DNA of 63,722 nucleotides, filler included, from Reticulomyxa filosa (Eukaryota; Protista; Foraminifera), in NCBI GenBank assembly GCA_000512085.1. It is 18 parts of 18 records of this genome, joined end to end, with 100 filler letters (N's around TTAATTAATTAA, not from the genome) between each part and the next. Parts side by side here need not be neighbours in the genome. Positions count along the whole stretch, not along the records: positions 33,984 to 38,070 come from ASPP01018149.1; 17 more parts are not named here. One strand, given 5' to 3'. Positions 1-63,722 of this stretch are shown here, one piece after another. Positions within the stretch are counted from its first letter, which is position 1, and each line of letters opens with the position of its first letter. Below the pieces are notes generated by a model. That model was not told the origin of the DNA. It did no database searches and worked only from the letters and a program-made list of their open reading frames with translations. A program made the position numbers and the translations under genes.

Positions 1-479
1 TACATTTCAATATATTGATTTGTATAACAGATAAATTATTTCAAATACAATAATATTTAAAATTTAATTTTTTCTTTTTGCAATGAAGTCTAACAAATGA
101 CCATTTGCTCAAATTATTCATTTGTAAAAAAGCGTATTACAAATTTAAAATATAAATTTTATTATCAAAACTTATACTTTTTTAAATTCATCTCATAAAA
201 AGTGTTATTCATGTTATTTAAATTTGACATATAATTCAAATTCAAATTTTAGTTTAACGTGTGAAAATTCGATCAATTATTGCACAAATCAATAGAATCT
301 CATTTATATATTTTTTTATGTTTATCATAATTGACTGCAAAAGTATAAATGATCGATCATTTATACAGTTTTCATTTACATTCATTGCAATTCTTTTTAA
401 AAAATTGTTATAATCATGCAACTTCAAAACTTGTGATGAATAGACGTCAATTTCTGACAGAAATATAAAAGAATCTATT

Positions 480-1140
480 TAAATGATATTTTGACAATTT
501 GCTGTTTTTTGTATCGCTTCATTTGCATTTGTCACCACAATCTCTTTTAATAAATCGAAACTATAATTTGTGATAAGAAAAAAAATTTGAAACCTTTTGG
601 AATGATAACCATCATATCCTTTCAAATCCTCTATTCCCATTGCTTCGCTAGCATATAATTTAGACTGTTGATATATTGTCTGTGACCATCATGACTGTTT
701 CTTGAACATAACATGATAGCTGAACAAGTTATACACTAATTATTTGACTTTTGCACAAAAGTGTATCCAAACGAAATAAGTAAAACATTTTCTTGGCAAC
801 GTTGTAACATACAGCAACAGAGGTAAATAAATATGCAGAGCAAGACTATAGTGCCGGAAGCTAGGATGAAACAAGTAATGAGCAAAGCAGTGATATGAAA
901 AAATTGCAATTAACAGCTCTTCAAAGATGATATATTTAACTTGGTTTTTAGTTTTCCAAACGTCACTTTTGCGTTTTTAAAACAGAACAAGAAAAAGCTC
1001 GACGGCCACTGAACGCAGCCAACAAGAGAGTAAAAATATTGACTGTTTTGCATATTTTGCTTAAGATCCTGATGTTGTGTTTGTTCTTGAGATTTCTGCG
1101 TTACACAATTTACAAACAGCCTACTACGGATCAAGAACAT
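480..1140 (-). pseudogene. possible degraded multi-pass membrane protein relic
   Basis: Hydrophobic protein-like fragments in alternating frames (e.g. CSAYLFTSVAVCYNVAKKMFYLFRLDTLL) broken by several stops. No family can be assigned. Confidence 0.25.
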
Positions 1141-1529
1141 ATTCCTTTCTTACTGTTATTATTGTCATGGCAAGAAAGCTTTTGAATGTCTTCTCAGTTT
1201 AAATTGAAGATCAAAGTATTTAAGGAGTTCACAGGAAAAAACTATTATGTTGTTTTTTCGTGCTAGCCACGTCAAACAAGAAACGCATAGTATCTTCCTT
1301 TTCAAAGAATAAAAGGATGTGAATATTTTGCAAAATAAGTAATCTTGCATTGTTTGAAAGTCGCAAAAAAGTGAAACAGAGCGAGTAAGTATAACCATAA
1401 AAGAGCTAAAATATGATAATATGGATAATTCTATAACATCATCTTTCGTTTAAATGATGTCATGTGTCAGTTTAAACTCTTTCAATTTTTTTTTCTTTTT
1501 GACAGTTCGAGTAAACAACTAGAACAAAT

Positions 1530-2496
1530 ATGAAAGCAAGTACGGTCGGAGTTTGCGTAGTTGCTAGATTTAAACCTGTGGCAATACAAAGCAAAGACAC
1601 CGTTCAGATAGAAATTATTGATGAGAAATCCATTCGAATTCATCAAACAATCGTGCAGAGCCATTATTTTTTAACTTGGATTTGGTTTTTCGACCAGAAA
1701 CGACACAGCAAGTAATGTTTGAAATGGTTGGGAAAAAATTAGTCACTGACGCTCTAGCCGGTTACAACGGCACGTTATTCGCTTATGGACAAACCGGAAG
1801 TGGAAAAACGCACACATTGTTTGTAAAAAAAAAAAGCTAAGAGAGAGAGAAAGGATGAAATTATGATATTTGTATGTGTGTGTGTGTGTATGGGTTTATT
1901 GCACAAAAAAAGATTTGGGTGCATGAGCCATGTTGATAGTGAAGAACGAGGTATCATACCTCGTGCTTGTGAGCAGTTGTTCCACAATTTGGAGGATGAC
2001 GAGTCTGTGCAAGAAGTGTACGTGAAGTGCTCCTTCATTGAAATCTACCAAGAAAATTTTCAAGATTTGCTAAATTCTGAAAATAAAGTGAAAATTCGAG
2101 AAAAACCTGACGGTTTGTAAAAATGTGCAAATGTAGCACTGATTGACAACTTTTTTTTTTTTTGGAAAACGTATACATATGTGTAATGTATGTATTACAT
2201 GCAGGAGGTATTGAAGTACAAGGTATCACCGAAGAATATGTCTCGTCTTTTGAAGATGTGTACGATTTGATTCAAACTGGCTTTCGCAGTAGAGCAATGC
2301 AATGTATATTGTTATCTTTCACATACTTATCGTCTGCCAGCTGTTGTATTTAAAAAATAGGTACATTTATGAATAAAGAAAGCTCGAGGAGCCACTGTGT
2401 TTTGACATTGGCCATTAAACAAATCATGACTGATGGAAGCGTCAAAAGTAGCAAAATTAACTTTGCCGACTGTACGGGCACTTTCGTTTGTTTTTT

Positions 2497-2529
<33 letters not shown>

Positions 2530-5430
2530 ATAGAAAAAAAAAAAAAGTTGCTATTTTAAAAACAGAAATAGCAAATTTGTTGAACAGTACTTTGACATCG
2601 TTAAACAAATGGGACAAAAACTACAGTGGCAGGATCAGAGAGAGTAAGAAAGACAGGAGCAACAGGTCAAACACTGAACGAGGCAAAGAAGATAAACCAA
2701 TCTCTAAGTGCTTTAGGAAATTGCATTAATGCACTCACCACACCACATCGCACACATGTGCCATTTCGGGTAAGCAAAATAATATAGACTCGCAATGAAC
2801 TACTCTCTTTTTTTTTTTTATTTATTGTTAGAATTTTTTTTTTTTTTTGCTTACAATATGTATGGCCATAGGATAGCAAGCTGACATTTTTGCTAAAAGA
2901 CTCGTTAGGGGGAAACACAAAGACCACATTATTGGTAAATTGCAGGTCTGATAATTGGGACATTGAAGAAACAATTTCTACATTACGATTTGCGTCCAGA
3001 GCCAAGCAAATCAAAAATGATGTCAAAATCAATAAAGTCTTAAGTGTAAAGGTATTTTTTTTTTCCCTGCACGACTTCACAAAAGTAAAACGGGAGGAGG
3101 AAAAAAAAAATGATCGAAAGTACATGCCAAAAAACTTACAATTTTTGTTGCTCCGCAAACGAAATGAACTTTTTTTTAAAGAAAGGAGGGACTATGGCGA
3201 CAAAGGGAAAACCTCATCGATGGAAGTTATTGATGTGCTGATAGGAACTGGAATTTATGGTACTTATATATAAAAGCAAGCTGAAGGCCGCCAATATGAT
3301 GATCTCACGCGTGACACATTTTTTGTTATTGTTGAGCAGTAACGAGTTTGACCCGGAGAGAGACAAGCCACAGTTATTTAATCTCCTACAACATTTGCAA
3401 AACAATAAGTCTGATACCTTTGACAACGCACGATCTCCATCTCGCTCAGACAGATCAGTTGATGATGCGTCAACTCCGAAACTTTTACATTCGCCTCCTT
3501 CTACACCTGTTTTAAAAAAAAAACACTTGCCGTTACACCTTTCGCCGCCGTTGAAAACTCGGCCTCAGTGGCCACGTGGCAAATCAATTGGGAAAATTAA
3601 TCAAGAAGACAATTTTGAGAACAGAATACATATACGTGTGGATAGCGTTTCTCCAAAGAAACCCACTTTTAAAAGATATCAAACAGCTGAAGAAACAAGC
3701 AGCAGGCTTGTGAATTTTTGTTTTTTTGGGAAAAACTAGCAACAAAAAAGCCGAAAATTTTACCACATTGTTTCTGCGTAAACTCAAGACAAAAAAATAT
3801 ATGCTGTGTTTTAAATTAGAAGAGAAAAAAAAAAGCAACAAAATTTTGCCAAAAAAAAATTTCAGGGATATACATGAGGAGTATGAAGAACCAAAAGAAA
3901 TCGAAATAATGCAAGAGTTGAAAAAAGCATTAGAAACAAAGGAAAAAGAAGTTTTCGAGCTAACAAAAGAAGTGCAAAAATACAAAGAAGAAAGCTTGGA
4001 AATCACTCGAGAATTAAATTCACTGAAATATGTAAAAGCACAATTAGTTAGAGAAATTGAAGAGCTTAAAGATGCAGTAAAACAGCACAAAGTGTTTAAA
4101 TATACTTCCCATCAAGCACTTCGCATTCGCACTCCTCCTGCAGAAGAAGAAGTTCAAAAGCAAATTAAGCGGTGGTCTCGTTTCAACGAAGCCGACAGTT
4201 GTGCAATTGACTTGGGCAGTGAACTAGAAATAGCAAGGCAGCTATTGCTCATAACTCCTCAAAGCAAAAGCTGTATAAATACTGAAATGCATTCTTTTGA
4301 GTTGTCTGCCCTGCAAAGTGAAGAATACGCCACCGACAGGCCAAACAACACAGAAGAGACCACACGAATCGACTTTGACAGTGAACAGCAGCAGCTGCTT
4401 GCAAATGTACAAAAATGCAAAGAGCATATACAAGCGCTAAACACTCAAGTGGACACTTTACACAATGGGAATGATGAAATACTTAAAAACCGATTGGAAC
4501 TGGTATTGTGATAACTAAAAATAACTTTTTTTAAAAGTTCATTTGACCCCTGTCTTGATGTTGTGTTACTTAGTCGGATTGGAACAAAGAATTGCAGCAG
4601 CAAATTAATATTCTTAAGCAAAAATCACAGCAGCAAATGTATGAGCACGTAACTGCAATTAAAGTTGTGAAGTGTCAAACCAAAAAAAAAACATTTTCAG
4701 ACTATTGAGATTGTTTATGAATTCTAATATATGAAATTGATAGAAAGATAGCCCTACAACAAGGCAGGAGAATATTACAAAAACAATGGATTTACTTAAC
4801 ACCCCACGACTGCGAGATTCTGCTTTACACATTCCTTTGCCAATTTCTCCATCCTTCTCACAAAACCCGATCATTGTAGAAAAAGTACCAATTGATGAGG
4901 AAGAGCATTGGAAATATCGAGTAAATCAAGCGAAGGCAGTAATGTATGACCTACAAACCAAGTTGGAGGAATATAGTGAAATTTCTCAAGGATGTGATAT
5001 CAATAGTTTCAAAGCCATGATTAGCGCTTCTGTGCTAAGGTACAAAAAATTCTTGCGCAATGTGCAAGCATAGGGGCTTGTTGTTGTTTCTTCATATGTG
5101 TGTATACAAAGATACCTTATGTTCGCTTAAGATTTTAAAATAAAACCTACAGTTAAATATAAATGCACTTAAAATATGAAAATAGTGCACTCTCATTTTT
5201 GGAAAATTCTCCACTTGATAACTCAATGGAAGCAAAAACTCTACAAAGAATAAGTGAACTGGAGCTGGAAAACAAAAAATTGCTCCAAAAGTTGGATAGT
5301 ATGAAACAAACATGGGCTGCTCATTTTGACGCTCTATTAACCGCACAACATGATGACAAAGACTCTCCCTCTAACTACTCTCATGATACAAATTCAAGTA
5401 AAAGTGCAAAGCGCTCCAAATTTGCCAAGG
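1530..5430 (+). CDS. N-type kinesin motor protein with coiled-coil stalk, multi-exon, probably 3' truncated by the contig end
   Basis: Spliced exons give VVARFKP, P-loop [27 protein letters not shown], switch I NKESSRSH, switch [46 protein letters not shown] and [13 protein letters not shown], joined by GT-AG introns. One frameshift at the T6 run 1667-1672. Downstream exons are E/K/Q-rich coiled coil. Confidence 0.95.
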
Positions 5431-5633
5431 TTAGTTTCAATTTCTGTGCTCACAGACAAAAAATGTTGTCTTGGTGCTTTCATACGAATAATGGTATCTT
5501 TAGTACATTTCACTAATTAAAAAAAAAAAANNNNNNNNNNNNNNNNNNNNNNNNNNNNNNNNNNNNNNNNNNNNTTAATTAATTAANNNNNNNNNNNNNN
5601 NNNNNNNNNNNNNNNNNNNNNNNNNNNNNNCCT

Positions 5634-6083
5634 AACAAGCAGCCAAATTTACTGCTTTGGTATTTGTTCAAGATCATCCAGGACAATTGAAATCTGCAAC
5701 TAATGATGGAAAAGGCAACTATGAAGTATAAAGAAGAATTTACCACATAGATTCATATTCGAATTGCTAAAACTTCTTATCAAATGTTGGAAATCAAATG
5801 GAAAATGAAAAAGCAACAAACAATACAAAAGTTGAGGGCACCACTTTCATTGAGACCGGTGACCAAGCTGAAGTTGTATTTGCTCCAAAAATGACATTAG
5901 TTGTGAGCTATGCAGAAGACTATTGAGTATGTCAAAAAGAATTTCTTGTATATATATATGATGTCATGCATAATATAATAATTTATATTGTATCGTGCTG
6001 TTATTATCATTATAGGAAGAATGGCTGCAATGTACACAAACTCGTTGATTATGTTGGGAAAAGTTTTGCAGTAATACAAATGA
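5634..6083 (+). pseudogene. EFL: EFL (elongation factor-like GTPase, EF-1alpha paralogue) domain III pseudogene
   Basis: Reads FTALVFVQDHPGQLK ... IHIRIAKTSYQMLEIKWKM / KATNNTKVEG..FIETGDQAEVVFAPKM, then an intron at about 5927-6015, then GRMAAMYTNSLIMLGKV. The WKM-K-T-x2-K segment and the x-N-x3-MLGKV ending are EFL-type rather than EF-1alpha-type. In-frame TAG at 5748-5750 plus frameshifts. Confidence 0.8.
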
Positions 6084-6857
6084 TAGAACAAAATAATTGA
6101 AACATGCTGCGATACAAAAACTTTTAAATGAATAGTTATTTTGTTCTAATAATTCTCTTTATTTTTTAATAACATTTTTTTTCTTTTTTTTAAAGGGTCC
6201 AATCATTCATTTGCAATTTCTCGATAAAAAAATTTTTAAAAATGTGGGTAGGCTGAGACCCTGGAGGTTAGAATTTTTTTTTGGCTACATCCGAAAGTAT
6301 GTAATTTTTGAATTCTAAAACTCGTATTGTATTATCGAGTTAGTCTTTAGCTTTTTTAATTTCTTTTTTCCATTCCAAAAAAAAATATAATTAACAAAAA
6401 AAATATGCATCCGACCAAAGAGACAATAACTATTAAACAGGAATCGTTTTCATTGCTTGGTCTTGGTTTTCTTTTTCCAGGACTACATCCGCAAAAGGTT
6501 ATTTTCCCATAAACAATGCAAATAAACGCATGAACAACGTACAGTCAGATGGATCCAACTCCCCAACCGTCCATGCACGGGTTGCAAAGCTCATTAATTT
6601 GGTAGTGACACTATGATGTTGACCTTTGTCCATAAACGAGGTCAAAGTATCCACATCTTGAAGAAAGTACTTGATTTTTTCCAGCAAGTGACAGATTTGT
6701 GGGGATTGCTTGCTTTTCGCTACCAGTTGCAGCTGACCATAGTTATCCATTAAAAAGNNNNNNNNNNNNNNNNNNNNNNNNNNNNNNNNNNNNNNNNNNN
6801 NTTAATTAATTAANNNNNNNNNNNNNNNNNNNNNNNNNNNNNNNNNNNNNNNNNNNN

Positions 6858-7466
6858 TGCCACAGAACAAAGGCCGCAATAATTTGGAGCTAATGTCCTT
6901 TTTCTTAAAAAAACTATATTATTAAATATATGTGCATTGACAACTGCATACAAACAAAAAATTGTTTTATGTCCACAAAGACAAAGCACAGTTTGACGAA
7001 AAAAAGTATAGTTAATACCAAGATTGTAATGGTATGAAGTCAATATGTGATTCTAAGAGTTTTCGACTACCAATGCAGTTGTTCAAAAATTGCACCGATC
7101 ATTGTGATTGTTCTTTGTTCATTGTTTCATTCGGATTATTGCAATTGCTATTGTTGATATCTGTGTTGATGCTAGAGATGTTGATGTTAATTGATACAAG
7201 ATCTTGTATTACAGGGTCTTTGCTTATCTAAGCTGCTTGCTAAGATTGTGGATTTGTCGATTTGCTTTCTGCAGTAGTGACTGCAATATTAACACGTGAT
7301 AATCTAATTTCTTGAGTTTCGCTTGGTCTTTGCAATGTCGAGCAAGCAAATATTTTGTCAATGCTAAATATCGGTCTCGTAATAATGAGTAACTCATTTG
7401 CAGTAACAAGGTCTCTGTCTGTGTTAGGACATGCCTTTTTTTCAATACGTAAACTTCAATTTCCAT
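6858..7466 (-). pseudogene. degraded coding sequence (coiled-coil and N-rich region), unknown family
   Basis: The 80-aa ORF continues in another frame through an internal TGA to ...DFIPLQSW, then a GT-AG intron, then TLAPNYCGLCSVA at the contig end. Confidence 0.3.
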
Positions 7467-8199
7467 GTTTTTAAACTACTCTACGTTATAATATTTTCTT
7501 ATTAAGTAACAATTTTATTTTGTTTTTTCCGCTGCTAAGAGAAACAAATCAACCAAAAGTGCTTGTTGTAAAACGTTTAAAAGAACTTTCTTTCCAAACA
7601 TAAGTCAAACTTTCTTGCTTAGTGCGACAATCAACAGGCGCGCCATAAGACTAAAAAAGTAGAAAAAGTGAATTCATTTTAGAAAGGTGTTGCATTGTGA
7701 TGACTTTCCAAGTGGTTTTCTGTGAGCTAGTCGGTGTCTTGACAAACGAAATCGTCAGCTATCATTTTCTTTTTTGTTTGTTCGTACATGGACTTTTTTG
7801 AAATGTTAGTAACAAGTTAAGTCTTGTGTTGGTGTGAAATGTTCTGTTTGTGATCGAACTTGATATCGTAGGGGACAACGGATTTGGATGCAAACTGGAA
7901 AGACAAGAAAATCAAAATTGACAGTGTATGACTACGAAATGACAAAGATACAACAATTAAATGTCATCCCATTCAGACAATCACATCTATAACAGCAATT
8001 ATTGTCATTTACAATTATAACTACAATCACAATGGCAAAGAAGTGTTATCCATTGGTCCATCCTATATTTATTGTAACACCTGCTCTTGCAACGTCTCCA
8101 CATCCGGTTTTTTTTTTCCAATCTCTTTTCAGCTGACTATGTTGCTACTATTGCTTTGTGTCTTGTGTGCGATACTATAGCATGTGATCGAGAGAGCGC

Positions 8200-8597
8200 G
8201 ACAAAGGCCAACATTGGGACACAAGCCGAAGCAGAAATAAAAAAAGTGACGGCCAACGAAGCGGTGAAAATTGAACAACGGCAAGTTGAAGGGACGAAGC
8301 CGAAGCAGGACTAAGATTCGGTCGATAATAAAACATATAAACAGACATCAATATCGAACGTGTGAAGCAAGTAGGACTTCGAGTTCGTTCACTCGAACCA
8401 GAAGCAGAAGCGGAAGCAAAAGTAGAAATGGACATAGATATCGAAATCGAAAGCGTAGTCGTAAAGTCAAAGTCGAAGTCAACACCGAATTGAAAGTCGA
8501 CATGCGAGTAAACATAAAAGAAAAGAGTAAGATGATACTTTACGAAATGACCGATGCTACGTTCAACATTTTTGTTTTTAAGGTTTATCTTAAGTGA
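8200..8597 (+). pseudogene. RS-rich low-complexity coding relic
   Basis: RSRSRTK...RTRSRSGSKSRNGHRYRNRKRSR, with no intact upstream domain found. Confidence 0.25.
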
Positions 8598-9527
8598 GAT
8601 ATATACTATATATTTGTGCCACTCACGAAATATTGAGCACTTAACAATGATGGAAAAGGCCTTGGATTTAACAGTAGAGAAAAGTGATATTTTTTTAAAT
8701 TTAATACGTACATGTTCAATACTTTTTTAAAAAAATTTTGTACATTTGTCTTAAAAAAAAAAATACGTACCAAAGTAATTATTTAAAAACACTTATAGAT
8801 TTACGTGTCGCTATTCAATAGTGATAAAAAAAAATCCAATTTTTTAATTATGAAAAAAGCTGGTGCCATCCGTTGAAAGTATTTTTTTAATTACAACATT
8901 TACTTGGATAGTGTTTGATTGTAATTGCTCAAGGATTGCAATAATCTTACTGTGTTATGCCATTATCAATTCCAAATGAAGGTATCATTTTCTTTTTTTT
9001 GAAAGTGTTTGTGTGTTTTGATATAAATTTGTTTTACTTTTGAAGACGCAGCGTAACATGACAAGAAGAGCCAATTGAAAAAAAATTGCTTTTAAAAAAC
9101 TTAATTGAAATGATTTTTTAATTGATTTGAAAGTTTGTTTTTTTTGTTATTAACCTCATTTGCAAGGTTGCTCTAATGAATTTTTTGTGCTAATTTTTGG
9201 TTGATTTTTACCATTGAGTCGTTGAACAACGGCAATAAAATTGTTATTTTATGAAAAAAATTCAAAAGTAAAAAAATTAATTATCATCGTTAAATCAATT
9301 TTTGTTCCCAAAAAAGATGAAATGATATTATTGACAAGCAAGCAGTGTTCTTTTATTTTTTCGATTTGGTTCATTTTTTGTTTGTGTCATTTTTGATTTT
9401 TTTTGAACTAATTTTTATAAAAAAACCACTTTGTAAAAAAAAAATTTCCAAAAACGTTTGATGGGGGGATATGATTCAGTTTTTTTTATGTTGGTTTTTC
9501 TAATGTGCCGAGTTTAACCAACAAAGA

Positions 9528-10099
9528 ATGAGTTCCAGTGACGTTTTCTCCCAGAACAGAAAAGAAGAAAAGTGAATAAATCAAACTATAGAAGTAAAGG
9601 AGCGAATGAAGACATTATGAAAATATCTTCAACGACAGAAGAATCAAAGACATTATACTAGCATATCAGTTACGCCAACTCTTTTTATGTTTGTTTGGTT
9701 GTTTTGCAAATGAGAAAAATGACGCCAAAAAATGAAATAGACAATGTGCAAATAAACATTCATTGTGTAATGGTATTGATGCAACAATATCAGCAGAAGA
9801 GATTGGCCGTAGAGCAAGTATTGTTGTTACAGCAATCGCAAGCACATAATAGGATTACCCATTGACAAGGGACGCAGCCAATATCTGTAATTCCCCCACA
9901 ACAGTCATTCACATATTCACAAATCGATCAAGGTAACAACATGACTCAAGGCATTGATAATAATAACAATAGTATCAATTCAAACAACACAATCGACAAT
10001 AATAACATTCCTTTGCAAAATGCTGCATTAACATCGCCAAGTGTTTTGGAAGAATTATTTCCACGTCAATTCCATGACAACCACATTCTTGTCCATTAG
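9528..10099 (+). pseudogene. Q/N-rich coding relic with internal stops
   Basis: Long Q/N-rich frame (MQQYQQKRLAVEQVLLLQQSQ...) interrupted by TGA at 9863-9865. The upstream part also has stops. Confidence 0.3.
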
Positions 10100-10698
10100 G
10101 TTATCATAAACTTATTTATTTGTGTATTTATTTATGTTCAAACACAAAAACTGCTTGGAAGAGGGAAAAATTGAATAAATTACAAAAAAAAAAAANNNNN
10201 NNNNNNNNNNNNNNNNNNNNNNNNNNNNNNNNNNNNNNNTTAATTAATTAANNNNNNNNNNNNNNNNNNNNNNNNNNNNNNNNNNNNNNNNNNNNATATA
10301 AAGTCCTTCGAAATTTTTAAAAATCATTTAAAAAAATCACATTTTTGATCAACGTAGGAAAAACTTATCATAAAACCAATTTCATATTTAAAAACTACAA
10401 GATTAATAGATATTTTAAAAAAAAAAATTAGGTTTAAATCTTTATTTTTCATGGAGAAAATCGATTCTCTTCATATAGTGCCCAGTTTTTTTTGCAATCT
10501 ACTGTATTATATTTGACACATTAAAAAATACTGCGTTGCCATTTTTTAGAAACAAAAGTTTGTACATAAATTCATAGCTTTGTGTCTTGATAAGTAGATC
10601 ACAAAACATTGAGAGTGTAAAAGGGAACTGTCAATTGTTTTGTTTTTTTTTTAAAGGAACGGTGTGATTAATTGTTCATCAGCCTTTTTATTCGCATA

Positions 10699-11909
10699 AT
10701 GAGCACGGCAACAGTGACACCATTGCGAACATGTGTGTTCAATGCAGCGGCTCGAAGTAGCGGCGTGCCTTCGATGTTGGCTTTGCAGCGAAGGCATTCA
10801 AGTGCGTTTGACCCGTTTTGGTATTTGCACTATCAAACAGTCAATCGAGACCAACAAGGATCATTTGAAAACGCGTGGATAAAGAATCGAGGAGACTTTA
10901 AGAATAAGCTCTCGAGTGGTGAATTCAATGCATTAGAGCAAAAAATTGGAAAGACACATACTTATCAAGGTCCGTGTCCACTGAAACAATTCACCTTTTG
11001 CTTTATGCGGAAGTACAAGGAAAAAAAAAGGGGGGGCGGCGTGTAGCAAAAAAAAAAAAAAAAACATATGAAAGTTCACATGACAAAATCTAATTTAGAA
11101 TTGGAAACGAAGATGGCAGGACTATTTGGCATGTCACGTCACACGTGGGTAAGAAAGACAGTTGAGTTAACCTGTTTTTTTTTTTTTTGCAAAAGTAGTA
11201 ACAATTGGAATTAAAAAAAAAAAAAAAAAAAAAAATAAACGCATAGAGAACATGGAAATATGCGAATCAAACGGTGTTGCAATACATTAAAGATGGAAAC
11301 CATCCGTCAACTCTGGTTAACAATCAAACTCAACAAGAAGGAATTTGTGTTTGTTTTGAAAAAGAATTGTTTGCAAGCAATGTGTTAAAAAGCAAACGTT
11401 AAAAACAGGAATAATAACAATAATAATGTATACATTATTATTGTTATTATTATTATTCGCAGTATAGTCCAACCCATTATCCACAATAATAACAATAACA
11501 ATAACAACAACAATAAAAATATACAAAGATATTTGGCTCAAATGAAGTGTTTGATAAATTTCGTAAAAATTATTTATTTGATCCGGAAAAACTGTTGGTT
11601 GCATTTTCTTACGCCGACTTACGCTACATGTGCGCAGTTCAGTGTATCGACTATTGTGGAGGTCCTCCGATGATTGCAGTCTTTGGCGTTCGCAAAGAAT
11701 ATTACTTTGATCTCCCCGATCCAAAGAAACTTGATGCGAAAACGCTGGCATTTCGATGCGCTCAAGCGCTGCCTTACCACGTGGTCATACTGACCGTGTT
11801 AAATGCTATCAAAGAAAATAAGGCCATTGACGCTCATTATTTTCAGTTTTCCCATCGTCACGCTTGTGTTTTTTTTTTTTTTTTTTTTCTTTTTTTTTTT
11901 TTAAAAAAA
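10699..11909 (+). CDS. divergent class I heme peroxidase-fold protein (CcP/APX-like), probably non-catalytic, with mitochondrial-type presequence; 3' truncated
   Basis: Exons 10699-10969, 11099-11148, 11247-11315 and 11529-~11865 splice in frame. LFGMSRHTWRTW resembles LVRLAWHTSGTW. FSYADL..CAVQCIDYCGGP resembles SYADL..AGV.AV...GGP. LPDP resembles RLPDA. HVVILTVLNAI resembles EVVALMGAHAL. The N-terminus is R/S/A-rich with no acidic residues, ending QRRHSS. Confidence 0.62.
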
Positions 11910-12009
11910 NNNNNNNNNNNNNNNNNNNNNNNNNNNNNNNNNNNNNNNNNNNNTTAATTAATTAANNNNNNNNNNNNNNNNNNNNNNNNNNNNNNNNNNN
12001 NNNNNNNNN

Positions 12010-13141
12010 TATTCGGCGGATTAATAATATTGTTGATCGGATTGATAATTGGACTAATTGTTCGCAACAAAGCACTAAAATACTACATCAAACGTATGCG
12101 TGAGTCCAACTTAGGCCAAGCATTAAATGAATTGATGAAATTGTATGAAAACTCGTCGAAGAAAGGAGCCTTAGGTAGTTGGTATCAAAATGTTGGCAAA
12201 ACGAAACTTGAGCTGTTAATGGATGAAGATTATTACTCCAGCGATTTGGCATCACCTCAGTATTTGATTTATCTATTGATCGAATTTGAGCGACATGTTG
12301 TCTTTGAGCGATTGGACCCTTCATTTTTGAGTGAGCGAAACGATTGGATTGCCAATTTGCTGGAATGTCAACGTTTTGAAGATATCATTGTTTTCATTCG
12401 CAAATTGTCTTCAGCCATTCGAGAACCACCATTTTTCACTTTGGCCATTAAGTTTGTTTTTTCTTTCCCTTCCTCCTTTTCTTTTCAAAAAAAAAAAAGA
12501 GCTAATTCTTGTTGTTGAAAAATAGAGCGCTTTCAGAAGAATCAATGTTTAGTGAGGCCCCATTATCTTTATGCTTTTTGGTGATGGAATTTGTTACTGA
12601 TGTAAGTAATGTCGCCGAATTATGTTCCACTATGCTGCTGCATGAATCCAAATTGCCCGTGTTTGATCCACTTCGACCTCCGAAACTTATTAAGGAAATT
12701 CTTTCTTTTGGCGATTCCACCAACGCTCTTATCAAAGACTTTGTCGCACATTTGAAGACAGTCGGCAAAGGCGACAAATTCGATTGGAACGAACAAGAAA
12801 TCTTTGAAGAAGAAGAAAAGTATCAAGTCGAACCTGTCGCTGTTGGCACCGTTGAATCAAATTTGAACTTTCACTCCACTGCAAATCCTCTACTCCCATA
12901 TAACGCTCTACCTGTGCCACAAGCACCCGAAATAGAATTACAGGAACAACAAAATCCGCTGCAATCTTACTCATTCCCAGTGCAACAATCTCAACAATCA
13001 CGTCCACAATCTGAGCCATTACAATCAGAATCATTACAACCAGGATCATTAAAACTGGAACTACAGCCAGGATCACAAGAATCACAACAATTACAGCAAT
13101 CACAAGCATCGAAAGAGCAAGAAAAACAAAATGAACAAGAA
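12010..13141 (+). CDS. fragment of an uncharacterised protein (hydrophobic segment, helical domain, Q-rich tail)
   Basis: Two long ORFs are joined in frame by a GT-AG intron at 12452-12525. Truncated at both contig ends. Confidence 0.7.
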
Positions 13142-13241
13142 NNNNNNNNNNNNNNNNNNNNNNNNNNNNNNNNNNNNNNNNNNNNTTAATTAATTAANNN
13201 NNNNNNNNNNNNNNNNNNNNNNNNNNNNNNNNNNNNNNNNN

Positions 13242-14792
13242 CAATTTCTTGTGCCTTGGAATGAAATGCATTGCAATGAAATTGATTATCTTTCAAATTT
13301 TGATGGAACTGTTTAATATTGCGATGGGACAATGTATCAAGCATAATCTGCAAAGATAGAGTTTTGGAAGTGCCAGGTCTGCCAACTAATATCATTGGTA
13401 TGAATGTAACCACACAGAAAAACAATATGAATAAATTTTCTTTTAGAGTATTGTGCAATGCCACTTGAACTGATATTTCAAATGATTCTGATAAACTCTT
13501 TATTTCACTATCCAATAATTCTGAAAATGAGCGCTTGTTTCTTTGATACATAACATCATTGTACATTTTTTTTCCATTGTCATCCAATCGAAAATAATAA
13601 TACAATCCCAATGCAATATTCAACGCCCTTCCTGCCCATGATAATTTGTTGTCATTTTCTAATACTATTTCATATTGTTGCATTAACCAATAGAAAAAAT
13701 GAAGACATCTGCTCACATCACGTAATGAAACAATAAATTCATTTGCCAAATACTTACGCAAAAAACTTTGTAATGCATCAATATCCTCTGTAATTTTTAA
13801 TTCCCACTATTGTATTTTTTGTAAATGACAGTATTGTTATCAAATTTATCTTTGATTTGTTTGGTCATTGCTCAATAATCTTGATTTTATCACTGATTTT
13901 CACACCATCCAAACTGTGATCACAAATGAGTTCTTTGAACCATCTGATGTCAGGAGATGTATTCACTTCATCTAACAATATCCACATCTCCTTTTTTTCT
14001 TTGTCTTTGGAGAGCCGTTCATTCAATCTTTCGTCACTTGACTTATTTCATGTCTTCCAAATCCTGCATGAACACCCACCACAATCAACTGCACATTCAC
14101 GACGTGTCCCAAAAAATTTGATCAAAGATGTTTCCCCGCATCCACTTTCACCCATCAAAATCACATAAGTATTTGTTCGAATTTTCATAAAAATGGCAGC
14201 CATTTTCAGAATTTTGTCAAATGTCAATACACAATTCGATCATTCCGATTCATATGTTTTATGTCACTAATCAACACGTAAATATTTTCTGTTGAGAAAA
14301 TCAAATTAACAAATAATTTATATTAAGTAACAATTTTTTTAAATACATAAACACATAAATAGTTAATCTCCATTTTGATTGACCAGTAACAATATTCTTT
14401 GGAATTATGCCATTTTTCACACAAATAAAACTCTTTTTGTCCTGTACTTTCAGTGTTCTATTTTTATATTGACGACAGCACAATATTTTAGCCATTTCAA
14501 TCACTGAATTTGTGATATCGTGTTTCCATTTAACCGATTAAAAATCTATGTCTGGGAGTTTATTCTCAACAATGGTGATTGTGCCAAGAGTACAAATTGT
14601 TGGTACAAATATTTAAAAAAAGAGATTTGATGGGATGGATTTAATCTACTTATTTCATTGAAGTAAGTTTCCATAAATCTCTTTTCCTTTTTTTTTAAGA
14701 ACACAAAAAATATTGTTTGTAAAAAAAAGTATAAAAGAAGTAATGAGTTTGAAGATAACCTTAAATTTCCATTGTAAATTCTTGCATCCATT
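13242..14792 (-). pseudogene. RNF213-like AAA+ ATPase pseudogene, paralogue of the gene at 43603
   Basis: Collinear with about 50800-52900: HQISFFKYLYQQF, ILMGESGCGETSLIK (Walker A K to E), WILLDEVNTSPDI, IVSLRDVSRC, ILVGRPGTSKTLS. Carries multiple stops, frameshifts and an internal deletion. Confidence 0.9.
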
Positions 14793-14912
14793 NNNNNNNN
14801 NNNNNNNNNNNNNNNNNNNNNNNNNNNNNNNNNNNNTTAATTAATTAANNNNNNNNNNNNNNNNNNNNNNNNNNNNNNNNNNNNNNNNNNNNAAAAAAAA
14901 AAAAAAAAAAAG

Positions 14913-15538
14913 GTACAATTGAAACAGTTGATAGTGACCACGATGGCTGAGAAGATAGATTACATTCATCGCAAAGAATATCACAAACAGTTCATTGCAA
15001 TTGATCAAGGCCATGATGGTGCTATTGATTGGACGGATATCTACTCGTTTGTGCTCAAAGTGGCTCCGCACGCAGATGACAAACAAGTACAGATAGCTGC
15101 TAAAGCTGTGGTTGAAAATATTGCCGGAAGTTCAGATCGACTCATTTCGAAAGAACTTTGGGATCGTGCCAGTGTTGCCAAACTCCTTTGTTCGGAACAA
15201 CTCATTGCTAAACAATTTAAAAGTTATTCTCAAATATATATGTATGTGTACGATATATTACCCCCCCCCCATTTATTCCAATAAAGATCAAAATATTTTT
15301 TATATTGCATAATTGCTTTGTTTGTTTTCTTACCACGTATGGAGTAGAACTAGATATCGATGAAGATGGATTTTTGACTGTGCAAGACTTGACCCAAATA
15401 TTTAAAGCCTTATCTCTACAACAGATTCAGCAACTTATTGATGAAATTGATTCAAATGACGATGGCCAAATTAATTTTGAAGAATTTAAGTGTGCGATGG
15501 TGTTCCAACCCGCTTATGCTCCGTTACAACAGACATAA
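14913..15538 (+). CDS. C-terminal calmodulin-like EF-hand domain, CDPK type (5' truncated)
   Basis: Junction-like LKQLIVTTMAE, then EF loops DQGHDGAIDWTD, a degenerate EF2, DIDEDGFLTVQD and DSNDDGQINFEE. One intron at about 15223-15347. Confidence 0.8.
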
Positions 15539-16345
15539 ATGTAGCTTTAAGGAGAGGCTGGGGTGAATTACTTGCATTCCTACCTGAATAGACGATCAGT
15601 GTGTACAGGTGGAAAGCTCTTTATTTATTTTTTAACGCTTTGGTTTGGAGCAATGACCATTTGTTTATTGATTTGAATCGTATTTTTTTTTTAACCATAG
15701 GTTTTTGTGTTGTGGTACAAATCAAAGGTGTTTATTTTTTATAATTTTAATAAAGCAACTTTGCTTCAGATTTCGAGTACGTTTGTTTTAAAAACGCGAT
15801 AATGTGACAAAAAATTTTTACACTTGGTTTCGTCGTAGTTATATTTTGTATTTTTAATTAATCTTCTATAAATGTTTGTAAAAAATCTTAGGTTGATTTA
15901 GAACAATGAGTTTGTTTTTTTTAATTTGTGAAAAATACAATGATAAGATAGTCATTGCAACTATCACTGGCAATATACACTCTTGTTAATGTTCACGCTC
16001 AAGTTGGTAAAATATGGATCTAAAATCAATGAAGTGCCAAACTTGACAAAAACTACAAATAATATACAGACCACACATCGAATGGATAGAAATAAACTCA
16101 GTTAAAATTTAAATTGATTGTGTCAATACACTTTTATGGCATAGTTTTTTACTTGCCGTGTGTTTATATCCACAGAGCGATTAGTTTTTTTGATTAAACA
16201 ATATGTATAAGTTTATTTTTGACAAACAAAAAGGAAAAAAAGCAAGAAAACGTCTAGCACAACACAAGTACTACTTTACATAATCAAATTAAATGATTGA
16301 TGTATACAAGAAGTTACGAATAACTCAAACTAATACCAATTTTCT

Positions 16346-17788
16346 TTACGTTTGAGATGATTTAATCTCTTGGCCTTTGGGATCGTTGGTGTTAGTGTTG
16401 CTTTCTAAAAGTGTTCCCCCCCCCATGTGCAATCCAGCAAAGTCACGATAAATCCTTGAAAAAGATACACATATATAAAAAAAAAAGTATTTAATCGAAC
16501 GTGTAGCGAGTTTCATTTTCGCGAATTGGGGATGATAAACAAATAAAAGTCCAAGCAATAAAGAAAGATTGGAGAAGAGATCAATAAAGTCGATTTCCCA
16601 TGATAATTCTTTGCGTTGAATGAAATCTTGACTAAGTATATTCAGCACCAATTGAGTAAAGACATAGGATAGCAAGGTGACAATAGAGACACGAATTCGA
16701 GTGAGAGCCTGTTGATTTTCTGTATTTTGTTTCGAATACCTAGAGGAGCTAAAATTGGCGGTCATTTGCGCATGCATTCGAAATGTCTCACTGACGACTT
16801 GATGCATTTTCCAACCGAAATATACGTACAAGATTGCCATAATAAAAACAATGATACACATGAGTGTTTCCCAAATATAGAAGAACGGACGGCGCAAGAA
16901 AAACAGCACCAATAGGACAATCACAAGCAATAGCAAGATGACAAATGCGCCAATGTAAAGATATTGAAGCGACAGGAATTGTCGTGAGGTGGAATTATCA
17001 AAAGGGTTGCTAATGGCAATCCACGACCGTAATACCGCACATAGAATGATAAATGACAAAATAATGGAAAAAACGAGAACAATAGCGAAGATGCTTTCAA
17101 TCGCAAAATAAGAAACAGAAGTATTAGTCAAAGGTACAAAGATCAATAGCAAACACAATAAGCATTGCAACCAACTATGTACCCAAAGTGCAGCCAGAAC
17201 AAACAACCCAATGGTGAACTCGTTCTTTTGTTTCTTGTGCATGTGCATAAATATTGGAAACAAGTGCCACGGCAAATACAGCATGACTACTCCAAACATA
17301 AATGCAAAGGATGTATGAGTCCATCGATACTTGGCCTGAGCTAGCAGTTCAGAGATCGATTGTTGGCTTTTCGTGGTAAACTTTTTGAGAATGGTGAACG
17401 TGGTGACATGGGTGCAAACGCAAGTGACATGCGAGGGGTTGTGACTTATTGTAAAACAGCCACTATCATTCCAATGTCCGGCCTTCATTCCATCTTTTTG
17501 CCACATGCATATTGGTGTAATGTTGCTGTCAATCTTATCCATTGCAAATGTGATATTCACCGGACTGGCCAAGTGCGTCCGCTCTTGCGATGTAATCCCT
17601 TTCAGTTCCACTCGGATGCTGCTGTCAATCCACTCCCCATTGTTGCTGCTGTTCGTCGTCAATGTCATCACATTGGGACTTTTCAACAGCAGCACGTCTA
17701 TGCTTTTGTAATCGCTCTCACGATTGGTCTTGTTCACCACTGCAAATGAAATGCCAACTTCAATATCCGATAGTATGGCGCCCACATC
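16346..17788 (-). CDS. adhesion-GPCR-like receptor: GAIN/GPS motif plus 7TM (5' truncated)
   Basis: GPS consensus C-M-W...HWNDSGC...VTCVCTHVTTFTIL, followed by seven hydrophobic helices. The ectodomain has many N-x-S/T sequons. Confidence 0.85.
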   Translation of the reverse strand, partial: DVGAILSDIEVGISFAVVNKTNRESDYKSIDVLLLKSPNVMTLTTNSSNNGEWIDSSIRVELKGITSQERTHLASPVNITFAMDKIDSNITPICMWQKDGMKAGHWNDSGCFTISHNPSHVTCVCTHVTTFTILKKFTTKSQQSISELLAQAKYRWTHTSFAFMFGVVMLYLPWHLFPIFMHMHKKQKNEFTIGLFVLAALWVHSWLQCLLCLLLIFVPLTNTSVSYFAIESIFAIVLVFSIILSFIILCAVLRSWIAISNPFDNSTSRQFLSLQYLYIGAFVILLLLVIVLLVLFFLRRPFFYIWETLMCIIVFIMAILYVYFGWKMHQVVSETFRMHAQMTANFSSSRYSKQNTENQQALTRIRVSIVTLLSYVFTQLVLNILSQDFIQRKELSWEIDFIDLFSNLSLLLGLLFVYHPQFAKMKLATRSIKYFFFYICVSFSRIYRDFAGLHMGGGTLLESNTNTNDPKGQEIKSSQT

Positions 17789-17994
17789 TAATACGTTTCA
17801 TTTGTATCATCATCATCAACAACAACAACAACAAAACATGCATGTACGTATACATACATATATACATATATATACGTATATATATATTTTTTTTNNNNNN
17901 NNNNNNNNNNNNNNNNNNNNNNNNNNNNNNNNNNNNNNTTAATTAATTAANNNNNNNNNNNNNNNNNNNNNNNNNNNNNNNNNNNNNNNNNNNN

Positions 17995-20075
17995 CAGTGA
18001 TGATTCCATTCATGTGTGGAATATTGTATAACAATATCATTTCTAAGAAAGATCCATCAGGATCAGGTTTATTGTATTTTTGGAAATTGTTACATTTATC
18101 ACCACCTCAAATTGTTCCAATTTATCAAATGATGTTATTTATGCATTGTTTGGATGCTTGTAAAGCAGACACAAATAGTTCATTTCTTTCATCACGACTT
18201 CAAACTTGTCATAAATCACTTGTTGATTCATTCAAAACATGGATGATTGCTTGGATCCATTTTGACAAAGACAAAGATTATGCTTACGGAAAGGATTGGC
18301 TCAATGATTACAAGAGAATCCTTGTCAGACCATTAAATGAAGTGATGGAATTGCATTTACCCAATTTTCAATATGTTTTGCATCATCGAGATATCCACTT
18401 GTGTATCATCAATCAAATTAAGATAATTCAAACACAATTGAATACACTTGATGATGAGGAATTAATAAAAGATCGATTGAATTTATTACAGTATTTGTGC
18501 ATTTCAACAGAAACTTTAGATATTGTTGTCCAATGTTTCAAACAAAGTTTTAAGAGATATAGTGGGATATGTGCAAACTTACTTTGTGTGATATCAGTGA
18601 AATTGAATGAACAACAGTTGGATGATGCCATTGAACTTTTAATGGATGGACTTGTTGACAAAGATGAATATATTCATGAATGTTGTGCATGTTCAATTAG
18701 AGAAATATCATTGAAATTGAATGAGAGACAATTGAATAAAGTGTTTGAGTTTTTGATGAATGCCTTTGAGAGTGGAAAAATTACAATTTATTATTTCTGT
18801 GATAGCGCACTTGCAGCAATTTTATCACAATTGAGAGAAAAGCAGTCGGATAATGCATTCCAATGTTTGATTCATAGATTTCCTTATTTTTGTGATTATG
18901 CGACTCAATTTATAATGAAATTGAAAGAAGAACAATTAGGTGATGTCTTTCAATGTTTGATTAATCGATTATCCGATGAAAAAGAAAATGAATATTATCG
19001 TGAAAAATGCGCACAATTACTTGGAAAATTCTCAATGAAATGGAATGAAAAACAATTGAAAGATGCTTTCAATTCTTTAAAAGACATGCCCAATAAAGAT
19101 TATGATTGGACGTACAGAGAAGCACTTGAGACAATTACAGTGAACTTGTCTGGGAAACAATTCGATAATGCTTTTAATTATTTAATTCGTAAATTAAATT
19201 GTGAAAACGAATATTGGTATAAAGATGAACACGTTGGTCTACTTGAAAGAATTGCACAGAGATCGGATGAAAAACAAATGAACATTGCATTGGGCTATTT
19301 TATGGATAAGTTAAATGATAAAAATGAACATCAAAATATTCGTATCAAGTGCATTCAATTAATTAAAGAAATTTCAAAAAAATGTAATAAACAACAATTG
19401 AATAAAGCTTTTAACTCTTCAATGGATATACTCACTGATAAAAACGATAATATATATGTGCGTATGAAATGCGCAGGATTATTTGGGACAATTGCAGTGA
19501 ATCTAAATGGAAAACATTTCGGTGATGCTTTTCAATGTTTGACAAATGGATTTAAAGATAGTGATCATTTTGTTCGAAATTCATGTATAGTGGCACTTGT
19601 AACGCTTTCAAAGGAATGGAATGATAAACAATTGGATATTACTTTTCAATGTTTGATTGATGGATTTCAAAATATAAATGGATATTGTTGTTATACATCC
19701 AGAAATTTACTTGAAGAAATTGAAATGAAATTGAATGAAACACAAATCGATTCTGTTTTCACATGTTTGATCAATGGACTCAAAGGTAACAGTAAATGGA
19801 ATCAAACAGCGTGTGCAGAATCTATTGGATTTCTTTCAATGAAATTAAACAAAAAGCAATTGGATGCTGTTTTCGAATGTTTGAATGGATTAGAAGATGA
19901 ATATGAATGTATTCGTGCTTTATGTAAAAAATCACTTGAAACGATTTCAACAAAATTGAATGATAGACAATTGGATAAAGTTTTCAGTGCTTTCATTCAT
20001 GGGTTAAAAGATAAAGATAAAAGTGTTCGTAGATCATGTGCAAGATCACTTGGAGTAATTTCAAAAAAATTGAAT
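17995..20075 (+). CDS. HEAT/ARM-like repeat protein fragment, possibly the C-terminal part of a NACHT-HEAT protein
   Basis: Uninterrupted frame across the whole contig with about 12 repeats of ~38-41 aa (consensus LNEKQLD.AF.CL.NGLKD....VR.SCA..LG.IS.K). The start (IPFMCGILY...LLYFWKLL...FMHCLDAC) resembles the helical region after NACHT domains, but the NTPase itself is not in the window. Confidence 0.85.
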
Positions 20076-20347
20076 NNNNNNNNNNNNNNNNNNNNNNNNN
20101 NNNNNNNNNNNNNNNNNNNTTAATTAATTAANNNNNNNNNNNNNNNNNNNNNNNNNNNNNNNNNNNNNNNNNNNNTATACATGGAATAAATCACATAATA
20201 TCTTTCTTCTAGTACTATCTTATCTCTTGCATTTATTTGAAAAGTTCAATGTTAAAAAAAACTATCTTAACAAACAAAAAAAGTTTAAAATTAATTATAA
20301 TGTCTAATGTTAACACAAAATAAACATAGAAGAAAGTAAAAATCATT

Positions 20348-20620
20348 ATGATGAAGCACTTTGATGAATTTACAAAGGGAAGAGCTTTGCAAATGCTTTT
20401 GGATGGAAAGTCTGTGCGAAAAGTGGCAAAACAAGATCTTAACCCAATTTAGAACATTTGTTGAATTATTAAGTACAGTACTTACAAAAATATACTATTT
20501 TCCAGCAAAGAGTATCTATTTGAGGAGTTTAGCAATCAATTGTACTAGATTGAAGGTGATTTGTGTGATATACTTATTGCTTCAACGCATAAGCGCATTC
20601 ATGAAGTGATATGCCAATAA
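20348..20620 (+). mobile_element. degraded IS630/Tc1/mariner transposase N-terminal HTH region
   Basis: MMKHFDEFTKGRALQMLLDGKSVRKVAKQ resembles the first Tc1 HTH (E..RGRI.G.L..GKS.REVA). Later YLFEEFSNQLY*IEG...ASTHKRIHE resembles the second HTH (L...G..VS.STI.RRLHE). Stops and frameshifts present; no terminal inverted repeats (TIRs) found. Confidence 0.5.
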
Positions 20621-21854
20621 GTAGTAAATTCACATAAAATATACTTTTAAACACAAGTGTAAACGTTTGTTAAATATATTATTTTTTCTTTACAGTTTGA
20701 TATAGATTTAATGAAAAAATTTTTTCAAAAAAAAAGTCATATTGTAAAAGCAAGCTAAAAAAATTAAATGTATAATATTTTAAATAAATGCAATAAATAA
20801 GATAGTACAACATATATGAAAGATAGTATGTTATTTGTTCTATGTGTCTACAAATTATTTTTACTTTAGCTCTTTTCAATAAAGATATACAAGTCAAATA
20901 CTAAAAAAGACATCTTTTTTTTTTTGTAATTTTTTTTTGCAAACTACTGTACAATGTAATCGGTAATTATATTTATTGTTAATTTACGATGTAGTGTACA
21001 GAAGTTTTTGAGAAAAAGGTATTTCGAAATTCATTTGAGCATTGACACAAAATACTATTGCATCGCCTACACAATTGTGGGCATTATAAAGATTTTATAA
21101 TATTATCAGCATTTACATTAATTTGTACAGTCAGTCAATAGTTACATATATTGCTCAATTTTAATATATCACTTGACCGTCACTTCCTCCATTAAAAAAA
21201 ATAAAAATATCGTCTTTACATATTTTGTGACAATTAATTTTTGAGCATCAGTTCAATTTAAAAGTTATTTGAAAAAAAACAACCGAAAAGATATAAAAAA
21301 GTTTAGTACCTTTTTTTAGCGCATTGATTTGTCAATTTTTTTACGAATTATATAGTCATTAGACTTATCATCAAGTTTATCATTGAAGACATTTTCGATT
21401 TCTACTTGTATGTCTTTAACACTTCCGATGGCAGTTTTGTATGTAGTGACAATTATTTGATTTCAGTTATATATGAATATAACTGTTACTTTTTCAGCAA
21501 CAAAAAAGTCATACACCATGTGAATACATTTTATGAAATTGACGAAGTCATACTGATTCAATATGAGCGAATTGCATAATATTCAATAACTTTATAATAA
21601 AACTTCAAGAATGAACAATATACTTTTGGCACTGAATTATCGAGATCTGTAAAAATACAACTTTATTACAAGATGGAATCTAGACTTATTGACCATAAAT
21701 TATCTTGTTCCAGTCAAACTTCTAATCTACTAGTATATATTACTATAAACACGTAGCATTTTCAGTAGTTATGAAACACTTTTGAAAAGAATGCTGAGAA
21801 ACTTTTCATTTTAATAAATTAAGTAAGTAAAAAGAAGGATCAAAGAGATATACA

Positions 21855-23329
21855 ATGTCTGTACCCAATGGACTAACTAGCAATCGAATCCGTGTTGGGG
21901 ACAAAGTTTCTGATTGGCTCCGATTTTTACAAGATATCGAAGACACAGACAAAAATGATCAGCAGCTGGATTTGACCACTGATTTGACGTGGATGCTTGA
22001 TAATGGAAATGACAACATAAAAGGTGCTCAGAGCGAGTTAAATCCAATGGCAGATACAAATGCATATCAACGAATATTAAAAAAATACTTGCTGGAAAGT
22101 AGTGCGGATAACCTACACTATACTATTAACGGTGTAGCTGAACACCTAGTGTCTTCAAATGAGAAGTATTTAAGGATCGATGCAACTGAAGCACTCAGCA
22201 TCGGAATAAAAGATGCACACTTACAAAAAAGAGAAATTATAGAAAAGGGAATATTATGTAAAGGTAAAAACTGTGTGTAAAGTACCCTTGAAAAAAAACA
22301 AGTTCAATGAAAAATACAGAATCACGCGATTTTTTCATTGAAATCTTTTGGTTCTTTTTCATAAGTTATTTCATTAATGAGGAGCACAATCAAAAGTTCA
22401 AAAAGCCAATGTCTCGTCAGTTGAGCATTACTTGGTTGTCGCTACTTTTGGCTAACGAAATTCAACTATTTGAAAATTATCCCTATACGCATAGCATGTC
22501 TTCGATTAATGAAGAAAAAATCAGTGAAAAACTTCATTCTACTAGCAATAATAGCACTACTACAGCAAAGGTAGAGCAAAAAAGTTTTAAAAAAAGCAAA
22601 AATAAAATAGTGAAAAGAACACGAAGTGGATGCACATGTAAAAATTATTTCTTTGAAATTTATCCATTCGTTGTAGGAGAAGCATTGTTTGTCATTTTGA
22701 TCAGGCTATTTTCTCACTCTTGTGAAATTTTAATTCATCCCTTTGTTCGTAACAAGATTATGGATGATATTTATGAAATATTCAACGGAGTTCCACTTTC
22801 CTCTTTTGTTAGAGAACAACAGCTCTTGCAAATTTTTCCACAGGGTACAGTTGTACCACCACCTATTTTACCTACTTTTGAACAAAATTCAAAAATTACA
22901 ATTTCAACAAAGCCTGGAAAAAACAGCAGCCATGGATTTCACAAACTTCCATTAGAACGGTGGTTAATGGAAGAAATAAAGATCAACAATCACCCCATTG
23001 CCAGACTCGAAAAGCCGGGCAAAAGTCACATTAGTATTAATAAGATAAGTCCAATACTTTCACTGCATCTAACCACATCAGTACTTAAACAAGGACAACT
23101 TGTCCCTCATTATACTTTTTCTCAATATTCGACATGCGACCTGTTTGGGGACAACATCTTGTCCGAAACGACGTCGCACGACTTCGACAAAGAGGAAGAG
23201 CAACTAAAGCGAGCAATTCGCAAAGTATTAAAAGATCGATTTTCCAATCACAAAAAAAAACGGAAAAATTTGAATGTATCATGTAGTAATAAAAAGCAAA
23301 ACACAACAAATGAACATAATTTGATGTAA
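21855..23329 (+). CDS. FAM227-like (FWWh domain) protein, two exons
   Basis: Intron 22264-22319 joins the ORFs in frame. SRDFFIEIFWFFFISYF...KNYFFEIYPFVVGEALF..L.RLF..S...IYEIFNG and a later ISPIL match the FAM227 pattern DxFWWxF...KDxFFxxYPxxLAQA...FPxS...SG...SPL. Confidence 0.6.
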
Positions 23330-23819
23330 AATATTTTGAAGTAGTTTTTTAATTTTTGTTTGTAATTGTAATTATTAATTGAAATAATATATTGAAAAAC
23401 TGACATACATAAATTGCACACTTATGTAGTTTTTAAATATGAAATTGGTTTTATAATAACTTTTCTACGTTGGATAAAAACATCGTTTTTCATATGTTTT
23501 TGAAAATTTCGCAATAATGAATATAAATTAAAACTGTATTGTCAAGACGAGATTCTTAAATCTTTTTGTTTCTTTTTTAGGAATCTTCAAGTCACGTATA
23601 TACCTTTAAAAAAAATTGCCATTGTTAGTTTTCAACAATTAAAATTTCATTTGATATAAGTTTTTTTGAATTTTTATTTGTTTATTGAGTTTTGTGACAT
23701 GATTGAAATGTTGGAACAACATGTAATTTTTATAATAAGACTGTAGGTCAAGCCCTTATCACACATGGCTGAGTAGACTCCCCACAATACACAACGCATA
23801 ACATGTCACTTTAAATATT

Positions 23820-24070
23820 TCTTTATACATTTTATAGCTGATTTCATCATATACCTTGCGGGCATTCATAGCACCTTTTGGACTAAAGCAAGCCCGATAA
23901 TCGCTCTTACCAATTTTGTCTTTTGATTCTGATACTATCTCCTAAGTTTTAGTTTGGTCATTTTCAAACCTATTTTAACACAAAAGTTGTCTTTGTTTCA
24001 TCTGCCAGAATCGAACGACATGAATCCATTGTGCCAACAATCAATATCTTTATATTATCTTTTTATGTTG
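23820..24070 (-). mobile_element. degraded Tc1-like DDE transposase catalytic-domain fragment
   Basis: Across frameshifts it reads SILADETK (like VLFSDESKF) and YRACFSPKGAMNARKVYDEISYKMYKEIF (like VWGCFS.KG.G.L..I.G.MN...Y.EIL). Stops present. Confidence 0.5.
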
Positions 24071-24472
24071 CTTATTTCTTAATTTAGTTATTTTTAAATT
24101 GTTCTGAATATTACCAATAATCGGATATTAATTTTTCTATAAGGTCAAATATTATAAATGATGTACTTGACAAATTGTTTCGTTTTTAGTTTTTTGTGAA
24201 CCCACTTAATTATTTTTGTTTTTTGATAAATATAATACTATGTCCAACTGGACAGAATTGTAGGAGTTTTCCTAAAAGAAATTGTCAGAATGTAGATTTT
24301 ACTTGGAAAACTGCATTTTTAAAAATAATACATACAAATATAGAGCGAAATAGGAAGCGCAGGTATTCCAACTTTGCTCAAGACCTCATTGAATGATATA
24401 AAGTTGAGGGAAAAAAAAGTTGTTGAAAGCAATACAGCAAACACAATAAACAAATATTTGGTTTACAACTCC

Positions 24473-25913
24473 TTATCTAACACCTTTGTCTCCAGATAAT
24501 TCTTCGTCGCTGTCTCTTTTTTGATTTTCGCCATGTTCAGGGATACTTGATTGTGCTACTCTTTCCTGAAGTTGTTTTTGGCGTTCATGCTCTTCGACGT
24601 CAATAGTTTCCCATTGAGTTCTTCCGAGTTCCAATGAATGCGAATCTCGTTTCATGTTCTCACCGGTCTGTGCCTTCGTGGTCGTTACTTGATTTTGGTC
24701 GGCATTGTCCTGATAAGTTGGTGGCTGTGATGAAGTCGAGGCGCTTTTTGCCTTGAGGTAATACACAACACCAGCGATGGAAATAAGAATGATGAGACCA
24801 AATGAAAGTCCAATGGCAAGGCCGTCATTCCCCTTTTTGCTCGACGACTGAGTTCCGCCGTCATGATCTGACCATTTTGTGGGCAAGTGCATGGAAATGA
24901 TTTTTAACTCTTATTTCAAAAAAAAAAAAAAGAAGACAATAAGAACAAACGAAACCCAAGTATCGTGGACAGCTATTTTGGGAAGTCACATTGATATCAG
25001 CATACCATCCATCGGAAGACACCCAAATGCAAGTTGCAGGATCCCAATTCGTATATTCCAGACAATAGTATTTTGCGCTATTAGTACTGGGTCCGACTTT
25101 CCACATGTTCAAAATATTATCAAAGTAAACATACCAAGTGTGACCTTGTTCCGAATGTTTCCAAAAGGGTCGATTTCCAGACCCAGATGTCACAATGCTA
25201 TATGAACCAGTCAAGGTGGTCATGCTTGAATTTGTCGTCGTAATACACAAGTCTACAAAAATCATATTTTGTTTTTGTGATGACAAAATATCAATCGAAT
25301 GATAAAACAGTTCCACAAAAAAAAAAAAAAAAAAACAACAACAAAACTTTGAGGATACACACTGTCCGGAGGGGCAGTGGTTGTGGTGCAAGCACCTCCA
25401 TACGTTTGAATGCTGCACATGGCTTCGAAGCAATAGGATTCACCAAAGTACCAGCATCCCCAACACTCTGTCGGAGTGTCGGTATCTGCGAAGCAGTATC
25501 CATAAACTCCGACCGAGCGGGTGGTGTTGGGGAGAGAGTCTGCAATGACCCAAATGCGAAGTGCCGATCGTCTGTCTCCGAAATACCATAAATAGGCCGA
25601 AAAATCGGTGCCTTGCAACTGGCGATTGGACCACACACGTCGGCCGCTCGAAGTGGTGATATTCGGCATCAGCTCATATTCTCCTTCCAAAAATAAATGC
25701 GAGGTCGACCCTGCTTGGGATACACATATTTGGGTTGGGAATATGTTGGTCGATTTCTCCAGGACCTCTTCCGTGGTTATGAATGCTTTCAGAAGGACAA
25801 TCGTCCTTGGTTATCACAAAAGAGTTGTCCACAATGTAGTCGTCATCGTACGAGTTGCATTCCGTCAACACATACCACTTTTGACATTGCTCGGGATGGA
25901 ACAAGGCCTGATT
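24473..25913 (-). CDS. type I membrane protein with repeated Cys/Trp-rich extracellular modules (5' truncated)
   Basis: At least two full ~100-aa repeats and one partial (C..G.Y...GR..W...Y(L/V)(W/Y)F...W.(I/V)...YC...P..C..W), then TM helix LAIGLSFGLIILISIAGVVYYL and a charged cytoplasmic tail. Two introns and one homopolymer frameshift near 25690. Confidence 0.75.
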
Positions 25914-26013
25914 NNNNNNNNNNNNNNNNNNNNNNNNNNNNNNNNNNNNNNNNNNNNTTAATTAATTAANNNNNNNNNNNNNNNNNNNNNNNNNNNNNNN
26001 NNNNNNNNNNNNN

Positions 26014-26515
26014 GAGCGAAGGTGCAATGTTCAACTCCCATCTGAAAAAAGCTTTAGGAGATGGAGTGGAAAGCAGTGTGTTGGAGTACGGCGAGAATAC
26101 ACAGCGTTTTAAGTTGACGGATGTCGGAAGAAACGCCAGAAAACTGAGCAGAACCGCACCAGAAAAAAAAACGATAACAAAGCGAACCACGTCCAAGTCT
26201 ACAACAAGCAAAAAAAAGACAAAACGAGGCACGAGCTCAAGTAAAAAAGCCTCAAAAAGAAAGCCGGAAACGAAGAAAAAGAGAAAAAGCCGAACCCAAA
26301 AAAATAAGGACTCAGCAACGCCTTCTCCTCGTCGAAGCAGACGAAAATCAACCACTTCGTCACCAGATAAAACGAAGGAGATAAAGTCCGAAGAAACATC
26401 ACCAACAAGAAGCAGAAGAAAAAGTAAGTCCGCAAAACCGGACTCCGCTACTGATGCTGCCAATGCTCCTACCAGAAGAAAAAGAAAGCGCTCGATAGTT
26501 GCAGCCAAACCCTAA
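26014..26515 (+). CDS. linker histone H1-like protein (5' truncated)
   Basis: End of an H15 winged-helix domain (FNSHLKKALGDGVESSVL...RFKL), then a K/R/S/T-rich tail with SPRR, SPDK and SPTR motifs. Confidence 0.75.
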
Positions 26516-27015
26516 TTAGAAAAGTTGTTTTTTCTTTTGTGGCACCAGGTGTTTTTCAACACCAATTTTTTTTTTTTTGGTCGTTGTGAAAAATTAAAAA
26601 AAAATTTGTAGTGTTTTGATGGAGTGTTGTGTGTGAGGAAAAGTAATTGGATTGTTTTTTCACACTCGGACCAGACAAAATTGGTGGTTGAGAAAGAAAC
26701 ATCTTTTTGCTTTGCACAAATCGCAGTCACTGTTTTGATTTGTTGAATTTCTCCACTGATAACCAAAGGAATTCAAACTTTTCGTCTTTTTTTATTGCAA
26801 TATTCTTACGTTGATATCCTTTCGGAGAAAGTAGGAAAAACTTGAAAAGGAAAGTTCTTTTCAACCGAATATTGTTAAACTGTTTTTTTTTACCAATTAA
26901 TTCGTCAGCCGTTGAATTTCCTTATTTAACTAGTTTCTCAAAGATGAAGAAGTAAGCTCTGCTTGACTAAATTACTTTGAAAAGAGAAGTGACGTTTTGT
27001 TGTTAATGTACGGTA

Positions 27016-29463
27016 ATGAAAATAAACAGACAGCCAGGAAACCTTTTTAAAATCCAACAAGGAACAGTTTTAGTAATGACGTTTTTAAGTTATTCTTCAT
27101 TGCACGCTTGTCGACAAGCCTTTGCCAAGTATGATTATTCTGTGCGATGAGTGACAAAGCCCTATGAAATATGATTAAAGCAACTCTTGTTGTTTTTTTC
27201 ATTTCTCGTTTTTTTTTTTTGGTGTATATGACAAGCTGGAGTTTAAACACTAGTGTTGAATATTATATACGAAACAATAAAGTGCGAAAGACGATATGCG
27301 CAATCATTGGGGTTTTTCAAAGCATATGGAAGGTGCAATGGACGCAGTATTTTTATTCTGTTATGCCATAGGACTGTACATTAGTGGAATGACAGGCGAT
27401 AGATTCAACGCAGTGAATGTGCATGGACTGGGATTGATTATAACAGGTGTCATTGTGGCTTTTTTTGGTATGTCAATTCCAGTGTTCGGGATCGCTTCAA
27501 AGTATACGGAATATTTTTTTTCTTATGGATTTTGAATGGTTTCGCACAATCGAGTGGCTGGCCAACAGCGATTAAGTTAATGGGAAACTGGTTTGATGAA
27601 GGCCATTCTGGTTTCATTTTTGGTATGTCCCTTCACTCACTATATATATATATATATATGTATATCGATTCGTGTATTACTTTGATACATTTAATCTGTT
27701 TTTTCATCAAACCAAAATGTATTTTATACACAACGCAAAATACAAGAGCAGCAACAAGTGCTTATTTTTTTAATTTTTTTTATTTTAATAATTATTGTAA
27801 AAAGCAGTGATTAATTATATACACACATACATATACATATTTTCTTTTTTTTTAATTAACAAAAGGTTTGTGGAGTTCCAACGCGTGTGCAGGAAATATT
27901 TTGGGAGCGGGGATGGTATCAATTGTACTTAATCAAAAATGGCCCATACAGTGGATGTTTCTGTTGCCTGCGATAAATGCCTGGGTTATCGGTGGTCTCG
28001 TTCTTTTGTTGGTCCATGAAAAACCCACGACTGTTGCTACTTCTCTTGCAGAAAGGTCAATACTGTGAAATTACGTATACACGCATATATATGTACACGT
28101 CTATATTATGCATTGAATAGATTTGTTATGTACCAAATATTTTGGTTATTTTTTTTTAAGTTCGAACGTATACATATATGTTTTCACCTTAATGTTTCTT
28201 CAAAAGTAATTTAAACGTACACTTGGTCCCCTTCTCCTCCCGCATTTCTTCGTATGATGTACAGCCATAAATACGTTGCCAATAGTCTTGTGGAGCAACC
28301 TCGCGCAAATACGCCCGACAGTGAAAGCGAAGAGCACAAGCAAGTCGTGCATAGTTTATTGCCAGCAGCAGTATCAGGAAGGGATAGCCTGGAAAATGAA
28401 CACGAACATGAACTTAAAGATGAACATGAAGATAAACACGAACATGATGAAAAACACGATATCTCATCCCCACCGCAAAATTTGCCGTCATCTCAGCATG
28501 TACTATCCAGCCACACCGCAAATATACGAAAAAGGAGGAGAGAGAAGGTGATACACGTGTGCATTAAAATAGAACACAACAAAACAGATCTTGTTTGTTT
28601 GCTTGTCTGTATGGCTGCTTTATCAAATAAAGGAGGTAAAACATTTAATCGGTGAAAAATCCAAGGAAAAGACGACCCATGAGAAGGAACGAACTCGAAC
28701 TCAGATATCATTTTGGGAAGCTATTCGTATTCCGAATGTGATAATGTATGCCGTGTGCTATTCATGTTTGAAAAGTGTCAATTATGCCATGTTCTTTTGG
28801 CTGCCTTATTATTTGGGCAACTCGTTTGGAGATAGCACAGCCAATCAATTGTCTATGCTATACAACGTGGGCCAAATTTTTGGCAGTTGGATTTGCGGCT
28901 GGATATCGGATTCCATGCACAAACGTAGTCCTGCCATTTTTTCCTTTTGGTTTTGGCGATTTTACCTACCATTTTATTGCGCACAAACACGTCCAACGGG
29001 CTGTTTGTTGGGACCATGATCACCGCTTCTGGATTTTTGATTGGTTGGTTGAAATTTTTGTTGTTGTTGTTGTCTCTCTTCTCTGCGCATATTGCATTTA
29101 CTTGTGTGCAACAAAAAAAAAACAAAAAAAACGTAATATACAATTTTTTGCCTCAATGACAAAGGTGGTCCGGCAAACATGATATCAGGTGCAATTGCTG
29201 CGGACTTAGGGAAACATAAAAGTGTGAAAAATAGTGAGGAAGCACTGAGCACCGTTTCAGGGATAATTGATGGAACAGCATCATTTGGGGCAGCAATCAT
29301 GCAATATTTTGTCGCAATAGTGTCCGATGCAGGCTGGGAGTATGTGTTTATTATGCTCGGTGCTTCTTTAGTAGCAAGTGCAACCATGATTTTACCATTG
29401 TTTGTGCGAGAAACGAAGGAATTAATCCGGCATGGCATCCAACAACAAAAATCTTCAGAATAA
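27016..29463 (+). CDS. MFS sugar-phosphate/Pi exchanger (SLC37/GlpT family)
   Basis: TFLSYSSLHACRQAF, DAVFLFCYAIGLYISGMTGDRFN, NGFAQSSGWP..MGNWF, GLWSSNACAGNILG, YAMFFWLPYYL, GGPANMISGAIAADLG and LSTVSGIIDGTASFGAA. Several introns, and homopolymer frameshifts near 27520 and 28945. Confidence 0.93.
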
Positions 29464-29995
29464 ATATTTTATTAATTTTTTTTTTGTTTTGTTTTTTCTT
29501 CCTCTTTTTTAGTTGTTGGATTGATTTTTTGTTTCTCTCCCCTCATTACATATACTTTTAGGCTTGAATTGAACTATGGCAACGTATTTTTTAAGGTTTT
29601 TTTTGTTCATTTTGCGTTGTTTTGCAGAGGAAACCTGAAAGAGTTGAAAAAAAGATAAATTCTTAAAACTCTATTTTTCAGACACATTATTTTCATCATC
29701 ACAAATCAACTACGTTTTTTTTCTTGCAATTTTTGACAAGGCTTACGTAACACAAAAGTTTGACAGATGCCATTTTGCACTACTCTTTATTTTAAATGTG
29801 AAAAAGTTTTGTTGTTTATTGATTGGTTTTAGCAATTGACGACAAAATCAAAGCTAAATAACAAATAGTAAAACGCCACAGAAACAAACAAAATTCAGAT
29901 AACCATAAGACACTTTTGTTGTGTTTCTCTCTCAGTTCTTCTTTTTGTTTTTTTTTGTGTTCATTTGTTGCCATTGTGTTTCCGCGATTAGACTT

Positions 29996-30815
29996 TCACT
30001 GCTTTTGCTCAGTTTTCTTGAGTTCATTCATATTAGTTCCATGAATTTTAAGCCCTTTGACCTTGATTCTGTTTAAGAAAGTTCGTCCTTCTTCGTCTAA
30101 TTCGGTGGTATCTTGTCCTCCAATATAAATGGACAACGATGACACACTTTGAAACTTAACGAAATTAGTTTGAATTTCTTGCCCTGCATCACTACTGATA
30201 AGTTTCTTTTGCAATGGCATTTCTTGAGTGCAAGTCATGTTTTCCACGTCACTGAAATCAAGTGCGTGACTGGGATTCACAAACAATAATGCTCTCTTGG
30301 GCAAATGTATTTCCACATCTTCATCTTCGTCCTCATCTTCATCTTCATCATCTTCGTTTTCTTTTTTGTTTTCTGTCTTCTCAGTACTTTCTTTCTTATC
30401 GCTTGGCGGAATGTTTGCATAAAATGCTATGCTTTTCACTTTCACTGTATCTTTGAAGCTTATATATACCAACAAGTTACTTCCGATGTCGGAAAGGAAA
30501 CTTTTCTCATCCAAACATACAAAAACAAATACATCAATAGATTTGTGTACGTGCTTTTTTGTTCATTTATCTTGTAGCAAGCTAAAAATGGAGAAGACAA
30601 GGGGGAAAAATACACAATTTTTTTTGTTCATACCATTTTTCACCAGTTAAAATGTTTTCACTTTTTTCAGCTTTATTTTTTAGATTGGAGATTGAAACAG
30701 CCGAAACATGCGAAGCCAAATCAACAGGTTCATCAATTTTGCCTGCTAATGGAGCATTGGCTGTTTGTTCTAGAAGTTGCTTGAAAGCAGCTAATTTTTC
30801 TGCATCCACAGTCAT
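29996..30815 (-). CDS. PITH-domain protein (PITHD1/TXNL1 C-terminal-like)
   Basis: LLVYISFKDTVKVKSI, PKRALLFVN...LDFSD, NFVKFQSVSSLSIYI and GTNMNELKK. One intron and an acidic loop insertion. Confidence 0.88.
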
Positions 30816-31052
30816 GATTGCTTATTTTTTGTATCTAAAAATTTTACGTTTGTAAAGGGTCAGGAAGGTCTTCGCAGCAAGGTCTTCAAAACGACAGGAC
30901 TTTATGATGAAAGAAAAGCAGCGTAACAAATAAAAAACTCTGCCTCCGTCATAGAAACAGCTACTCCAGCGACGGTTAAAAAAAAGGGTACTAGCCATAA
31001 CGTTGAGTGTGAACTTGTGTCGTACTAAAGGGTATAAGTGAAAATCTAAAAG
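30816..31052. promoter_or_regulatory. putative bidirectional promoter
   Basis: 237 nt between the divergent start codons of the PITH gene (minus) and WDR3/Utp12 (plus) on one contig. Confidence 0.5.
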
Positions 31053-31183
31053 ATGCGTAGTTACTTGAAATTTGAAAGACGGTTTAATTTTGGTGTAATA
31101 TATTCACCAACTTCAAATATAGTGCTTTCTCCAAATGGAGAGTATGCCTTTTCTCCGGCATTAGAAAAGATTGTCCTATACAA
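31053..31183 (+). CDS. WDR3: WDR3/Utp12 (U3 snoRNP) N-terminus, truncated by the contig end
   Basis: MRSYLKFERRFNFGVIYSPTSNIV...AFSPALEKI matches the conserved Utp12 start (KSYLRY....FGVIAS..SN...PALE). Confidence 0.75.
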
Positions 31184-31589
31184 NNNNNNNNNNNNNNNNN
31201 NNNNNNNNNNNNNNNNNNNNNNNNNNNTTAATTAATTAANNNNNNNNNNNNNNNNNNNNNNNNNNNNNNNNNNNNNNNNNNNNGAAATGATATCGATATT
31301 GCGGTTATTATCACACCTTTTTTTTTTCTTTCTTCTTGGCAAGCTTGCCTTCGTAGTCGGACAGCGCCAAGATTCAGATCGTCAGCGATTGAGCTGTGAA
31401 AATTTTTTGCAACGGTTTCAATGACATACCAAATTCATTCGTTCAGTCACCCTTGTGACAGGAGACATACTTTGGCCTTGGCTAATGGTCGTGATTGGAA
31501 TTCTCGCATCCATTACCATGTGTCCATTCAATAATTTTTGTGTTGGATATACGATTATTGAAGATACCATTTGTATTTTCTTTTTTATT

Positions 31590-33780
31590 TTTTACAAATT
31601 CGATGTTGTTCTTGCTTCTTGAATGCCATCCAACACATTGCATGTGGTCAATAGTCGATCCAGTAGGCAGTTCGGTAAATATAATAGGCGTTTGTTACAC
31701 AAACGCAAGGCACACAATCCTTGCATTGATGGAGCTAGAAAATGCAACAAGTTCTATCTATTCACTAATTATCAGTTATCAATGTCACCTGCGAGTTTAC
31801 CATTCCTCCCATCAACACGCGCATGTGCGTACGCACAACTAGTTTTAATTGTTGTCCTGAGTTGATATGATTAGCACCATTTCCATTACGACCAAGTTTC
31901 CATTGTTCGTTCTTTGGCGCAGTTAGCTCACAGTTTGACACACCTTTCTGGCTAATTGTTGGCATGATACAGCGACAGAGACTTGTATCTGTTTACGCTG
32001 AATGTAAACAAGTTCTTTGGAATACTTCGGGATACCACTGCTAGACATTGCCATATTTATTTAATACTTTCCATTGAGGCGCGCAATGGGAAGTTAGTAT
32101 ACGTCCGCGAGTGGCGATTTTGCGCATTTCGATAAGTAAAGAACAAATAACTTACCAATTTTAATAAAGCCGGCCAATTGCTTTCTTTTTTTTTTTCCTT
32201 TAAACAAATCCAACTTGATACATACTTGATATTATTTTTCTTCTCTTCATCACCATATTCTTTCTATTCTTTCTTGCCAGTGTCTTGGAGTTTCGGCAAA
32301 GCTAAATTGAACAGTTCTTACACGATTCTCCCGATGTATTGAGCTCTCGATCGCAACTTCGATTATTTTCTAACAATGTTCACGTCCTTTCCTTTTTCGT
32401 CTTCACCTTCTCGCTTTCTTGATTTCTATCCAACACGTCGTCTGTAGCTCATAGTTGGTCCCGGAGGCAGTTCGGCAAAGATAACATGCGTTTGTTCGAC
32501 AAACTCGCAGCACACAACCCTTGCAGCGATGGGCTAGGAAAATGCAACAGCTATCTTTCTTTCTTCAACGATTATCAATGTCCAATGTTTCACTAGCTCA
32601 AAGGTTTCTCCAATCAGTATACTCACAATCAAAAACCCAAAGCGAATGTGCGCACATACACAGCAAGTTTTGGTACGAGTGCTTTATCAAAATTAGCGCA
32701 ATTTTCAAAACGACCAAGTGTTCCCTGTTCATTGGTGCCTATAGATTGCAGTTTAACACCTTCTTTGCTGCTGTGCCTCGCCGACCATTCAGTAGAAGCT
32801 TTTGTGCGTATGTGTTGATACAAATCGTTATTTACAATGCTTCGAACTGCCACGCTTGAAATTGCCACAATCGTTTAGAGTTTTTCATTGGGGCGCAGTA
32901 TTGTAAGTTGGTCCACGCCCGCGAGTGGCGACTTTGCGCGTTTCTAGATATGAAGAACAATTCTATAACAAACTCAACAAAGCCATTTGACTTGTTATTT
33001 TTTTAAAAAAACCAAATCCAAAGCGATACGTACTTACCACTTTTTTTTCTTCTCTTCATCCTCATAATCTTTTTCTTCTTGATTGCTTCTGTGTTGACGG
33101 AGTTTCGCCACAACTTCTCCACAACTTTTCACGACATACCACGTTCTTTTTCTTCTTGGCGAACTTGCCTTCACTATATTTTTTTCATCAACTCCAACTC
33201 CTTCTCTGTCGCCGTTGCGATATCACACTTTTCTACTTTGTGTATCATCAAATCTTTTTTTCTTCTTGGTGAGATTTTTCGCAGTTTAGCTGCACAACTT
33301 TCCTGGATTGAACATGTAAAGTCTTGCCAACTGTTAAACAATAGCACTGACCAAGAGCCAATGTTGCGAATGTGCGTACGCACACGATCAGTTTCGGCAC
33401 GAGTTCCCAATTTATGTGTTGATACACTTTGCACCATTTTCATGACGTTCGAATTTCACTTGTTTGTTGGCGCATGTAGATCACCTATCACGCCAACAAT
33501 TATCTTATATATTTTTGTGCGCATACACTGATGACCAACAAGTTTTTTCCAACCGTTTGAGTTGGCATTGATCGAAGCGCGATATTGAAAATGCTGATGT
33601 CTGGAAATACTCGTCTTCACTCGAGGACGTGAAGGCCAGTACATAACAAATTCCAAAAATCGACTAGTTTTTTTTCTACAGATCCAACTCGAGCTTCTCT
33701 TTGTCATTCTCCTTCTCCTATTCACATTCTTTTTCTTTCTTCCAATATTTGACGGAGTTTCGCACGACTCCTCCACTAAA
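31590..33780 (-). repeat. three diverged tandem ~0.65-0.8 kb repeats, each a pseudogenic unit with a BC-box-like motif
   Basis: Shared anchors: ggagtttcg at about 32287, 33099 and 33755, and ccgcgagtggcga(t/c)tttgcgc at 32105 and 32919. Minus-strand peptides PSMQGLCALRL..LPNCLLDRL, PSLQGLCAASL..LPNCLRDQL and SIQESCAAKL. Many stops. Confidence 0.75.
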
Positions 33781-33983
33781 TTGATCCTCTCTTCTTCTCC
33801 TCCTTCATTTTCATCCCTTTTTCCCTTTTACTTTTCCTCTTTTTTTTTATCTTTTCCTTTTTCTCTTTTTGATCTTTTTTTTTNNNNNNNNNNNNNNNNN
33901 NNNNNNNNNNNNNNNNNNNNNNNNNNNTTAATTAATTAANNNNNNNNNNNNNNNNNNNNNNNNNNNNNNNNNNNNNNNNNNNN

Positions 33984-35232
33984 GGTTCGTTGTATATTTG
34001 CATATTACCTTTTTTCTGAATAATTTGGAATGAATTGAACTCCTGTTTATGTGTGAATGTCAAAAAATATACAAATAAAAATTTATTTGAGAAATTTTTT
34101 GGTGTAAAATTATTAACTGAACAACAATTTGCTAAATATTCCCTATCAAAATGATTTACTGTGCGGAAACGCCAAGTATGATTGAGAATGAGACAAGCCC
34201 ATTTGGCATGCGCTTGATCAATATCAATGTCATTATACAATTGAATATGAACATTGAATTCCAATGATGAATTTTTTGGATTTCCAACTTGTAATGATCT
34301 TATTTTTAATTTATTTTCATTAAATAACATTATTGTTCGATGTTGATAATCAAATAAAATCAAATAGTCTTTCCATTTTTCATTCAATAACATATACGCT
34401 CTTGTTGGAATATCAACTCTTGTTTTATATCTATTTAAAATGATGGTTATATCATTTGTCTTATTGAAAATAAAATAAACAAATATATATAATCAATACA
34501 GGATTTGTAGATTGATCATTGTTTGATAACAATTCCATAGATGTGAAATTTGAATACGATTATGTTGATAATACCAATTATTATCATATCCTTTTTTAAA
34601 CCCATAATATTGTAACTGATTTTCCATATCCACAAAAACTTTTTCCAAATGCGCGCCTAATGAATGACATTTTACTTTTAAATTATTGTATAAAGCTTGT
34701 TTATTAATTTGACGATATTTGATATGTTTAGGATATTTGAAAATATTCCATAAAATATGCAAACATATTTCTCTCAATATTTTTAATTCATTTTCTTCTT
34801 TCACCCTATCATTTTACAAATTATTTTACTTTACATATTTGTTTTATATTTGTTGATATTATTTAACTCATTCAAGCTGCGAGTATCACAAATCTCTTTT
34901 AATTTCTCGAATGTATCTGCATAAATTTGATTGCAATTTTCCCATGTTTGTGATATTGTTGTTTTTTCAAATTTAGTACCAAAATCTTTGAATAATTCCA
35001 TCAAATGGTGTTGTTGTTGTAAATTTGTACTTTATCAAATATTTGAAGCAAAAACAATTGATGATATTTTTGTATATTAAAAAAAGAGAAAAGAAATTTC
35101 TTGTTACGTGTTCTCTATTAGCCATGTTAAAACGGTCTTTGTCTTTTGAATATCTCCTTTAAGCCAGTTTAATGCATCTGAAATGATCTCTTCACTTATC
35201 TTGGGGAATGTTTTTTGAAGCTGTTCAAACAT
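33984..35232 (-). CDS. CUE-like x2 plus PUB-like domain protein (3' truncated)
   Basis: Exon 1 FEQLQKTFPKISEEIISDALNWLKGDIQKTKTVL has the CUE FP...L pattern. Exon 2 is a second similar helical unit. Exon 3 ICLHILWNIFKYPKHIKYRQIN...LQYYGF fits PUB NIxxxPxxxKYRxI...LGF. Introns splice in frame. Confidence 0.7.
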
Positions 35233-35640
35233 GATAAAGTTAATTGCAAAACATGACCCTTTTTTTTTTTGAAAGTTCAAAAATTTGATTTAGAAATATT
35301 ATGATTAAAAAGATATTTTGTCTAGTTTTAATGAATTAGCACCTATCTATCGATAATTTCCTCAGCATCAATTCAATTTAGCCACTTGTCCAACTTTAGC
35401 AACAGCTCGAATATATTTGAAAACTATAAGTTTTTAACTTTTAGTATCAGAATGAATATTTAACTTTTCAAATTTTCAAAAAAAGAAGAAAACGTAATTT
35501 TTTCATGGTTTTCTACACTTTTTAAACAAAATATAGGACATGTAGATATCATTCAAAAATATTTTAATTTTCATGAAAATGTTTATAGTGAGATCATTTT
35601 ATTGTGGTCGATTATGCATCAGCATCTTGGATGGGATTTA

Positions 35641-36901
35641 TCAACTTTTATCAATATCATTGCGTCCATTTTCCGACAACGTATTCATAACATCAGTGAT
35701 GGACAAAAAGTTTTGATTAACCAATGATTGGGCAAATTCTTTAGCATCATCAGGACGCGTTTGATACAAATATGTCATAATGTAATTAAAGAAATTTTTC
35801 TCGTCAATATTGATACTTGCAATTTGGCCAGTTTGATCAATTGTGAGAAAGCCATTAGCTTCTACATTTGGCACTACCAAAAGCACTGTTGTCTAAACAA
35901 TTATTTTTGCAAAGATCAAAATACAAATTCAACTTTACCTCTTGAATACACTCAATCATCTCAAAATAAGTCTTAACTTTGAAAATTTGTGAATTAAACA
36001 AGCATTTGCCAGTGGAAATATCAAAGAAGAGGACAAATCCTGCTTGAGTGAAGGCATACAAAAAACGACAATCGGTGCTTGGTAACATAGAAACAATGAA
36101 ATCGTTTGGATCCTGAAATCGAATTATAGCTTGCACTTTATGAGATGTGCTTCCACTATAATCACTAAGCTCCATTATGAATAATTCCATTATATCCTTA
36201 TTTACACATTCAAACACATTACAAAAATGAATGTTTAATCCAAAGAATTTTGTTGTTGTTGTTGTTTCTTTCAATTACTTTTTTTTTTTAAAAAAATAAA
36301 AATCAATTAAAATCTAAACTTTATTTGGTTTCGCGAAGCAAAATAAAGTACATGGAGACTTTCGTCCACTCAAAGTGGCTTCAACAAAACATCCGCCATA
36401 TGCATTCATTTTTGGTTGGTAGCATTTATGTTGCGCGCTGTACAATTGCAAGACATGTTCAATTTTTTGTGTTTCTTCATTTTTCATGGTTCCCTGCAAG
36501 AACATCCAGTTGCAGTCCTTGCTTGAGTCGTAATTGACAATTTGAAGTTGGCGTTGTTCTGCTTCTATTTCAAACTTCTTTTCAGGATCTGCTACAGCTT
36601 CTTATTTTCCCAGCCGCGTACAAGAAAAAAAAAATATGTGTTAATATCTGTTACATTTTTCACAAGCCTCCATCGCCCTCTCCTCATTGCCATTATTTTC
36701 CACTCTTCATCATCAAAACATTCACACAATCGGTACCTTCCATACTCCAATGGAATACTGCAAGACTAGTTATATATGCAATGGTGCGATCGTTCAACCA
36801 TCTCCAAAATAAAATCTCGCTATCCGCATTCGCCGCTTTCATTTTTGACCTCAAGTCAAGATTATACACTTGCAAAATATTTCTTGCTTTTTGATTTATT
36901 T

Positions 36902-36988
<87 letters not shown>

Positions 36989-37671
36989 GTTACAATGTAA
37001 AGGAGAAATAAAATAGACATCAAATGCAAAATGAAACAAATTACCTCGCAAGGCCAATACCTTTTTCAAAAAAAAAAAAAATGATCATGTCTACTAAATA
37101 AATTATTTTTAAAAAAAGGAAATATAGACTGAACATTGCTTATTGGGTTCAAAATGGCAGAGTCCGCAGACACAGGCAATGTCTTTGCTGTTTTAGTCGC
37201 AATGCTGATGATGTGAATCATGCTATCTTCTTTGATAACAATGGAGCTCGAATTTTCTGCTGTAATTGCACCTAATTTTATTGGCTGTTGAGATATTCCT
37301 AGATCTGACAACTTTTTTGTTTGTTTGTAAAGCGTCATTATTGTTATTATTATTTTTTTTTTTTTAAAAAAAAGAAAATTTCTTTTTTTATTTGTTTACC
37401 ATAAAGATTTGTTGTATCTTCATCAGTGACATAACATAATCGACAACAAGTCTACCCAAATCACGGACCCATCCTAATTTTATGTTTGATATTCGTATCC
37501 AATGTTGAATAATCATTTCAATCTCTTCTACTTCTGTCTGATTCAATCATAAATCACACAAATCAATGTAATAAAAAATCTAAAGACAACAACTTTCTGA
37601 AAGATTGCAATGAAGCTTACTAATACGAGTTTCATTGAAGCTTGTTTTTCATTGGTGAGAGCAGTCGTCAT
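35641..37671 (-). CDS. chimeric protein: WxR-x4-LGW helical module plus clathrin heavy-chain terminal beta-propeller and linker, no clathrin legs
   Basis: Exons 37671-37621, 37537-37400, 37311-37135, 37060-37045 (16 nt) and four more splice in frame with GT-AG. Clathrin motifs: LSDLGI, SADSAILNP, VLALR, LQVYNL..KMKA, FWRWL..AVFHWSME, QIVNY, LQLYS, TLFCFA, NDFIVSM, T.AGFV..FDI.TG. Stop at 35641-35643. Confidence 0.9.
36903..36988. repeat. intronic (AAT)n-(ATT)n fold-back microsatellite
   Basis: About 21 AAT units immediately followed by about 7 ATT units, inside the intron after the 16-nt micro-exon. Confidence 0.9.
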
Positions 37672-38170
37672 TCTTTGCTTCTTTTGTATTTTCTCTTGAG
37701 CTCACCTTAGATGCAAAGATAAAAAAATATTTGAACTTTTATCTCAAATCAAGTTTTTTTTAAAAAAGACCTACAAACAGTGCAGTTTTAAATATGGTTT
37801 TGATTTAGTTTTTTATTACGTCTTTTCTAATTGTTTCAAACATTGCAACTATAGAATGTTGGATAGTCTATACATAACAAATAAAAATTTTTAATTTATT
37901 CGACGAGGCAATATGTTCCTTGTCATAATACTTTTTTTTTTAAGTTTATATTGAAGTTTGTTTTCCATTAATAAGGTAATCATTTCTTCAGATTTTTTTT
38001 TGAATTTGAGTCAGATGATAAAAGACGAGAATGTTTGAATCTGTTTAGATTAAAAAAACAAAGGGGTTGTNNNNNNNNNNNNNNNNNNNNNNNNNNNNNN
38101 NNNNNNNNNNNNNNTTAATTAATTAANNNNNNNNNNNNNNNNNNNNNNNNNNNNNNNNNNNNNNNNNNNN

Positions 38171-38207
<37 letters not shown>

Positions 38208-38317
38208 CAAATAAGTGAATAAATAAAAAAGGGGACTTTATGAAATAATAATGTATAAAAAATGATTTGAGGGAACATTAAACAAAACGGTCAAACAAAC
38301 ATTGATCAATACCATAG

Positions 38318-39650
38318 GGAAAACACGTCCCCAAACAAGGGTAACATAAGGAGAGGAACAAGTCGTGGAGGAGGAGGACTACGTCGCGCACGAATTGGCA
38401 ACAACTTTAACAGAAGTATGAAACGCTCGGTACCTCTTCAGGTCAGACCGACCGACACAGTAGCTCGAAGAACTGAATCCAGAAGGGGCTCAAGTTCACG
38501 AGGGCGGGGAGCACAAAGACTGACCACGGTGAGTTTATTGTTTATTGCAAGGGTTTGCTTTGTTTTATTTTTATTTGGTCTTTTTCTCTTCCCTTCTCCT
38601 TTTTCTCTTCTTGGGAACAGTAGTGCGCTATTGCGGTGTGTTTTTTTTTTTTTTTTTTTTTTATTAAAAAAAATCTCACTGTGAATGCAACTTTTAAGGT
38701 GTGGATAAATAACACATATGAGAGCGTCCTCGAATTATAAAAGGGTGTTTGTATATGGATCATCTGTTTGTTCCCCCCCTCCCCTCTTTTTTTCCATTGG
38801 AAAAACACAAACATTTGTTTGGGATTAATTGTCAGTGTCTTGTCTTTGAGGCGACTCGGATTTGGTATTGTTAACTGGTGGGGTAACTTATGGCAACATA
38901 TAGCAACGCAATATTTCCACCGGTGGGGCAGTGATTGTTCAGGGACTATTGTCGCATGTTACATCGGATGACATCAAAGTTGATTGGCTTTACACAATTG
39001 TGTTGTTTTTACAATATGACAGCATGGCAATGTATATCCGCATATCTAAGGGGGATGGCCAATTGAGTCCGTGTCTTCTAGTAAATAGGTCCAATAGATA
39101 TAAAATATAAAATAAATAAATAAATTGGAAAATTACAAAATAAAAAAAGAAAAAAAAAAAGAACAAAAAAAAGAACAGACATGAAGTCGGACATGATATT
39201 TTAAGGGACAATTTAAAACAAAAAAATGTAGGAAATTTTTGAGACCATTGGCGTAGTGACAAAGGCCTACGTAAAATTCGATGGCCAAACTGGCAAATCA
39301 ACTGGTGTGGCAGAGGTTGTATATGCCCACCGCGGCGATGCGCGCAGAGCGCAGAGAGAATTGAACGGCAAACTCGTTGATCAGGCGCCAATTACCGTTC
39401 GATTAGCTTTTGAATCGTATGTAGTCCATTATATGCCGTATGCTGGGGAGAGAGAGAGAGAAAGAGAAAAGGACTACTTTCTTTGACGGATTCATTTTAA
39501 TGATGTTTTTTTTTTTTGTATCATCGATTATTTAGAACCATGGGATCTCGAAATCGTCCAATGAAGACTAGTTTTGCCAAACAAGGCCCTCGACGAAACG
39601 ATGCTCCAAAACGAGCATCTCGTGAGTCTCAAAACCCACTACAAAGATGA
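38318..39650 (+). CDS. ALY/REF (THOC4)- or POLDIP3-like RRM protein (5' truncated)
   Basis: RG-rich exon, then a spliced RRM: GAVIVQGLLSHVTSDDIKEIFETIG.VTKAYVKFD..GKSTGVAEVVY..RGDARRA.RELNG..VD..PITV. Stop at 39648-39650. Confidence 0.8.
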
Positions 39651-40043
39651 ATAAGGGAAATTGAATCAACATTCTATCAAATCACTTGAGACAATAAACA
39701 ACAACATTGACGAAATTTGGAAGGAAAAAAAAAATAAACAAATAAGAAATTAAAAATGGCATTTGTTCGTGATAACCAATATTTTTTCAAGTAATACGGT
39801 GTCACAACGATTTGTCTTAACAGTGTTTGAGTATTCCTTGTGGATTATTATTTTTTGAAAAATAACATGGCGTGTATTTGACATAATCAATTGAAACGGA
39901 GTTACTCGTCATATCGCTCAAAATTTCTGTATCTAAAAATTTCGTGTTAAACTAAGTCCTCTGGGATCAACAATATTTTAATTTTTTTTTCAAATGCATG
40001 GGAATATTTTTTAAGCTCATTTATCTTTTACAAAGTAGCAGAA

Positions 40044-40452
40044 AACTGTCCACGCCGACATGGACGTACGGGTTGTCCACTCGTGAGTATTTTAAGCTAA
40101 TCGTTACATCATGTCCTCAAATTTTTGCCCTGGAAAGGCAATGTCGCTACCATCATTTTCAAATTTGCTTCCGGGTGCCACTTCTGACCCTATTCGTTCC
40201 GATCATCCACCAGTGGCAATGTCAGCTAGTGTTCCCAGAAATGAGCATAAACTCGAAATTCATCCAGACATATGGTGTGACTTGTTTTCCTTAAACGGAA
40301 CAGTCGGACTATCAGAAAAGTGGAAAGAGTTGGTTGAAGAATTGGAGTATCCTTATTCTGGAGAGTTTGTCCCTGATTGTTTAGGAGTGATTATGTCTGT
40401 GTTAATGATTTTGTATGCAAAGCATCCCAATTATTCGTTAACTCAAAGTTAA
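40044..40452 (+). pseudogene. possible EEP/APE-type endonuclease C-terminal remnant (non-LTR retrotransposon-like)
   Basis: PTWTYGLSTR in one frame and SDHPPV in another resemble the EEP PT(W/F)...SDHxPV motifs. Nothing else supports it. Confidence 0.25.
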
Positions 40453-40548
40453 TCAATTTTTTTTTTTACCGTTTAATTTCAAGTTCAAACCGAATACGAA
40501 ATAATAATATTTTTTTTTTACCATTTTTTGAACAAACATTTTGACAAT

Positions 40549-40585
<37 letters not shown>

Positions 40586-40789
40586 GGAAAAAAAANNNNN
40601 NNNNNNNNNNNNNNNNNNNNNNNNNNNNNNNNNNNNNNNTTAATTAATTAANNNNNNNNNNNNNNNNNNNNNNNNNNNNNNNNNNNNNNNNNNNNTTTTT
40701 TTTTTTTTTCTTCCCTCCCTCCTAATTCTCTTTGTTATTCGAGTGTAAGATTGTTATCATTGCAAAAAAAAAAAAAAAAAAAAATTTAG

Positions 40790-41902
40790 ACTGAACAAAA
40801 GATTAAAGTAATATTGGAAGGCTGGCTTCGATCATTTTTCATTAGATTGGGATGGATTGAAGAATTTAACAAAATTGTTACACGATATGTATGGACGATT
40901 TATTTTTGTATTGTATTCAAAAATTGCTATTTTTATATGTGTGTGTGTGTGTATGTGTGTATGTTTTTTTTTTTTAAAATTACTTGGTCAAGACACAAAC
41001 AAACATTCAAATAGATAAAATACTTTAAACTCTTAAAAGTCTTTCAAGGACATCCAGCTGGAGTTAGAAGTGTAAAATTTTCACCAGACGGCACGAAAGT
41101 TGTTTCGTCTTGTGACGATAATGCAGTCCGATTGTGGGACGTGATGACAGGGAAAAAAATTGAAACGCTCAAAGGACATTCGAATTGGGTTCTCAATGCG
41201 CAATTTTCATCAGATGGAAATATAATTGTGTCTAGCTCGTGGGACAAAACTATTCGATTGTGGGACGTGAAATTAGGGCTAGAGCTGAAACGATTAGAAG
41301 GACATTCCAATATTGTATCAAGTGCACAATTTTCTCCAGATGGAAATATCATTGTGTCAAGTTCGGGGGATAAAACAATTCGATTGTGGGATGTGAAATC
41401 AGGACAAGAAATGAAAAGGATGACAGGACATTCATTTTGGATAAATAATGTGCAATTTTCAACCGATGGTCAGATGCTCGTATCGTCGTCGGATGATACG
41501 ACAATTGGAGTATGGGATGTGAGATCAGGTAAACGAATGCATCAGCTAAAAGGATATTTAGGTCCAGTATGGAGATCACAATTTTCTCCAGATGGTCTTT
41601 CTATTGCGTCTTGTTCCAGTAATAAGACAATTCAAATATGGAATGTACTGTCAGGCGAACAAGTAAAAAAATTGGAAGGGCATTCAGACATGGTAAGGGA
41701 TGTGAAATATTCATCAGATGGTCAAACTATTGTGTCTTGTTCGAATGATAAAACAATTCGATTGTGGGATGTGAAAACTGGACGAGAAATACAGAAATTA
41801 GAAGGGCATTCCGGCTTTGTAACAGCAATAGATATTTCTGCGGATGGCAGCATGGTTGTATCAGCATCTACTGATAAGACAATTCAATTATGGGGATATT
41901 AA
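40790..41902 (+). CDS. 7-bladed WD40 protein with N-terminal WxR-x4-LGW module (first exon missing)
   Basis: Exon 40790-40888 reads TEQKIKVILEGWLRSFFIRLGWIEEFNKIVTRY. Phase-0 intron to 41014, then seven highly regular GH...FS.DG...S.D.TIRLWD repeats. Confidence 0.95.
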
Positions 41903-42673
41903 CTATCAACACGAATAATTTGAAAATGATAATTCCATGTCATATATCTCTCTCTTTAGGTAAAATCACATGAAACTATTTATTTCAACATAAGTTTTCG
42001 TATGTTGCTCAATATTGACAGGTGACGAAGAATAATTGTCACAATGCTGTGTTTTTTTTTTAATAATGCAGACTCCATATGATTTTCTACTTTACATAAT
42101 AGATCGTTTGCATATATGTTGTCCTTTTCTTCTTTCCAAGATTCTTATGCACAAATTGAATAATTATGTTTCATATGTTCATTTGCAAACTAAGTGAAAT
42201 GATGCAATTCTCCAAGTTTTTAAATAAGACCTTGTTCATTAGTCACCTCCAAACTTTTTTTGTACATAACTCGTCTTCTCCTTCAAAGTCTAAAGTTAAC
42301 TGGATGTTTTTATCAACTTTTTTATTAGGTACTGAGGACATTTGTAAAAGTGTAGTTTTTTTTTAGCTTTTTGTGTATTTCATTTATTGTATTTTTGTCG
42401 TTGTCTACTACAAAATACAGTAGGTTGCAAAGAAAACTGAACGCCTAAAACGATATCTTAGATGATAATTGATTTTCTCCATGAAAAATCAACATTTAGA
42501 CCNNNNNNNNNNNNNNNNNNNNNNNNNNNNNNNNNNNNNNNNNNNNTTAATTAATTAANNNNNNNNNNNNNNNNNNNNNNNNNNNNNNNNNNNNNNNNNN
42601 NNCTCTTTCAAATATGAAAAGACAAAGTAACAACAAGGTTTTTTTTGTGCTTTGGAAAAATTAAAAAAAAGAT

Positions 42674-42737
42674 AAAAAGAAAAAGTTTAATCCAGGCGGA
42701 GCCTTCTGGCGCCGCCTGGATCAAACTCTTTCTTTTT
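42674..42737. repeat. GC-cored inverted repeat (hairpin)
   Basis: 30-bp arms at 42674-42703 and 42708-42737 with 27/30 matches around a TTCT loop. A-rich and T-rich flanks extend it loosely. Confidence 0.9.
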
Positions 42738-43602
42738 GGTTTTTTTTTCGTTTTCATTTTTTTAAATTTTTTAATATTTAAGCTACGGCATTTGAGCAAT
42801 AACGAATTTTTAACTTTTTGGAAAAATTTACTTAAGTTGATGGTATCCAAATACATTGTATGTTAAAATTGGATAAAAAATTCTCACTGTCTGGTTCACC
42901 GCAATACAAAGAAACGCAAGTTTGAGAATACGTTTGATTTGAAAACTATTCAGTTATTACTTTTGTGTTGATACTACAAGAGAAGTGTTTTCTATGGAAC
43001 TTTTGAAGAAACCTATATCGTTTTGGAGATTTTATAATATGCATATACTAGTCGATGCTAAAAAGTGTTTTGTTCCAAATTGCAAGTCAAAATTAAGAAT
43101 ATTTTTTTATTGAAATCGTTTTTACATGTGTCCTAATCGCTTTTTTAATTAAAAAATTGTATAAATATTTGAATGACCATTTTTCTGTCAATAATAAAAG
43201 GTATTTGACAAATTTGTCATAGCATATAGTTGCTCAGATTGAAAAATATTGTTATTCATCATATTTAACTAATAATTTTGAATTTAAACAAAATAATTGC
43301 GTTTCATTTTTTTTTCTTCTTTTTTATCATTTCTTGTCATTTTCTGACTTTAATACAAAGCAATGGATTTTATCAATTGGTAGTGTATTTAAATCAACAC
43401 ATTAATATCACTTTTTATTCAATTTTTATTTTTATGAAGTGCAGTGGCTAAAGTAAAGTGTACATTTGAAATTGAAGCGGAATTGTTGAAAATTTTCAAA
43501 TATATGCAATTTATATCAAAGTTACAAAGACTGAGTGTTAGTTTTGACGGCGGATAACAAAGAATTTTTTTGTTCTTAACGTTATTACTGTATGCTTGAG
43601 CA

Positions 43603-46600
43603 ATGACGGAAGATCCAGGAAAAGCGGAAATAAGAGAAATTTTACAAGTGCTAAGACCGGCGTACGCGAGCCAAGTTTTAACATATTTGTTCGATGATTT
43701 GGCGTGTGACGACATGAAAGGGGTAGCCATCCTATCGGCTGAAGATTGGGGGAGGGCATTTAAAAGAACAGATTTGCCCAAAGGCCAACAAGGCAAAATT
43801 TTGACTGCATTAAACGAATGGTGCAAAACAAATCACACGAAACTATTTGACATCGAGGCTTTTTTCAAAGGGGACACTGAAAAACAGCAGCTAATAACAC
43901 AAAAAATAGAGCCAAAGGTTTTTTTTAGTTTACGGAGTGAAATGGATCAGTAGCTTTTTATTTGGAAAATATCATTAAAAATAAATATTAAAAGATCAAA
44001 AGAACCAGTCGAAGCAAAGACGGAAGGTGAAAAAGAACTTCTTTTGAAGGATGATGAGAATGCCAAAGTGTCAATCCCAAGACAAGACAGTGCCAATGAG
44101 GAAGACACCAAACACGAAATCGAGCCCATCAAAAAAAAAGTAGAGTATGGAAAAATCGTGGATATTGACCCGGTATCAAAAATTGTTACTCTTAGCCTAA
44201 AGACGGTATTGATAACACTGCTTTTTTTTACCCATTTGCACAAATAAAAAAGAGTGTACTATTTTTTTTTGTTATTGTTAAAATGCCCTTACAGGACAAT
44301 CAAAAAGTAGACCTGCTAGAAGCATGGGAGCATTTGTCACTAAAGCAAGGTGACGAAGTTCAGTGCACGTATACATTGGACAAAGTAAAAAAATTGGTGG
44401 TAGAAAAATATTGAGCTACCCGAATATCAAGGGAAATTATGTATGCTGGCAAAGAGTTGCTTGTATTCGTAAGACCTTACTCTGAAGCAAACAAAGTTAT
44501 TTTTTTTTTTTTTAGGAATTGACGTTCACAAATAGTTTTCTTCACTGCTTTGGAAATTTTTTTTTCATGTTTGTGATGTGAAGATAAAGGTAATATTTCC
44601 AAGAGATGCTGTACCAGAAATAAAGAAATTACGTGAAGGGGATAAATTAAGTTTTCGACTTCAATTCGCAAAACCAAAATGGATGCCTGTGGATGTACAG
44701 ATGATAGAAAAAGCTGCAATGTACGTATATACACTTACGATTTTGGTTTTCATAATTTCACAATTTTCTTATTTATGTTTGAATAGTCGTAAAATTAAAG
44801 ATATTATTGCACCTCGTGAAATTGAAAAAAAGGCAAGCAGCTACTGCAATATCAGAAAGTGGCTCGAAAGTCCATCTCAAAGTATAAAGGATTTTTTTTT
44901 TTGCATACGTATACCTTAATTGAATAAAATACCATAATTTCTTGCACACAGGACAACCTTCGTGGGAAAAGTGGCAAAATAATGAGCTGTCGAAGATGGG
45001 CTCCGATTTAGTGAGACTGCTCCCAAAAGAGAAAAGTAGTAACGACAGAGAAAACGAAATGGAGCAAGTGATGTGGAAAAAGCGAGCCATTCAATTGGAC
45101 TTGGTCAAAGAAGTAGTTGTGCAATGTATTTGTGAGCCGTGCCAAGTACCGGATTCAGTGCTGCAAGAGTTGTGTCCCTCAAGGCAAAATCAAGATGTGA
45201 AAGAGGGTGAGCACGACGAAAAGACGAGCCCGAGTGGAGAAAATGAAGAAATCGTGAAGTTGCTCAAAATTGTGAATGAATTTCATGAAATGACCGAAGA
45301 AAGAAATTTCCAACATCTGTTGCAAAAGTGTGACGAAATTTTCCTTGAAGAGAAAACGGAATGTGACGCACAATCAGATTTTGTTGTTGCAAATGGATAT
45401 GTCAACGATAATACTTTCAAGATCGTGAGGATTTATGTTTTCTGTCATGAAATCAAACCAGACAACAACACGAAAACGCCGATTGTTGTGATTCCAAAAA
45501 GTTTTTTTTTTTTTTGAGTAGCTCTTTATTGAACTAAAGAAAAAATGCAGCAAATTAAAATGCAAAAAAAAAATGTTTTACTTAGAGCTATGGCATCAAA
45601 TGAAGCCAGCAAGTGATGAAACTGCATTTTTGTACGTAAATGATTTTCGAGTAAAAAAGCACACTTCTTGGACTGTTGACATTAAATATCACACCTTATG
45701 CACATCCATTGAAATTGAGACGCACAAGTGTGCCTATTTTGTTGAATTGAAAGAGCAAGGTTACATGACACAACTTAAGAAGTACTTATCTAACATTATG
45801 CGAAATACTTCTCAATCCCCAGATATCTTTATAATTCGTCATCTAGTGGAAAACATTGGTGATTACGAATCACTTCAATTTGCACAGCAGGCTATGCGTA
45901 GCATGGCCAAGGAGATCCAAAAGCCTATCAAAGAACTCCAAGGCATGTCTCAAAAAATAATGAGTCAGTTTGACAAAAACGAAGCGAGCATCAAATTAGT
46001 TAAGATTTTATGTATACGTATATGTACCTATTTTTTTCTTTCGCACAAACTTGATCATACCAAATTCTTAAAAAAAAAAAAAAAAGATTTGCCAAATTAT
46101 ATTTATAAATGAACAACTGGAAGAACAACGACAATGGCTATGTCCATTGCAACTGTTTGCTGTAGTGAAATGTGTAGTGATAGCACAAACGAGTAACATA
46201 ATTGAAACTATGAGAAGAGCGTTTTGGAGTGACTTGGAAGGTAACATACGTGGGGAGAAAACACATACTACAGCAGAGGGCTTCCAACAGTTTATGTTGA
46301 TCCCTTGTTTTAATCTTTTGGCAAGCAGAGAAAACGTGCAAGCAAATAATGAGCTTTCGAACTATTTCGGCTCCAAAAATTTTAAGAAAGTATCACAAGT
46401 GGCCAAACGGTACATGGACATTGTTGAAACGGATCTAAAAATTCGACGTTTTTTCAACATCACTCCAAAATTACGTGCAGAAGTATATTTAATGCAAATA
46501 CTGCATTCTCAAAATGATAATGTTTCGTCTGCAGAAATATTGGAATTTTTGTTATCTAATGAAGAATTTATGACAGTGGAAATGTGGATCAAGCTATGGA

Positions 46601-49600
46601 CAATTCAGGACTCAAAATGTGCTGATATTATTTACAATTTATATAAATGTAACTTTGAAAGATGGAGTCAGTTTGTAGAGAGAGATCAAATTATTGGAGC
46701 ATTAAAGAATGAGCAAGCTCGCAAAAGATTGTCGAGCATATTCAATGAAAAAAGCTTTCGAGATGACGTAGTTTTATCCAATAAAAAATTCATTGCTTTC
46801 ATTTCTTTTATGCTAAAACACAAAGACATAATTTGGCACAATTGGGAAAATGTGTTGCAAACATTGGATTATTACATTGACAAAACGGAGATGGTCTATT
46901 CTGTCGATACACTAATGGCTATTCTTGATGTGCTTTGGAAACACTGTTCATTTGATCAAAAATCTGTTGAAAGACAAGTCAAAGATGCCTCTGAGAGAGT
47001 GCTAAGACGACTTCAAAAAGAAGCAAAAGCTCTCGCATTGTGGCTGCAGCTGTTTACGTATCAAACACAAGAAGAAAGAAAACATATTTTGAAAGAGATC
47101 TTGTCACAGAGTTTGTGTGAGTGGATAAACAGCACGATGATTGGAAAAAACATTGACTCTCCTGAACAGCTTATGCATTTGATATCTCTTCCAGAATTTT
47201 GGAGTCTCTCCAGTGAGTGTCACCACATATTTTTTAACTGGAATAGAAAAGAAAAAAGAGGCAATATTGCTGAGTGAAAAAAAATGGAGCAAGAAATCTT
47301 TGGAGTCAATGAGAGAACTTTTGGAGGACATAAAAAAATTTGTAGACTTGAGCTTACTGGACAAAATATTTGAAGTGATTGTAGACATTCCCATTCAAGT
47401 AGAATTCAGCATAAATGATAAAGATGCTAACAGTGCAGTCGAAGAAAAAAAAGAAGACCAGGATGAAGAAAGCAAAGACAACGAAGAAGTGGTAGATGAA
47501 GACAAATCAAATTTGTTAATACGTCATTTGGGGTATTGCTTTCTGTGTACTCCATGGCTTCCATTGATTCGATATAAATCCCAAAACGTGAAGCGATTGA
47601 AACACTTGCAAATCTTTGTGGAAATGTCATTTAAAAAGCTATTTGCAATGGTTGAAGATGAGTCAATTACATTTTGCGTATGCGAGTTTCTTGAACGTGA
47701 TAACAGCGAGCATCATATCCGAGTCATCAGTAAATTTTTATCTGGATGGAATGACAACAATGCCATTCAAAACAAACTCAAAATTTTATTAACAAAGTAC
47801 AGGGAGTTTGTGCGATTGAAGCAGTTATACACGGTGGTGTCGACAAATTATATGACTTCTAATCATTGTTCTGAGCGGCTACAAAAATTTAATGATTTCT
47901 GTGTCAATTGGGATTTGGAGTCATTTCCGAAAGCGAGTTGCGAGTATCAGCATGAACAAGAATTGTTTCAAAAATGTGAAAATGTAATGAAACATTTGAC
48001 GAATATGAAAAACAGTTGTGTGTTTAAAAAAATATGGAGTCAGTATCGAACAAAAATAGAGAAACAAAGAGATTTGACATTTAAAACAAGTATGGACAAG
48101 CTCTATACTCAAGTAAACAAGAAATGGAGGAAGTTGAAGCAAGTTATAGAAAAAGACCAATTTCCCATAAAGTATTTGAAGTGGTTCGAAGCAAGCGATT
48201 TGAATTTGGAATTGAGTCTCTTATTTCCAAAATGGCCTGCGAAAAAAAAGCGGTTGATAGCAAAAAGTATCCACAAAAAACGTGAAAAGATCAAACAATT
48301 AAAAGAAATGATGATTCCTTGGACAAATCTGAAAGATGCCACCAAAATTTTAAAAAAATATCACAAATCAAACGACACAATAAACGACGATAAGAATTGG
48401 TATACGTTTGTCCAATTATTGAAGGAAGGCCAGAAAATACTTAAAAAGCCAGATTCTTCAATTCAGCACTTGTCCGACTGTTATGACAAATGTATAAAAT
48501 GCTTTGGACGTGAGGTTTTGGAGTGTGTAGAATTGTTGGATTTGATTGTGAGATACGAAGAAAGCCTGGTCAAGCAATTGGCAACCAGCGAAAACTTTAC
48601 AAACAAAGAGCACTTTGCAAACACAATGGAGACATTGGACAATTGTAAGGAAGTCCGATTCCAGCAATTGGTAGGTGCATTGCGTACAGTCAATGAAAAT
48701 ATCCGCGAGTATATTTGGGATGCCAATTTCGAAGATACGAGCCAAGTTGCAAAAGCGATTTTGGATATTCACAGACGAGATAATAACTTTACTGTCAAAT
48801 TTAAAAAGTGCTGTGATGAGGATTTGAGTCATATCTCTTTGCTTGTCGAAGAGGCGGGTCGATTTCAGGCTATTCGAAGCTTCACTCTTTTGGAAAAAGC
48901 AATTCAGATTGGCCAATGGCATTTTGCCAGATGCGAGCAAGTATTACAAGAGAAAATGCAAACAAATGAATGGCTTGTCTTGCAGATTGGCTCAGATAAA
49001 CTGAATTACGATCAAATTGAACAGGCCATTGATTGTGTGCTTTTAGGATTTTCCAAAGAACAGGAATTGAAAGGGATACACACTCTGATTGAACAGTTTG
49101 GAGTGTGCAAGGATATTGAAGCATTACAAGCGACGTTTTGGAAGAAAGGTGGTCGGCAAGAGACAGACAAATTGCACTTGTCCGTGGCAGAGCCAATGGA
49201 AGTGTTCAAGGATTTGTACAGTGAATGGAAAAACAGATTAGAAGAGTGGCAAAAAGAATGTGTGATATTGAGAAAAGAGTATCCCATATTGAATTACTTT
49301 GCATTCAATGAAGTACGTTGTCTTTCCAAAAAATTAAATGATATTGTAAGTTGCGATCAAAAATATCATCGACAAATATTTTGCTCCAAATTTATTGTAC
49401 CGTTTTTGCAACGTATCGACTCCAATCTCTCCGATATCTTGTCTTTTGTCGAAAAATGGAAGTTTGAAGCTGCAGAAGGGAATAGGGCATTAATTCAGTT
49501 CGGAGTCGTGTTTTCTGATATTTGGACCAATTTGAAACACTCTAGCAACGCTTATCGTAATATATCCTTGTGTGGACTTGAATATGGCAAACCAAATTTA

Positions 49601-52600
49601 ATAATTCAAACTTTCGATAAAATGCTTAGTGTTTTAGAGTTGTTCAAAAATGTTGGAGTCACTCCTCGCATTGAACATATTTTGATATGCAAAGAAAATA
49701 CAACGGAAGAGGAAATTGAATGCTTGCTGTTCCGGGCCATTACTTCAGCTGATCGATTCCATCAGAAACAAGCCATCTTGCACCCTTCATTGTATTGCTT
49801 AATGTGGCCAGAAAAGTTACCACTAGAAACATTGGAGCGAGTAACAAAATTGTTTCATACTTTGTTGTTAAGTCAAAAAGCGTTGAATGAGCTAAAAAGA
49901 ACTCCGTATCTGTTGGCCGTTATGTCAACCTCGCTCAATAATATGCTATCTCAAAAGCTGAATCCCTTTCGCTTGTCTCAACGTATTGCCATGGATGAGC
50001 AGACTCCAAATCTCCTGATTCAACAATTGTATTGTAACGACTTGCAAACATTTGCTTCGCAAAATCCTTCTATCAATCGCAACAACAAACCATTTGTGCA
50101 ATTGTATATCTCAGATCAAATTGGCATGGGCAAGAGCTTCAAGATTGAACAAGATGTTGCGTTAATCCGAAGTATTAATCCAAAAGTGCAAGCGGTGCGC
50201 ATTGCATTCAATAGCAGTGCTATCGATTGGAATATTATAATGGAAGGGTTTTGGAGGTATCATCCTTGCACAATTGGGGAACAAGTACAAAAAAATATAA
50301 CTGACATTGAAAACAAATGCCTCGACCTCAATTATCATGCGGAAAATCTGGTAGTATATCATTTGGATATTTCGTCTTGTGTTTCAGATTCAATGAATAC
50401 GTTTTTATTTGAGCTGTTGTTTTTGCAACATATCAACACAACATTGAACGTGTTGGCGTCACAATGTTTCCATGTCAATACGAACATGGCTTTTTTAGTT
50501 GAAATGCCTTTCAAATTGAATGGAAGTAATAGTGATCACAAAAAGGTATTGCATACAATATTCTCTTTGTCAAAGCTTCCTATTATCAAAGTGTCCAAAG
50601 AAACCAATCCGTATGTATTCGGCCCAGAAGCACAGTTTGCTATCAAATGGATGAAAGAGTTCTTTGCTGGAAATTTAAAGTTATTATTGTCTTGTATACA
50701 ATTAAAACAGATACATAAATAAATAAACCAATAAAAAACAATAGGGACAAAGACCCCGACATAAAAGAAATTATTGATCTGCAGTGCACAGAATTAATTG
50801 AAATCATAAAAACAAACTGTCCAGAAATTGGACAAGCTTCTCCATTGCATCAAATTGCTTTTTTCAAATATCTGTTCAATCAATTTTCTTCCTTGACTGA
50901 CTCTGTTTTTTTACGAAATGAAGACGAGGAAAGTCAACAATGGCCCTTGCGCTTCAAACACGAAGTCACCAAGTCGGTCATTGCAATTAGCACCGATCTT
51001 TCTAGTCGATTGTACGAGAAAGGAGACATGCATAACCAATACAGTCTCGAAGAGAGTCAAGGAGAGGACGAGTTTTATTTGTGCAAGGAGTGGCAAAGAT
51101 CTGAGCATTTTTTGTATTTAGTCAATCAGGACGATGCAGGTTTGTTTAATTTGTTGAGATTTGCTTCTAATTTAAAAAACTACTTTTTTTTGGATTTTAT
51201 ACATATTTAAATATGTTTTTGTTTTTTTTTTGCTTTCATATCCTTCTTTCTGAAAAGGCACGATTTCAGCACTGATCAACGATACAAAATTGGTGCCTCG
51301 ACATCTTTTGCAAGCCTTTCGCGATTTGGGTTTTACACTCCTGAGCTGGGATGAAGAGATGAAAGCTCGACATGATGCAATCGCAACCGAATGGCAGGTC
51401 TTTTCGGCAATAAAATTTTTATATATACGTTTATATATTCATATATGTGGAAAATACAGAAGCTGCGAATATACGTATACATATACATGTATATGTATAT
51501 ACGTTGCAAAAATACATGTACAAAAAAAAAAAACAAGATAATAAAGAAGAACATTATGCCAAAGATGTCTGCAGAAATTGAAGAAAAAGACAAAAGAACA
51601 GAGCTATTGTTTCGCATTGTTGGCACAAAAGAAACGCTAAAGGAAAAGATTAAAATGGAATTATGGGGAATGGAGTTCATGCCAAATGAAAAAAAAGAGC
51701 CAGAAATGGTCATCAAAGACATGAAGGTTGGAGAATTTCGACATTATGTATTAACTTATGACAATATATTGAAAATGATCGCAATATATTTGAGAATACG
51801 GTCCAATACACCTATTATTTTAATGGGAGAAACGGGCTGTGGAAAGACGTCGTTGATCAAATGTCTGGCTAAAGTGGCCAATGTTCCCTTGCAAGCGGTC
51901 GATATACATGGTGGATTTGGAAGAGAGGATCTTCGAAATATCGTTAAATCATGCGTGGACAAATGGGAGAGTGATGAAAAAAAGAATGATAGAGATCGAG
52001 AACAATGGATATTTTTGGATGAAATCAATACTTCCCCAGATATTGGTTGGTTGAACGAGTTGGTGTGTAATCATACATTGGACGGAGTAAAAATACCAGA
52101 AGGCATTAAAATTATTGCTGCATGCAATCCATATCGACGACGCAAATTGAGTGCCGACGAAGACGAACTGCTTGCAAACGATGAATTGAGCAAATACGTA
52201 TACCGAGTGTATCCATTGTGTGAAACCATGAAGGAGTACGTATGGTCATTTGGAAGGTTGTCCGAACTGAATGAACAACAATATATTGTAGAAATGACAA
52301 ATCAAGTGAAAAATGAGCTTCCATTTAACTTACATGAAGATTTTGAAACATGGAAAAGTGAAATTTCAAAAAGGATTGCAATAGCTCAAAAATTTTTACG
52401 CATACACTTGAAAGATAGAGCCATTGTTTCATTGCGAGATGTGTCAAGGTGTTTGAAAATATTTGAGTGGTTGATGAAACAATATTGTGATGAGCTGAAT
52501 TATAAAGAAGAGAATCCTTGGATTAATCGAAGTTTGAACATTGCCATTGGATTGTGTTATTATTTTCGATTGAACATTGAGGAAAGAAGAGTGTTGAGTT

Positions 52601-55600
52601 CAGAGCTGTCCATGAATATTCCATTTGAAGAACTCTTGGAGGCAGAAGTGAACAATCTGTCCAAGTCATTTTCCGTCCCCAGTGGTGTTGCACTGAATCA
52701 AGGATTAAAAGAAAATTTGTTCATTTTATTTATGTCCATTATCACCACCACTCCAATTGTTTTGGTGGGCAAGCCGGGCACATCAAAGACTCTATCTTTT
52801 CAAATTGTTCGTAACAATCTTTCTCATAATAAAATGAAGTTTCAAAACAAATTAAGTGAGAATAACCTACCGTTTGCAGTTAAATCAATTCATGTCATTT
52901 CGTTTCAATGCACTCGTGATAGTAAACCGCAAGGGATTAAAGAGCGATGGAAACAGGCAATGCAGTACAGTGAGGATAGTCAAATTAAACCAGTATTGTT
53001 GCTCGACGAAATTGGATTGGCCGAACACTCGAAGCATTCTCCTTTAAAAATATTGCATCAACTTTTGGAAGATCCAAAGATATCTTTTGTTGGAATTTCC
53101 AATTGGCCTTTGGACGCTGCCAAAATGAGTCGAGTGATTATGCATCAAATCCCTTCGATGACGACACAAGAGTTAAAAGAAACTGCTTTGGAAATGATGA
53201 AAAACTATCAAGAGGATTTAAAGTTGTATGACGAAGAATTAAAAAACGAATGGTTAGAAAGGGACATTGGAAATATCGCCAAAGTGTACGATAAAGTAGT
53301 CAACACTCCAAAGTTATCTGAGCCAATGAACAAAAAAAATTTTTTTGGCGCTCGTGATTTCTATTCTTTAATCCGATACCAACTCCAAAATTCTTCTCAC
53401 AATGTGTCGTGTGAAGGATTTATGAGAAACTTTGGAGGCATCTCAAGAGATGACTTGCTCCAAAATTTAGGAAATATTTTTTATAATGTGTTGGGAACTA
53501 GCAAAGAAGATGCTCTCAAAGAAATGAGGCAATTCACGCCAATGGATTGTGTTCAACAAAATCTTAAGGACATTCGAACGAATAACTCGAAATTACTTGG
53601 AGACAATTATATTATCAGTCGTCATTGTATGGTGATTAGTGAGTTAGAGCATTCTTGGCAAGTTTTGTTAGAAAATGGAGTCTTAAAATATGATGATATG
53701 TTTTTATTTAAAAGTAGTTTTGCACATGACCAAAGTACAAGTATTTTGGATTACGAACATTTGAACAAAATTATTAATTGTATGGACACTGGAAAAAGAG
53801 TCATTTTATATAAATTGGATTCGATTTATGAAAGCTTATATGATATGCTCAACCAAAGATACCAAAAAAACCCTCTGGTAAAATTATTTTTAAAAGTCCA
53901 ATATTTTATATGTGTAACTGTTAAAAAAAATAAAAGGCGAATAAATACATAGGAAATGTGTATTGTCGAGTGGCTCTGGGAAGTGAGAGTAGGGATTGCT
54001 TTGTGAAAGATCAATTTAAATGCATAGTGATTGTTAACAAAAATGCGGCGTATACACCTAAGATGCCAATTGCATTTTTAAATCGCTTTGAAAAACAACT
54101 TATATCCTATCGCTCCTCGTTACCCTTTGAAACGGAGCCATGGATATCAATAATAGAAGATAGATTAGCTCAAATGTTTGGAGTGGCTCCAGAACAATTG
54201 AAGAAGTTATTTTGTGGATTCAATGATGACACCATACCCTCGGCGTTGTTCAACATTTTAGCAGAAAAAAAAGAAAAAATGGAAAGGCCAGAACTTGACG
54301 AGACAATAACAGACGCAGTAGTAGATTTATTTAAACCTTTGTGTAATCCAGAGGCCGTTCTCGAAATTGCTATCGATCAAGGTGCAAAATTTGATTCTAA
54401 AAAAGCTGAACAAAAGGAATTTCCTTGTTTTGAAAGAGTTATCAAGTCGCAACAAATGGAGTCGAACAAACAAATGGCGCTAATAATCACAGGTGACTTT
54501 GAGTGCAATTTACCAGATCAATGGAATGAATCAGCAAAAAAAATTGCATCATTCAAAAAGTCAAGCGACTTCGAACAAACCATTCGTCACTTCTTCAGCT
54601 CTGATAACGCAACTCAAAATCTACTTATTTTGCAATATATGCATGACTCCGAAAACTTGAACCACTTTATGCATATTAAACACACATTGGAACATGCACA
54701 TTATCGATACTATTATGGCAACGAAGAAGGAAAGGACGAAAAAGAAGACAGCAAAGAAGAAAAGAAAGAAGTAGAGCAGAGATTGATTGTTTTGCTTGTA
54801 CATATTAAACCACCGATTTTTGAGGATCCTTTCCCATTGATTTTCTCAAGAAAATGGAAATTTATATACGTCGATAACTTAAGTTCAATGGAGCCAGCAC
54901 AATTGAAAACTCTACTTTCACAGACCATGTCAAATGTACTTGAAAATGATGTTCGAAATAATCGACTTCACAATGCGATTCGGCGCGCATTTGCACGGCT
55001 CCAGTTCCCTGCTCATAAAAAAAATGGAGGCAGTGATATACAAAGACTGTCGACTTTATTTACAGAATCAATGGAGATTGAGAAATGCCGAAAAGAATTT
55101 ATTTCGAGGTTGAAAAAATTATTTGAAGGAGGTGTAGTATCTGAGCCAATTGCGTGTATTTTAAATAAAGGAGTCAAAAATCCTGGCAACGTAGACATAT
55201 TATTATTGGGTTGTTGCTTTTTAGAAAGATATGAAAATATTATCGACAGATTACTGACCATGGCTTGCGTAAATATTTTGTCAATTTTTTATGAAAATTG
55301 TTATTTCCAAGTTGACTCTTGTTTTTTTTCTTTGGTACAATTAAATACTTAAGAAAAGCTGCGTAAAGCACTACGTATAATGTGTACACCAAAAAAAAAA
55401 AAAAAGGTATTTTTCAATGCAATTGAAAAGAATAACGAGTACTTGTCACAATTGTTTGTAGAAATTGTGAAAGATACTTCAATGGTGATAATTCCTCACT
55501 TGACAGATGTGACACAGAGATTAGTGAATATTGAACCGGATCTACGTGCTGTTAGTATCCAATATGAGGCCATGTTCCCATGGAGCCACGTATTGCACAA

Positions 55601-56247
55601 CTGGTGTCACTCCAAGTTGGCCAGTGATGTCACCCAGTGCCTAGCTAAAAAATCTAACTCAGTTATCCACGAGAATGAAAATGAACATGAGAATGAAAAT
55701 AAATATGAATATGAAAAGCAACGTGAAAATGATAATGGCAATGAACATGGAAAAAAGGTTATGTTAGAAAGTCGTCGTAAAGTACTTCAAAGTTCCAAGT
55801 TGCTGAAGATGACAATGGATGGAAGTGAAAATGCATTGAGGTATTTGAGCATATGCAATACTGAACATTGTCGAATGTATTTTATGGATGTCATTGCGGC
55901 CAAATATAATTTGAATCAACGCAAGGCTGAAGTCATTGCAAACGTTATGTTTTGCATGATTTATATGCACAATTGGGAGGTATCCGTTGCAATGATCGAG
56001 TCCATCTTATATACTTTGCCTGATATTTTTGCAAAATATGTGGAACTTTTGAAACTTTGCCAAGATGACAGTGACATCGTTTTGGAATTACACTCATTAT
56101 TAAAAGATGAAAATGAAAGCACAAGGCTGAGTGGCTCCATTTGCTTGCTATTGGGACATTTTATTTCGTTTTCGTCTGGTTTGTCTTTGTATTTATTGTT
56201 TTTATTTTTTCCGTAAACTCAGATTCTTAGTTCTTTTTTTTTTTTTT
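43603..56247 (+). CDS. RNF213: giant RNF213/mysterin-like multi-AAA+ ATPase with N-terminal SAM-like and cold-shock/OB-like domains (3' truncated)
   Basis: SDQIGMGKS; GETGCGKT...WIFLDEINT...AACNPYR...YVYRVYPL; VSLRDV; LKENLF; GKPGTSKT...LLDEIGLAEHSKHSPLKILHQLLE; FVGISNWPLDAAKMSR; FFGARDFYSLI; YESLYDMLNQRY; FLNRFEKQ. This is the motif order of the RNF213 AAA core. About a dozen short introns, with frame problems at 44412 and 47230. Confidence 0.93.
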
Positions 56248-56503
56248 NNNNNNNNNNNNNNNNNNNNNNNNNNNNNNNNNNNNNNNNNNNNTTAATTAAT
56301 TAANNNNNNNNNNNNNNNNNNNNNNNNNNNNNNNNNNNNNNNNNNNNACCTGATACTATCACTAGTTTTGTTAATTTGCTTTTTTTTTTTTTTTTTTTTT
56401 TTTTTTGTGCAATAATTTAATATATGCAAATACATGCAATGACATGAAATACACAAGTCAATACATAATTACACAAGTTTAATGGAAAAGATTTGTATTG
56501 CAG

Positions 56504-57584
56504 CCAATATCGCATTCTAATATCAGACCTGGGCCAATCCGATTTTTTGGATCGAAGGGAACAGCGACAACGAACAGGGGAGACTGGCACGTTGGGTTTT
56601 GCTGCTCCGGAATTGGAACATGAATGGGACCAACAAGTCGATATTTGGTCATTGGGTCACATTTTGTATTTCTTGGCTTTCAGCGTGTTTGTTATTATTC
56701 TTTGCAAATATATACATATATACATATACATACCCTTATTTGTTTGTTTGTGTGTGCATTTGTAGCTGGCCTTATGAAAATATATGCAGCGAAGAATTGA
56801 AATTGTATGTACTGATAAAGAGTGGCTTACGACTGAAGATCCCAAAGAATCATGGGCGCTCTCCTGCAATGATCGAAATGATATTGAAATTGACTGCCAT
56901 TCAACCCCATCGAAGACCGACATTGCATCATATCATTTTTCAAATTTCAAAGATACTTCAGTTCATGCAGTTTGTCGATTGGGACAGCTCTTTGCGCGTG
57001 CCTCGTGACAACGATCATCACAACCGTAACATCAGTCACAATAGCAATAACAGCACCATCAACGATAGTAAAGAGAGCAATGAAAATAAGAATGTCAATA
57101 CGAATAACAGCAACAACAATAACGATTTGTTATCCACATATTTTGCCATGGCTCATGGAAATCGAGCCTTGATGCCACCCAAGCAACAGTTTGCACTCCC
57201 TGCGCCTCTTTCTACAAATCCCACACCTTCAACGGAAGAACATGCCAACAACCAGGCGACTTTGCCCAGATCTCGGTCTGCGTATCGCCTGCTTCCTTGC
57301 AATGACACCAAAACGTCACAGACGAATGACACATCCACTTCACAAACGCATCAACAGATTGCAAATAAATTCGAGGAATCTTTTGACCGCCCTTCTCAAG
57401 CAATGCAGAGTTTTTTAACAGCCCACAAAACGACCAAAATGAAACTAAAAAAATCTCAGCACAAATCTGTCAATACACTTACTGCAACCAAATCTAAATC
57501 TCGATTAGCTTCCATGTCTATAACGTTGCGGATCAAGAAGCTCTCTCAGATGCTATTTCTTCAGGTGTGTGTGTGTGTGTGTGT
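56504..57584 (+). CDS. Ser/Thr protein kinase C-lobe, IKS1-like, with low-complexity tail (truncated at both ends)
   Basis: ILISDLGQS (DLG for DFG), RTGETGTLGFAAPEL, DIWSLGHILYFL, intron, WPY...RRPT. The RTGxTGT activation loop is typical of IKS1/iksA kinases. Confidence 0.8.
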
Positions 57585-57684
57585 NNNNNNNNNNNNNNNN
57601 NNNNNNNNNNNNNNNNNNNNNNNNNNNNTTAATTAATTAANNNNNNNNNNNNNNNNNNNNNNNNNNNNNNNNNNNNNNNNNNNN

Positions 57685-59087
57685 AAAGATAAAGATAAAG
57701 ACAATGACAAAAAGATCCTTAAAAAGTTGGAAGCGTTCAAAACCATTCAACAGGGCTATGAATTAAACAACGGCATCGACTGCATTGCCAAGCTCTATCA
57801 ACAATTGAAAGCTTCTGTTGATCTCAATGAACATCACTTGAATAACAATAACAACAACAACAACAACAACAACAGTAGCAAATCACTTGTTCCGGACGCA
57901 AGAAAACAATCGCATTCGGAACGCAAAGCCCAGGAATTTCCTTCACCTCAAGAAGAACATAAACAGAACAAGGAAGAGGACCGGAACCACCATCATTTAA
58001 AAAATGCTCAAATCCCAAATCGAAGTAACCACGAGATACACGGAAATAAACCGCCGGTCAACGCAGGAGTACCCTTTCAATATCCTTATCAAAAATCTCG
58101 TCAGGCTGCGGAGGTCAATTATGATCCCTTGCATGATGAGATGGAAGAGGATGACATCGTCGATGGAGGATCTGGAGACCCTCGACACGATGCTGTTTTG
58201 TCTCATTTTAAAAAATAGAGTGATAAGGGGAGCAAAGGGGGGGGTGGTCACACAAATATATAATCATCAAAAAAATATATGTATATGTATACGTATATAT
58301 AGTTTGTACAATGGCTGAAGGAAGATTGCAACTTGTCACAGTACTTGGACACATTCAAAAATAGTGAAATGGCGGACATTTCACTGCTCAATGCAATAAT
58401 ATCGGCAGATGAATTAGAAGACATTGGCATCGAATCCAAGTTTCACAGACGCCGCATTTGGGATCAAATCAAGGATTTACAAGGCCTCATGGCTGAGGTA
58501 AATTATTCGTCTAGCCTTTTTTTTTTTTTTTTTTTGCTTTGTTTGTTGTTATGTGCCTGCATATATGAATAAGGACGAAATAACAATATAACTAAAGCGA
58601 TACGAAATAAATAAATAAAAATAGTTTGATAAATGGCTTGGGGGATTGGAATGAAGACACTGTACAAAGTCAATTTTACGAGAAAAGGTATCGTCACTCT
58701 GAAAAGTTTGCATCAGTTATATTTGAGATATGCAAAGGACTTGTCCGCACTTCAAAAAAATTTGGGCATTTTCAGTGACGCACATTGGGATATTATATGC
58801 CAACGTTTGGCTCAATATTCCAACTCTCTCATGCAGCTGCAACAGGTAACATGCTTACTTTTCTTTCGTGATTTCCTCCCCCCCCCCTTCTCTAAGCCTT
58901 CTCTAGTGTGTCACTCCGAAACCACTTTATTTTTCTTTTTCGGGTTTAGGACGCAGGAGACAATGAGGAAAATGAATTAGAGGAGGCAGATTCGATGGCC
59001 ATCTTGTTGGCTATTGAAGAAAGCCAAAGATTGCTCTTACCACAACAGCAAGTTGCAAAAAGTAGTGGTGGAGGCAGTGGAGAGTAG
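57685..59087 (+). CDS. protein with two SAM-like domains and a C-terminal UIM (5' truncated)
   Basis: FVQWLKEDCNLSQYLDTF...ELEDIGIESKFHRRRIWDQI is a SAM domain. A second unit reads FDKWL.GIGM..YKVNF...LGI, with a G-run frameshift at about 58640. The last exon has EEADSMAILLAIEESQR (UIM-like). Stop at 59085-59087. Confidence 0.78.
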
Positions 59088-59603
59088 AAGTTTTGTATCG
59101 TTAATACCTTAAACTATATTTCAATTGTCCAATTAATTATTTTTTCTTTTGTTCTTGCGTCTCTTTAACTAACTTTTTGCAGAGCGTCTTTTCAACATAA
59201 TATGTGTGGAGGACGATGTTTCATGTTTCCCTTTTTTTTCTATTTTTGGTTGTTTGTCGTCTCAACAAAATTGGGAGGTTTGTTGCATATTGTGAAATCT
59301 GTTCTTATCATTTCACCACGTGTTGATTGGGAGATGATTGGATATTACATTTGAAGGAATTCAACGATTATTAACAGTTTTGTGTAGTTGATCTAATTTA
59401 TTTTTGATCGTGGCACATCCACGAACAATATTATATTTTGGATTTAAAAAAACTTCTTGAGGACTTTGCAAAGGTGTATGGAATTTGATTGTTAGCATTC
59501 AGTATTGCTTTACAAAAAAATAATGCTGACAAATAATTTAAATCAGAGCATAATGCAAATTATACGGCGGAAGAAGAAAAACAATAAAGCAAACAAAAAA
59601 AAA

Positions 59604-61702
59604 TTATTGATCCAAATCCAAAACTTTTTGGCAAGTGTAATGATACAATGATTGGTGCAGCTCCTTCCACTTTTCGATTTCACTTTTAAGCTTAAGATTT
59701 TCGTCCAACAATTCCTTGCACAAACCAGTGTCTACAGCATTCTTAGGTTCTTGCGTGTCGGCTTGAAGACTGGTATTTCTGGTTTGTAATATGGAAAATT
59801 CGTTTTCAATTCTTTCTAAAAATGCCTCGTCGCTCCACCAACTGTTTTCTCCATATCGTTCATTTTTACGTGAGCCTTCATATTTCCCACTCACAGTATC
59901 TGAGCGTCGTTGCTCCCAAGTGACACCCAAATCGGCTGCGCCTACTATGGCCCCAGGCAAGTAGATGCTCATTTCTTTGGGTGGAAGTATCAAAGGGTAT
60001 TTATTCTTTTCGCTCGCTTGTTGGCGTTTGTTAGTTAAGTGACTAATATCACGAAACTGGTCACTGCTATAATGTCGTTTGAATGCCAGCGGCCAATTCT
60101 TCACATACAGGGAAAACTTTTCGTACTTGATATCTGGAGCCAAGTTGGGATCAACTAAATTGGTCCCACTACTGTTACCTATGCCATGAGTTGCATAACT
60201 GCCCAGTCGATCACAAATGCATATCACTCTGTCATATTTTCGTCTGTGTTTGTTCAACACCCGAATCTTTGTTCCAAAGAGGACATCCCAAACGCACGCT
60301 GTGCCATCGCTGTGTGCAGTCACCGCCATTCTCCCGTCGTAAGACAGAGAAATGTCATTAATTAAAACTAATTGTTGGGATTGGTTTGACTTCAGCAATG
60401 TCGATGCTGCGTCATTATTGGTTGCGTCCGATTTATTATTACTTTTCGTGTCTGTGTCTTTTATTTTTGCAAGTTAGTCAAGTGTAATTTTACGTCTGTG
60501 TGTGTGTACGCATTTATTGGAAAAAAAAAGGGGGGGAGGAGGGGGAAGCCAACAAAAAAAAAAAAAATTCAACAAAACTGTCGTGTTCAATTGTTCGATA
60601 GGTAACATCCGCCAATAACGTTTTAGGATCACTGTCAATGATATGTTGGATGGATTGAGCAGCAGAAGGAAAGTCGATGAGATTAATGCGAAACAATTCC
60701 CCGTGTCGAGAGGCCACCAACAAAAAGTTCATCGCAGGGTCGCAAGCGAGCGAGGTGAGCGGATGAGGAAATTGGACCGACTGCAACAAATGGGTGCTAT
60801 TTGCAGACATCAAATCGAAGGTATTGCCGCTGCTGCTGCTGCTCTGCTTTTCACTTGTTGTCGATTTCGACTTCACCAACGGCAACAGGGAGTAGATTTT
60901 TACGCTGCAGTCTAACGAACACGTAAAGATACGAGGACATCCAGATGGCCCACTCGTACCACAAATTATGTCCGTCACTGGCATCACGTGATCTTTCCAT
61001 GTCAAATATGGTTCCATTGAACCCACTCCTTTAATTGTTTGAATTGTGATATATGCATATATATATATATATACATACATATACATACATATATATATAT
61101 TTATATATGCATAATATGCATATTGCTATATGCATAGACAACTTTAGACCTGTGTTAACTGCGTCTTCTTCCGATGATGAAGAAGTCTGGAAATCCACGC
61201 TTGACAACAAGATGTGCGAAAATTTCCACACTTTGATTAGACAGTCGTCCGACGCACTAATTAAACAATTGCCATCAGGGGTGAACACTAGGCAATTGAT
61301 TTTTTGCAAATGCGCTTTGAAAATTTTTAAGAGCTGCCCCGTCAATAAACACCACGTGTAAATGTGTCCACTGTTCGTGCCCACACACAAAAATCGTGGG
61401 TCGCTTCCTATCGCCTTGTAATTGTTGTTGTCGTTTGAACACTGCGAAAAGTGAACCGCCATTGGGCCCAATGCTACTTCTTTGGGAATCACACACTTCC
61501 ATTTTACTCGGTTCAAGCGGTAGTTGATCACTGAGAGAATCGGCTTGTTCACTTCGTTGTACACGAGGAAACTGTCGTGCAACAAAGAAACTTGATTCAC
61601 TGGAAGCTGCAAGCTTCGGACAAGCACCCCGCTATGGATATCAAATATATCAATCAGATTCCCCTTGGAAATACATAATGCGAGTTCCAATTTCGTCGGC
61701 AT
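59604..61702 (-). CDS. WDR18: WDR18/Ipi3 (rixosome WD40 subunit)
   Basis: G.IYTW.L.TGQLLKIFKAHLQKINCLVFTPDG..LISASDD..IKVW, W.DHVMPVTDIICG...RIFTCSLD.SVKIY, ISLSYDG...S.DG...VWD, and a C-terminal coiled coil ending LYHY. Three exons. Confidence 0.9.
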
Positions 61703-62272
61703 TATCAATTTTTTTTCAATGTACCCGATTTTTTTTACTCTTAGCCGTTTTTTTTTTTAACTTTCGTTTTCTTAAATTTGTTATCATGACAAACAAATAT
61801 CTCTGCTCAATAAAGCTGTATGTATTCCAAAACTATATCAAAAATCAAGAGTAACAGTTATTGTAGCTTTAATAAATATTCTTTTTCTTTTATGAGATAA
61901 TTTATAAGTTAACATTTCATCCTAAATAGATATATACTACAGTTAACTTTAATAGTACAAAGATTGGACACGATAAATCGTAGTTTTTTTACAATGTTGC
62001 ATCCATGAAGTATTGTTTTTTATAAAGGAAAATATAAAATATTTAAATAGGACGGAACAGAAGAGCAAGACACAACGTGAATTTTTTCATGTTTTCTTTT
62101 CCGGACACCCAAGTTAAATTCAAATCTTAAAAGTAGAACATTACCACAAACAACCGTAACAAAAAAAAAAAANNNNNNNNNNNNNNNNNNNNNNNNNNNN
62201 NNNNNNNNNNNNNNNNTTAATTAATTAANNNNNNNNNNNNNNNNNNNNNNNNNNNNNNNNNNNNNNNNNNNN

Positions 62273-62987
62273 TTCTTCATCATCATCATCATTATTATTA
62301 TTATTATCATTGTCATTGTTATTGTCATTGTCATTGTCATTGTCGTCATGACGCCTGTTACCATTTTCTTCTTCTTCTTCTTCTTCATTTTCAGTTTCAC
62401 TTGCGTGACCGATTGGAGTAGCACTTTTACTGTGGTTTTCATTTTCGCTTTCATTGGCATTGTGGTTTATATTTATGTTTCTATTTCTATAGCGATGTCC
62501 ATTTCCACCTTCATTTCCATGCTCATGTTTGTGTTCGTGTCTGTGTTCGAGTCTATGATCATGATCATGATCATGACCATGACCATGACCATGTCCATGC
62601 CCATGACCGTGTACATAACCATGTGCATGGTCATGCCCACTTTCACTTTCCGTTTCACTTTCGGTCTCGCTTTCGCTCTCTGTTTCATTTGCACTTTCAT
62701 TGTCACTGACAGGGAGACTAATGCTCCCACTCACGCCACTGCTTCTTGTCCGCTTGTTTTGATGAGTTGCCATTCCTGCAAAGATGTCGTCAAGTGGAAA
62801 TTTTTTTTTCGAACCGCTGTTCATTTTGATATGCTCAAACCGAAGTGAGCTTCTTTTCACAGGGTTCGAATTGCGTGCTTTGGAAAATAGTGACCGAGTC
62901 GAGGCATAGCCTCGATAGTCATTACCTTGATTGCGAAGAGGAGTATTGCCATCTTTATCATTGTCAACATTATTATTGTTATTATTA

Positions 62988-63019
<32 letters not shown>

Positions 63020-63722
63020 GTTATTGTTATTATTACTACTATTATTGTCATTATTATTATTATTATTATTGTTATTATTATTATTATTATTGTTATTATT
63101 GAAATTCAGTTGTCTACTCTTCAACTTTGGTCTATGCTTCCTTGCGTTGATATTGCTATAACCACTATAGTCTTGATACCTTCGCTTTGGCATTGGAAAC
63201 TGGCGCGGACGATTGACATTGGAATGACCCGATTTTGACCACCACTCACCCTTTTCAACACTTGTGGACAATAACTTCATCGATGCCGACTTTTGTAACG
63301 TCGGCAGCCCGACGTTTGGAAAGGGTTGGCTCGTCGTGGCATTGTTCGATGGCATGGGCGTGGCTGTTTTTGTGCTGTAGAAGTGGTCCACGGCATTGCT
63401 GGCGCCCTTGGCCGATGTACGTCTCATCAATTGACTCTGCATCGGGTTGTGCACGATGTCGACGCCCAAATTCGGAATGGGCGCCGTCGTTGAAAGTGCA
63501 ATGGGAAGTGAGGGAGGAGGGGGAGGCGGTTCGGGTCGTAAGGCTTTGTTTTGGTGCAGTCTTTTGTTGCTGCCCAAGTTTTTTCCTTCTGCTGAAAGTC
63601 CATGAAATGAATACGCTTGCATTTGAAGCTGTTTGTGAATATCTTTGATATCTGGGATTGCCTTTTCTTCATCATTACCGTTATTATTATTATTGTTATT
63701 ATTATTATTATTATTATTATTA
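62273..63722 (-). CDS. low-complexity protein fragment (poly-N, ES/ET, HG/HD and acidic repeats)
   Basis: One long open frame containing (AAT)n-derived poly-Asn, HGHGHG/HDHD tracts and an acidic tract. No folded domain recognised. Confidence 0.6.

Follow-up and report, generated by a model that had tools for sequence, protein, structure and literature searches.

The window (the whole stretch of DNA analysed, 63,722 nucleotides of Reticulomyxa filosa joined from 18 parts, along which positions are counted) includes the entire contig ASPP01018149.1. A clathrin-derived gene, L001, lies there on the minus strand at 37671-35641 (Table 1). All of its eight exons are open, their splice sites are usable and their phases fit together. 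The 1275 nt encode 424 aa: a leader of 51 aa, then the complete clathrin terminal domain (TD) with its seven blades, and last a tail of 45 aa. With the alternative donor at 35939, which is in frame and adds 13 aa, exon 7 (E7) takes a long form and the product has 437 aa. The eight open exons and the length of about 430 aa that the sequence-only reading had proposed thus stand.

The short E7 agrees with the full-length R. filosa clathrin L002, in which …VSK is joined to TTMFLAV, and with other clathrins. The micro-exon E4 is 94% identical to its counterpart in a second leader-bearing copy (L003) and 81% identical to that in L002, amid poorly conserved introns. The public model ETO16529.1 (P0006), a “hypothetical protein” of 265 aa, has the long E7, covers only the 3' half of the gene and begins inside E6, so the first exons are indeed missing from the annotation, as had been noticed. 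ETO16529.1 is a partial, mis-spliced model and its replacement is warranted. The annotation also has a 3' extension with a donor after 35653, and an AATAAA is present at about 35600. The downstream ORFs on ASPP01018149.1 belong to another, unrelated gene with a weak PUB match.

Table 1. Features of the clathrin-derived gene L001, in window positions
Feature	Position	Strand	Content
Exon 1 (E1)	37671-37621	-	Start codon plus 17 leader aa (MTTALTNEKQASMKLVL); donor GTAAGC; kept in L003 (MTTPVNNKKQALMQLVL)
Exon 2 (E2)	37537-37400	-	Leader part and former clathrin exon 1
E2, leader part	37436..37537	-	34 aa: TEVEEIEMIIQHWIRISNIKLGWVRDLGRLVVDY; without counterpart in the full-length clathrin locus
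E2, former clathrin exon 1	37400..37435	-	V + MSLMKIQQIFM; old start codon 37432-37430
E3	37135..37311	-	TD blade 1 region (clathrin 16-77); aa identity 68% to L002, 56% to L003
E4, micro-exon, 16 nt	37045..37060	-	VLALR + 1 nt; needed by the reading frame and by homology to SKVIALKA
E5	36737..36886	-	Clathrin 87-133, with clathrin-box groove residues
E6	36320..36591	-	Clathrin 138-219, with W-box residues; 78% aa identical to L002
E7, short form	35978..36196	-	Clathrin about 225-299; donor GTTAAG
E8	35892-35641	-	Last blade and leg-relic tail
E8, first part	35779..35892	-	Final blade of the propeller (clathrin 302 to about 338)
E8, tail	35641..35778	-	45 aa ending at a TGA stop; homologous to about 518-562 of the clathrin leg
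Leg-repeat relic, non-coding	35356..35426	-	FKYIRAVAKVGQVAKL; matches clathrin about 725-740, with the frame disrupted by deletions of 1 and 2 nt

The propeller and its peptide-binding residues

Homology searches were run exon by exon with phmmer against the PDB. The matches to solved clathrin heavy chain are collinear and span residues 16-348 overall: E3 matches residues 16-77 (E 0.24), E5 87-133 (E 9e-12), E6 138-219 (E 2e-7), E7 255-299 (E 0.03) and E8 302-348 (E 0.005). A Pfam scan of the single exons registers no clathrin family, including Clathrin_propel; taken singly, they are too diverged and not long enough for the model of the 37-residue repeat. The seven-blade propeller typical of clathrin heavy chain (CHC17/CHC22 type) is present in L001. 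It had been described as complete and divergent; complete it is, but not unusually divergent, with 72% aa identity to the full-length clathrin of R. filosa over 193 aligned codons. L002 is itself divergent from animal clathrin.

We take the peptide sites of the TD to be the clathrin-box site (T87/Q89/F91/K96/K98), the W-box site (F27/Q152/I154), the arrestin site (R188/Q192) and site 4 (E11). In the alignments Q89, K98, Q152 and Q192 are unchanged in L001, and the substitutions are K96R, F91Y, I154V, T87I and F27L. Among the copies aligned, the W-box change F27L occurs in L001 only, and R188H and E11Q are common to L001 and the full-length R. filosa gene.

Parent gene, leader and lost legs

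A separate full-length clathrin, which the sequence-only reading had proposed to look for, exists in the R. filosa genome. This gene, L002 on ASPP01029409.1, is annotated in two pieces (ETO04402.1 and an 835-aa model), contains the Clathrin_H_link domain as well as Clathrin repeats, and its alignment with canonical clathrin covers 11-1135. A run of A's in L002 holds what seems to be a frameshift of 1 nt. L001 and L002 share four blocks at 71-84% DNA identity with deletions between the blocks, the same intron positions and the micro-exon; judging by these alignments, L001 is a duplicate of L002. A check for further copies of the fusion had also been proposed, and L003 on ASPP01018489.1, with about 22% of its exon bases unlike those of L001, has the identical leader-clathrin junction. 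L004 is a decayed clathrin fragment. All four R. filosa copies group as a single clade in the exon-6 tree (94/98); the branch of the full-length gene has zero length, and L001 sits within the derived group. The placement of L001 closest to L002, taken from aa identity, was rejected: by synonymous distance L001 and L003 are the closest pair, and L002 is simply slow-evolving.

The point at which the leader meets clathrin is sharply defined. DNA homology between L001 and L002 begins at 37430, the last base of the ATG codon of the old Met, and L002 begins MSQAPQSPLKAQQILQ, followed by LSDLGI, at exactly the same point, so MSLMKIQQIFM is the former clathrin start, as had been read. At the matching place L002 reads ATG TCG ... 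CAA CAA ATC CTT CAG up to the exon boundary and gt beyond it, has a stop upstream and carries no leader. The foreign N-terminal module suspected directly before the old start is therefore real as a leader of 51 aa. A misassembly at 37400-37440, named beforehand as a possible flaw, does not hold up, since both the leader and its junction recur on the independently assembled ASPP01018489.1. Between L001 and L003 the leader part of E2 has about 70% protein identity and 0 indels, whereas 2 gap events are seen in each of the introns on either side.

The sequence-only reading had put forward the cap module of a WD40 family as the source of the leader, a candidate origin whose WD40 genes are located outside ASPP01018149.1. 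The only confirmed relative of the leader (…IIQHWIRISNIKLGWVRDLGRLVVDY) is the leader of L003. It has no match in Pfam or the PDB and nothing usable in the ESM Atlas. Protein searches with a 52-aa window ORF and an 83-aa L003 ORF (leader only) found none among proteins of 29-145 aa; these searches reached proteins up to 91 and 145 aa, and full-length WD40 proteins are beyond this range. The pre-propeller extensions of Bolivina P0004 (…LIFGYLRQHK…DIVLDYI and …LIYGYLRET…IIINHY) are leader-like by eye, but BLASTP gave no alignment and an ancient module common to both was dropped. AlphaFold2 of exon 2 alone returns one long helix (pLDDT 96), which we do not take as evidence of a fold because short peptides are often over-predicted as helices.

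At the other end, the protein had been thought to stop just after the linker helices. This is wrong: an in-frame deletion of 179 codons with its junction at 35779/35778 takes out the whole linker (clathrin about 339-517), and the last 45 aa correspond to clathrin about 518-562. The stretch 5940-6476 of L002 (179 codons) is without counterpart in L001, and the propeller runs straight into the region of residues ~518-562. The tail (L001 2308-2425) is 80.5% identical to L002 6492-6609 by blastn, supported by tblastn. Its first reading as linker (clathrin about 340-380) was ruled out by the paralog comparison and PDB numbering. A 20-nt deletion lies just before the L001 stop. The relic at 35356-35426 is 84% identical to L002 7300-7373 (blastn), and beyond window position 35356 there is no homology to L002 or canonical clathrin (P0015).

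Hence, unlike clathrin heavy chain, L001 carries an additional leader and is without the alpha-zigzag linker (Clathrin-link / Clathrin_H_link, residues about 331-494), the seven CHCR leg repeats (PF00637), the light-chain-binding proximal leg and the trimerisation domain. Of the leg repeats, the 45-aa coding relic and the frameshifted relic of 71 nt are left. With a TD propeller but no legs and no trimerisation domain, the product would be unable to build cages, in agreement with the earlier claim.

Selection and alternative readings

Linker and legs gone through large deletions, frameshifts and stops are also what an unprocessed pseudogene would display, that is, a decaying clathrin duplicate whose propeller exons have not yet been hit and which makes no functional protein. 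The relaxed constraint relative to the parent copy (dN/dS 0.36 against 0.14, with protein evolution about 2.5 times faster), the clearly dead relic L004 and a public annotation that holds only a partial “hypothetical protein” are in line with this. However, all 417 whole codons tested in L001 are stop-free, whereas about 13 new stops are expected in a neutral simulation at the synonymous branch length of 0.27, where 0 of 4000 trials were stop-free; even a simulated neutral drift of 0.05 substitutions per site gives P = 0.03. The indels are all outside exons or in frame. In two comparisons, 0 and 1 (in-frame) events fall in exons, as opposed to 14 and 16 outside them (Fisher 4e-6 and 5e-6), and the 179-codon deletion also keeps the frame. 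Exon identity is 78-79% versus 63-69% outside exons, and the splice sites and the 16-nt micro-exon are retained. The leg relics past the stop are frameshifted, unlike the open propeller exons.

The dN/dS comparison that had been proposed gives values below 1 throughout: pairwise estimates are 0.24-0.48, each significantly below 1, and the estimate of 0.36 on the L001 branch (bootstrap CI 0.19-0.81) reached 1 in only 0.6% of bootstraps. In these sequence comparisons the L001 propeller looks protected by selection, and we regard decay without function as unlikely.

The gene could also be real with a non-coding leader. Translation would then begin at the old Met (MSLMK…) and yield a bare TD, with E1 and the front part of E2 serving as 5' UTR. 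The MSL start is present in all three copies (L001, L002 and L003), the leader has no homolog in any library searched, and between L001 and L003 intron 1 is conserved like E1 and E2 (84% versus 78-83%), so the conservation of the leader may just reflect a young duplicate. On the other hand, L003 retains the E1 ATG with its context as well as the two splice sites of intron 1; in L001 and L003 alike, the frame opened by this ATG runs into the propeller without a stop, and a scanning ribosome would meet this ATG first. E1 and E2 together have 0 indels against four in introns 1 and 2 (p = 0.04), and the dN/dS of E1 plus E2 is 0.45, which is marginal (p = 0.05). A start at the old Met is, in our judgement, distinctly improbable.

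Another possibility, that faulty assembly of fragmented, repeat-rich sequence created the leader-clathrin junction or the junctions left by deletion, is hardly credible. ASPP01018149.1 is a short contig (4087 bp) in a highly fragmented assembly, and the frameshift in L002 could be a sign of such errors, but the junction of the leader with MSL..KIQQIF is repeated on an independent contig with about 22% of exon bases different, and the copies are 20-29% diverged, far too much for read cross-assembly.

Proposed history, related proteins and significance

The copies give the following history for an apparently selectively kept, leader-bearing, legless clathrin duplicate. A duplicate of the full-length gene acquired two new 5' coding segments, which placed the 51-aa leader directly before the old start codon. 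It then lost the linker via the in-frame deletion of 179 codons, and the remaining leg disappeared through more deletions, frameshifts and a stop codon. The part left open and constrained comprises the leader, the seven-blade TD and the 45-aa leg relic, about 424 aa in total. The product is presumably a monomer with no light-chain binding, trimerisation or polymerisation. It is predicted to dock clathrin-box and W-box type peptides still, because Q89, K96 (as R), K98, Q152 and I154 (as V) are kept, much like in the full-length clathrin of R. filosa. Such a protein may either compete with true clathrin for adaptors, as a regulator or decoy, or couple the adaptors to a partner of the leader. Against this account count the relaxed constraint, the W-box change F27L, the leader's lack of relatives beyond L003 with its marginal dN/dS signal and the equally conserved intron 1, and the empty Pfam scan of single exons. 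R. filosa also holds other decayed clathrin fragments (L004), and deletion-ridden duplicates are therefore common in its genome. We put the probability of the whole account at roughly 0.6.

Close known analogues are the recombinant TD fragments of structural and pull-down studies, such as residues 1-494 in PDB 1BPO and 1-359/363 in 1C9I and 1UTC. These are monomeric propellers that fold alone and bind clathrin-box, W-box and arrestin peptides, and the product of L001 would be expected to behave alike. However, they are laboratory constructs that keep the first linker helices, while L001 is natural, has the linker deleted and carries a leg-relic tail and a foreign leader.

Other natural TD proteins without full legs are found as well. 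In P0007 of Nonionella stella the TD and linker are followed by vWA; in P0023 of Bolivina argentea the TD stands after an N-terminal region that is RanBP2-type zinc finger-like by eye, although the Pfam scan registers no zinc finger; and TD+SAM proteins (P0010/P0057/P0013) occur on transcript-like contigs from four SRA runs. Like L001, they use the clathrin propeller as a portable module outside the cage-forming heavy chain. Unlike L001, they have other partner domains, are independent fusions and fall outside the R. filosa clade in the exon-6 tree; BLASTP finds the R. filosa leader in none of the other legless TD proteins.

Clathrin heavy chain is usually encoded by one full-length gene of high conservation, and the triskelion architecture stays whole in known paralogs such as CHC22. 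The literature searched holds nothing relevant on natural TD-only clathrin paralogs or on Reticulomyxa clathrin or WD40 families, and a natural clathrin decoy or receptor class would be new relative to it. More tentatively, and with considerable doubt, we consider that in Reticulomyxa, perhaps in foraminifera generally, the TD may serve as a free-standing, shuffled peptide-binding module, and that an expressed leader-capped legless family (at least L001 and L003) might tune adaptor availability or link adaptors to a non-coat partner.

Last, the locus illustrates clearly how a gene can arise by duplication, the gain of 5' exons and deletion in steps, and all three stages (the full-length parent, truncated copies and a dead relic) persist in one genome. 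If the account is true, a selectively kept propeller-only derivative with a new leader would mean that the adaptor-binding hub of clathrin is re-usable outside the coat, and it would offer a natural competitor for studying how adaptors couple to clathrin in a giant amoeboid cell with intense traffic.

Gene model and the propeller in the window contig

The 4087-bp contig ASPP01018149.1 (G+C ~28%) of the naked foraminiferan Reticulomyxa filosa (GCA_000512085.1) occupies window 33984-38070 in full. Its reverse complement, obtained via an exact protein look-up, is referred to here as L001. Reading of the minus strand gives eight exons (E1-E8) with compatible phases and a coding sequence of 1275 nt (424 aa). 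A second in-frame E7 donor at 35939 would extend the protein by 13 aa.

All searches and folds used the exons singly, never the joined protein. Pfam, queried in this way, reported no clathrin family. Among sequences of solved structures E3 and E5-E8 match the clathrin heavy chain collinearly, and since these weak single-exon matches fall in perfect order, the complete propeller proposed in the sequence-only reading, here a seven-blade terminal domain (TD), is strongly supported.

Exons of the window gene and homology blocks (blastn) between its contig L001 and L002 (ASPP01029409.1)
Feature	Window position	L001 position	L002 position	Strand	Evidence
E1	37671-37621			minus	reading of minus strand
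E2	37537-37400			minus	reading of minus strand
E3	37311-37135			minus	clathrin 16-77, E 0.24
E4	37060-37045			minus	16-nt micro-exon
E5	36886-36737			minus	clathrin 87-133, E 9e-12
E6	36591-36320			minus	clathrin 138-219, E 2e-7
E7	36196-35978			minus	clathrin 255-299, E 0.03
E8	35892-35641			minus	clathrin 302-348, E 0.005
Block 1		641-1061	4103-4514		73% identity
Block 2		1167-2289	4760-5936		71% identity
Block 3		2308-2425	6492-6609		80.5% identity
Block 4		2645-2715	7300-7373		84% identity

The public annotation of the locus is a 265-aa 'hypothetical protein RFI_20810' (ETO16529.1; P0006), whose model begins at a Met within exon 6, includes some intron sequence and carries a predicted 3' extension. 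The latter is spliced from a weak donor, A/GTTGAT, overlapping the TGA stop (35641-35660), to two small downstream exons (35460-35560), the second of which is a frameshifted clathrin-leg relic. This splice, if used, would swap the final residue for ~35 aa and leave the product legless. Intron 4 contains a perfect (ATA)22 microsatellite (36903-36968). The 74-aa gene called on the opposite strand (L001 1071-1295, the + strand ORF 36776..37000) crosses the repeat, which it translates into poly-N/poly-I, and is almost certainly spurious. A separate minus-strand gene lies downstream (34073-35232; L001 2839-3998); its called 328-aa product is unrelated to clathrin, and one of its exons has a weak sub-threshold PUB-domain match (E 0.019).

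Parent gene and changes in the duplicate

Exon 6 was searched against 1.8 billion representative proteins. The best of the 50 matches returned are further proteins of R. filosa and proteins from foraminiferal transcriptomes, and the top one is the 'clathrin heavy chain' ETO04402.1 on ASPP01029409.1 (L002), immediately downstream of which lies a model of 835 aa containing Clathrin_H_link and Clathrin repeats. In tblastn residues 11-1135 of the canonical 1721-aa clathrin align to L002, up to the contig end. Hence, L002 is the full-length clathrin gene of R. filosa, and the separate full-length clathrin considered in the sequence-only reading is present in the genome. Its annotation is split into models of 241 aa and 835 aa, and the conserved …KNPEFLLDYLRNRGDREEDAELQ… frame is kept only if the frame shifts by 1 nt at a run of A (L002 ~6595-6625); this shift reflects either a sequencing error in the homopolymer or a genuine lesion. 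Four collinear blocks between L001 and L002 identify the window gene as a copy of L002 that was duplicated together with its introns and has since diverged.

The homology sets in with the third base (window 37430) of the ATG that opens MSLMKIQQIFM. The L002 ORF opens at the matching point with MSQAPQSPLKAQQILQ, followed by an intron and LSDLGI…, so that this Met, suspected earlier to be the original clathrin start, is indeed that start. An in-frame stop lies upstream of the L002 start codon, and no leader-like sequence occurs in the 4 kb upstream of it.

The 3' part was described in the sequence-only reading as stopping just after the linker helices, which does not hold. A single exon of L002 encodes the last blade, the linker and the beginning of the leg. 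The L002 segment 5940-6476 (179 codons) has no window counterpart and corresponds to an in-frame deletion within E8. As L002 5826-6371 and 6372-6608 match 302-480 and 483-545 in PDB numbering, the deletion covers clathrin residues ~339-517 and has removed the linker. The final 45 aa of the window protein (MTYLYQTRPDDAKEFAQSLVNQNFLS…) are homologous to L002 LAYVHQMRRDDVKEFAQSLIDQSFLS… (residues ~518-562), and this tail is a leg relic. Just upstream of the window stop 20 nt are missing relative to L002, and the residual similarity downstream of it has stops in the homologous frame. A 71-nt leg relic (35426-35356; FKYIRAVAKVGQVAKL, ~clathrin 725-740) is interrupted by 1-nt and 2-nt deletions; past it the unrelated gene begins.

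The leader, its second copy and related architectures

The 51-aa leader (E1 and the first 34 aa of E2) has no matches in Pfam, PDB or ESM Atlas, nor in a large protein collection among proteins of 29-145 aa, a range below full-length WD40 proteins. Its proposed identity, in the sequence-only reading, as the cap module of a WD40 family draws on sequence from elsewhere than this contig. AlphaFold2 folds E2 alone into a single helix, which we regard as uninformative. A similarity seen by eye to the extensions at the N-termini of Bolivina clathrin paralogs finds no support in BLASTP.

A third contig, ASPP01018489.1 (L003, 1940 bp), can be aligned to the window over a stretch that begins 32 nt before the E1 ATG and runs into exon 6, inside which the contig ends, so that the comparison reaches no leg region. 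It carries both leader exons, with MTTPVNNKKQALMQLVL for MTTALTNEKQASMKLVL of the window in E1 and AEVNEIQVIVQHWIRILNIKLGWIHDMDELVVDYAMSLLKIQQIF for TEVEEIEMIIQHWIRISNIKLGWVRDLGRLVVDYVMSLMKIQQIF in E2, and is thus a further copy of the fusion. Conserved between the two are the ATG context and, in intron 1, the GTAAGC donor and the …GAATCAG acceptor. Misassembly at 37400-37440, raised earlier, is ruled out: L003 repeats the junction, and since the two contigs differ at ~22% of exon bases, the fusion is not a shared assembly artefact. L003 1-1940 carries the annotation 'clathrin heavy chain 1, partial' (ETO16199.1), whose model lacks the leader and exons 1-4.

In a tree of exon 6, of only 90 columns and with most other forks unresolved, the four R. 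filosa copies form a single clade (94/98), L002 has zero branch length, and L001 with (L003, L004) forms a derived group (91/85). The duplication and leader gain thus arose within the Reticulomyxa lineage. By synonymous distances the leader-bearing L001 and L003 are mutual closest relatives. The fourth clathrin-derived locus, L004 (ASPP01025322.1, 1320-2011; ETO08139.1), has exons 5 and 6 contiguous without an intron, internal gaps, and a distal-leg fragment (matching L002 8232-8392) ~170 nt downstream. It is a dead relic, which looks intron-less (retrocopy-like) and heavily deleted.

Propellers lacking full legs also occur in other eukaryotes: TD with linker and vWA in Nonionella (P0007), and TD with a disordered region and SAM in P0010/P0057 (L006-L008) and P0013 (L009), encoded on transcript-like, complete contigs of four SRA runs. 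Bolivina P0023 has, by eye, a RanBP2-type zinc-finger-like N-terminal region, absent from the Pfam report, followed by the propeller. In the Bolivina P0004 ORF there are two clathrin units, and a short N-terminal extension stands before each of them. A literature search found no paper describing propellers without full legs.

Selection and proposed role

The R. filosa genome is rich in decaying duplicates. Conservation was compared in segment-wise alignments. Exons of L001 and L003 are 78.2% identical with 0 indel events in 806 nt, vs 68.8% and 14 events in 561 nt of non-exon sequence; for L001 and L002 the values are 79.4% with a single in-frame event of 6 nt across 972 nt, vs 63.3% and 16 events in 646 nt (Fisher 4e-6 and 5e-6 for the indel difference). 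Nei-Gojobori dN/dS, from counts made separately for each exon and pooled across 193 shared codons, is 0.24 for L001-L002 (dS 0.62), 0.48 for L001-L003 (dS 0.47) and 0.32 for L002-L003 (dS 0.54), each with p ≤ 0.001. Three-taxon decomposition gives 0.36 for the window-copy branch (bootstrap 95% CI 0.19-0.81; ≥ 1 in 0.6% of replicates), 0.14 for L002 and 0.64 for L003, the highest of the three, with a CI (0.33-2.2) extending above 1. When the exons were mutated neutrally at genome base composition, ~13 new stops were expected at the window copy's synonymous branch length (0.27), and none of 4000 trials was stop-free; even after 0.05 neutral substitutions per site the chance of an intact frame is 3%. 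The exons are intact whereas the relics past the stop are frameshifted; selection has preserved the propeller and no longer the leg.

Evidence for selection on the leader alone is thinner: no indels interrupt its exons, compared with four within introns 1 and 2 (p = 0.04), dN/dS for the leader is 0.45 (p = 0.05), and between L001 and L003 the conservation of intron 1 equals that of the leader exons. We assign a probability of 0.85-0.9 to the structural and evolutionary description. The gene is probably functional at present, and we lean, slightly less firmly, towards translation of the leader.

With the proximal leg and the trimerisation domain absent, the product should neither bind light chains nor form triskelia or cages. 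As peptide-binding positions described for clathrin in the literature we take Q89, F91, K96, K98, T87, F27, Q152, I154, R188, Q192 and E11. In the alignments the window copy retains Q89, K98, Q152 and Q192 and has conservative substitutions K96R, F91Y and I154V; R188H and E11Q are common to it and the functional gene L002; T87I and F27L are changes of the window copy, the latter seen in it alone. The peptide-binding residues thus appear largely retained. In the most economical reading the window product would be a monomeric binder of adaptor peptides, which would be either a competitor of clathrin or a bridge between adaptors and a partner of the leader; any such specific decoy or receptor function is a tentative suggestion and rather unlikely to be correct as stated. 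The legless propeller gene itself is real and well documented, and its form is unusual for clathrin.
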